This document shows, in pieces, positions 1 through 25,373 of a stretch of DNA of 25,373 nucleotides; position 1 is the first letter of the stretch, and every line of letters starts with the position of its first letter. The translations under genes were made by a program, and so were the position numbers. Source of the stretch: Escherichia coli (lineage in GTDB: Bacteria; Pseudomonadota; Gammaproteobacteria; Enterobacterales; Enterobacteriaceae). Under the pieces are notes generated by a model, which saw nothing but the letters and a program-made list of their open reading frames with translations, had not been told where the DNA came from and did no database searches. Location of the stretch: assembly GCF_003334765.1 (NCBI RefSeq), contig NZ_QOWT01000045.1. One strand, given 5' to 3'.

Positions 1-75
1 TTATCGTGAGAGTAATTCATCGGCACGTTAAATCATATCAGGCGTAATACCACAACCCTTAAGTTAGCGCTTATG
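1..75. mobile_element. Terminal segment of an IS186-like insertion sequence; the element continues beyond the window start
   Basis: Reverse complement of 53..75 reads CATAAGCGCTAACTTAAGGGTTG, which I recognise from memory as the IS186 terminal inverted repeat. It lies 21 bp past the hokE stop, the arrangement I recall for K-12. Transposase ORF is outside the window. Confidence 0.5.
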
Positions 76-96
76 GGATTACTCCCCGCACAACGG

Positions 97-249
97 CTAC
101 TTCTTCGGTTCGTAAGCGAGAACAGCCTTAAACTCAATATTACGTTCCTTCACCGTAAACTCACACAGCGAGTCTCCGACCAGAAGCGTAAATCCCAGCA
201 CCGTTAAACACAGCACTATGACTGCCGCAAGGGCATATTTCGTCAGCAT
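97..249 (-). CDS. hokE: Hok-family type I toxin, 50 aa small membrane peptide
   Basis: Internal Met of ORF 97..348 gives [50 protein letters not shown], recognised as HokE. ATG at 247..249 (minus) is preceded by GGAGG with 10-nt spacing. Confidence 0.85.
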
Positions 250-292
250 GTTTATATTGCCTCCATGCGAAGAAGGGACTACCATCCAAATT

Positions 293-352
293 GTTCGGGT
301 TTGGAGTGGCAGCCCCAGGGTTGATAGAAATATCTCCTGGGGCTTCATCTTT
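293..352 (+). ncRNA. sokE: Putative Sok-type antisense RNA antitoxin for hokE (boundaries approximate)
   Basis: Plus-strand promoter-like -35 TTGCCT (257..262), 17-bp spacer, -10 TACCAT (280..285). A 7-bp stem CCCCAGG/CCTGGGG (313..319 with 336..342) is followed by a U-rich tail (343..352). The transcript would be antisense to the hok mRNA leader including the GAGG/ATG at 346..361. Confidence 0.45.
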
Positions 353-692
353 CCAGACCTCAGAGTAAACCTGAAACCGGAAAGCTTCAGGCACCCGCCG
401 TTATCTTACCCTTCCTCAACAAAATAGCTGTTTATTTATACAGTGAGTCCTGTTTCGGACTTCTCACTCCTCATTTAATCAACTGAAGCTGAACCCGTTT
501 TTTTCTGCATGACTCAATCGTCAAAATTCTTCGCCACCAGTCAGCACTGCCATAACTTGTCACATTGCAAAAGTAGCCAAATTGCTTCAGGCACCATCAG
601 TTCACCATCACCAAAAAAAAGAAACATTCCAGAACTTCCGCATCTCGCCCAGCCGCTCCGACTTCTATACTGAATAGAAAACGCCAACATAA

Positions 693-1820
<1,128 letters not shown>

Positions 1821-1885
1821 GCCGGGAATTGCCTTACAGAAGAATATCCCTGACAATGGTGTTTTAACTTACATTTAACAATGTT

Positions 1886-2134
1886 ATGAAACACCCTTTA
1901 GAAACCTTGACCACCGCAGCAGGCATTTTGCTGATGGCTTTCCTCTCTTGCCTGCTGCTGCCCGCCCCCGCACTGGGGCTGGCGCTGGCACAAAAACTGG
2001 TGACCATGTTCCATCTGATGGATCTTAGTCAGCTTTACACTTTATTGTTTTGTCTGTGGTTTTTAGTGCTGGGCGCTATTGAGTATTTTGTTCTGCGCTT
2101 TATCTGGCGACGCTGGTTCTCGCTGGCGGATTAA
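1886..2134 (+). CDS. ybdJ: Small inner-membrane protein YbdJ, 82 aa, two hydrophobic segments
   Basis: [27 protein letters not shown]...; size and position match YbdJ between ybdK and ybdF. Confidence 0.75.
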
Positions 2135-2198
2135 ACGTCGATTATCGCCGTACTTCGCGGCATACTTTGCTTATTCTCCTTCGCCTAAAGGAACGTTT

Positions 2199-2567
2199 AT
2201 GGATAAGCAATCACTGCACGAAACGGCGAAACGCCTGGCCCTTGAGTTACCCTTTGTCGAGCTTTGCTGGCCTTTTGGCCCGGAGTTCGATGTTTTTAAA
2301 ATTGGCGGCAAGATTTTTATGCTGTCGTCGGAGCTACGCGGCGTCCCCTTTATCAATCTGAAGTCCGATCCACAAAAATCCCTGTTAAATCAGCAAATAT
2401 ACCCAAGCATTAAGCCAGGGTATCACATGAATAAAAAGCACTGGATTTCAGTGTATCCCGGCGAAGAAATCTCCGAAGCGTTACTTCGCGATCTGATCAA
2501 CGATTCGTGGAATCTGGTGGTTGATGGTCTGGCTAAACGCGATCAAAAAAGAGTGCGTCCAGGCTAA
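2199..2567 (+). CDS. ybdF: Uncharacterized protein YbdF, 122 aa
   Basis: Internal ATG at 2199 of ORF 2079..2567 gives [27 protein letters not shown]..., 122 aa. The longer upstream extension would overlap the ybdJ 3' end. Confidence 0.8.
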
Positions 2568-2660
2568 AGCGGAAATCTATAGCGCATTTTTCTCGCTTAC
2601 CATTTCTCGTTGAACCTTGTAATCTGCTGGCACGCAAAATTACTTTCACATGGAGTCTTT

Positions 2661-3314
2661 ATGGATATCATTTCTGTCGCCTTAAAGCGTCATTCCACTA
2701 AGGCATTTGATGCCAGCAAAAAACTTACCCCGGAACAGGCCGAGCAGATCAAAACGCTACTGCAATACAGCCCATCCAGCACCAACTCCCAGCCGTGGCA
2801 TTTTATTGTTGCCAGCACGGAAGAAGGTAAAGCGCGTGTTGCCAAATCCGCTGCCGGTAATTACGTGTTCAACGAGCGTAAAATGCTTGATGCCTCGCAC
2901 GTCGTGGTGTTCTGTGCAAAAACCGCGATGGACGATGTCTGGCTGAAGCTGGTTGTTGACCAGGAAGATGCCGATGGCCGCTTTGCCACGCCGGAAGCGA
3001 AAGCCGCGAACGATAAAGGTCGCAAGTTCTTCGCTGATATGCACCGTAAAGATCTGCATGATGATGCAGAGTGGATGGCAAAACAGGTTTATCTCAACGT
3101 CGGTAACTTCCTGCTCGGCGTGGCGGCTCTGGGTCTGGACGCGGTACCCATCGAAGGTTTTGACGCCGCCATCCTCGATGCAGAATTTGGTCTGAAAGAG
3201 AAAGGCTACACCAGTCTGGTGGTTGTTCCGGTAGGTCATCACAGCGTTGAAGATTTTAACGCTACGCTGCCGAAATCTCGTCTGCCGCAAAACATCACCT
3301 TAACCGAAGTGTAA
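2661..3314 (+). CDS. nfsB: Oxygen-insensitive NAD(P)H nitroreductase NfsB, 217 aa
   Basis: From ATG 2661: [53 protein letters not shown]..., recognised as NfsB. Confidence 0.9.
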
Positions 3315-3323
3315 TTCTCTCTT

Positions 3324-3350
3324 GCCGGGCATCTGCCCGGCTATTTCCTC
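3324..3350 (+). terminator. Rho-independent terminator after nfsB
   Basis: Perfect 8-bp inverted repeat GCCGGGCA-tc-TGCCCGGC (3324..3341) followed by TATTTCC. Confidence 0.6.
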
Positions 3351-3373
3351 TCAGATTCTCCTGATTTGCATAA

Positions 3374-4669
<1,296 letters not shown>

Positions 4670-4671
4670 TT

Positions 4672-4709
4672 AAAAAAACCGCTCTCATCGAATGGATGAG
4701 AGCGGTTTC
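4672..4709. terminator. Bidirectional rho-independent terminator between convergent ybdG and pheP
   Basis: Perfect 11-bp stem CCGCTCTCATC/GATGAGAGCGG (4679..4689 with 4695..4705), 5-nt loop, flanked by A7 on the left and TTTC on the right. The pheP-direction transcript gets a U7 tail. Confidence 0.75.
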
Positions 4710-4749
4710 GGATGGTTGACATCGTTTTGTCGGATGTAGCGTGAATGCC

Positions 4750-6126
4750 TTATTTCCGACGCAGCGTTTTAAATGCCATAAACAGGAATACAATCCACAC
4801 CGGCAGCAGGATCGCTGACAAGCGCATATCATCCATCGTGCACATCAGCAGCAAAATCATGCCGAGGAAGGCAATGCAGAGATAGTTGCCGAACGGATAG
4901 AGCAGCGCCTTAAACTGTGTTTCACGCCCCTGACGTCGCATCGCTGCACGAAAACGCAGATGCGCCAGACAGATCATAATCCAGTTCAACAGCAGCGTTG
5001 CTACCACCAGCGCCATCAGCAGACCAAACGCTTTTTGCGGCAGCAGATAGTTGATTAACACCACCAGCGAAGTGATCGCTCCGGAAAGCATCAGCGAGTT
5101 AATCGGCACACCGCGACGGCTGACGCGAGTCAAAAACTTCGGCGCATTACCCTGCACAGAAAGGCCAAACAGCATGCGGCTGTTAGAGTAAACCCCGCTG
5201 TTATACACTGACAGCGATGCTACCAGAATGACGAAGTTCAGCGCAGAAGCTACCACGTTGCTGTCGAGATTATGGAAAATCATCACAAACGGGCTACTGT
5301 TGGATTTCACTTCCACCCACGGATAGAGCGCCAGTAAAACCACCAGTGAACCGATGTAAAACAGCAGGATGCGATACACCACCTGATTTACCGCTTTTGG
5401 AATGCTTTTTTCCGGATCGCGCGCTTCAGCGGCAGTAATCCCAATCAGCTCCAGACCGCCGAAGGAGAACATAATTACCGCCAGCGACAAAATCAGCCCA
5501 TTCCAGCCGGTGGCGAAGAAACCACCGTAGCGCCAGAGGTTGTCGATACTGGCTTTCTCGCCGCCGTGACCAGAAAACAGCAGCCACAGGCCAAAGCCGA
5601 TCATACCGATGATTGCCAGCACTTTAATCAACGCAAACCAGAACTCGGTTTCGCCATATAAGCGCACGTTCACCAGGTTAACGGCGTTGATGATAATAAA
5701 GAAGGCGGCAGCCCAAATCCACGTTGGAACATCCGGGAACCAGTACTGCATATAGATGCCCGCAGCGGTCAGCTCTGCCATTCCCACCAGCACGAACATT
5801 ACCCAGTAGTTCCAGCCAGAGAGGAAGCCCGCAAACGGTCCCCAGTATTTATAGGCAAAGTGGGCAAATGAACCGGATACCGGCTCTTCGACCACCATCT
5901 CGCCAAGCTGGCGCATAATCAGGAAAGCGATGATCCCGGCGACGCCGTAGCCCAGCAATACAGCCGGACCCGCCATCTGAATCGCCGGACCAATGCCAAG
6001 AAACAGACCAGTACCAATTGCGCCACCCAGCGCAATCAGTTGAATATGACGGTTATGTAATCCGCGATGAAGCGTCGGCTCTTGATTCGACGCAGTATCT
6101 TCCGATACGGTTGACGCGTTTTTCAC
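4750..6126 (-). CDS. pheP: Phenylalanine-specific permease (APC amino-acid transporter family), 458 aa
   Basis: ORF 4750..6162; GTG at 6124..6126 gives (M)KNASTVSEDTASNQEPTLHRGLHNRHIQLIALGGAIGTGLF..., recognised as PheP with 12 TM segments. Confidence 0.85.
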   Translation of the reverse strand: MKNASTVSEDTASNQEPTLHRGLHNRHIQLIALGGAIGTGLFLGIGPAIQMAGPAVLLGYGVAGIIAFLIMRQLGEMVVEEPVSGSFAHFAYKYWGPFAGFLSGWNYWVMFVLVGMAELTAAGIYMQYWFPDVPTWIWAAAFFIIINAVNLVNVRLYGETEFWFALIKVLAIIGMIGFGLWLLFSGHGGEKASIDNLWRYGGFFATGWNGLILSLAVIMFSFGGLELIGITAAEARDPEKSIPKAVNQVVYRILLFYIGSLVVLLALYPWVEVKSNSSPFVMIFHNLDSNVVASALNFVILVASLSVYNSGVYSNSRMLFGLSVQGNAPKFLTRVSRRGVPINSLMLSGAITSLVVLINYLLPQKAFGLLMALVVATLLLNWIMICLAHLRFRAAMRRQGRETQFKALLYPFGNYLCIAFLGMILLLMCTMDDMRLSAILLPVWIVFLFMAFKTLRRK

Positions 6127-6227
6127 GCCTTTCCCCTGTGTGTCTTTTTTGTTGAGGGGCACCTTTTAACATTTAGTGCCCATCGTCGCAAGACACAATC
6201 CACACGGTTAAACGGGGTATCCTGCTT

Positions 6228-9200
6228 TTATTTCCGTACCCGATGTCGGTGCAGCCACATCAGCTTATACGCCGCCGGGATAATAAACAGCGACAGCAAA
6301 GGTGCGGTGATCATGCCGCCAATCATCGGTGCGGCAATCCGGCTCATCACCTCTGAACCAGCCCCCGTTCCCCACAGAATCGGCAGCAGACCGGCGATAA
6401 TCACCGCCACCGTCATCGCTTTCGGGCGCACGCGCAGTACCGCGCCGTGATACAACGCCTCATCCAGCTTCTGCTCACTGAATGTTTGCGGATTATTCAA
6501 CGACGGCTCGGCCTCTATGGCGTGACGTAAATACATCAGCATCACCACGCCAAATTCGGCGGCGACCCCGGCGAGGGCGATAAAGCCAGTGCCCGTCGCC
6601 ACGGAAAGATGAAAGCCCATCCACCACAGCAACCAGATGCCGCCCACCAGCGCAAACGGTACGCTGCTGATAATCAGCAACGCTTCGCCCACCCGACGGA
6701 ACGCCAGATACAACAGCACGAAGATGATCATCAGCGTCATCGGCACCATGAGTTTCAGCTTATGGTTGGCGCGCTCCAGCAACTCGAACTGCCCGGAAAA
6801 CGCCACGCTGGTGCCTGGTTTTAACTGCACTTTTTCAGCTATCGCTTTTTGCAAATCGTGAACCACCGACACCATGTCACGATCGCGGGCATCGATATAA
6901 ATCCAGCTCGTCGGGCGCGCATTCTCGGTTTTCAGCATCGACGGTCCGGTAGAGACTTTAACGTCGGCCACGTCTGCCAGGGTGATTTGCTGCTTCATCG
7001 GCGTCAGGATCGGCAACTGGCGCAGTGCCTGCGGACTATCGCGCCAGCTTTGCGGATAACGCAGATTAATTGGATAACGGGCAATCCCTTCCACCGTTTC
7101 GCCAACCATCGCCCCGCCCACCGCAGAAGTCACAAACAACTGCACATCCGCCACCGTCATACCGTAACGTGCGGCTTTTTCACGGTTAATCTCAACGTTG
7201 ATATAGCGCCCACCTTCCAGCCGCTCGGCAAGCGCAGAAGCTACGCCTGGCACCGTTCGTGCCACTTCTTCAATTTGCTCCGCCATCGCGTCGATATCCG
7301 CCAGCACAGTGCCGGAAACTTTAATGCCGATGGGGCTTTTAATGCCGGTTGAGAGCATATCGATACGGTTACGAATTGGCGGCACCCACAGATTCGCCAG
7401 CCCCGGCAGACGCACGGTGTTATCCAGTTCCTCAATGATTTTGTCCATCGTCATGCCTGGCCGCCACTGCTCCTGCGGCTTAAGCTGGATGGTCGTTTCT
7501 ACCATCTCCAGCGGAGCAGAATCGGTGGCGGTTTCCGCTTTCCCGGTTTTGCCAAATACCCGCGCCACTTCAGGTACGCTCATAATTAGCTTGTCGGTTT
7601 TTTGCAGCATACTCGCCGCCTCTGCTGCGGAAATCCCCGGCAGCGTCGATGGCATATACAACAAGTCGCCTTCATTGATCTGCGGTAAAAATTCCCCGCC
7701 AACTTTATTGAGCGGCCAGAGAACCGTCAGCACCGAAAGCGCTGCCACCAACAGCGTGGTTTTCGGCCAGTGCAGTACTTTCAGCAATAGAGGATGATAA
7801 ACACGAATCAAAAAGCGATTGAGCGGGTTACTGCTTTCCGGCGGAATTTTGCCACGGATCCAGTAGCCCATCAGGATCGGGATCACTACGATCGCCAGCA
7901 GCGCCGCGCCCGCCATCGCATAGGTTTTAGTGAACGCCAGCGGGCCAAACAGACGCCCTTCCTGCCCTTCCAGGGTGAAGATCGGGATAAACGACAACGT
8001 GATAATCAGCAGACTGATAAACAACGCCGGACCCACTTCAACAGACGCATCGGTGATCACCTGCCAGCGCGTTTTATTATCCAGCGTGGCGTCAGGATGC
8101 TGGTGCTGCCACTCTTCCAGCCGTTTATGCGCATTCTCGATCATGACGATAGCAGCATCGACCATCGCCCCGACGGCAATCGCAATGCCACCCAACGACA
8201 TAATATTGGCATTCAGTCCCTGGAAGTGCATGACAATAAAAGCAATACACAACCCCAGCGGCAACGAAATAATCGCCACCAGCGCCGAGCGCACATGCCA
8301 GAGAAACAGCGCACAGACTACCGCCACCACAATAAACTCTTCCAGCAACTTGCCGCTGAGGTTGTCGATGGCGCGGTCAATGAGCTGGCTGCGATCGTAT
8401 GTTGTAACTATCTCCACGCCTTCCGGCAGACTACTTTTCAGCGTTTCCAGTTTGTCCTTCACGGCGGCGATCACTTCACGGGCGTTTTTGCCGGAGCGCA
8501 GGATCACCACCCCGCCTGCCACTTCGCCTTCGCCGTTCAGTTCGGCAATGCCCCGGCGCATTTCCGGTCCAATCTGGACCTTCGCAACATCACGCAGATA
8601 AACAGGCACGCCATTTTCACTGGCTTTTAAAACGATGTGATTAAAGTCGTCGAGCGTTTGCAGATAGCCGCTGGCGCGCACCATATATTCCGCTTCCGCC
8701 AGTTCGATCGACGAACCGCCCGCTTCCTGGTTTGAAGCATCCAGCGCGCTTTTTACTTCGGCTAGACTGATGCCATACTGTGCCAGGCGCTGAGGATCGA
8801 TAACCACCTGATACTCTTTCACCACACCGCCCACCGACGCTACTTCCGCAACGTCAGGGATGGTTTTTAGCTCATATTTGAGAAACCAGTCCTGCAATGA
8901 GCGTAAATCGGCCAGATCGTGCTTACCGCTGCGATCCACCAGTGCATATTCATAGATCCAGCCAACACCCGTGGCATCTGGCCCCAGCTCGGCGCTGACT
9001 CCCGCAGGCAGCTTACCCTGTACCTGGTTGAGGTATTCCAGCACCCGCGAACGCGCCCAGTACGGATCGGTACCATCTTCGAAAATGACATACACATAAG
9101 AGTCGCCAAACTGCGAGAAACCACGCACAGTCTTCGCGCCAGGCACCGACAACATGGTGGTGGTTAGCGGATAAGTCACCTGATTTTCAACGATTTGCGG

Positions 9201-9371
9201 TGCCTGGCCGGGATAGCTGGTTTTAATAATCACCTGCACATCGGAGAGATCCGGCAGCGCATCCACTGGCGTGTTAATGATGGTCCAGGTGCCCCAGATA
9301 CTCAGAAATAACGCGCCCATCAGCACCAGAAAACGGTTCGCCACCGAGCGACGAATAATCCATTCAATCAT
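6228..9371 (-). CDS. cusA: RND heavy-metal efflux pump inner-membrane subunit CusA, 1047 aa
   Basis: Full-length [49 protein letters not shown]..., recognised as CusA. Confidence 0.95.
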
Positions 9372-9382
9372 TGGTTATTCCC

Positions 9383-10606
9383 TCAATGCGCATGGGTAGC
9401 ACTTTCAGAGCGCATCCGCTCCAGTGCGCCAGAAATATTGGCTTCGGAATCAATCAGGAACAGGCCGCTGGAAACCACCTTTTCACCTTCCGCCAGACCA
9501 GAGCGTAATGCGGTGACACCTTGCGATGCCTGGAAAACGGCAACGCGTTTCGGTACAAAGCGCCCGTCGGCATCAACGGTAATCACCCGCTGTTCGTTGC
9601 CGGTATCAATCAGCGCCTGTGACGGAATGAGCAGCATCGGTTCGCTGGCGGTATTGAGTTGCAACCAGGCGTTCATGCCTGGTTTTAGCGCCTCGTCGGC
9701 GTTGTCGACTTCCAGACGCAGTTGTAGCGTGCGGGTCGCGGCATCCACGCCGGGTAGCAGGGTCCATTTGCGGATGGTGAGTGTTTTATCAGGTCGCGCC
9801 GGAACGGTGAGCGTAAACTGCGAGGCATCTTTCACCAGCCAGGCGATGGACTCCGGGATCGCAGCAGTGACCCACACCGGGTCCATACCCTGAATTTTCG
9901 CGACCACGTTATCTTTGGCGATATTCATTCCCGCGCGCAGATCAAACGCGGTGATCACGCCATCAATGGGCGCTTTGAGCGTAAAGCGAGTCTGGATTTT
10001 TTGCGTGGCGATCAGGCGGCGAATATCCGCCTCCGGCATTCCCGCCAGTCGCAGCCGCTCAAGAATGCCTTCAGTCTGGGTCGCCGTACCGCCGGTTTCG
10101 CGCAGCAGTAAATACTCACTCTGCGCTTCCACCCAGTCGGGAATGGTCAGGTCGAGAAGCGGTGTGCCCTTTTGCACTTTATCGCCCACGGTAAGCGGAT
10201 ACACCTTGTCGATAAACCCGGCAGCGCGAGCCTGCACAATGGCATACTGATACTCGTTGTAACTGACATTCGCCGGGAAACTCTGGGCAAAAGTCAGCGG
10301 CCCGCGCGTGACGGTAGCCGTTTTCACCCCCAGATTCTGCGTCTGAGTCGGGTCAATGCGCACACCAGACGCAGAACTCTCTTCATCGGCATATTTCGGC
10401 ACCAGATCCATATCCATAAACGGCGATTTACCTGGTTTATCGAACCGCGTATTGGGATACATCGGGTCGTACCAGAATAAGACTTTACGTTCTGCGGTCG
10501 ACGTTTTTTCTGCGGGCGGTTCAGCCTTTGCAAACCAGTTAAAACCTGCCGCAGAAATAATACCGCCCGCGATCATGCTGCCGATAATAAGCGCGATTTT
10601 TTTCAT
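9383..10606 (-). CDS. cusB: Membrane-fusion (periplasmic adaptor) protein CusB, 407 aa
   Basis: ORF MKKIALIIGSMIAGGIISAAGFNWFAK..., recognised as CusB; 11-bp spacing to cusA. Confidence 0.95.
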   Translation of the reverse strand: MKKIALIIGSMIAGGIISAAGFNWFAKAEPPAEKTSTAERKVLFWYDPMYPNTRFDKPGKSPFMDMDLVPKYADEESSASGVRIDPTQTQNLGVKTATVTRGPLTFAQSFPANVSYNEYQYAIVQARAAGFIDKVYPLTVGDKVQKGTPLLDLTIPDWVEAQSEYLLLRETGGTATQTEGILERLRLAGMPEADIRRLIATQKIQTRFTLKAPIDGVITAFDLRAGMNIAKDNVVAKIQGMDPVWVTAAIPESIAWLVKDASQFTLTVPARPDKTLTIRKWTLLPGVDAATRTLQLRLEVDNADEALKPGMNAWLQLNTASEPMLLIPSQALIDTGNEQRVITVDADGRFVPKRVAVFQASQGVTALRSGLAEGEKVVSSGLFLIDSEANISGALERMRSESATHAH

Positions 10607-10621
10607 ATCATTAAACCTGGG

Positions 10622-10954
10622 TTACTGGCTGACTTTAATATCCTGTAATAAAGAAAGGTTGCCCTGCTGGACAAAATTAAACGCCACTTTGTCGCCGGTT
10701 TTAATTTCACTCATTTTCGTCTGCGGGGTGATGGTAAAGCGCATGGTCATCTCCGGCCAGTTCACGGCAGCAATCGGATCGTGATGGATGGTGATTTTTT
10801 TGCTTTCCAGATCAACACCTTTTACCACGCCAGTGGCGCTAATAACCTGCGGTTGTACTTCGCTCATGGTTTCATGATGATGTTCGTTAGCCTGGGCATT
10901 AAAGCCAATAACGGTAAACAGACTGAACATTGCGACTTGCAGTGCTTTTTTCAT
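10622..10954 (-). CDS. cusF: Periplasmic Cu(I)/Ag(I) metallochaperone CusF, 110 aa
   Basis: ORF MKKALQVAMFSLFTVIGFNAQANEHHHETMSEVQPQVISATGVVKGVDLESKKITIHHDPIAAVNWPEMTMRF..., recognised as CusF. Confidence 0.95.
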   Translation of the reverse strand: MKKALQVAMFSLFTVIGFNAQANEHHHETMSEVQPQVISATGVVKGVDLESKKITIHHDPIAAVNWPEMTMRFTITPQTKMSEIKTGDKVAFNFVQQGNLSLLQDIKVSQ

Positions 10955-10980
10955 TTATTCTCTCCTGGAGTTAAAAATTA

Positions 10981-12360
10981 CTACTGCCAACCGCCACCAA
11001 GTGCGGTATATAAAGAAATTTCGTTGACCTGACGGGCATAATTCAGGTCAAGTAAGGTTTGTCGGGTTGCAAATAAAGAACGCTCGGCATCCAGCACTTC
11101 CAGATAACTTACCGCGCCGTGCTGATATAATGCCCGCGCCCGTTGCAAAGTAATTTGCAGCGACGCCAGATAACGCTGCTGGGCGCTGATTTGATCGTTC
11201 AGGCTTTGACGTAATGCCAGCGCATCTGCCACTTCTTTAAAGGCGTTCTGGATTTTCTGTTCATAATTCACTACCGACTGCTGCTGGCGAATTTCGGCGA
11301 TATCCAGATTGGCCTGGTTGCGTCCGGCATTAAAAATGGGGATCTCAATTTTGGGTATAAAATTCCACATCCCGCTGCTGGCGTTAAATAATGACGACAG
11401 ATCGCTGCTGGCGGTCGATATTCCGCTGGTCAGGCTGATAGACGGGAAAAATGCCGCACGCGCAGCACCAATATTGGCATTAGCCGCCATTAACGCGTGT
11501 TCAGCTTCCATAATATCCGGGCGCTGCAATAAGATTTGCGACGACAAGCCCGCCGGTAATTTAACGCTTTGCAGACTGTCGCTGTTTACTGTCTGCGCTT
11601 GCGGCAGCTTGCCGTAGCTTCCCAATAACAGTTGCAATGCATTATTCGCCTGCGCCAGTTCCCCCTGACGTTTAGCGATGTCACTGCGGGTACTTTCTAT
11701 CACCCCGCGAGCCTGTTCCAGCGCCAGAACATTGCTGCTACCGGTCAACAGTTGTTTTTCGACAAACGCATATGACTGCTGATAATTACGCAGCGTTTCT
11801 TCGGCTATTTGCAATTGCGCATACGCCAGTTGCTGATTGAAATAGCTTTGCGCGACATTAGAAACCAGCAGAATATGCACCGCGCGCTGAGCTTCCTCAG
11901 TGGCTAAATAATTTTGTCGCTCGGCTTCGCTCATGTTCTTTAAGCGACCGAAAAAATCGAGGTCAAGGCTGGCGTTAAGGCCGGTCGAAAACTCCCGTGT
12001 CGTGGCGGTATTCCCTTTAAGATTACCGCTCCAGCTGCCGCTGCCCTCGCCATTGAGCTGTGGGTAGCGGTCGGCATCAGTCAGACGATATTGCGCCCGT
12101 GCCTCCTGCACTTTCAGCGTCGCCATGCGCAAATCCCGGTTATTCACCAGCGCCTCGCTAATCAGCGTCTTCACCTGATTATCAACAAAAAAGGTGCGCC
12201 AGCCCGCGTTCTGATAGTTATCTGCTGCGTTAACGAGGCCGTTCTGGCTGAGTGAGAACTGCTGCGGTACGGGCATTGCCGGGCGCTGATAATCCGGTGC
12301 CAGTGAACAACCGGTTAGCGCAAGGGCCACACAAAATGGCAGAAGTTTACAAGGAGACAT
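10981..12360 (-). CDS. cusC: Outer-membrane factor lipoprotein CusC (TolC-like channel of CusCBA)
   Basis: ORF MSPCKLLPFCVALALTGCSLAPDYQRP... with lipobox LTGC, recognised as CusC. The exact start codon was not verified. Confidence 0.9.
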   Translation of the reverse strand: MSPCKLLPFCVALALTGCSLAPDYQRPAMPVPQQFSLSQNGLVNAADNYQNAGWRTFFVDNQVKTLISEALVNNRDLRMATLKVQEARAQYRLTDADRYPQLNGEGSGSWSGNLKGNTATTREFSTGLNASLDLDFFGRLKNMSEAERQNYLATEEAQRAVHILLVSNVAQSYFNQQLAYAQLQIAEETLRNYQQSYAFVEKQLLTGSSNVLALEQARGVIESTRSDIAKRQGELAQANNALQLLLGSYGKLPQAQTVNSDSLQSVKLPAGLSSQILLQRPDIMEAEHALMAANANIGAARAAFFPSISLTSGISTASSDLSSLFNASSGMWNFIPKIEIPIFNAGRNQANLDIAEIRQQQSVVNYEQKIQNAFKEVADALALRQSLNDQISAQQRYLASLQITLQRARALYQHGAVSYLEVLDAERSLFATRQTLLDLNYARQVNEISLYTALGGGWQ

Positions 12361-12429
12361 AGGCTCATAATTTCTGGTGATTTTATGCCGCCAACTTTAC
12401 TCGCCAGCCTCTGATTTTCCGGTGACAGG

Positions 12430-12451
12430 AAAATGACAAAATTGTCATTTT
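12430..12451. promoter_or_regulatory. CusR box in the divergent cusC/cusR promoter region
   Basis: Perfect palindrome AAAATGACAA-aa-TTGTCATTTT (10-bp arms) in the 156-bp spacer between divergent cusC and cusR, matching the CusR (OmpR-family) operator as I recall it. Confidence 0.7.
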
Positions 12452-12516
12452 GCCAATAAGCGATTGCCATCTGATCCCGCTACTCTAGAATTGCCCGGGC
12501 AACATGTGGAGGAAAT

Positions 12517-13200
12517 ATGAAACTGCTGATTGTCGAAGATGAAAAGAAAACCGGAGAATACTTGACCAAAGGGTTAACCGAAGCCGGTTTTGTGGTCGAT
12601 TTGGCCGACAACGGGCTGAATGGCTACCATCTGGCGATGACCGGAGATTATGACCTGATAATCCTCGATATTATGCTGCCGGACGTGAACGGCTGGGATA
12701 TCGTGCGCATGTTGCGCTCCGCCAATAAAGGGATGCCGATTCTGTTGCTTACCGCGCTTGGCACCATTGAACATCGCGTCAAGGGGCTGGAGTTGGGGGC
12801 CGATGACTATCTGGTGAAGCCGTTCGCTTTTGCTGAACTGCTGGCGCGGGTGCGCACTCTCCTGCGGCGCGGGGCGGCGGTGATTATCGAAAGTCAGTTT
12901 CAGGTTGCCGATCTGATGGTCGATCTCGTCAGCCGCAAAGTCACCCGCAGCGGCACGCGCATCACTCTGACCAGTAAAGAATTTACTCTGCTGGAGTTTT
13001 TCCTTCGCCATCAGGGCGAAGTGCTGCCCCGCTCGCTTATCGCCTCGCAGGTATGGGACATGAATTTCGACAGCGACACTAACGCCATTGATGTGGCGGT
13101 GAAGCGGCTACGCGGCAAAATCGACAACGACTTTGAGCCGAAGCTGATTCAAACCGTGCGCGGCGTGGGTTACATGCTTGAGGTGCCGGATGGTCAGTAA
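12517..13200 (+). CDS. cusR: Copper-responsive two-component response regulator CusR (OmpR family), 227 aa
   Basis: [70 protein letters not shown]..., receiver plus winged-helix domains. Confidence 0.95.
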
Positions 13201-14632
13201 GCCATTTCAGCGCCCGTTTTCGCTGGCAACCCGCCTGACCTTTTTTATCAGCCTGGCCACCATCACGGCGTTTTTCGCCTTTGCATGGATCATGATCCAC
13301 TCAGTAAAAGTGCATTTTGCCGAGCAGGATATTAATGATTTAAAAGAGATTAGCGCCACCCTTGAACGGGTACTAAATCACCCTGACGAAACGCAAGCCC
13401 GACGCTTAATGACGCTGGAAGATATCGTCAGTGGTTATTCCAATGTGTTGATTTCCCTGGCAGATAGTCAGGGTAAAACGGTGTATCACTCCCCCGGTGC
13501 GCCCGATATCCGCGAGTTTACGCGTGACGCCATACCCGATAAAGACGCGCGGGGCGGCGAGGTGTATCTCCTTTCCGGCCCGACGATTATGATGCCAGGG
13601 CACGGTCACGGGCATATGGAACACAGCAACTGGCGGATGATTAACTTACCGGTTGGCCCGCTGGTTGACGGCAAACCGATTTATACGCTCTACATCGCGC
13701 TTTCGATCGATTTTCATCTTCATTACATAAATGATTTGATGAATAAACTTATTATGACCGCATCGGTAATCAGCATCCTGATCGTCTTTATCGTGCTGTT
13801 GGCGGTACATAAAGGTCACGCGCCGATCCGCAGCGTCAGCCGTCAAATCCAGAATATTACCTCGAAAGATCTCGACGTTCGCCTTGACCCGCAGACCGTG
13901 CCCATTGAGCTGGAACAGCTGGTACTGTCGTTCAACCATATGATCGAGCGTATTGAGGATGTCTTTACCCGCCAGTCCAATTTCTCAGCGGATATCGCTC
14001 ACGAAATTCGCACACCAATTACGAATCTCATAACGCAAACCGAAATCGCCCTCAGCCAGTCGCGCAGCCAGAAGGAGCTGGAAGATGTGCTCTACTCTAA
14101 TCTCGAAGAGCTGACGCGAATGGCGAAAATGGTCAGCGATATGCTGTTTCTCGCTCAGGCCGATAACAACCAGCTAATCCCCGAAAAGAAAATGCTCAAC
14201 CTGGCGGATGAAGTCGGCAAAGTGTTCGATTTTTTCGAGGCGTTAGCGGAAGATCGCGGCGTGGAGTTGCGGTTTGTTGGCGACAAGTGTCAGGTCGCGG
14301 GCGATCCGCTGATGCTGCGTCGGGCGCTAAGCAACCTGCTTTCGAACGCCCTGCGTTATACGCCAACCGGAGAGACAATTGTAGTGCGCTGTCAGACGGT
14401 CGATCACCTGGTGCAAGTTATCGTCGAAAACCCCGGTACGCCCATTGCGCCCGAGCACTTACCGCGATTGTTTGACCGTTTCTATCGCGTTGACCCCTCC
14501 CGCCAGCGAAAAGGTGAAGGTAGCGGTATTGGCCTGGCGATAGTGAAATCGATTGTTGTCGCGCATAAAGGCACGGTTGCGGTAACGTCGGATGCGCGGG
14601 GGACAAGGTTTGTTATCACATTACCCGCTTAA
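13190..14632 (+). CDS. cusS: Copper/silver sensor histidine kinase CusS, 480 aa
   Basis: ATG at 13190 overlaps the cusR stop by 11 nt. [31 protein letters not shown]..., with H-box [10 protein letters not shown] and C-terminal ATPase motifs. Confidence 0.9.
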
Positions 14633-14781
14633 TCCTTCAGCAAACGGCAACTTTTATAACCAGTGTAAAAATAACGTGCCGCAATAGTCATACCTATTAA
14701 TGGTAAAAAGCTGTCACAATTCATAAAAAACCTTAATATACGCCACCCTAAACATAACCAGCGTTAATGTAAGGTTTTTGT

Positions 14782-17019
14782 GTGGACTGGCTTCTTGATG
14801 TTTTTGCTACCTGGCTCTACGGCTTAAAAGTAATCGCGATAACGTTAGCGGTCATCATGTTCATCAGCGGGCTGGACGATTTTTTTATTGATGTCGTCTA
14901 CTGGGTACGCCGCATTAAACGCAAGTTGAGTGTTTATCGCCGCTACCCGCGAATGAGTTACCGCGAACTGTATAAACCAGATGAAAAACCGTTAGCGATT
15001 ATGGTTCCGGCGTGGAATGAAACGGGCGTCATCGGCAATATGGCCGAGCTGGCGGCGACCACGCTCGACTACGAAAACTATCATATCTTTGTTGGCACCT
15101 ACCCCAACGCCCCCGATACTCAGCGTGATGTTGACGAAGTGTGCGCTCGCTTCCCGAATGTGCATAAGGTAGTCTGCGCGCGTCCTGGCCCCACCAGCAA
15201 AGCCGACTGTCTGAACAACGTGCTGGACGCCATCACCCAATTTGAGCGTAGCGCCAATTTCGCTTTTGCTGGTTTTATTCTGCATGACGCCGAAGATGTG
15301 ATTTCACCGATGGAATTGCGTCTGTTCAACTATCTGGTCGAGCGTAAAGATCTGATTCAGATCCCGGTGTATCCGTTCGAACGCGAATGGACGCACTTCA
15401 CCAGCATGACTTACATTGATGAGTTTTCAGAGCTGCATGGCAAAGATGTTCCGGTGCGTGAAGCCCTCGCCGGACAAGTGCCCAGCGCAGGCGTCGGCAC
15501 CTGTTTCAGCCGCCGCGCCGTGACCGCACTGTTAGCTGACGGTGACGGTATTGCTTTCGACGTGCAGAGTCTTACTGAAGATTACGACATTGGCTTCCGC
15601 CTGAAAGAAAAAGGTATGACGGAAATTTTTGTCCGTTTTCCGGTGGTGGACGAAGCCAAAGAACGCGAGCAGCGTAAATTTTTACAGCACGCGCGGACAT
15701 CAAACATGATCTGCGTGCGCGAATATTTCCCCGATACCTTTTCGACTGCGGTTCGACAAAAATCCCGCTGGATCATCGGCATTGTTTTCCAAGGCTTTAA
15801 AACCCATAAATGGACCTCCAGCCTGACGCTGAACTACTTTCTCTGGCGCGACCGCAAAGGGGCAATCAGTAACTTTGTCAGCTTCCTCGCGATGCTGGTG
15901 ATGATCCAGCTTTTGCTGTTGCTGGCGTATGAAAGTTTGTGGCCCGATGCCTGGCATTTCCTTTCTATTTTCAGCGGCAGCGCATGGTTAATGACCCTGC
16001 TGTGGCTAAACTTTGGTTTGATGGTTAACCGCATCGTGCAGCGGGTGATTTTCGTTACTGGCTACTACGGCCTGACGCAGGGGCTGCTTTCCGTCCTGCG
16101 TCTTTTCTGGGGCAACCTGATTAACTTCATGGCCAACTGGCGCGCGCTAAAACAGGTACTTCAACACGGCGATCCACGTCGCGTGGCGTGGGATAAAACA
16201 ACGCATGACTTCCCCAGCGTGACTGGCGATACCCGCTCGTTGCGCCCGTTAGGTCAAATTCTGCTGGAAAATCAGGTCATCACTGAAGAACAACTCGATA
16301 CAGCACTGCGTAATCGCGTCGAAGGTCTACGCCTGGGCGGTTCAATGCTGATGCAGGGGCTGATTAGCGCCGAGCAGCTGGCACAGGCGCTGGCAGAGCA
16401 AAACGGCGTGGCGTGGGAATCCATCGATGCCTGGCAGATCCCTTCCTCGCTGATTGCCGAAATGCCGGCCTCCGTGGCGCTGCATTATGCGGTACTGCCG
16501 CTGCGTCTGGAAAATGACGAGTTAATTGTCGGCAGTGAAGATGGTATTGACCCGGTTTCGCTGGCGGCCCTGACGCGTAAAGTCGGACGCAAAGTGCGTT
16601 ACGTCATTGTTCTGCGGGGACAAATTGTCACAGGGTTACGTCACTGGTATGCACGCCGACGCGGTCACGATCCGCGGGCAATGTTGTACAATGCGGTTCA
16701 GCATCAGTGGCTCACGGAACAGCAGGCCGGTGAAATCTGGCGGCAATATGTGCCGCATCAGTTCCTGTTCGCCGAAATACTGACCACGCTCGGTCATATT
16801 AATCGTTCAGCAATTAACGTGTTGTTATTGCGCCATGAACGCAGTTCTCTGCCGCTCGGCAAGTTTTTGGTCACCGAAGGCGTTATCAGCCAGGAAACGT
16901 TGGATCGCGTCCTGACAATTCAACGCGAATTACAAGTTTCGATGCAATCACTATTACTCAAAGCAGGTTTAAACACAGAACAGGTTGCGCAACTGGAGTC
17001 CGAAAATGAAGGAGAATAA
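14782..17019 (+). CDS. nfrB: Phage N4 adsorption protein B: inner-membrane family-2 glycosyltransferase with C-terminal MshEN-type c-di-GMP-binding domain, 745 aa
   Basis: GTG start 14782: MDWLLDVFATWLYGLKVIAITLAVIMF.... Two RLGxxLLxxGLIxxxxLxxxLxxQ-like motifs at 16330..16401 and 16852..16923. Confidence 0.9.
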   Translation: MDWLLDVFATWLYGLKVIAITLAVIMFISGLDDFFIDVVYWVRRIKRKLSVYRRYPRMSYRELYKPDEKPLAIMVPAWNETGVIGNMAELAATTLDYENYHIFVGTYPNAPDTQRDVDEVCARFPNVHKVVCARPGPTSKADCLNNVLDAITQFERSANFAFAGFILHDAEDVISPMELRLFNYLVERKDLIQIPVYPFEREWTHFTSMTYIDEFSELHGKDVPVREALAGQVPSAGVGTCFSRRAVTALLADGDGIAFDVQSLTEDYDIGFRLKEKGMTEIFVRFPVVDEAKEREQRKFLQHARTSNMICVREYFPDTFSTAVRQKSRWIIGIVFQGFKTHKWTSSLTLNYFLWRDRKGAISNFVSFLAMLVMIQLLLLLAYESLWPDAWHFLSIFSGSAWLMTLLWLNFGLMVNRIVQRVIFVTGYYGLTQGLLSVLRLFWGNLINFMANWRALKQVLQHGDPRRVAWDKTTHDFPSVTGDTRSLRPLGQILLENQVITEEQLDTALRNRVEGLRLGGSMLMQGLISAEQLAQALAEQNGVAWESIDAWQIPSSLIAEMPASVALHYAVLPLRLENDELIVGSEDGIDPVSLAALTRKVGRKVRYVIVLRGQIVTGLRHWYARRRGHDPRAMLYNAVQHQWLTEQQAGEIWRQYVPHQFLFAEILTTLGHINRSAINVLLLRHERSSLPLGKFLVTEGVISQETLDRVLTIQRELQVSMQSLLLKAGLNTEQVAQLESENEGE

Positions 17020-19978
17020 CCTTAATCGCGTCATCGGATGGTCTGGTTTACTGCTGACGTCTTTATTGAGTACCAGCGCACTCGCAGACAATATCGGCAC
17101 CAGCGCAGAAGAGCTGGGGCTGAGCGATTATCGCCATTTTGTTATTTATCCCCGTCTCGATAAAGCGCTGAAGGCACAGAAAAATAACGACGAAGCAACC
17201 GCCATCCGCGAATTTGAATATATACACCAGCAGGTGCCGGATAATATTCCGCTGACTTTATACCTTGCGGAAGCCTATCGCCATTTTGGTCATGATGACC
17301 GGGCGCGGCTGTTGCTTGAGGATCAACTGAAACGTCACCCAGGAGATGCCCGACTTGAGCGCAGTCTGGCGGCTATTCCGGTTGAAGTGAAAAGCGTTAC
17401 GACAGTTGAAGAACTGCTTGCCCAGCAAAAAGCGTGCGATGCTGCGCCGACCCTGCGTTGTCGCAGTGAAGTCGGGCAGAATGCCCTGCGGCTGGCACAG
17501 TTACCTGTCGCCAGAGCGCAACTGAACGATGCGACGTTTGCTGCATCGCCGGAAGGAAAAACGCTGCGAACCGATCTGCTGCAACGGGCAATCTACCTGA
17601 AACAATGGTCCCAGGCAGATACGCTATACAATGAAGCACGCCAGCAGAACACATTAAGCGCGGCAGAACGCCGTCAGTGGTTTGACGTGCTTCTTGCCGG
17701 GCAGCTGGACGATCGGATCCTGGCACTGCAATCACAGGGGATCTTCACCGATCCTCAGTCATATATTACTTACGCGACCGCGCTGGCTTATCGTGGCGAA
17801 AAAGCACGCCTCCAGCATTATCTCATTGAAAATAAGCCACTATTTACCACGGACGCACAAGAGAAAAGTTGGCTCTATCTGTTATCTAAATACAGCGCTA
17901 ACCCCGTTCAGGCGTTGGCGAATTATACGGTACAGTTTGCCGACAACCGCCAGTATGTTGTTGGCGCGACGCTACCGGTGCTGTTAAAAGAAGGTCAGTA
18001 CGACGCAGCGCAAAAACTGCTCGCCACCCTCCCCGCCAATGAAATGCTTGAGGAGCGTTATGCTGTCAGCGTGGCGACCCGTAACAAGGCTGAAGCTCTG
18101 CGTCTGGCACGATTGCTGTATCAGCAAGAACCGGCAAATCTTACCCGCCTGGATCAACTAACCTGGCAACTGATGCAGAACGAGCAGTCACGCGAAGCTG
18201 CCGATTTATTGCTGCAACGCTATCCTTTCCAGGGCGATGCGCGTGTCAGCCAGACTTTAATGGCGCGACTGGCGTCTCTGCTGGAAAGTCATCCTTACCT
18301 GGCAACGCCGGCGAAGGTGGCGATTTTATCGAAACCCTTACCGCTGGCGGAGCAACGTCAGTGGCAAAGTCAGTTGCCGGGTATTGCAGATAATTGCCCG
18401 GCAATAGTTCGCTTGCTGGGCGATATGTCGCCTTCCTACGATGCCGCCGCCTGGAACCGTCTGGCAAAGTGTTATCGGGACACGCTACCCGGTGTGGCGT
18501 TGTATGCATGGCTTCAGGCCGAACAACGACAACCGAGCGCCTGGCAACATCGTGCGGTAGCCTATCAGGCGTATCAGGTTGAGGACTACGCCACCGCACT
18601 GGCGGCCTGGCAGAAAATCAGTCTTCACGACATGAGCAATGAGGATCTGCTTGCTGCTGCCAATACCGCCCAGGCGGCAGGAAATGGTGCGGCTCGCGAT
18701 CGCTGGCTACAACAGGCAGAAAAACGTGGACTGGGAAGCAATGCCCTCTACTGGTGGCTGCATGCGCAACGTTACATTCCTGGTCAGCCGGAACTCGCAC
18801 TGAACGATCTCACGCGCTCAATCAATATTGCGCCTTCTGCCAACGCTTACGTTGCGCGGGCGACAATTTATCGCCAACGTCATAATGTCCCGGCCGCGGT
18901 GAGTGATTTGCGCGCCGCGCTGGAACTGGAACCGAATAATAGCAACACCCAGGCAGCGCTTGGTTACGCCTTGTGGGATAGCGGTGATATCGCACAGTCG
19001 CGGGAAATGCTCGAACCGGCGCATAAAGGGCTTCCGGACGATCCGGCACTGATCCGACAACTGGCCTACGTGAACCAGCGTCTGGATGACATGCCTGCGA
19101 CGCAGCACTACGCCCGGCTGGTGATTGATGACATTGATAATCAGGCGCTGATAACCCCACTGACCCCAGAACAAAATCAACAACGCTTCAATTTCCGCCG
19201 TTTGCATGAGGAGGTCGGTCGCCGCTGGACGTTCAGTTTCGATTCTTCCATCGGCTTGCGTTCCGGCGCAATGAGTACCGCTAACAATAATGTCGGCGGC
19301 GCAGCGCCAGGGAAAAGCTATCGTAGCTACGGACAACTGGAAGCCGAGTACCGCATCGGACGCAATATGCTGCTGGAAGGCGACCTGCTCTCAGTTTATA
19401 GCCGCGTCTTTGCCGATACCGGAGAAAACGGGGTGATGATGCCGGTGAAAAATCCGATGTCCGGCACCGGTCTGCGCTGGAAGCCGCTGCGCGATCAGAT
19501 CTTTTTCATCGCCGTCGAACAGCAGTTGCCGCTGAACGGCCAAAATGGCGCATCCGATACCATGCTGCGCGCCAGCGCCTCATTCTTTAATGGCGGCAAA
19601 TACAGCGACGAATGGCACCCGAACGGTTCAGGCTGGTTTGCCCAAAACCTGTACCTCGATGCGGCGCAATATATCCGCCAGGATATTCAGGCGTGGACGG
19701 CAGATTATCGCGTCAGCTGGCATCAGAAGGTAGCTAACGGACAGACTATTGAGCCTTACGCTCACGTTCAGGACAACGGCTATCGTGATAAAGGCACTCA
19801 GGGCGCGCAGCTTGGCGGAGTCGGGGTCCGCTGGAATATCTGGACCGGCGAGACGCACTACGACGCCTGGCCGCACAAAGTCAGTCTCGGCGTCGAGTAT
19901 CAACATACCTTTAAGGCGATTAATCAACGTAACGGAGAGCGCAACAACGCGTTTCTCACCATTGGAGTGCACTGGTAA
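17006..19978 (+). CDS. nfrA: Phage N4 adsorption protein A: outer-membrane protein with TPR-rich periplasmic part and C-terminal beta-barrel, 990 aa
   Basis: ATG at 17006 overlaps the nfrB 3' end by 14 nt. MKENNLNRVIGWSGLLLTSLLSTSALA..., recognised as NfrA. Confidence 0.9.
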   Translation: MKENNLNRVIGWSGLLLTSLLSTSALADNIGTSAEELGLSDYRHFVIYPRLDKALKAQKNNDEATAIREFEYIHQQVPDNIPLTLYLAEAYRHFGHDDRARLLLEDQLKRHPGDARLERSLAAIPVEVKSVTTVEELLAQQKACDAAPTLRCRSEVGQNALRLAQLPVARAQLNDATFAASPEGKTLRTDLLQRAIYLKQWSQADTLYNEARQQNTLSAAERRQWFDVLLAGQLDDRILALQSQGIFTDPQSYITYATALAYRGEKARLQHYLIENKPLFTTDAQEKSWLYLLSKYSANPVQALANYTVQFADNRQYVVGATLPVLLKEGQYDAAQKLLATLPANEMLEERYAVSVATRNKAEALRLARLLYQQEPANLTRLDQLTWQLMQNEQSREAADLLLQRYPFQGDARVSQTLMARLASLLESHPYLATPAKVAILSKPLPLAEQRQWQSQLPGIADNCPAIVRLLGDMSPSYDAAAWNRLAKCYRDTLPGVALYAWLQAEQRQPSAWQHRAVAYQAYQVEDYATALAAWQKISLHDMSNEDLLAAANTAQAAGNGAARDRWLQQAEKRGLGSNALYWWLHAQRYIPGQPELALNDLTRSINIAPSANAYVARATIYRQRHNVPAAVSDLRAALELEPNNSNTQAALGYALWDSGDIAQSREMLEPAHKGLPDDPALIRQLAYVNQRLDDMPATQHYARLVIDDIDNQALITPLTPEQNQQRFNFRRLHEEVGRRWTFSFDSSIGLRSGAMSTANNNVGGAAPGKSYRSYGQLEAEYRIGRNMLLEGDLLSVYSRVFADTGENGVMMPVKNPMSGTGLRWKPLRDQIFFIAVEQQLPLNGQNGASDTMLRASASFFNGGKYSDEWHPNGSGWFAQNLYLDAAQYIRQDIQAWTADYRVSWHQKVANGQTIEPYAHVQDNGYRDKGTQGAQLGGVGVRWNIWTGETHYDAWPHKVSLGVEYQHTFKAINQRNGERNNAFLTIGVHW

Positions 19979-20869
19979 ATGCGTAAGTTCATTTTCGTAT
20001 TGCTGACACTGCTTTTGGTCAGCCCTTTTTCCTTTGCGATGAAAGGTATTATCTGGCAACCACAAAACCGAGATAGTCAGGTTACCGATACCCAGTGGCA
20101 GGGGCTGATGAGTCAGTTACGTTTGCAAGGCTTCGATACCCTTGTTTTGCAATGGACCCGTTACGGCGATGCATTTACCCAGCCAGAACAGCGCACGTTA
20201 TTGTTTAAGCGGGCCGCAGCTGCGCAACAGGCTGGTCTGAAGCTTATTGTCGGGCTGAACGCCGATCCGGAATTTTTTATGCACCAGAAACAGTCGTCCG
20301 CAGCGCTGGAAAGCTATCTTAATCGCCTGCTGGCTGCCGATCTCCAGCAAGCCAGATTATGGAGCGCCGCGCCTGGCATAACGCCGGATGGCTGGTACAT
20401 CAGCGCGGAAATTGACGACCTGAACTGGCGCAGCGAAGCCGCCCGTCAGCCTTTGCTAACATGGTTAAACAACGCGCAGCGGCTGATTAGCGATGTTTCA
20501 GCAAAACCGGTTTATATCAGTAGTTTTTTCGCCGGAAACATGTCGCCCGATGGCTATCGCCAACTGCTGGAACACGTTAAAGCAACCGGCGTTAATGTCT
20601 GGGTACAGGATGGCAGCGGCGTGGATAAACTGACCGCTGAACAGCGTGAACGTTATTTACAGGCCAGCGCCGATTGCCAAAGTCCCGCCCCTGCCAGCGG
20701 CGTTGTTTATGAACTTTTTGTCGCCGGCAAAGGCAAAACCTTTACAGCGAAACCGAAACCGGACGCAGAAATTGCCTCGCTGTTAGCGAAACGTTCCTCT
20801 TGCGGTAAAGACACTCTCTATTTCTCTCTGCGCTATTTGCCCGTCGCGCACGGCATTCTCGAGTATTAA
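19979..20869 (+). CDS. ybcH: Uncharacterized secreted/periplasmic protein YbcH, 296 aa, third gene of the nfrBA operon
   Basis: ATG immediately follows the nfrA TAA (TAAATG). MRKFIFVLLTLLLVSPFSFAMKGIIWQP... with an N-terminal signal peptide. Confidence 0.85.
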   Translation: MRKFIFVLLTLLLVSPFSFAMKGIIWQPQNRDSQVTDTQWQGLMSQLRLQGFDTLVLQWTRYGDAFTQPEQRTLLFKRAAAAQQAGLKLIVGLNADPEFFMHQKQSSAALESYLNRLLAADLQQARLWSAAPGITPDGWYISAEIDDLNWRSEAARQPLLTWLNNAQRLISDVSAKPVYISSFFAGNMSPDGYRQLLEHVKATGVNVWVQDGSGVDKLTAEQRERYLQASADCQSPAPASGVVYELFVAGKGKTFTAKPKPDAEIASLLAKRSSCGKDTLYFSLRYLPVAHGILEY

Positions 20870-21051
20870 ATCTCCTCCAGGTAAGTCGGGTACGACCTGG
20901 CTTACCTCTTTCGCTCTCATCAGAATTCCATCAAGATTAATTGCTAAAAAGCGTGCTAAAGAAAGAAGATCGTTATCGGCGAACGGGCCGATCACTCATG
21001 CAGGAAGCATAGATCCTTTGAGCGGAGTTTCTGATATCTGAGGAGTGCGAA

Positions 21052-21813
21052 ATGCAATTGAGCAGCAGTGAACCTTGCGTGGTGATCCTGACCGAAAAAG
21101 AGGTAGAGGTAAGCGTCAATAACCATGCTACGTTTACCCTTCCGAAAAACTACCTGGCCGCCTTCGCGTGCAACAATAACGTCATTGAACTCTCAACGTT
21201 AAATCACGTATTAATCACCCACATCAACCGTAACATCATCAACGATTATCTGTTGTTTTTAAATAAGAACTTAACCTGTGTAAAGCCCTGGTCGCGGCTG
21301 GCAACCCCGGTTATCGCTTGTCATAGCCGTACACCGGAAGTGTTCCGGCTAGCCGCCAACCACAGCAAGCAGCAACCCAGCAGACCCTGCGAAGCGGAGT
21401 TGACGCGCGCATTGCTTTTTACCGTATTGTCTAACTTTCTTGAGCAATCGCGGTTTATTGCCCTACTGATGTATATCTTACGCAGCAGCGTCCGCGACAG
21501 CGTCTGCCGCATTATTCAAAGCGATATTCAGCATTACTGGAATCTGCGAATTGTCGCCAGTTCGCTATGTTTAAGCCCCAGCCTGCTCAAAAAGAAATTA
21601 AAAAACGAAAATACCAGCTATAGCCAGATTGTCACAGAGTGTCGTATGCGTTACGCCGTACAGATGTTATTGATGGATAACAAAAATATCACTCAGGTGG
21701 CGCAATTATGTGGCTATAGCAGCACGTCGTACTTTATCTCTGTTTTTAAGGCGTTTTACGGCCTGACACCGTTGAATTATCTCGCCAAACAGCGACAAAA
21801 AGTGATGTGGTGA
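21052..21813 (+). CDS. envY: AraC/XylS-family transcriptional regulator EnvY (porin thermoregulation), 253 aa
   Basis: ORF MQLSSSEPCVVILTEKEVEVSVNNHATF... with C-terminal AraC-type helix-turn-helix (GYSSTSYFISVFKAFYGLTPLNYL). Confidence 0.85.
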   Translation: MQLSSSEPCVVILTEKEVEVSVNNHATFTLPKNYLAAFACNNNVIELSTLNHVLITHINRNIINDYLLFLNKNLTCVKPWSRLATPVIACHSRTPEVFRLAANHSKQQPSRPCEAELTRALLFTVLSNFLEQSRFIALLMYILRSSVRDSVCRIIQSDIQHYWNLRIVASSLCLSPSLLKKKLKNENTSYSQIVTECRMRYAVQMLLMDNKNITQVAQLCGYSSTSYFISVFKAFYGLTPLNYLAKQRQKVMW

Positions 21814-21858
21814 AGGGCAAAGCGGAAACGGATAAGACGGGCATAAATGAGGAAGAAA

Positions 21859-21903
21859 TGGCGCGCCCTGCAGGATTCGAACCTGCGGCCCACGACTTAG
21901 AAG
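21859..21903 (-). pseudogene. pauD: Truncated tRNA-Arg(UCU) 3' fragment (pauD-like), the prophage attachment scar of an argU-integrated lambdoid element
   Basis: Minus-strand sense reads CTTCTAAGTCGTGGGCCGCAGGTTCGAATCCTGCAGGGCGCGCCA: anticodon loop with TCT, complete T-arm, acceptor 3' half and CCA, but no D-arm or 5' acceptor half. Identity to argU as I recall it ends at 21903/21904. Confidence 0.8.
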
Positions 21904-22325
21904 TTCCTAGAACGACATTTTAAGTCAACAACTTACCGCGCCATCTCTGCGCTCACACGTCCCACTACCTCAAAACATGTAAAGCCTTGCAAGCCATTGT
22001 GAGGCCTTATGTGTCTCAGTTTTGTCCCTCTTTTTTGTACCAAAAAACATAGCAATTGAGGATAAACCTCATGCTATTTTCGCTTATATGCCTCTAAAGG
22101 CATGGCGCTTAAATAGATAAAAACACCACAAAAGCATAAAAAACCACACAGTAAAACCGCAACATAAAACAATAACAGATAATTAAACCAAAAACAGATA
22201 GCGCATTGTGATAATCATTCAATACTAAACAAAATATAAACAGTGGAGCAATATGTAATTGACTCATTAAGTTAGATATAAAAAATACATATTCAATCAT
22301 TAAAACGATTGAATGGAGAACTTTT

Positions 22326-25373: not shown

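Follow-up and report, generated by a model that had tools for sequence, protein, structure and literature searches.

The first 443 nucleotides of the window, by which we mean the whole 25,373-nucleotide stretch of Escherichia coli DNA analysed here, form, with a probability that we put at roughly 85%, the chromosomal hokE/sokE type I toxin-antitoxin locus in its K-12-type allele, in which the fold-back lock of the toxin mRNA has been severed by IS186. Positions 1-700 are base-for-base identical to E. coli K-12 MG1655, and the annotations of that genome fall on the window as the toxin gene hokE (b4415), the small RNA SokE (b4835) and IS186B with insL2. The original prediction, which had placed the end of an IS186 element 21 nt past the toxin stop of a hokE/sokE locus, agrees exactly with this reference annotation. 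The finding as such is already known: it is contained in the MG1655 reference annotation and its description dates from 1999, the locus having been first described by Pedersen and Gerdes (1999), as relayed in PMC12214031. As an ordinary reference-genome locus it has little importance as a discovery, and the only additions made here are population frequencies and evidence that IS186 has entered hok post-stop hairpins repeatedly and in both orientations.

Toxin, leader and antisense RNA of the hokE locus

The locus has the same gene order in MG1655 (ybdK-sokE/hokE-IS186-entD) as in the window and does not differ within its boundaries; the window itself, taken as a unit, is DNA of a non-K-12 strain. 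Strain TO6 matches the entire window at 100% identity, and divergence from K-12 begins only beyond about 5.9 kb (from approximately position 5887). The genes follow one another as hokE, ybdK, ybdJ, ybdF, nfsB, ybdG, pheP, cusABFC, cusRS, nfrBA, ybcH, envY and ompT. On the 3' side of ompT, an alpha/beta-hydrolase gene and remnants of prophage tail-fibre-assembly genes were observed at 23466..24950 and 25134..25339, a position at which K-12 has appY and the end of the DLP12 prophage instead. Thousands of E. coli records match the hokE region at 100% identity.

The toxin gene was predicted to be an intact Hok-family reading frame of 50 amino acids, and this frame is indeed present on the minus strand at 249..97, where it ends with a TAG stop (99..97) and corresponds to the annotated HokE (MG1655 b4415; WP_000956455.1), a name on which PGAP and RefSeq agree. 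The Hok/Gef family consists of peptides of about 50 amino acids that have a transmembrane helix at the N-terminus and match Pfam HOK_GEF (PF01848), and residues 5-46 of HokE match this model with an E-value of 9.2e-8, covering all of its 42 positions. The NCBIfam models HokA and Hok also match HokE, with scores under their curated cut-offs. The strong Shine-Dalgarno sequence that had been claimed is GGAGG at 264..260 (minus strand), 10 nt 5' of the ATG; it is invariant across the 12 aligned hokE units and shares bases with the -35 hexamer of the putative sokE promoter, which is on the opposite strand. The codon for Tyr46, TAC at 114..112 (minus strand), is situated in a UACG motif and is the reported site of A-to-I editing by TadA, which converts Tyr46 to Cys and affects 40% of the hokE mRNA in K-12 (PMC12214031). 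The expectation that the peptide would be toxic when overexpressed is borne out by the literature, in which overexpressed HokE serves as a toxic control (bioRxiv 10.1101/2025.08.07.668861).

Upstream of the toxin gene, the hokE mRNA leader with its Sok target region was located at 396..241 (minus strand) by an Rfam match and by paralogue alignment. The match, to RF01794 ("sok"), spans the full model (positions 1-157) and scores 84.4 bits (E 4.8e-19), the gathering score being 59, so that the leader has the conserved sequence and structure of hok/sok leaders; RF01794 was the sole Rfam family detected in the 25-kb window. Since the match is on the hok sense strand, the model recognises the mRNA leader that bears the Sok target, and not the Sok RNA strand. 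Alignment of 12 hokE units further revealed compensatory changes in the leader hairpin, from CCAAA/UUUGG to CCGAG/CUCGG. Judging from the paralogue alignment, the hokE mRNA would begin at position 396 (minus strand) with the tac element GGGUGCCUGAAGC. The same alignment suggests TAAGAT (408..403, minus strand) as the probable -10 hexamer: it aligns with TATAAT of hokC and TAGAAT of a hokX-like paralogue, at an equal distance from the GGGUGC 5' end.

A feature absent from the original prediction is a LexA (SOS) box, CTGTTTATTTATACAG, at 428..443, which has the form CTGT-N8-ACAG and lies 32-47 nt upstream of the presumed mRNA 5' end. It is the only match to this pattern in the 25-kb window, with at least one match found in 23 of 100 shuffles, and it is invariant in 12/12 hokE units from diverse strains. 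By its sequence, the hokE promoter thus has the overlapping CTGT-N8-ACAG box that characterizes promoters of the LexA regulon. The literature on the SOS regulation of hokE is mixed. The gene is listed as an SOS gene with a LexA-box heterology index of 4.9 (PMC11228462; named as an SOS gene also in PMC1891008), and an SOS-induced hokE transcript has been reported at the RNA level, according to PMC1891008, which cites Fernandez De Henestrosa (2000). In one RNA-seq study, AZT did not induce hokE (0.47-fold) and no lexA dependence was seen (PMC11228462), and deletion of hokE together with five other SOS toxins produced no persistence phenotype (PMC8406316).

These reports bear on an alternative reading, according to which hokE is still a working SOS-inducible toxin: cleavage of LexA would raise transcription to a level at which SokE is outrun, and mRNA lacking the fold-back lock would be immediately translatable. 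This reading is favoured by the intact reading frame, Shine-Dalgarno sequence and LexA box, by the SOS-induced transcript reported in PMC1891008, by the detection of hokE mRNA with 40% editing at the site that creates Cys46 (PMC12214031) and by the toxicity of overexpressed HokE (bioRxiv 10.1101/2025.08.07.668861), but it accords poorly with the six-toxin deletion strain that has no persistence phenotype (PMC8406316) and with the RNA-seq data on AZT and lexA (PMC11228462). We consider a working SOS toxin improbable. Since the hokE mRNA is present, is edited to 40% and has been reported as an SOS-induced transcript, the K-12 hokE locus is nevertheless not silent.

On the plus strand, the MG1655 ncRNA b4835 maps onto the window as the 60-nt antisense RNA SokE at 293..352. 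A putative sokE promoter can be read from the sequence at 257..285 (plus strand), exactly as it had been described: TTGCCT (257..262), a 17-nt spacer and TACCAT (280..285). The annotated 5' end of SokE lies 7 nt further on, and both hexamers are invariant across the 12 hokE units. The terminator hairpin, which had been placed at 313..342, is likewise present, its actual span being 312..343 (plus strand), one base wider on each side; its arms GCCCCAGG...CCTGGGGC are followed by TTCATCTTT (UUCAUCUUU), a U-rich tail. The signals at 257..285 and 312..352 would provide SokE with the promoter and terminator of its own that are typical of a cis-antisense Sok RNA. In the computed fold of SokE (-24.6 kcal/mol, z -2.8), a single-stranded 5' tail precedes a long hairpin, and this is the known shape of Sok RNAs.

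Neither SokE signal was reported by generic sigma-70 and terminator consensus scans of positions 1..720, because the promoter scores 8/12, which is below the threshold, and the stem of the hairpin is interrupted by an internal loop. The blank scans therefore say little for or against SokE. They are what one would expect if the reading frame and the antisense signals were chance features of intergenic DNA beside an IS end, but this explanation is already refuted by the Rfam match above the gathering score (E 4.8e-19), by the Pfam HOK_GEF match and the curated MG1655 annotation, and by the conservation of the locus across thousands of genomes, and we give it practically no credence. A match to mir-1990 at 295..362, which scores 18 bits where the gathering score is 63, was discarded as a chance hit that reflects the Sok hairpin. 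In many genomes, PGAP annotates a pseudogene, "hypothetical protein, frameshifted", at about 218..486 of the window (plus strand), antisense to the hokE start and leader; in all probability it is a false ORF prediction that covers the hok/sok RNA region.

No clear mok frame was found for hokE. The paralogue alignment contains no ATG at the position equivalent to the mokC start, the MG1655 annotation does not include a mokE, and our search for "mokE" returned no relevant literature. An in-frame upstream ATG at 288..286 (minus strand), 13 codons before the hokE start, is kept in all aligned units and has no Shine-Dalgarno sequence; it is a weak mok-like candidate. The corresponding ATG of the hokX-like paralogue starts a uORF of 12 codons, the stop codon of which overlaps the hok start region. 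Two other candidates for mok on the minus strand, an ORF of 83 aa (348..97) and one of 77 aa (394..161), were rejected because they are broken by indels in other hokE alleles.

The IS186 insertion and the fold-back element

The window opens with 75 of the 1339 bp of IS186 (1..75, minus strand; IS186B in K-12). This segment aligns with the IS186 terminus, as had been anticipated, and is identical to the end of IS186B in MG1655. The 23-bp terminal inverted repeat at 53..75 (minus strand) repeats CATAAGCGCTAACTTAAGGGTTG in matching records, and the insL2 transposase gene starts with the ATG at 20..18 (minus strand), its CDS running past the window start in the same orientation as hokE. In three matching records, the full element measures 1339 bp, has perfect 23-bp inverted repeats and contains a 370-aa insL CDS; it thus has the inverted repeats, the length of about 1.34 kb and the single DDE transposase gene of IS186 (IS4 family). 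PGAP names the transposase "IS4-like element IS421 family transposase".

Next to the element, positions 76..85 hold one copy of a 10-bp target-site duplication, GGATTACTCC, the other copy lying beyond the IS and outside the window. The duplication was defined by comparing the junction with strain D7, in which the site is empty (GCGGGGATTGCTCCCCGC); this strain has an identical HokE protein accession, and its entD begins only 121 bp beyond the hokE stop. The duplicated GGATTACTCC lies within GGGGATTACTCCCC, and has the length (10-11 bp) and the G-run/C-run flanks of an IS186 target duplication. The interval between the IS end and the TAG at 99..97 comprises positions 76..96 (minus strand), exactly the 21 nt that had been claimed, and makes up the 5' half of the hairpin that first follows the stop, GCGGGGAGUAAUCCCCGC. 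With its form GGGG-N6-CCCC, this hairpin is the target into which IS186 was inserted; the preferred target consensus of IS186 is GGGG(N6-7)CCCC. The toxin ORF, its Shine-Dalgarno sequence, the Sok gene and the LexA box are all intact in the IS-bearing allele.

To describe the 3' part of the uninterrupted transcript, we rebuilt the IS-free hokE mRNA from strain D7. In this RNA, the post-stop hairpin that serves as the IS186 target occupies nt 308-327, an 8-nt fbi element, AGGCACCU, is found at nt 353-360, and a strong terminal hairpin extends over nt 371-400. When the RNA is folded at minimum energy, nt 1-8 (GGGUGCCU, tac) pair with nt 353-360, with a probability of 0.77-0.87. Such 5'-3' pairing of tac and fbi is the architecture of the R1 hok mRNA. 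The mRNAs of hokC and of the hokX-like paralogue, when repaired in silico, show the same 5'-3' pairing, with a C-G to U-A difference from hokE at position 7. As neither tac nor fbi varies in the 12 aligned hokE units, the covariation in favour of the pairing comes solely from this paralogue difference, and the tac/fbi lock in hokE is a prediction drawn from paralogue comparison and energy-based folding.

In K-12-type alleles, fbi and the terminal hairpin are intact beyond the IS, where they adjoin entD outside the window. With fbi 1349 bp downstream (1339 + 10 bp), the fold-back pairing is lost from the IS-bearing allele, which is a disrupted member of the hok/sok family, as published. It had been proposed that the 3' region of the hok transcript is replaced by the insertion sequence after 21 nt: the region is severed at that point, but it is displaced by 1339 + 10 bp and not replaced. 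The accompanying claim, that the fold-back element is lost while the ORF remains intact, matches the published view (PMC12214031). A search of IS186 yielded neither a convincing fbi-like substitute that could pair with the mRNA 5' end nor a convincing terminator in the hok sense direction.

The mechanism that we propose is as follows. A LexA-repressible promoter would drive a hok mRNA of about 400 nt from the minus strand, and the constitutive 60-nt SokE, made from the plus strand, would pair with its leader. By analogy with R1 hok/sok, the full-length mRNA would be kept stable by 5'-3' pairing, which would also prevent its translation and the access of Sok, up to the time when the 3' end is trimmed. 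IS186 transposed into the post-stop hairpin, 21 nt past the stop, duplicating GGATTACTCC. Transcripts of the resulting allele would run into IS186, in the same direction as insL2, without a fold-back lock, because fbi and the terminal hairpin are now 1349 bp downstream. These lock-free transcripts may resemble the form that is already "activated" and would be captured by Sok at once, there would be no stable latent pool of mRNA, and Sok decay would not lead to killing. The transcript ends (the 5' end at 396 and the ends of SokE), the read-through into IS186, the effect on regulation and the absence of killing are all inferences. Published opinion agrees: PMC12214031, which cites Pedersen and Gerdes (1999), suggests that insertion elements have inactivated hokA, hokC and hokE, and in the case of gef/hokC, IS186 is presumed to interrupt fbi and the processing of the mRNA, the gene being still transcribed and regulated by its antisense RNA (PMC3562002).

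Population distribution and recurrent insertion

The exact IS186-hokE junction of the window is present in 1742 of 5426 complete E. coli genomes, and an uninterrupted hokE site in 3641 of them. In about 285 cases within the same set, IS186 occupies the same hokE site in the opposite orientation; this figure is what remains of 840 records covering 80% or more of a chimeric query once 555 records with a best match of only 80-90% identity are subtracted, and it is in keeping with the spread of the listed matches. The latter class of 555 corresponds to a different paralogue, located between cysH and cas3, that also contains IS186. The disrupted allele is thus found in about a third of complete E. 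coli genomes, and an intact 3' UTR, often with tandem hokE, in about two thirds, which makes K-12 a poor model for the native regulation of hokE.

Many strains have two tandem hokE/sokE units about 500 bp apart (O157:H7, U15A, 22726, 2011C-4251, AHB7), each complete with a LexA box, a leader, an ORF, an fbi element and a terminal hairpin, while K-12-type strains have a single unit. In O104:H4 HUSEC2011 (record 1237..2575 and 3200..4428), two IS186 copies and two hokE genes are found in inverted orientation, and one IS186 is flanked by the reverse-complementary hokE 3' ends GGAGCAATCC and GGATTGCTCC, with no direct duplication. Inverted hokE 3' ends around IS186 indicate an IS-associated inversion in this strain. 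At hokE, IS186 can act as a rearrangement endpoint near the ent/fep and cus regions.

The same hairpin has been hit more than once. In strain LS4 (record 902..2240), IS186 is flipped at the same hokE position, with the same 10-bp duplication, which implies that the two orientations result from independent insertions. In strain S30 (record 902..2414), the cas3-cysH interval contains a hokX-like gene (WP_000956460.1) with IS186 21 nt past its stop in GCGGGGGUAAAACCCCGC, which is the homologous post-stop hairpin of that paralogue. At hokC of K-12, an identical IS186 is inserted 22 nt past the stop; the hairpin is again the homologous one, and the element is turned the other way with respect to hok. 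IS186 has thus made repeated use of the hok post-stop hairpin as a target.

What is the significance of this recurrence? Target choice alone could explain it, because the hairpin fits the strong sequence preference of IS186, and it does so in three paralogues and in both orientations. IS186 might then be a functionally neutral passenger in a preferred hairpin, and hokE might not be a post-segregational killing module in any allele. Chromosomal hokA, hokB and hokC that are free of IS elements did not give post-segregational killing (bioRxiv 10.1101/2025.08.07.668861), so that the IS may not be what abolishes killing, and a neutral passenger is a possible reading of the locus. The conservation of the lock argues against neutrality: fbi, the terminal hairpin and tac do not vary at all among the 12 units, IS-free or repaired, each copy of a tandem array included. 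This conservation speaks for a constraint on the lock where it is intact, and the removal of the lock should at least alter the fate of the mRNA. We regard a neutral insertion as somewhat unlikely, and retain the reading in which IS186 severs the predicted fold-back lock.

One may also go further in the opposite direction. That IS186 enters hok post-stop hairpins recurrently is supported by the two orientations found at hokE, and by the insertions in hokC and in the hokX-like paralogue. It is speculation that this disarming was possibly selected, and that an IS co-oriented with hokE couples its transposase to the SOS response via read-through from the LexA-controlled hokE promoter, and we think it very unlikely that recurrence, selection and SOS coupling hold together.

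Comparison with known systems

IS186 is known from another chromosomal site. SaiSree is said to have reported in 2001 an IS186 insertion at lon, in a G/C-flanked target and with a 10-bp duplication, which abolishes a promoter. The two insertions differ in their effect: a promoter is lost at lon, whereas a regulatory element in the 3' UTR is severed at hokE. A closer parallel is offered by hokC (gef)/sokC-IS186A of K-12, which has the identical 1339-bp IS186, a homologous hairpin, GGCGGGGAGUGAUCCCCGCC, and a 10-bp duplication. The hokC copy of IS186 is opposite relative to hok when compared with hokE; furthermore, hokC has an annotated mokC and no LexA box.

The R1 hok/sok locus is the prototype of type I toxin-antitoxin and post-segregational killing systems. 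With it, hokE/sokE shares a Hok-family toxin, a cis-antisense Sok RNA composed of a 5' tail and a hairpin, and a leader that matches the Rfam model. The 5' tac/3' fbi pairing, the post-stop hairpin and the terminal hairpin are shared with R1 by IS-free hokE alleles only. Neither the R1-type nor the mokC-type mok start codon is found in hokE. Finally, hokE differs from R1 hok/sok in being chromosomal, in having a LexA box upstream and, in the present allele, in that its fbi element has been severed by IS186.

Follow-up and report, generated by a model that had tools for sequence, protein, structure and literature searches.

Neither upstream reading frame of the Escherichia coli hokE leader is likely to be a conserved, family-type mok

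[quoted passage not shown] The R1 mok frame has the SD GAGG (G105/A106) and an AUG at positions 116-118, the hok AUG lying at 174-176, and mutations of the mok start codon or SD, as well as premature stops in mok upstream of hok, abolish Hok (PMC9841398). The role of the anti-SD (ucb) was also defined in R1 (PMC9841398), and chromosomal hok loci are expected by reviews to obey the R1 rules (PMC5668327). Prediction of Mok coding sequences yields several possibilities in three frames (bioRxiv 10.1101/2025.08.07.668861).

A common arrangement was found in hokB, hokC, the R1-type plasmid allele and the hokE-like locus of Klebsiella pneumoniae, each of which has GAGG, a spacing of 7 to 8 nt and ATG. 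The ATG lies in the 3' arm of the anti-SD/SD hairpin, 51 to 58 nt before hok. The annotated 5' ends of SokB and SokC fall 10 and 8 nt inside mok, respectively. In the K-12 annotation, mokC shares the frame of hokC and mokA that of hokA; mokB and R1 mok are out of frame, and mok of the R1-type allele (L039) is in frame. The reading frame relative to hok is no part of the family mok rule, and an in-frame mok, as one candidate in an earlier note on this DNA would be, is acceptable.

The tisB/istR-1 and dinQ/agrB systems belong to unrelated toxin and RNA families, and their translation is controlled by standby sites rather than by a leader ORF. They resemble hokE, which is listed alongside them, in that the toxin transcript is under LexA control, the primary mRNA is inert and an antisense RNA is present (PMC8406316). 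In contrast to hokE, the antitoxin of tisB is encoded divergently and not in cis (PMC4147584).

We analyzed a window of 25,373 nucleotides (the whole stretch of DNA under study, from E. coli contig NZ_QOWT01000045.1). The region of interest at its beginning belongs to an already known type I toxin-antitoxin locus, hokE/sokE, of which it forms the 5' leader, in E. coli K-12 DNA. Positions 1 to 700 showed 100% identity to E. coli K-12 derivatives, and the K-12 RefSeq annotation mapped to the window comprised ybdK, sokE (b4835), hokE (b4415) and IS186B, with no mokE in the hokE/sokE region. The Rfam model RF01794 (sok/hok leader) matched positions 396 to 241 on the minus strand with 84.4 bits (gathering score, 59), and the 5' end of the hok mRNA was placed at about position 396 because the match begins there. 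Pfam HOK_GEF (PF01848) covered residues 38 to 79 of the 83-amino-acid (aa) form listed below (E = 4e-07), and the NCBIfam Hok models covered residues 34 to 83. RF01794, the K-12 annotation and Pfam thus agree with the earlier note that this is a hokE leader, and the two upstream ORFs reported in it were recovered in the ORF listing with the same coordinates, lengths and frames. The hokE/sokE locus has long been known and annotated in K-12, and the ORF findings are a modest detail of it; what is added here is the rejection of a GTG-initiated frame, the haplotype dependence of the 83-aa HokE and the lack of the family mok start in hokE. The hokE transcript is SOS-induced, and whether the toxin is made has been called unclear (PMC1891008). 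The features of the region, with their positions in the window, are as follows.

1..78: end of IS186, inserted in the 3' hairpin of the hokE mRNA (K-12 annotation of IS186B)
97..249, minus strand: hokE coding sequence, 50 aa plus stop (ORF and translation; hokE in K-12 and other RefSeq genomes)
97..348, minus strand: 83-aa ORF with ATG at mRNA position +49, in frame with hokE in K-12 (ORF listing)
161..394, minus strand: 77-aa ORF with a GTG start at mRNA position +3, out of frame, ending inside hokE (ORF listing)
257..285, plus strand: putative SokE promoter, TTGCCT (257..262), 17 nt, TACCAT (280..285) (sequence; position relative to the annotated SokE 5' end)
260..264, minus strand: hokE's own SD, GGAGG, 10 nt 5' of its ATG (sequence)
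275..282, minus strand: dcb, GUAGUCCC, partner of the canonical SD in the processed mRNA (covariation; processed fold)
283..285, minus strand: third candidate start, ATG at +112, coinciding with the Sok -10 box on the other strand (ORF listing)
293..352, plus strand: SokE antisense RNA, 60 nt (K-12 b4835 mapped to the window)
303..316, minus strand: homologous mok initiation position (alignment with hokB, hokC, the R1-type allele and Klebsiella hokE-like loci)
336..343, minus strand: anti-SD (ucb), GCCCCAGG, forming a hairpin with 319..312 (-19.6 kcal/mol)
349..384, minus strand: conserved hairpin from +13 to +48 within the 5' tac stem-loop, holding GAGG (-15.6 kcal/mol; in the RF01794 consensus structure)
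358..361, minus strand: GAGG, 9 nt (357..349) 5' of ATG 348..346 (sequence)
385..396, minus strand: tac element, GGGUGCCUGAAG, at the hokE mRNA 5' end (start of the RF01794 match)
403..443, minus strand: hokE promoter region with LexA box CTGTATAAATAAACAG (443..428) and -10 element TAAGAT (408..403) (sequence)

The LexA box upstream of hokE is conserved in the alignment, and the putative SokE promoter matches 8 of 12 consensus positions. A consensus promoter/terminator scan of positions 1 to 750 returned nothing; its threshold was too high for the hokE and sokE promoters, which were therefore placed by homology and annotation. SokE is predicted to fold (-24.6 kcal/mol) into a single-stranded 5' tail and a terminator-like hairpin with a U-rich tail. 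An Rfam match to mir-1990 was a chance hit on this Sok terminator hairpin (E = 0.46; 18 bits versus 63).

The RNA elements of the hok/sok model are present in the hokE leader. RF01794 and covariation, which was read from an alignment of 23 leaders (alignment A1), together identify a tac stem-loop, an anti-SD/SD hairpin and a target hairpin. Like R1, hokE has the 5' tac, the anti-SD/SD hairpin, dcb, the Sok target hairpin and a cis-antisense Sok, and in K-12 it also has an upstream ORF overlapping hok. All of the RNA-switch elements around the mok site (anti-SD, SD, dcb and Sok target hairpin) are retained. Compensatory changes in the tac hairpin (+13 to +48) occur at A1 columns 15/64, 18/61, 19/60 and 25/54. 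For the pairing of dcb with the canonical SD, columns 103-110 pair with columns 137-144, and the 104/143 pair is A-U in 14 sequences and G-C in 8, which is a compensatory change. The substitution of GGGG for GAGG in the canonical SD thereby covaries with a U-to-C change in dcb, and because it is compensated in this way, the switch structure appears to be maintained. In the predicted folds of an intact allele, tac pairs with the 3' fbi when the mRNA is full length and with GCCCC once it is processed.

The window itself carries a disrupted version of this leader's 3' partner. IS-free strains part from the window sequence at about position 75 and carry GCGGGGAGCAATCCCCGC followed by AGGCACC; in the predicted full-length fold of such an IS-free allele (L002), GGGUGCCU pairs with AGGCACC. 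The long-range pairing between the 5' tac and the 3' fbi is absent in the window, where IS186 (1..78) replaces fbi and part of the 3' hairpin. The K-12 allele is therefore no natural test case, since IS186 took out fbi and cut the 3' hairpin.

At the position homologous to mok initiation, hokE reads GGGGCUGCCACUCC, that is, GGGG (316..313), CUGCCAC and UCC (305..303). Across the 20 Escherichia loci read, this canonical site never carries a start codon (ATG, GTG or TTG). The SD position in the 3' arm of the anti-SD/SD hairpin is kept, but it is occupied by GGGG, not GAGG, and the equivalent change in R1, A106G, is a loss-of-function mutation with no Hok synthesis (PMC9841398). The SokE 5' end (293) lies 12 nt 3' of the homologous mok site, a distance comparable to that in the other loci. 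Whereas the R1 AUG lies 7 nt after GAGG in the anti-SD/SD 3' arm and 58 nt before the hok AUG (PMC9841398), hokE has GGGG without a start, and its candidate ATG is situated 43 nt further upstream, in the tac stem-loop. From these alignments, the family mok start codon appears to have been lost from hokE. Coupling of Hok translation to mok, which the earlier note took as normal, holds for R1 (PMC9841398). The SD-like GGGG without a start codon at 316..303 had been overlooked in the earlier note. Two near-cognate codons near the canonical site, CUG 312..310 (which abuts GGGG) and AUU at +106, were ruled out by their spacing. The possibility that the change from GAGG to GGGG removed an in-frame TGA for the ORF from ATG +49 was also discarded, since inspection showed that it does not do so in either haplotype.

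A scan of 100,044 species genomes recovered 21 to 22 hokE-clade loci. The canonical ATG is kept only in K. pneumoniae, K. oxytoca, K. michiganensis and Pluralibacter (21 hokE-clade loci), where the ORF from this site is 67 aa long and in frame in the three Klebsiella species and 11 aa long in Pluralibacter. The hokE-like loci of these three Klebsiella species encode toxins 76 to 82% identical to HokE and have leaders that can be aligned throughout, but they differ in having GAGG, 7 nt and ATG with the 67-aa in-frame mok, and in lacking both the LexA box and ATG +49. Every clade locus with an upstream LexA box is without the canonical ATG. The anti-SD/SD hairpin of E. coli (-19.6 kcal/mol) is 7.6 kcal/mol stronger than that of K. 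pneumoniae (-12.0 kcal/mol), a gain in stability brought by the A-to-G change in the SD. A start near +49 occurs in 3 of 6 lineages that lost the canonical ATG and in 0 of 2 that kept it, a sample too small to test.

The toxin gene is under constraint throughout the clade. Its coding sequence is unbroken in all loci read. The dN/dS value is 0.12 when E. coli is compared with E. albertii and lies at 0.10 to 0.26 across the clade, including comparisons among lineages without the canonical mok ATG. Because the hokE coding sequence is under purifying selection, the toxin is probably still expressed and translated somewhere in nature. The hokE SD is GGAGG in all 21 hokE-clade loci, unlike hokC, hokB and the R1-type allele, which have AAGGAG at another placement. 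When an intact allele is folded as 3'-processed mRNA, the predicted probability that this SD is unpaired, P(unpaired), is 0.71.

Given these observations, it is most likely, judging from sequence comparison, that neither upstream frame is a conserved, family-type mok. We lean toward the explanation that there is no mokE, that HokE synthesis starts from the gene's own GGAGG once the leader has opened, and that SokE acts through duplex formation. In the hokE clade with a LexA box, HokE would be translated directly from this GGAGG after the leader refolds, and SokE would repress through a 60-bp duplex leading to decay or to a block of refolding, rather than by blocking a mok start. Several points weigh against this explanation. 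The R1 rule is that hok needs mok (PMC9841398), and the same is expected of chromosomal loci (PMC5668327). The GGGG is of the R1 loss-of-function type and the anti-SD/SD hairpin is stronger in E. coli, so that the Escherichia locus may be poorly translatable. How accessible the hok SD and AUG are predicted to be, whether the mRNA is processed or full length, did not clearly separate loci with and without the canonical mok ATG, and this measure was for that reason left unused as evidence. Literature searches for ribosome-profiling or toeprint data on hokE, or on mokE, found nothing usable, and, as the earlier note cautioned for its two frames, sequence cannot by itself prove which start, if any, serves.

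More tentatively, the same pattern may extend beyond E. coli. The LexA-box clade (Escherichia, some Citrobacter, K. spallanzanii, K. indica and Phytobacter) may have lost the canonical mok start while keeping selection on hok and the RNA switch, with toxin translation either independent of mok or driven from a start relocated into the tac stem-loop, which would be ATG +49 in Escherichia and GTG in Phytobacter and Enterobacter. If so, control in this clade would rest on SOS transcription and SokE, not on mok coupling. Should the reading without any mok be true, the textbook rule that hok needs mok would fail for the SOS-controlled chromosomal branch, and the question of whether HokE is ever made, raised in PMC1891008, would be affected.

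ATG 348..346 (+49) is the only start in the hokE leader that is preceded by an SD, GAGG(T), at a spacing of 8 to 9 nt. As had been noted before, it lies inside the Sok-complementary segment (sokE, 293..352, plus strand): it is situated under the SokE 3' tail, and its GAGG (358..361) is outside SokE complementarity. Sok could block this start because the ATG is within the complementarity. The GAGG is predicted to be almost fully paired (P[unpaired], 0.03 to 0.09) in the full-length, processed and K-12 folds; the ATG itself is predicted to be unpaired (P = 0.89 to 0.98), in a 4-nt linker between the -15.6 and -19.6 kcal/mol hairpins. The ATG and the 16 nt upstream of it are invariant in 20 of 20 Escherichia loci read, an invariance that would be equally explained by tac-stem structure. 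Citrobacter, Klebsiella and Pluralibacter lack this ATG. The nearest non-Escherichia relatives retain GAGGTCTGGAAAG, but AAG replaces ATG, as in Citrobacter HRGM and C. amalonaticus, where GAGG is kept; others have ACA or ACG. In Phytobacter and in an Enterobacter metagenome-assembled genome (MAG) this column holds GTG, preceded in the latter by AGGAGG 7 nt upstream.

Among E. coli strains, the ORF from ATG +49 varies in length through loop indels. A C insertion in the Sok-terminator loop (about position 334) and a 1-nt deletion in the loop of the target hairpin (about position 297), single-base indels that vary freely among the strains, yield 83 aa, 62 aa in the +1 frame or 22 aa; a further haplotype has 17 aa. 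In 55 genomes, taken as an even-step sample of full-length hits among 5,410 records, the net length change was 0 in 24, +1 in 25 and -1 in 6. The 62-aa ORF shares its TGA stop with the 77-aa GTG ORF. The 22-aa ORF stops at a TAG 29 nt before the hok ATG, and the 17-aa haplotype stops 45 nt before it; no haplotype seen ends more than 45 nt ahead of the hok ATG, and most run to within 29 nt of it. The 83-aa ORF of K-12 and the 62-aa ORF of +1 strains extend into the hok start region, which the 22- and 17-aa haplotypes do not reach. Because of these indels, the two alternative frames are in effect the same ATG read in different strains. The 83-aa extended HokE is reported by gene callers on at least 1,000 contigs; even so, comparison among strains indicates that it is a haplotype accident, one of several outcomes, and no selected or conserved product.

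Chance expectations were estimated by shuffling the 147-nt leader 5,000 times with its dinucleotides preserved. Of the shuffled leaders, 26% had an upstream ATG whose frame was open and in phase with hok, 3.7% had an in-frame ATG preceded, within about 10 nt, by an SD-like 4-mer, 9.4% had any ATG ORF that was led by an SD and extended to the hok start region, and 0.6% had an out-of-frame ORF of at least 77 aa. Both ORFs are therefore nontrivial in a single sequence, and conservation must decide between the readings. It had been proposed that one of the two frames serves as mok and that maintenance of neither across hokE loci would refute it; the conservation check was run, and neither frame is kept in relatives. 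ATG 346 is off the family position, confined to Escherichia and variable in frame, with a buried SD, and the GTG at +3 lies in tac. In position, comparison and structure, ATG 346 fails as a family-type mok.

ATG 348..346 could still be a relocated, lineage-specific mok that, with the canonical start gone, brings ribosomes toward the place of hok initiation and whose start is blocked by the 3' end of SokE, with translation alone mattering and the frame being irrelevant. We regard this as unlikely, although several of the observations above point to it: the SD at 8 to 9 nt, the position of the ATG inside the annotated SokE complementarity, its predicted unpaired state, the invariance of ATG and SD region in the 20 Escherichia loci and the low frequency among shuffles of an SD-led ATG ORF reaching hok. 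In addition, no stop triplet occurs in any frame from +51 to +115 in the K-12-type leader, and frames vary among accepted mok cases too. The invariance of ATG +49 within the SokE complementarity and the GTG at the same column in Phytobacter and the Enterobacter MAG favor such a relocation and also weigh against direct translation from GGAGG, as does the closeness to hok that the ORF attains in every haplotype seen. The SD, however, is buried in a covarying -15.6 kcal/mol hairpin in every predicted mRNA form, the ATG is placed directly ahead of the -19.6 kcal/mol hairpin, the nearest non-Escherichia relatives keep GAGG without the ATG, and the invariance fits tac-stem structure equally well. 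About 11% of sampled E. coli, including O157:H7, stop 29 nt before the hok ATG and one haplotype stops 45 nt before it, whereas in R1 Hok is no longer made when mok carries a premature stop upstream of hok (PMC9841398).

In E. coli K-12, mokC/hokC and mokA/hokA encode in-frame, N-terminally extended Hok (with shared stop coordinates), as the 83-aa ORF would. However, mokC has the canonical GAGG, 8 nt and ATG, starts 57 nt ahead of hokC and has the SokC 5' end overlapping it, whereas the hokE ATG is 99 nt upstream of hok and beneath the SokE 3' end. The frame of mokB is out of frame and ends inside hok, like the 77-aa ORF and the 62-aa ORF of C-insertion strains; unlike them, it has the canonical GAGG, 7 nt and ATG, whereas the hokE GTG is at +3 without an SD.

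In a further reading, the Escherichia hokE locus is a translationally silent relic, with the mok start gone, the SD/anti-SD hairpin locked and the upstream frames immaterial. The missing canonical start, the match of GGGG to the R1 A106G loss-of-function change, the hairpin strength (-19.6 versus -12.0 kcal/mol in K. pneumoniae) and the IS186 and IS150 insertions found at the locus in some strains are consistent with it. Yet the coding sequence is intact in all loci read, with the low dN/dS values given above (0.12 between E. coli and E. albertii; 0.10 to 0.26 clade-wide), GGGG is compensated in dcb, indicating a maintained switch, and 4,954 of 5,426 E. coli genomes keep at least 80% of the hokE leader segment. 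A silent relic is thus distinctly unlikely.

A third in-frame ATG, 285..283 (+112), had been overlooked in the earlier note. This start is ATG in 19 of 21 clade loci, and in 18 of the 21 its ORF extends to the hok start; K. spallanzanii and K. indica have ATA here. The ORF is in frame and 62 aa long in Escherichia; in Citrobacter and Klebsiella it is a 12-codon upstream ORF whose end overlaps the hok start (ATGCTGA). It would be a working leader start if it used the canonical GGGG or GAGG SD, brought near by the Sok-target hairpin, a proposal that we consider very improbable. Besides its conservation, the proposal draws on the position of the ATG, 8 nt 3' of the SokE 5' end, such that the Sok duplex would cover its approach, and on gene predictors, which call the 62-aa form on 235 contigs. 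Against it, the conservation is explained by the Sok -10 box (TACCAT/TAACAT) on the opposite strand, no SD is present at normal spacing, the ATG is paired in the target hairpin stem (predicted P[unpaired], 0.04 in the processed fold), and 12 open codons would be expected by chance about half of the time.

The GTG of the 77-aa ORF (394..392) occupies positions +3 to +5, within the invariant tac GGGUGC. The nearest purine run ends 13 nt upstream, leaving no usable SD, and the codon is outside SokE complementarity, in line with the poor SD and outside position originally described for it. In 13 of 14 non-Escherichia loci the corresponding ORF is only 5 to 33 aa long, in a variable frame relative to hok, and even within E. 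coli its frame shifts with the loop indels. The 77-aa product had no exact match among about 15 billion public predicted proteins, and NCBIfam held no family for it or for an antisense 69-aa ORF. That this ORF is mokE, near-leaderless and overlapping hokE as R1 mok overlaps hok, has a practically negligible probability: it is out of frame and stops inside hok, like R1 mok and mokB, and an out-of-frame ORF of that length is rare in shuffles, but the predicted folds pair its first bases with fbi or ucb, and the comparison with other genera already effectively refutes it. The GTG ORF is rejected as mok because it starts at +3 in tac with no room for a ribosome-binding site and is short in other genera; it is a by-product of ORF calling, and mokE should not be annotated from either frame absent experimental evidence. 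The long open frame 3' of +62 is the one read from ATG +49 in the C-insertion strains.

The canonical mok ATG was missing at every locus where the LexA box overlapping the hokE promoter was kept, i.e., in Escherichia, Citrobacter HRGM, C. amalonaticus, K. spallanzanii, K. indica, and Phytobacter. In the window, this box is perfect.

Window 428..443, minus strand: LexA box CTGTATAAATAAACAG, overlapping the hokE promoter.

Downstream of it, the canonical SD and its dcb partner covary. In the alignment of hok leaders, the change of the SD from GAGG to GGGG (window 313..316, minus strand) was accompanied by a change of the dcb base from U to C (275..282, minus strand), the two bases forming one pair (alignment columns 104 and 143). 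The stability of the anti-SD/SD hairpin in E. coli exceeds that in K. pneumoniae by 7.6 kcal/mol.

The 83-aa reading frame in frame with hokE (window 97..348, minus strand) varies among strains through two loop indels. The E. whittamii leader (L010) carries the +1 loop insertion together with the -1 loop deletion, and the in-frame 83-aa ORF is thereby restored; none of the E. coli loci read combines the two. The restoration could be a coincidence or could reflect weak selection on the frame. In public gene predictions, the product is named HokE or Hok/Gef family protein and is given in its 83-aa form on at least 1,000 contigs and in its 62-aa form on 235; because both forms are called, the start-site annotation of hokE is inconsistent between databases. 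The frame of mok also flips among near-identical plasmid loci, as seen in the following locus.

L039 (plasmid locus) 234..560: R1-type plasmid hok, encoding a Hok identical to that of R1.

Here, mok (71 aa) is in frame with hok at an offset of 57 nt, whereas the offset in R1 is 58 nt.

The majority of E. coli genomes carry, in their PGAP annotation, a "hypothetical protein" that spans the hokE leader on the opposite strand.

Window 218..427, plus strand: PGAP "hypothetical protein" (approximately 270 nt), antisense to the hokE leader; also at compared loci L001, L002, and L028 to L037.

This ORF, which had no family match in NCBIfam, is probably spurious. It is frequently flagged for a frameshift or internal stop, apparently owing to the same loop indels that alter the leader frame.

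Two insertion sequences interrupt hokE loci.

Window 1..78: IS186 end, inserted in the GGGG-N6-CCCC 3' hairpin of hokE mRNA.
L043 (locus of strain YPE12) 1..1700: IS150 within the hokE leader, with its breakpoint near window position 321, directly upstream of CCCTGGGGC.

Intact hokE alleles read GCGGGGAGCAATCCCCGC at the IS186 insertion point, and the insertion removed from the window hokE the fbi element AGGCACC, the pairing partner of the 5' end. IS186 is likewise present in K-12 hokC, at the same relative position. L043 contains the downstream IS186 in addition to the leader IS150, and in 4 of the 60 sampled genomes the match was confined to the region downstream of the IS150 breakpoint.

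Follow-up and report, generated by a model that had tools for sequence, protein, structure and literature searches.

The question raised by the cus locus of Escherichia coli is how a single palindrome, placed in the short spacer between the divergent cusCFBA and cusRS operons, can serve two promoters, and whether it serves them symmetrically. A first-pass annotation of the DNA analyzed here (the window, 25,373 bp in length) had proposed a compact autoregulatory design, in which one phosphorylated CusR (CusR-P) dimer on a symmetric site could drive both operons. The palindrome is the already published E. coli CusR box, and its regulation is textbook knowledge with nothing new in it. What the present analysis adds is comparative evidence for a longer, asymmetric operator module, in which a third half-site stands at a fixed distance from the −10 element.

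The cus locus and its control region

The window is the chromosomal cus locus of E. coli. Two regulatory genes lie on the plus strand: cusR (12517-13200), encoding an OmpR/PhoB-family copper/silver response regulator (NF007346 equivalog, 507.9 bits with a cut-off of 420, and annotation), and cusS (13190-14632), encoding a sensor histidine kinase (NF007345, 983 bits, and annotation). The minus strand carries the genes for the outer-membrane channel CusC (10981-12360; NF007347, 902.6 bits), the periplasmic metallochaperone CusF (10622-10954; NF007348), the membrane-fusion adaptor CusB (9383-10606; NF007303) and the RND permease CusA (6228-9371; TIGR00914, 1667 bits). All six Cus proteins (CusR, CusS, CusC, CusF, CusB and CusA) score above the NCBIfam cut-offs, and CusR also falls in the heavy-metal regulator subfamily TIGR01387 (cztR_silR_copR; 323.9 bits, cut-off 279). 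The RefSeq annotation of an identical strain places pheP, cusA, cusB, cusF and cusC on one strand and cusR, cusS, nfrB, nfrA, ybcH and envY on the other. The gene identities and the divergent layout given in the first-pass annotation are therefore confirmed by the open reading frames, the NCBIfam equivalogs and the RefSeq annotation.

The cusC-cusR control region is bounded by the cusC ATG at 12360 (minus strand) and the cusR ATG at 12517 (plus strand). The spacer between the two ATGs measures 156 bp (12361-12516), which is exactly the range that had been claimed, and the RefSeq annotation of 100% identical DNA agrees. A 501-bp stretch around it (12200-12700) is 100% identical in several E. 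coli chromosomes and is matched in 5336 of 5426 complete genomes; the spacer alone is matched in 5334 of these 5426, and most genomes match it at 98.1% identity.

Regarding the edges of the window, its sequence is collinear with that of the reference strain 300709 (99.98% identity) up to 21903, a point within the tRNA-Arg gene of that strain (window 21859-21903); a search of the window with ARAGORN found no tRNA. Positions 21904-25373 contain ompT, an alpha/beta hydrolase gene and prophage remnants (DinI-family and tail-fibre assembly genes). The window seems to run here into a lambdoid prophage integrated at argU, whose attachment site is a partial copy of the tRNA. At the opposite end, positions 1-315 do not align to strain 300709, which has an IS150 copy and a frameshifted ORF there.

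The palindrome is the CusR box

The palindrome AAAATGACAA-aa-TTGTCATTTT (full sequence AAAATGACAAAATTGTCATTTT) occupies positions 12430-12451. As had been claimed for this 22-bp element, it consists of two perfect 10-nt arms around a 2-nt center, and such a structure is far beyond chance. Its core half-sites, TGACA (12434-12438) and TGTCA (12443-12447), are separated by 4 nt, and its dyad at 12440.5 lies 2 bp off the center of the spacer. A scan of the 25,373-bp window with AAAATGACAANNTTGTCATTTT, allowing up to three mismatches, returned the box as the sole match, with 0.01 matches expected from shuffled sequences. Perfect inverted repeats with 10-nt arms and spacers of 0-6 nt occur twice in the window, whereas Markov-simulated windows contain 0.07 on average. 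The second of them, CGCTCTCATC (4680-4704, with a 5-nt spacer), lies between the convergent genes ybdG and pheP and is probably a bidirectional terminator.

The identification of the palindrome as a CusR box, also made in the first pass, is borne out letter for letter by the published CusR box as given in PMC11195947. According to that text, E. coli CusR prefers the palindrome AAAATGACAAnnTTGTCATTTT, located between cusRS and cusC(F)BA (Yamamoto & Ishihama 2005). The same paper reports that pcoE, which is directly controlled by CusR, bears TGACAAnnTTGTCAT, and that a mutation of the corresponding palindrome was examined in P. paraeruginosa. DNase I footprinting of CusR at the cus locus is on record as cited in PMC9725139 S1. 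A ChIP-chip study (bioRxiv 2020.08.17.251918) found one CusR peak, in the cusC-cusR spacer, which agrees with the earlier claim that the CusR box occurs only there. In genomic SELEX (PMC8249747), CusR gave a single peak at the cus spacer and HprR a single high-level peak at the same place; HprR binds the hprRS/hiuH spacer too, more weakly. The two regulators recognize the same sequence, and phosphorylated CusR gains further targets (PMC8249747).

The sequence itself has the features of a copper box, whose consensus is given in PMC12428095 as half-sites of 5-6 bp, of the TGACA or TTACA type, separated by 4 bp. The inverted repeat TGACA-N4-TGTCA, with its 4-bp spacer, is arranged as in the operators of the cztR/silR/copR subfamily, and the adjacent regulator CusR is itself a member of that subfamily (TIGR01387). 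Moreover, the core is kept while the flanks diverge in the sil, Lelliottia, Enterobacter, Denitrificimonas, Providencia, Collimonas and Acinetobacter loci. The best explanation, in which we place very high confidence, is that the palindrome is the CusR box, an operator of CusR that is also recognized by its paralogue HprR.

A third half-site and the cusC promoter

A third half-site, reading TGTCA in the cusC sense (TGACA on the plus strand), is located on the minus strand at 12423-12427; its start and that of the cusC-proximal box arm are 11 bp apart. This arm and the third half-site form a direct repeat with an 11-bp period, within the 10-11 bp characteristic of Pho-box-like sites. A weak fourth phased element of uncertain function, AATCAG (12411-12416, minus strand; AAACAG in sil/pco), follows 11 bp further toward cusC; its CAG is kept in most promoters of the cus/sil/pco type and is absent from hiuH.

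The predicted −10 hexamer of cusC, TAAAGT (12394-12399, minus strand), has the form TAnnnT and lies exactly 23 nt past the third half-site. The transcription start predicted from this −10-like hexamer is near 12387, relative to which the dyad of the box would lie at about −53.5, with the third half-site near −38. At the −35 position, beside the third half-site, is the poor hexamer CCGGAA. Judged from this poor hexamer and from the positions of the third half-site and the dyad, cusC looks strictly activator-dependent. The strong direct-repeat pair ends 23 nt from the −10, and the weak pair made of the third and fourth elements ends 11 nt from it, the fourth being absent in hiuH. The third half-site was also considered as the −35 element of cusC and was rejected, since 23 nt would then separate it from the −10.

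The idea of an extra half-site predates this analysis. The supplement PMC9725139 S1 (2022) presents the K-12 spacer sequence with the same −35 positions labelled and marks the same extra half-site as possible, and the comparison made here strengthens that remark. According to the supplement, the reported site is head-to-head, unlike those of typical OmpR-family regulators, and SELEX indicates a head-to-tail binding of CusR-P.

E. coli O19:H7 strain 730V1 (L006, 1975-2943 and 417-1397) offers a natural disruption of this region, with an IS903B copy lying within the cusC-cusR spacer. Similarity to the window picks up again at about 12408, some 14 bp beyond the third half-site, so that the insertion parts the box from the cusC −10. 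In this strain cusC is also split by ISKpn26; cusRS and the box are intact.

The cusR promoter

On the other side of the box, a promoter scan predicts the cusR −35 hexamer TTGCCA (12464-12469, plus strand), which corresponds to the 'PcusR -35' label in PMC9725139 S1, and the −10 hexamer TAGAAT (12486-12491, plus strand). The pair has 10 of 12 matches, and the inferred start is near 12498. The cusR side thus reads TGTCA, 16 nt, TTGCCA, 16 nt, TAGAAT, and no third half-site was found on this side of the box. TTGnnA at 16 nt past the box half-site is conserved in the cus/sil clade, and the −10 is kept as TAAAAT, TACAAT or TAGAAT in sil, Denitrificimonas, Lelliottia and Enterobacter. The −10 and the near-consensus −35, with the dyad of the box at about −57.5 from the predicted start, fit a basal expression of cusRS. 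An alternative −10, TCTGAT (12470-12475), would bring the box to −41.5; it was rejected because this hexamer is unconserved in sil and related loci, where TTGnnA-N16-TAnAAT is conserved instead.

Conservation of the box and its surroundings

The box and the entire cusR-side promoter are invariant in all seven E. coli spacers that were sampled across the identity range. The positions that vary among the seven, 12408, 12429 and 12507, are all outside the box. The window has C at 12408 and T at 12507, where the six other spacers have G and C, respectively. The gap that separates the box from the third half-site includes 12429, which is G in the window and most samples and A in two of them; K-12, as shown in PMC9725139 S1, has A as well.

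Outside the species, a blastn search (distant mode) of plasmids with the 156-bp spacer matched E. coli records alone, all with the cus spacer at 95-99% identity and several of them chromosome-sized. The sil spacers were missed because they are too diverged outside the box, and they were reached via tblastn with CusR. The silC-silR spacer of pKPN_CZ, otherwise diverged, retains TAATGACAAtgTTGTCATTTTT. A scan of a genome collection with AATGACAANNTTGTCATT gave at least 120 matches. Among the matches listed, most belong to loci without a CusR homologue and are mainly chance or unrelated occurrences, many of them in Collinsella, and six loci from other genera have an adjacent CusR homologue with 58-89% identity.

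Many Collinsella genomes share AATGACAAcgTTGTCATT, followed after 5 bp by the partial repeat AATGACAACGT, with a GGAAGG/CCTTCC hairpin at the flanks, and the site looks orthologous across these genomes. No CusR homologue was found in any of the 15 Collinsella loci inspected (L009, L013, L014, L016, L017, L019, L020, L028, L037, L042, L061, L067, L079, L082 and L087). The Collinsella site is therefore presumably the operator of an unrelated regulator that shares the core by chance.

Eleven promoters were compared in the sense of the induced gene: E. coli cusC; silC, silE and pcoE of pKPN_CZ; hiuH of K-12; and six promoters from other genera (Lelliottia, Enterobacter, Denitrificimonas, Providencia, Collimonas and Acinetobacter). 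All 11, several of which share ancestry within the cus/sil clade and which are thus not 11 independent tests, fit the pattern T[G/T]ACA-N4-TGT[C/A]A-N6-(xGTCA)-N23-TAnnnT. The third half-site, xGTCA or, in hiuH, TGTAA, is at exactly the same offset in each of them. In hiuH the box is of the TTACA/TGTAA variant, and box and third half-site co-vary. The cusC-like module is also present at three independent, unidirectional promoters, namely silE (L008, 18164-18189), pcoE (L134, about 2105-2135, minus strand) and hiuH (L133, 4872-4925). The outer arm is conserved as strongly as the inner arm in every promoter compared, including silE and pcoE.

One box, two promoters

Both PcusC and PcusR are reported to be activated by CusR-P, with positive autoregulation (PMC9725139, PMC12589874, PMC10920338), and PMC9725139 describes a single binding site and an approximately 5-fold induction of PcusR. 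The same papers state that copper-dependent activation of the two promoters requires the box. These reports uphold the part of the first-pass claim that lets one site serve both operons. The other part, a symmetric site for one dimer, fares less well: the conserved third half-site and the unequal promoter geometries argue for asymmetry, and the element may hold more than one dimer. From this comparison of sequences, we infer that the element is functionally asymmetric.

According to the literature, periplasmic Cu(I)/Ag(I) is detected by CusS, which in turn phosphorylates CusR; CusR-P binds the single box and activates both cusCFBA, encoding the efflux pump, and cusRS, in positive autoregulation. 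In the mechanism proposed here, the palindrome would act as a high-affinity anchor for activation in either direction. At cusC, whose promoter looks activator-dependent, an occupied third half-site would place a protomer at the −35 region. Transcription of cusR, from a promoter with good core elements, would run at a basal level that CusR-P raises only modestly. In addition, unphosphorylated CusR also binds the cus spacer, which the authors of PMC8249747 read as repression; given this binding, the on/off logic at the spacer may be more complex than simple activation.

We tentatively propose, with somewhat less than even confidence, that the functional CusR/SilR/HprR operator is a fixed module of three, perhaps four, half-sites, TGACA-N4-TGTCA-N6-xGTCA-N23-(−10), and not the 22-bp palindrome alone. 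If this is true, the palindrome would be an orientation-neutral anchor that allows divergent activation, and the third half-site would recruit one more protomer, or a head-to-tail dimer, to the −35 of whichever gene is strongly induced, so that a symmetric site would give an asymmetric output. The box is a well-studied operator and is routinely used in copper biosensors. A longer module would matter for decoy and biosensor designs that contain the 22-mer only, and for the use of inverted repeats in the OmpR family.

The tandem arrangement of half-sites suggests another division of labor, which is possible, if on the doubtful side. The cusC-proximal arm and the third half-site (TTGTCATTTTCCTGTCAC, cusC sense) would together be the cusC-activating unit, bound head-to-tail as in the OmpR/PhoB type, and the distal arm would serve the activation of cusR, the binding of unphosphorylated CusR or HprR, or the nucleation of cooperative binding. 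The 11-bp period is consistent with such a unit, and the direct repeat resembles the Pho-box consensus CTGTCATAWAWCTGTCAY. In the sites of PhoB and OmpR (Pho box, OmpR F1 and C1), which belong to the family of CusR, 11-bp phased repeats of the TGTCA type stand in for a missing −35. The head-to-tail mode of CusR-P from SELEX (PMC9725139 S1) points in the same direction, as do the activation by AgrR via inverted and in-phase direct repeats (PMC7380067) and the footprints of P. putida CopR, which span several TGACA-like motifs (PMC12428095). However, the two arms are equally conserved everywhere, and the persistence of the outer one in the unidirectional silE and pcoE promoters implies that the palindrome itself is needed even without a divergent gene.

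It is rather unlikely that one head-to-head CusR-P dimer on the palindrome makes up the whole cis-element and activates both promoters equally. The palindrome is indeed perfect and nearly central in the spacer, papers describe one site serving both operons (PMC10920338, PMC11195947, PMC9725139), and the related regulators PcoR, CopR, AgrR and P. paraeruginosa CusR bind inverted repeats (PMC11195947, PMC7380067). This minimal arrangement is at odds, however, with a third half-site that all 11 promoters keep on the target-gene side, at an 11-bp offset and 23 nt from the −10, and with the difference between the poor −35 of cusC and the good −35 of cusR; it also conflicts with the SELEX-indicated head-to-tail binding and the possible extra half-site of PMC9725139 S1.

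An RNA hairpin or intrinsic terminator in place of a protein site has a negligible chance of being correct and was rejected: although the RNA could fold and is followed by UUUU (MFE −11.2 kcal/mol, z = −2.7), a terminator scan of 12250-12620 finds none, the stem is rich in A and T, the element has a gene start on either side, it lies upstream of both predicted transcription starts and is thus probably untranscribed, the half-sites are kept as sequence and not by compensatory change, and direct binding of CusR and HprR is published.

Comparison with known regulatory sites

The identification of the palindrome as the CusR box, and the tentative extension of this box to a three-half-site module, can be placed beside several known systems. 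Compared with the E. coli CusR box of Yamamoto & Ishihama (2005, Mol Microbiol 56:215; AAAATGACAANNTTGTCATTTT), the element shows no difference: sequence, location and organism are the same. The spacer around it departs from the K-12 type at 12408, 12429 and 12507, all of them outside the box.

The copper boxes of the plasmid-borne sil and pco systems share ATGACAAnnTTGTCAT cores (with one mismatch in silE and pcoE), the third half-site and the N23 distance to the −10. Their A/T-rich outer arms are shorter or imperfect, and the promoters of silE and pcoE drive transcription in one direction only. Upstream of pcoA, the PcoR/CopR box has ATTACA/TGTAAT half-sites.

The HprR (YedW) box at hprR-hiuH, CATTACAAAATTGTAATG, has the same N4 inverted repeat, with a third half-site 11 bp toward the target and 23 nt to TAnnnT. 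Its half-sites are TTACA/TGTAA, in contrast to TGACA/TGTCA in the CusR box, and the AAACAG element is absent from the HprR site.

Pho boxes are pure direct repeats that end about 10 bp from the −10, whereas the cus element has an inverted-repeat core and its strong repeats end 23 nt from the −10. The AgrR box of Cupriavidus metallidurans (PMC7380067), the site of another OmpR-family metal regulator, combines a 6-4-6 inverted repeat with an in-phase direct repeat; both repeats contribute to activation, from a class II-like position. AgrR differs from the cus system in its half-site, ATTACA, and in its active form, which is the unphosphorylated protein.

What the first reader, a model, noticed from the sequence alone, without database searches (positions are those of the whole stretch)
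17006..20869. nfrB-nfrA-ybcH are translationally coupled
nfrA starts 14 nt inside nfrB, and ybcH starts at the base after the nfrA stop (TAAATG). This packing argues that the secreted YbcH protein works with the NfrB synthase and NfrA outer-membrane component as a three-part exopolysaccharide synthesis/export unit, analogous to synthase-porin-periplasmic enzyme systems such as Pga or Bcs.
Basis: partly seen in the sequence, partly recalled or inferred. Interest (0 to 1): 0.3.

Follow-up and report, generated by a model that had tools for sequence, protein, structure and literature searches.

The report
Known nfrB-nfrA-ybcH exopolysaccharide operon
The three tightly packed E. coli genes nfrB, nfrA and ybcH are real and do form one sugar-polymer export unit, but this was published in 2021; the only new point here is that YbcH looks like a sugar-cutting enzyme, not a passive scaffold.

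Summary
nfrA (ATG 17006) starts 14 nt inside nfrB (stop 17017-17019). ybcH (ATG 19979) starts on the base after the nfrA stop (TAAATG). RefSeq and NCBIfam models support these boundaries. Junkermeier & Hengge (mBio 2021, PMC8669469) already describe the nfrBA-ybcH operon, the 14-nt overlap, and a three-part system of synthase, periplasmic protein and TPR-porin. They found ybcH dispensable for N4 plaques and only partly needed for the motility phenotype. True translational coupling remains untested.

What I add:
- In every YbcH homologue with a readable upstream gene (52% down to 26% identity; 7 independent contexts), ybcH directly follows an nfrA-like gene, with gaps of -4 to +13 nt. An nfrB-like synthase gene lies before that, and in two lineages a wecB-like epimerase gene heads the cluster.
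- YbcH (Pfam DUF4434) models confidently as a (β/α)8 barrel, with invariant glutamates at the ends of strands 4 and 7.
- Its closest folds are clan GH-A glycoside hydrolases (mannanases/mannosidases) and the PgaB hydrolase domain.
- Its N-terminus looks like a cleavable signal peptide.

YbcH is therefore most likely the system's periplasmic glycoside hydrolase, not a "scaffold". Interest is low.

The parts
14782..17019 (+). nfrB: inner-membrane family-2 glycosyltransferase (synthase) with a C-terminal MshEN c-di-GMP-binding domain
   Evidence: ORF. NCBIfam NF008411 'cyclic di-GMP-activated glycosyltransferase NfrB', 1328.7 bits against a cutoff of 1170, plus the MshE-related c-di-GMP motif NF053729, E 1.4e-18. 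RefSeq annotation. The start is GUGUG (listed in PMC9841429).
17006..17019 (+). 14-nt overlap of the nfrB 3' end with the nfrA 5' end (ATGAAGGAGAATAA)
   Evidence: Sequence read. The same overlap is stated in PMC8669469, Fig. 1B.
16995..16998 (+). GGAG Shine-Dalgarno-like element for nfrA, 7 nt before its ATG and inside nfrB
   Evidence: Sequence read.
17006..19978 (+). nfrA: signal peptide, periplasmic TPR region and C-terminal outer-membrane beta-barrel (NfrA_C)
   Evidence: NCBIfam NF007302, 1889.5 bits, aligned 1-990/990, plus TPR-family hits at residues 590-704. Homologues carry Pfam NfrA_C PF13283 and TPR families.
19976..19981 (+). TAAATG junction: nfrA stop immediately followed by the ybcH start, in the same frame
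   Evidence: Sequence read.
19964..19967 (+). GGAG 11 nt before the ybcH ATG, inside nfrA (long spacing)
   Evidence: Sequence read.
19979..20869 (+). ybcH: exported DUF4434 protein, predicted (beta/alpha)8-barrel glycoside hydrolase
19979..20038 (+). YbcH residues 1-20, MRKFIFVLLTLLLVSPFSFA: signal peptide with S-F-A at positions -3 to -1
   Evidence: Translation. An n-h-c architecture ending in an A-x-A-type site directly before the mature domain recurs in homologues, and a few homologues have lipoboxes instead.
20408..20410 (+). Codon for Glu144, invariant in 121/121 homologues, at the end of beta-strand 4: candidate acid/base
20711..20713 (+). Codon for Glu245, invariant in 121/121 homologues, at the end of beta-strand 7: candidate nucleophile
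20879..20907 (+). 13-bp perfect hairpin 10 nt after the ybcH stop: likely the 3' end of the operon transcript (weak U tract)
   Evidence: RNA fold -20.8 kcal/mol, z -2.89, with 2 of 200 shuffles folding as well. No comparable element lies between the three genes.

Best explanation
nfrB-nfrA-ybcH is one operon in the E. coli core genome. It encodes a synthase-dependent exopolysaccharide system.

Shown by others: NfrB is a c-di-GMP-activated GT2 synthase that makes a ManNAc-dependent polymer, the N4 glycan receptor. NfrA is required together with it.

Shown here by sequence: NfrA is a TPR plus beta-barrel outer-membrane protein. The three ORFs are packed with a 14-nt overlap and a zero-nt spacer. 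This order and tightness are conserved in distant proteobacterial lineages.

Inferred: the three proteins are made from one mRNA. Ribosomes finishing nfrB or nfrA can start the next gene at GGAG-preceded AUGs that lie within or next to the stop codon. This would tie the amounts of porin and periplasmic enzyme to the low amount of synthase.

Inferred from fold and conservation: YbcH is exported by a cleavable signal peptide. It acts in the periplasm as a clan-GH-A-type glycoside hydrolase, with Glu144 on strand 4 and Glu245 on strand 7 as the catalytic pair. It would trim or clear the nascent Nfr polymer between NfrB and the NfrA TPR/porin. This is an accessory role like that of BcsZ, the PgaB hydrolase domain, PslG or PelA, and it would explain why its loss gives only partial phenotypes.

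Confidence by sub-claim: about 0.9 for 'one functional unit', about 0.6 for 'YbcH is a hydrolase of the Nfr polymer', and about 0.5 for genuine translational coupling.
For: Geometry and boundaries.

Prior experimental work: the nfrBA-ybcH operon model, NfrB c-di-GMP binding and GT activity, the partial ybcH motility phenotype, and the moderate N4 fitness effect of ybcH mutants. RNA polymerase occupancy of nfrA and ybcH rises together in an rpoZ mutant.

Operon signals: no sigma70-like match on the + strand between 15711 and 21300, and a strong hairpin only after ybcH.

Synteny: YbcH homologues at 52, 46, 33, 32, 32, 30 and 26% identity all sit directly after an NfrA_C gene. An NfrB-like GT2 gene lies upstream wherever the contig reaches that far. 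A wecB-like Epimerase_2 gene heads the cluster in Rhodanobacter and in one uncultured lineage. Junction gaps are listed.

Enzyme reading:
- 121-sequence alignment with invariant Q27, Q58, W59, G92, E144 and E245; nearly invariant residues all lie at the strand C-termini.
- AlphaFold2 pLDDT 95.4 with eight beta/alpha units, E144 at the end of strand 138-145 and E245 at the end of strand 241-245.
- Profile hit to 4h41, E 8e-7, aligning GWYxxxEI.
- Signal-peptide pattern conserved across homologues.
Against: - ybcH is dispensable for N4 plaque formation, and its deletion only partly relieves the motility defect, so it is not an obligatory subunit.
- The authors who studied it call it a membrane-anchored scaffold with no signal-peptidase site.
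- No DUF4434 protein has a demonstrated activity.
- The Asn that normally precedes the acid/base Glu in clan GH-A is absent. Position 143 is Ala in E. coli and variable in the family.
- No Pfam GH family is hit at sequence level, and the Foldseek PDB matches are weak, with TM about 0.45-0.54.
- I could not inspect the model coordinates to confirm that E144 and E245 face each other.
- Coupling: the ybcH GGAG spacing of 11 nt is long, each gene has its own SD, and the junction RNAs are no more structured than shuffles.
- Neither co-transcription nor coupling was measured in any source I read.
Confidence: 0.8

Rival explanations
1. YbcH is a non-catalytic periplasmic scaffold. [quoted passage not shown] This is the published proposal.
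For: Stated in PMC8669469 and repeated in the 2023 review. If the N-terminus were uncleaved, only about 6-8 residues would separate the hydrophobic helix (residues 2-12 or so) from barrel strand 1 (residue 22), holding the barrel at the membrane surface next to NfrB. The partial phenotype fits an assembly helper. The clan GH-A Asn-Glu motif is missing.
Against: The invariant and nearly invariant residues (Q27, Q58-W59, G92-L93, D96, Y140, E144, D147, S181, Q210-D211-G212, E245-F247, F282) all sit at the C-terminal ends of the eight strands. That is the catalytic face of a TIM barrel, and they include two invariant glutamates on strands 4 and 7. A scaffold would be expected to conserve surface patches instead. 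S18-F19-A20 satisfies the -3/-1 rule, and equivalent A-x-A sites recur in homologues. Some homologues are lipoproteins, so the mode of tethering is not conserved.
Confidence: 0.2
2. The overlap and the TAAATG junction reflect only compact operon organisation and co-transcription. Each gene is translated from its own Shine-Dalgarno site, without dependence on translation of the upstream gene.
For: Both downstream starts have their own GGAG. The junction regions show no RBS-sequestering structure: z +0.59 and +1.31 against shuffles. Equally tight junctions are common in neighbouring, unrelated operons. Junction geometry varies between homologues from -14 to +31 nt for B/A and from -4 to +13 nt for A/H, so no particular arrangement is required.
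Against: Stop-start overlap or abutment places the terminating ribosome on the next start codon, and this arrangement generally gives some coupling (established knowledge, not tested here). The nfrA/ybcH junction is an overlap or a gap of at most 1 nt in 7 of 9 contexts.
Confidence: 0.45
3. YbcH is a hydrolase for a different envelope glycan, such as peptidoglycan or enterobacterial common antigen, and merely rides on the nfr transcript.
Against: Linkage to nfrA/nfrB homologues is strict across distant lineages with no counter-example. The ECA link is explained by WecB supplying UDP-ManNAc to NfrB. The ybcH phenotypes are Nfr phenotypes.
Confidence: 0.05

Closest known systems
The Nfr system itself (nfrBA-ybcH operon; Junkermeier & Hengge 2021, Sellner et al. 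2021)
   Same: It is the same locus and the same 14-nt overlap. The same three-component model was proposed: an inner-membrane c-di-GMP-activated synthase, a periplasmic protein, and a TPR beta-barrel porin.
   Different: The papers call YbcH a membrane-anchored scaffold without a cleavage site. My fold, conservation and N-terminus analyses favour a cleaved periplasmic glycoside hydrolase. Sellner et al. do not mention ybcH.
Pga system (PgaA porin-TPR, PgaB deacetylase plus GH153 hydrolase domain, PgaCD synthase)
   Different: YbcH has no deacetylase domain and is not a lipoprotein in E. coli. The c-di-GMP receptor is an MshEN domain fused to the synthase, not the PgaC-PgaD interface (and established knowledge). 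The polymer depends on ManNAc, not beta-1,6-GlcNAc.
Bcs cellulose system (BcsA-BcsB synthase, BcsC TPR-porin, BcsZ periplasmic endoglucanase)
   Same: It has the same logic of synthase, TPR-porin and accessory periplasmic hydrolase. From my own knowledge of the literature, loss of that hydrolase reduces but does not abolish function.
   Different: BcsZ is GH8 with an (alpha/alpha)6 fold, not a TIM barrel. Nfr in E. coli has no BcsB-like subunit. NfrB uses MshEN instead of PilZ.
PDB 4H41, BT_0435 of Bacteroides thetaiotaomicron ('putative alpha-L-fucosidase', structural genomics)
   Different: It has no demonstrated activity, and I found no paper on it. It comes from a Bacteroides protein, and I did not check its genomic neighbourhood.
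Clan GH-A retaining glycoside hydrolases (GH5, GH113 and GH164 mannanases/mannosidases, GH42)
   Different: There is no sequence-level match. The conserved Asn before the acid/base Glu is missing. The substrate is unknown.

Membership tests
Synthase-dependent exopolysaccharide secretion system (Bcs/Pga/Alg/Pel type) | Inner-membrane processive GT2 synthase with a c-di-GMP receptor | tested here: met
   NF008411 at 1328.7 bits and the MshE-type c-di-GMP motif at E 1.4e-18. The DxD (DAED), TED and QxxRW (QKSRW) motifs are visible in the NfrB sequence in the alignment. Binding and activity are shown in PMC8669469.
Synthase-dependent exopolysaccharide secretion system (Bcs/Pga/Alg/Pel type) | Outer-membrane beta-barrel exporter with a periplasmic TPR domain | tested here: met
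   NF007302 aligned 1-990/990 and TPR-family hits at residues 590-704. Homologues carry NfrA_C plus TPR Pfam families. The structural similarity to PgaA/BcsC is reported in PMC8669472.
Synthase-dependent exopolysaccharide secretion system (Bcs/Pga/Alg/Pel type) | Co-encoded periplasmic polymer-modifying or polymer-cleaving enzyme | tested here: inconclusive
   YbcH has a signal peptide, a confident TIM-barrel model with conserved glutamates on strands 4 and 7, and glycoside-hydrolase fold neighbours. No activity is known.
Synthase-dependent exopolysaccharide secretion system (Bcs/Pga/Alg/Pel type) | A secreted polymer is actually produced | not testable with these tools
   Reported experimentally in PMC8669469 and PMC8669472.
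Pfam DUF4434 (PF14488) | Significant full-length match to the family HMM | tested here: met
   E 1.8e-69, residues 21-291 on model positions 1-282 of 283. All 121 aligned homologues match.
Clan GH-A ('4/7') glycoside hydrolases | (beta/alpha)8 barrel | tested here: met
Clan GH-A ('4/7') glycoside hydrolases | Catalytic Glu at the C-terminal ends of strand 4 (acid/base) and strand 7 (nucleophile) | tested here: met
   E144 and E245 are invariant in 121/121 sequences and lie at the ends of strands 138-145 and 241-245.
Clan GH-A ('4/7') glycoside hydrolases | Asn immediately before the acid/base Glu (N-E motif) | tested here: not met
   Position 143 is Ala in E. coli. Across the family it is E 33, A 28, D 23 and L 15 of 121 sequences.
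Clan GH-A ('4/7') glycoside hydrolases | Glycosidic-bond hydrolysis with retention | not testable with these tools
   No biochemical data were found for any DUF4434 protein.
Translationally coupled gene pair | Stop of the upstream ORF overlaps or abuts the downstream start, with an SD inside the upstream ORF | tested here: met
   14-nt overlap and TAAATG, with GGAG at 16995-16998 and 19964-19967.
Translationally coupled gene pair | Downstream translation depends on translation of the upstream ORF | not testable with these tools
   No experiment was found. There is no RBS-masking structure at either junction.

The most novel reading that the evidence does not exclude
YbcH would be the first functionally assignable member of DUF4434. 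It would be a periplasmic retaining glycoside hydrolase specific for the ManNAc-based Nfr polymer (the N4 glycan receptor), using Glu144 and Glu245. It would found a new glycoside hydrolase family that always travels with NfrA/NfrB-type systems across Proteobacteria. It would control chain length or release of the phage receptor glycan, and could serve as a reagent to define the still-unsolved polymer structure.
Probability: 0.5. Interest if true: 0.4.

Novelty: already known. Interest (0 to 1): 0.15.

Why it matters
The finding as written adds nothing to Junkermeier & Hengge 2021. The operon, the 14-nt overlap and the three-component analogy to Bcs/Pga are all in that paper.

The modest residual value lies in YbcH. 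The chemical structure of the Nfr/NGR glycan is still unknown. This glycan is the receptor for N4 and for several other E. coli phages. A dedicated hydrolase would give a tool to digest and characterise it, and would correct the 'scaffold' label in the current model. The conserved module of wecB, nfrB, nfrA and the DUF4434 gene in other lineages also gives a simple genomic marker for this polysaccharide pathway outside E. coli.

Tried and rejected
- Independent promoter for ybcH: the sigma70 consensus scan found no + strand site after 15710. The total of 3 sites is below the shuffle mean of 5.7, so the scan is weak evidence either way.
- Sigma-28 promoter upstream of nfrB, expected from the published FliA dependence: the best match is 11/16 and lies inside cusS. 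Forty positions in the window score as well, so nothing is usable.
- RBS-masking RNA structure at the two junctions as a sign of obligatory coupling: neither region folds better than shuffles.
- Sequence-level link of YbcH to solved structures or to known GH Pfam families: the single sequence gave nothing. The profile reached only 4h41. There were no significant Pfam cross-hits.
- Foldseek against AFDB50 returned only unannotated DUF4434 proteins.
- Literature on DUF4434, 4H41 and BT_0435: nothing relevant.
- I asked whether long E. coli proteins carrying YbcH residues 50-296 (P0121-P0123) are NfrA-YbcH read-through fusions, since the two genes share a frame. They are not: the N-terminal part has no similarity to NfrA.
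- Two homologue contigs (P0134, P0219) were too short to identify the upstream gene. They are uninformative, not counter-examples.
- I did not run the expensive genome contigs or metagenome scans, because the look-ups by protein already answered the synteny question.
Full report
**1. The observation**

The window is E. coli chromosome. Its gene order is ybdK, nfsB, ybdG, pheP, cusABFC, cusRS, nfrB, nfrA, ybcH, envY, ompT. On the + strand:
- nfrB runs 14782-17019, with a GTG start and a TAA stop at 17017-17019.
- nfrA runs 17006-19978.
- ybcH runs 19979-20869.

The nfrA ATG (17006) therefore lies 14 nt inside nfrB. The ybcH ATG (19979) is the base after the nfrA TAA, giving TAAATG with both genes in the same frame. 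RefSeq annotates identical boundaries in a 100%-identical genome. NCBIfam equivalog models align end to end with these starts.

Each downstream ATG is preceded by a GGAG inside the upstream gene. The spacing is 7 nt for nfrA and a rather long 11 nt for ybcH.

On its own it is not unusual. The same 36 kb contains cusR/cusS (-11), purE/purK (-4), folD/ybcJ (+1) and ppiB/lpxH (+2).

**2. It is already published**

Junkermeier & Hengge (mBio 2021, PMC8669469) draw the 'nfrBA-ybcH operon' and state that nfrB overlaps nfrA by 14 nucleotides. The 2023 review repeats this.

- A ybcH deletion still supports N4 plaques.
- It only partly suppresses the Nfr-dependent motility defect of a pdeH ycgR strain, whereas nfrA or nfrB deletions suppress it fully.

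A 2025 droplet RB-TnSeq preprint reports a moderate fitness gain of ybcH mutants under N4, against a high gain for nfrA, nfrB, wecB and dgcJ. Sellner et al. 2021 describe NfrA/NfrB and the WecB-dependent glycan but never mention ybcH.

**3. Operon signals in the sequence**

- No sigma70-like site lies on the + strand between 15711 and 21300. This is weak negative evidence.
- No terminator-like element separates the genes.
- A perfect 13-bp hairpin (20879-20907, -20.8 kcal/mol, z -2.9) follows the ybcH stop, ahead of the 182-nt gap to envY.
- RNA polymerase occupancy of nfrA and ybcH rises together in an rpoZ mutant.
- I found no direct co-transcription experiment. In PMC8669469 the nfrB::lacZ fusion is simply taken to report the whole operon.
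- I could not find a convincing sigma-28 promoter upstream of nfrB, despite the published FliA dependence.

**4. Translational coupling**

The geometry permits coupling, but nothing shows it. Neither junction has RNA structure beyond shuffled controls. Both downstream genes have their own GGAG. Coupling remains an inference, which I put at about 0.5.

**5. Conservation in other organisms**

This is the best independent support that the three genes work together. I looked up the genomic contexts of YbcH homologues across the identity range.

| Homologue | Identity to YbcH | Upstream genes | B/A junction | A/H junction |
|---|---|---|---|---|
| Pragia | 52% | nfrB-like, nfrA-like | +1 | -1 |
| Rhodanobacter | 46% | wecB-like epimerase, nfrB-like, nfrA-like | -4 | -4 |
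| P0162 | 33% | NfrB homologue (43% identity), NfrA_C | +31 | -1 |
| P0196 | 30% | epimerase, GT2 without MshEN (487 aa), NfrA_C | -4 | +9 |
| P0263 | 26% | GT2-MshEN, NfrA_C | -11 | -1 |
| P0247 | 32% (lipoprotein type) | NfrB-like, NfrA_C | +20 | +13 |
| P0227 | 32% | truncated gene matching NfrA residues 760-954 (E 3e-8) | not readable | +1 |

Two contigs were too short to judge. There was no counter-example. AFDB50 shows the family in Gamma-, Beta- and Alphaproteobacteria, always unannotated.

Order and tightness are conserved, but the exact junction is not. This argues for selection on co-expression, not on any particular overlap.

**6. What YbcH is**

YbcH is Pfam DUF4434 (E 1.8e-69). 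The representative search gave 448 relatives.

- **Conservation.** An alignment of 121 diverse members has six invariant residues: Q27, Q58, W59, G92, E144 and E245. Nearly invariant ones include W40, L93, G138, W139, Y140, D147, S181, Q210, G212, G214, F247 and F282.
- **Model.** AlphaFold2 gives pLDDT 95.4 and pTM 0.91, with eight strand-helix units. Most of the conserved residues lie at or just after the C-terminal ends of the strands, which is the catalytic face of a TIM barrel. E144 ends strand 4 and E245 ends strand 7, the signature of clan GH-A retaining glycosidases.
- **Profile search.** The family profile reaches 4h41 at E 8e-7, with the GWYxxxEI motif aligned.
- **Caveats.** The N-E motif is absent. 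There is no sequence-level link to any named GH family. Foldseek against the PDB is weak. No family member has a known activity. I could not inspect the coordinates.

**7. Export**

The N-terminus MRKFIFVLLTLLLVSPFSFA|MKG has a charged n-region, an 11-residue hydrophobic core, a Pro in the c-region, and Ser/Ala at positions -3/-1. Close and distant homologues end their leaders with SQA, ANA, AIA, AAA, ASA, AFA, VQA, SYA, AQA and similar motifs directly before the mature domain. A few carry lipoboxes instead. This pattern argues for a cleaved periplasmic protein, contrary to the paper's 'no cleavage site' statement. I could not run a dedicated signal-peptide predictor, so this remains inference.

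**8. Mechanism proposed**

- One low-abundance transcript makes the synthase, the porin and the enzyme.
- NfrB, activated by DgcJ-derived c-di-GMP, polymerises a sugar derived from UDP-ManNAc (published).
- NfrA conducts the polymer out.
- YbcH acts in the periplasm as an accessory hydrolase that trims or clears the polymer.

From my own knowledge of the field, BcsZ, PslG, PelA and the PgaB hydrolase domain are similarly accessory, and their loss gives partial or conditional phenotypes. This matches the behaviour of ybcH mutants.

**9. Verdict**

The incremental point is that YbcH is probably a glycoside hydrolase and is probably cleaved. That point is a testable refinement of modest interest.

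Noticed in passing
window 14782-14786: nfrB starts with GUGUG, preceded by TAAGG. It is one of the 'gtGTG' starts tabulated in Nucleic Acids Res 2022 (PMC9841429), with NfrB abundance about 1 ppm and no predicted start ambiguity.
   Followed up: partly
window 13190-13200: cusR and cusS overlap by 11 nt (RefSeq coordinates shifted by -301). This is another multi-codon overlap just upstream, showing that such junctions are routine in this region.
   Followed up: no
window 20879-20907: A perfect 13-bp hairpin (-20.8 kcal/mol) lies 10 nt after the ybcH stop. It is followed by UCUUUCGCUCUC and not a clean U run. It is probably the operon's 3' end, but it is not a textbook intrinsic terminator, and the terminator scan did not list it.
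   Followed up: partly
window 21814-25373 compared with L001 22115-23111: Downstream of envY the window carries ompT (22326-23279, omptin family) and a 494-aa ORF with a weak prolyl-aminopeptidase (alpha/beta-hydrolase) match (23466-24950). It has no tRNA. The otherwise identical strain FORC 064 has tRNA-Arg and fimZ there. The right flank of the nfr-envY block is therefore strain-variable.
   Followed up: partly
proteins P0096 and P0121-P0123 (E. coli variants, not in the window): Some E. coli assemblies encode hybrid proteins. One joins YbcH residues 1-146 to an AraC-type HTH, presumably envY after a deletion. Others are 589-718-aa proteins whose C-terminal part is YbcH 50-296 and whose N-terminal part is unrelated to NfrA and looks VgrG/Rhs-like. 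This suggests rearrangements at both ends of ybcH in some strains.
   Followed up: partly
L002 1730-8900; L007 2697-8873 (also L008): In Rhodanobacter and in an uncultured lineage, a wecB-like UDP-GlcNAc 2-epimerase gene heads the cluster, giving a self-contained four-gene module. In E. coli wecB is unlinked. The L007/L008 synthase is only 487 aa and lacks the MshEN domain, so that variant is presumably independent of c-di-GMP.
   Followed up: partly
window 19970-19978; L004 7990-8001: NfrA ends in ...His-Trp-stop in both E. coli and Pragia. A C-terminal aromatic residue is typical of the outer-membrane beta-barrel assembly signal. The ybcH SD and start therefore overlap codons that are themselves constrained.
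   Followed up: no

Follow-up and report, generated by a model that had tools for sequence, protein, structure and literature searches.

The attR of prophage DLP12 of Escherichia coli K-12, like the location of ompT inside that prophage, has been known since about 1989-1993, and the assignment of this attR to argU is reportedly due to Lindsey, Mullin and Walker in 1989. In the K-12 RefSeq record the 'cryptic prophage DLP12' spans 564755..586056: it opens with the first base of the core within argU and closes one base short of the attR core. The 45-nucleotide sequence that is the subject of this analysis is present there twice, once within argU (564755-564799) and once as the attR core (586057-586101). 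The K-12 element is a defective remnant of 21.3 kb, with insertions of IS3 and IS5, a truncated xisD without its first 42 codons, appY beside ompT, emrE, and nmpC::IS5. Its attR has been described as 47 bp similar to the 3' end of argU (PMC6379469); among E. coli prophages DLP12, which sits in argU, is the most prevalent (PMC10057817); and ompT is located within it (PMC5723341, PMC2588501).

Phage epsilon34, which uses argU, and the P22/L-type phages, which use thrW, have the same int-xis-attP layout as the element considered here, and their P and P' arms are conserved with its own (77% and 72% identity over 285 nt). In each of them the block of identity is the 3' part of a tRNA gene, but the lysogenic-conversion cargo beyond attP is gtrABC, as against ompT here. 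The core of P22 and L matches thrW and not argU, while that of epsilon34 follows the argU of Salmonella (43 bp, with 3 differences in 45 nt), and the phage backbone (podovirus) and the cargo are also different. In phage lambda the core is 15 bp long and lies in the intergenic gal-bio site rather than in a tRNA gene, and no gene needs regenerating. The attR of lambda (POB') nonetheless resembles the present one: both are hybrids in which a common core joins a phage arm to a bacterial one, and attR is the excision substrate for Int, Xis, IHF and Fis (PMC6379469). The argU-matching 43-bp attP of epsilon34 has been documented, and the Int of DLP12 was named there as the closest relative of epsilon34 Int (PMC2629481). 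According to the Islander principle, a regenerated tDNA and a displaced fragment of it mark the two ends of an island, and tDNA att sites whose identity block runs from the anticodon loop make up an 'anticodon-centred' class (PMC4383910).

The window, meaning the whole stretch of 25,373 nucleotides of E. coli DNA that was analysed, holds a fragment of this sort at 21859-21903, on the minus strand. It is almost certainly the attR of a lambdoid prophage of the DLP12 / phage 2G7b type, inserted in the single-copy argU gene for tRNA-Arg(UCU). As such the feature is already known, since the attR of DLP12-type prophages is annotated in the K-12 RefSeq record and in the literature. The attR sequence of K-12 is identical to that of the window, and K-12 DLP12 is further like the window in having an identical core, an attR that lies between ompT and envY, ompT just inside the boundary, and an integrase identical at 385 of 388 positions. 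The full element was examined in E. coli str. TO6 (NZ_LS992166.1), which is 100% identical to the window over 24,974 bp. Unlike K-12 DLP12, the TO6 element extends over 56 kb, possesses complete head, tail and lysis genes and an intact xis, and has a hydrolase gene in place of appY. It thus shares with DLP12 the integration in argU with a 47-bp core and lacks the K-12 gene content; it is a fuller, nearly complete relative within the DLP12 phage lineage, and not the K-12 remnant itself.

Two features of the chromosomal part of the window may be recorded here. At its start, positions 241-396 on the minus strand match the Rfam sok antitoxin RNA (84.4 bits, E 1e-17) and overlap small plus-strand ORFs at 97-427; the window opens with a chromosomal hok/sok-type toxin-antitoxin locus adjoining ybdK, presumably hokE/sokE, to judge by position. 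The nfrA gene (16985-19978) is an uninterrupted ORF of 997 codons, and it is frameshifted in the annotation of strain NCTC86, a genome that gave a 100% match to a 1.2-kb query, yet is 99.1-99.5% identical over the whole window.

The argU fragment and the attachment sites

The plus strand at 21859-21903 reads TGGCGCGCCCTGCAGGATTCGAACCTGCGGCCCACGACTTAGAAG, and its reverse complement reproduces argU from the anticodon loop, which it enters at the loop's first base, C32, down to CCA; anticodon UCU, variable region, T arm and the 3' strand of the acceptor stem are all included. The preliminary description had taken these 45 nucleotides for the 3' part of tRNA-Arg(UCU), from anticodon loop to CCA and without a 5' half, and this is borne out by a match at 45 of 45 positions to the tRNA-Arg(tct) genes called by ARAGORN in TO6 (locus L005, 8819-8863) and in the empty-site strain CFS3292. 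For TO6 the comparison is one made within a single genome, in which the intact argU has an identical 3' half. In the window the 45-mer occurs at this site alone when up to 3 mismatches are allowed, none of 100 shuffles matched it, and the number expected by chance is 0. Comparison of the att sites shows that the 5' 31 nt of argU are missing from the fragment. ARAGORN called 0 tRNA genes in the whole window, and Rfam at its gathering threshold found no tRNA there, as is expected for half a gene; since both searches were negative, the 5' half is truly missing. The fragment accordingly lacks the full cloverleaf, with acceptor stem, D arm and anticodon arm, that a functional tRNA gene has. It lies, as was also claimed, between envY (21052-21813, plus strand) and ompT (22326-23279, plus strand), of which envY is annotated in matching genomes and is the chromosomal neighbour just outside the prophage.

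The limits of the fragment were established by a three-way comparison, anchored on the 45-mer, of the window (attR), the intact argU of TO6 (attL) and the empty site of CFS3292 (attB). The repeat common to all three consists of the 45 nt and a further 2 nt past CCA, giving a core (O) of 47 bp at 21857-21903 that is also present in attP; a 47-bp match to argU alone was likewise what BLAST returned in other genomes, and both the left edge of homology to phage 2G7b and the published length (PMC6379469) agree with it. The 120 nt to the left of the core are identical at 120 of 120 positions to the envY side of the CFS3292 empty site, so that the spacer between envY and the core, at 21814-21856, is the B' arm, chromosomal DNA that natively follows the 3' end of argU; the same 120 nt are 32.5% identical to the phage arm of attL. 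Conversely, TO6 has beyond the core of its intact argU 120 nt that agree at 120 of 120 positions with the fimZ side of the empty site. The inner, phage arms are unrelated to attB, with identities of 32.5% and 17.5%. In CFS3292 the unoccupied site has the order nfrA-ybcH-envY-tRNA-Arg-fimZ, and in empty-site genomes generally envY adjoins an intact argU.

A precise junction had been proposed at 21903/21904. As the edge of tRNA identity it stands: the attR has T where the gene has G, and the next 120 nt are only 17.5% identical to argU. As the point of exchange it does not, because strand exchange took place somewhere within the 47-bp core, 21857-21903. The identity block starts at the anticodon loop, as in the 'anticodon-centred' class, and for this reason the crossover would likely fall in the 7-nt anticodon-loop segment 21897-21903.

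A predicted attP was assembled by placing the core between the int-side arm taken from attL and the ompT-side arm taken from attR, and was then searched for in a phage collection. It is contiguous in Escherichia phage Kati (285/285, 100%) and, at 99.3%, in phages Turner, 2G7b and ev243. These four phages have the same 47-bp core and the same int-side and ompT-side arms, at 99.3-100%; the difference is that in the free phages the arms are joined (POP'), whereas in the window the P arm and core are joined to the chromosome (POB'). The locus therefore displays what the Islander principle of displaced tDNA calls for: a repeat on the same strand, an adjacent tyrosine integrase, an empty target and a joined attP. 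The earlier reading of the fragment as the footprint of a tRNA-integrating phage is upheld by this comparison of attR, attL, attB and attP, by the empty site and by the contiguous attP of the phages, and none of the observations speaks against it.

Among 5426 complete E. coli genomes, an uninterrupted envY-argU-fimZ site is present in 2534 (with at least 80% of the attB query covered), and the occupied envY-core-ompT junction, as in the window, in 1582. The site also occurs in two other states, observed in E. coli N44 (L011, 2557-9524) and isolate 30348_2#316 (L012, 5757-9466). The first state is a remnant of 3.4 kb with the order ompT variant-methyltransferase-tfa'-int'-argU; 5 substitutions have accumulated in its attR core, and envY is deleted to its last ~30 nt. 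The second is a tandem array, in which a second prophage, of the ompT-hydrolase kind, lies beside such a remnant, so that two copies of ompT are present.

The integrase end and the phage arm

In TO6 the 45-mer occurs twice on the same strand, as direct repeats 55,967 bp apart, the second copy lying inside the intact tRNA-Arg(tct) gene at L005 8819-8863. Rightward from the fragment the TO6 element comprises ompT, the alpha/beta hydrolase gene, tail-fibre assembly remnants and a methyltransferase gene, then a full lambdoid set of tail, head, terminase and lysis genes, and, further on, Q, replication and immunity genes, xis and intD; these are followed by the intact tRNA-Arg(tct), fimZ and the sfm fimbrial operon. 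The attL that was to be sought beside an integrase gene is thus found 55,967 bp to the right, where intD is separated from the tRNA-Arg gene by 15 nt.

Several peculiarities of the TO6 prophage were observed. It has a tandem duplication of 9,975 bp (L004, 23026-32995 and 32995-42965), whose copies are 99.91% identical with 9 gaps as the differences, and which covers lysis, terminase, portal and head genes; it may be real or an artefact of long-read assembly. Counting the duplication, the element is 56 kb long; the genomes of the related free phages Kati, Turner, 2G7b and ev243 measure 45.6-48.2 kb. In addition, IS1 is inserted in yfdR (L005, 5586-6283). Given the IS1 insertion and the duplication, this prophage may have lost the ability to make viable phage.

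The IntD protein of TO6 is identical at 387 of 388 positions to the integrase of 2G7b, at 385 of 388 to IntD of K-12, and at 310 of 388 to the Int of epsilon34, and it matches tyrosine recombinase/integrase families (phrog_1, 2e-85; phrog_10426, 2.7e-115; Xer-type matches in NCBIfam). The xis ORF, which overlaps the start of int (L005, 7413-7781), is uninterrupted in TO6, as it is in 2G7b, Kati, epsilon34 and L; its product of 123 aa matches the excisionase family phrog_2907 (1e-45) and is 79% identical to the Xis of epsilon34. At this position PGAP annotates only a 66-nt 'partial helix-turn-helix' pseudogene.

On the phage side of the core, positions 21904-22028 constitute the P arm of attR, which is phage DNA and the presumed binding region for the arm domain of Int, for IHF and for Xis. 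Its first 120 nt are identical to the attP of phage Kati, and it is conserved with the attP of epsilon34 (argU) and of the P22/L-type phages (thrW), as far as about column 231 of a four-phage alignment. The conservation stops where the cargo genes start, and this identifies 21904 to about 22028 as the functional P arm. One block there, TAAGTCAACAAC, is invariant across 2G7b, Kati, epsilon34 and phage L. Motifs of two kinds are candidates for protein binding. The sequence AGTCAACAACTTA (21921-21933, plus strand) agrees at 8 of 9 specified positions with the IHF consensus WATCAANNNNTTR and is a candidate IHF site. The repeat GTCCC(A) occurs in 5 copies, all pointing the same way, in a span of ~360 bp that surrounds the core, as compared with a background of 0.63 per kb in the window on both strands: two copies are in the P arm (21959 and 22024), two in tandem in the P' arm (L005, 8753 and 8764) and one inside int (L005, 8624). 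Those of the P arm define two putative arm-type sites for Int, namely CGTCCCAC (21958-21965, plus strand), in which the repeat is conserved in the four-phage alignment, and TGTCCCTC (22023-22030, plus strand), at the outer limit of P-arm conservation.

The following course of events is proposed. The phage attP holds a 47-bp copy of the 3' end of argU, which reaches from the anticodon loop to 2 nt past CCA, and the tyrosine integrase IntD, which is of the P22-Int type, would have recombined it with argU. The tRNA gene would thereby have been rebuilt at attL from the bacterial 5' half and the core, followed by the phage P' arm with int and xis, while a second copy of the 3' segment would have remained at a distance of 56 kb, with the phage P arm on one side and the original downstream flank of argU, by envY, on the other. 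On this reading the fragment has no function as RNA; together with the P arm (~21904-22028) it would act as the DNA substrate for excision by Int, Xis and IHF. The position of ompT and the hydrolase gene at the edge of the prophage would follow from their adjoining attP in the phage genome. The repeat, both of its flanks, the empty site, the contiguous phage attP and the intact int and xis frames are matters of observation. The prophage may still be competent for excision at the present day.

It is very improbable that the fragment and P arm, besides serving as attR, also encode a functional tRNA-like RNA. Such an RNA could be read from a permissive Rfam run, in which a sub-threshold tRNA match was returned at 21870-21953 on the minus strand (24.8 bits, E 0.0095, where the gathering score is 29); from an inverted repeat of 8-12 nt (21854-21865 / 21937-21948) that might form an acceptor-like stem; and from the records of phage Kati, where an 84-nt 'tRNA-Pro' is annotated, and of phage L, where a 'tRNA-like fragment' is annotated at attP. 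The Rfam score, however, comes mostly from the genuine T arm of argU, and ARAGORN was negative on the window and on the phage loci. The fold energy is ordinary (z = -1.15, with 25 of 200 shuffles folding equally well), and neither epsilon34 nor phage L keeps the acceptor-like pairing. Old remnants show drift in the core, with 5 substitutions or a 1-nt deletion, and the fragment is therefore not under selection as an RNA. A tRNA-like RNA over core and P arm was accordingly rejected as unsupported by ARAGORN, by the fold z-score and by cross-phage pairing, and the 'tRNA-Pro' call in Kati is probably a false positive. Very little credence is likewise given to a wider conjecture, according to which int-attP modules of the P22 type would carry a whole tRNA-like element, made up of a 3' part identical to the target and a diverged 5' pseudo-half (here 21859-21953, minus strand), whose transcript or DNA structure might act in its own right, for instance by regulating int or by choosing the target, beyond merely supplying sites for Int, IHF and Xis to bind.

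Cargo genes and the extent of the phage DNA

On the reading of the fragment as attR, the genes next to it belong to the phage. The first of them, ompT (22326-23279, plus strand), encodes the omptin outer-membrane protease (NF008222, 705.9 bits against a cut-off of 537; phrog_19858) and adjoins attP. The second cargo gene (23466-24950, plus strand) encodes an alpha/beta hydrolase (Pfam PF00561, 5e-33, and PF08386, 6e-14; phrog_20134) of 494 aa, with an Abhydrolase_1 domain, a TAP-like C-terminal domain and an N terminus resembling a signal peptide (MRKIITHFKVVLTLLLPVTVSAQ); it could be a second secreted, peptidase-like cargo protein beside OmpT. The start of the phage structural region is marked by the remnant of a tail-fibre assembly gene (25134-25339, minus strand), annotated by PGAP on the identical TO6 record (L004, 5027-5232) and homologous to the tfa region of K-12 DLP12. 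The hydrolase cassette (23330-25209) takes the place of the appY cassette present in K-12 DLP12 and in phage Kati; homology to K-12 ends at 23329 and resumes at 25210.

The whole of this region can be aligned with a free phage. Window positions 21857-25373 are 99.77% identical to phage 2G7b (ICTV species Nesevirus nv2G7b) over 3517 bp, with 8 mismatches and no gaps, and the alignment starts exactly at the left edge of the core, 21857, with no homology further left. The gene order in 2G7b is integrase-attP-omptin-alpha/beta hydrolase-tail fibre assembly-methyltransferase-tail fibre. From this gapless collinearity, beginning at the core edge, it follows that ompT and the hydrolase gene are phage cargo; ompT is in the matching position in 2G7b and Kati, and the hydrolase gene in 2G7b. 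Phage Kati has an appY-like regulator in place of the hydrolase. A search of the literature on phages 2G7b and ev243 and on Nesevirus found nothing relevant. The preliminary description had deduced from the orientation of the fragment that everything to its right is of prophage origin, and the deduction was sound: the anticodon end faces phage DNA, and 2G7b is collinear at 99.77%. The alignment shows that the DNA rightward of the fragment is phage DNA throughout, ompT and the hydrolase gene included.

The composition of the DNA also changes across the site, as had been suggested as a check. The GC content falls from 0.52 on the left to 0.41 on the right. Measured against the chromosomal profile, the right side has a tetranucleotide distance of 0.45, and controls have 0.14-0.18. 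These values support the boundary without locating it: envY is itself GC-poor (0.46), so that composition alone would not place it.

An extremely improbable alternative is that the fragment bounds a separate, non-phage ompT island, and that the prophage proper begins further right. OmpT and the hydrolase are indeed not encoded by phage-function genes, there is cassette-like variation at this place, with the hydrolase gene here and appY in K-12 and Kati, and some lineages retain only the 3.4-kb ompT remnant. But no second att-like repeat lies between ompT and the tail genes, both proteins are in PHROG families, and in 2G7b and Kati the series int-attP-ompT-(hydrolase or appY)-tfa-tail fibre forms part of one contiguous genome; as for the 3.4-kb remnant, it keeps int' and tfa' on its far side, which fits the decay of a whole prophage. 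Lastly, a negligible probability attaches to the fragment being a decayed duplicate or pseudogene of argU, produced by local duplication or deletion without phage integration, since, even if it is a piece of a tRNA gene without its 5' half and prokaryotic genomes hold tRNA gene fragments of various origins (PMC9897764), it starts exactly at the anticodon loop, has as one flank the native downstream sequence of argU, is matched 56 kb away by argU and int, and adjoins on its right a sequence that in free phage genomes runs on into the int-side arm, so that such a duplicate, like a chance match, was ruled out by the flanks and attP in the comparison of attL, attR, attB and attP.

Recognition of the fragment as the attR of a DLP12-type prophage sets an exact boundary for annotation: what lies left of 21857 (envY, ybcH, nfrAB, cus and so on) is chromosome, and what lies right of 21903 is prophage. 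It also means that OmpT, often treated as a housekeeping protease of E. coli, is lysogenic-conversion cargo, which phages that target argU still carry.
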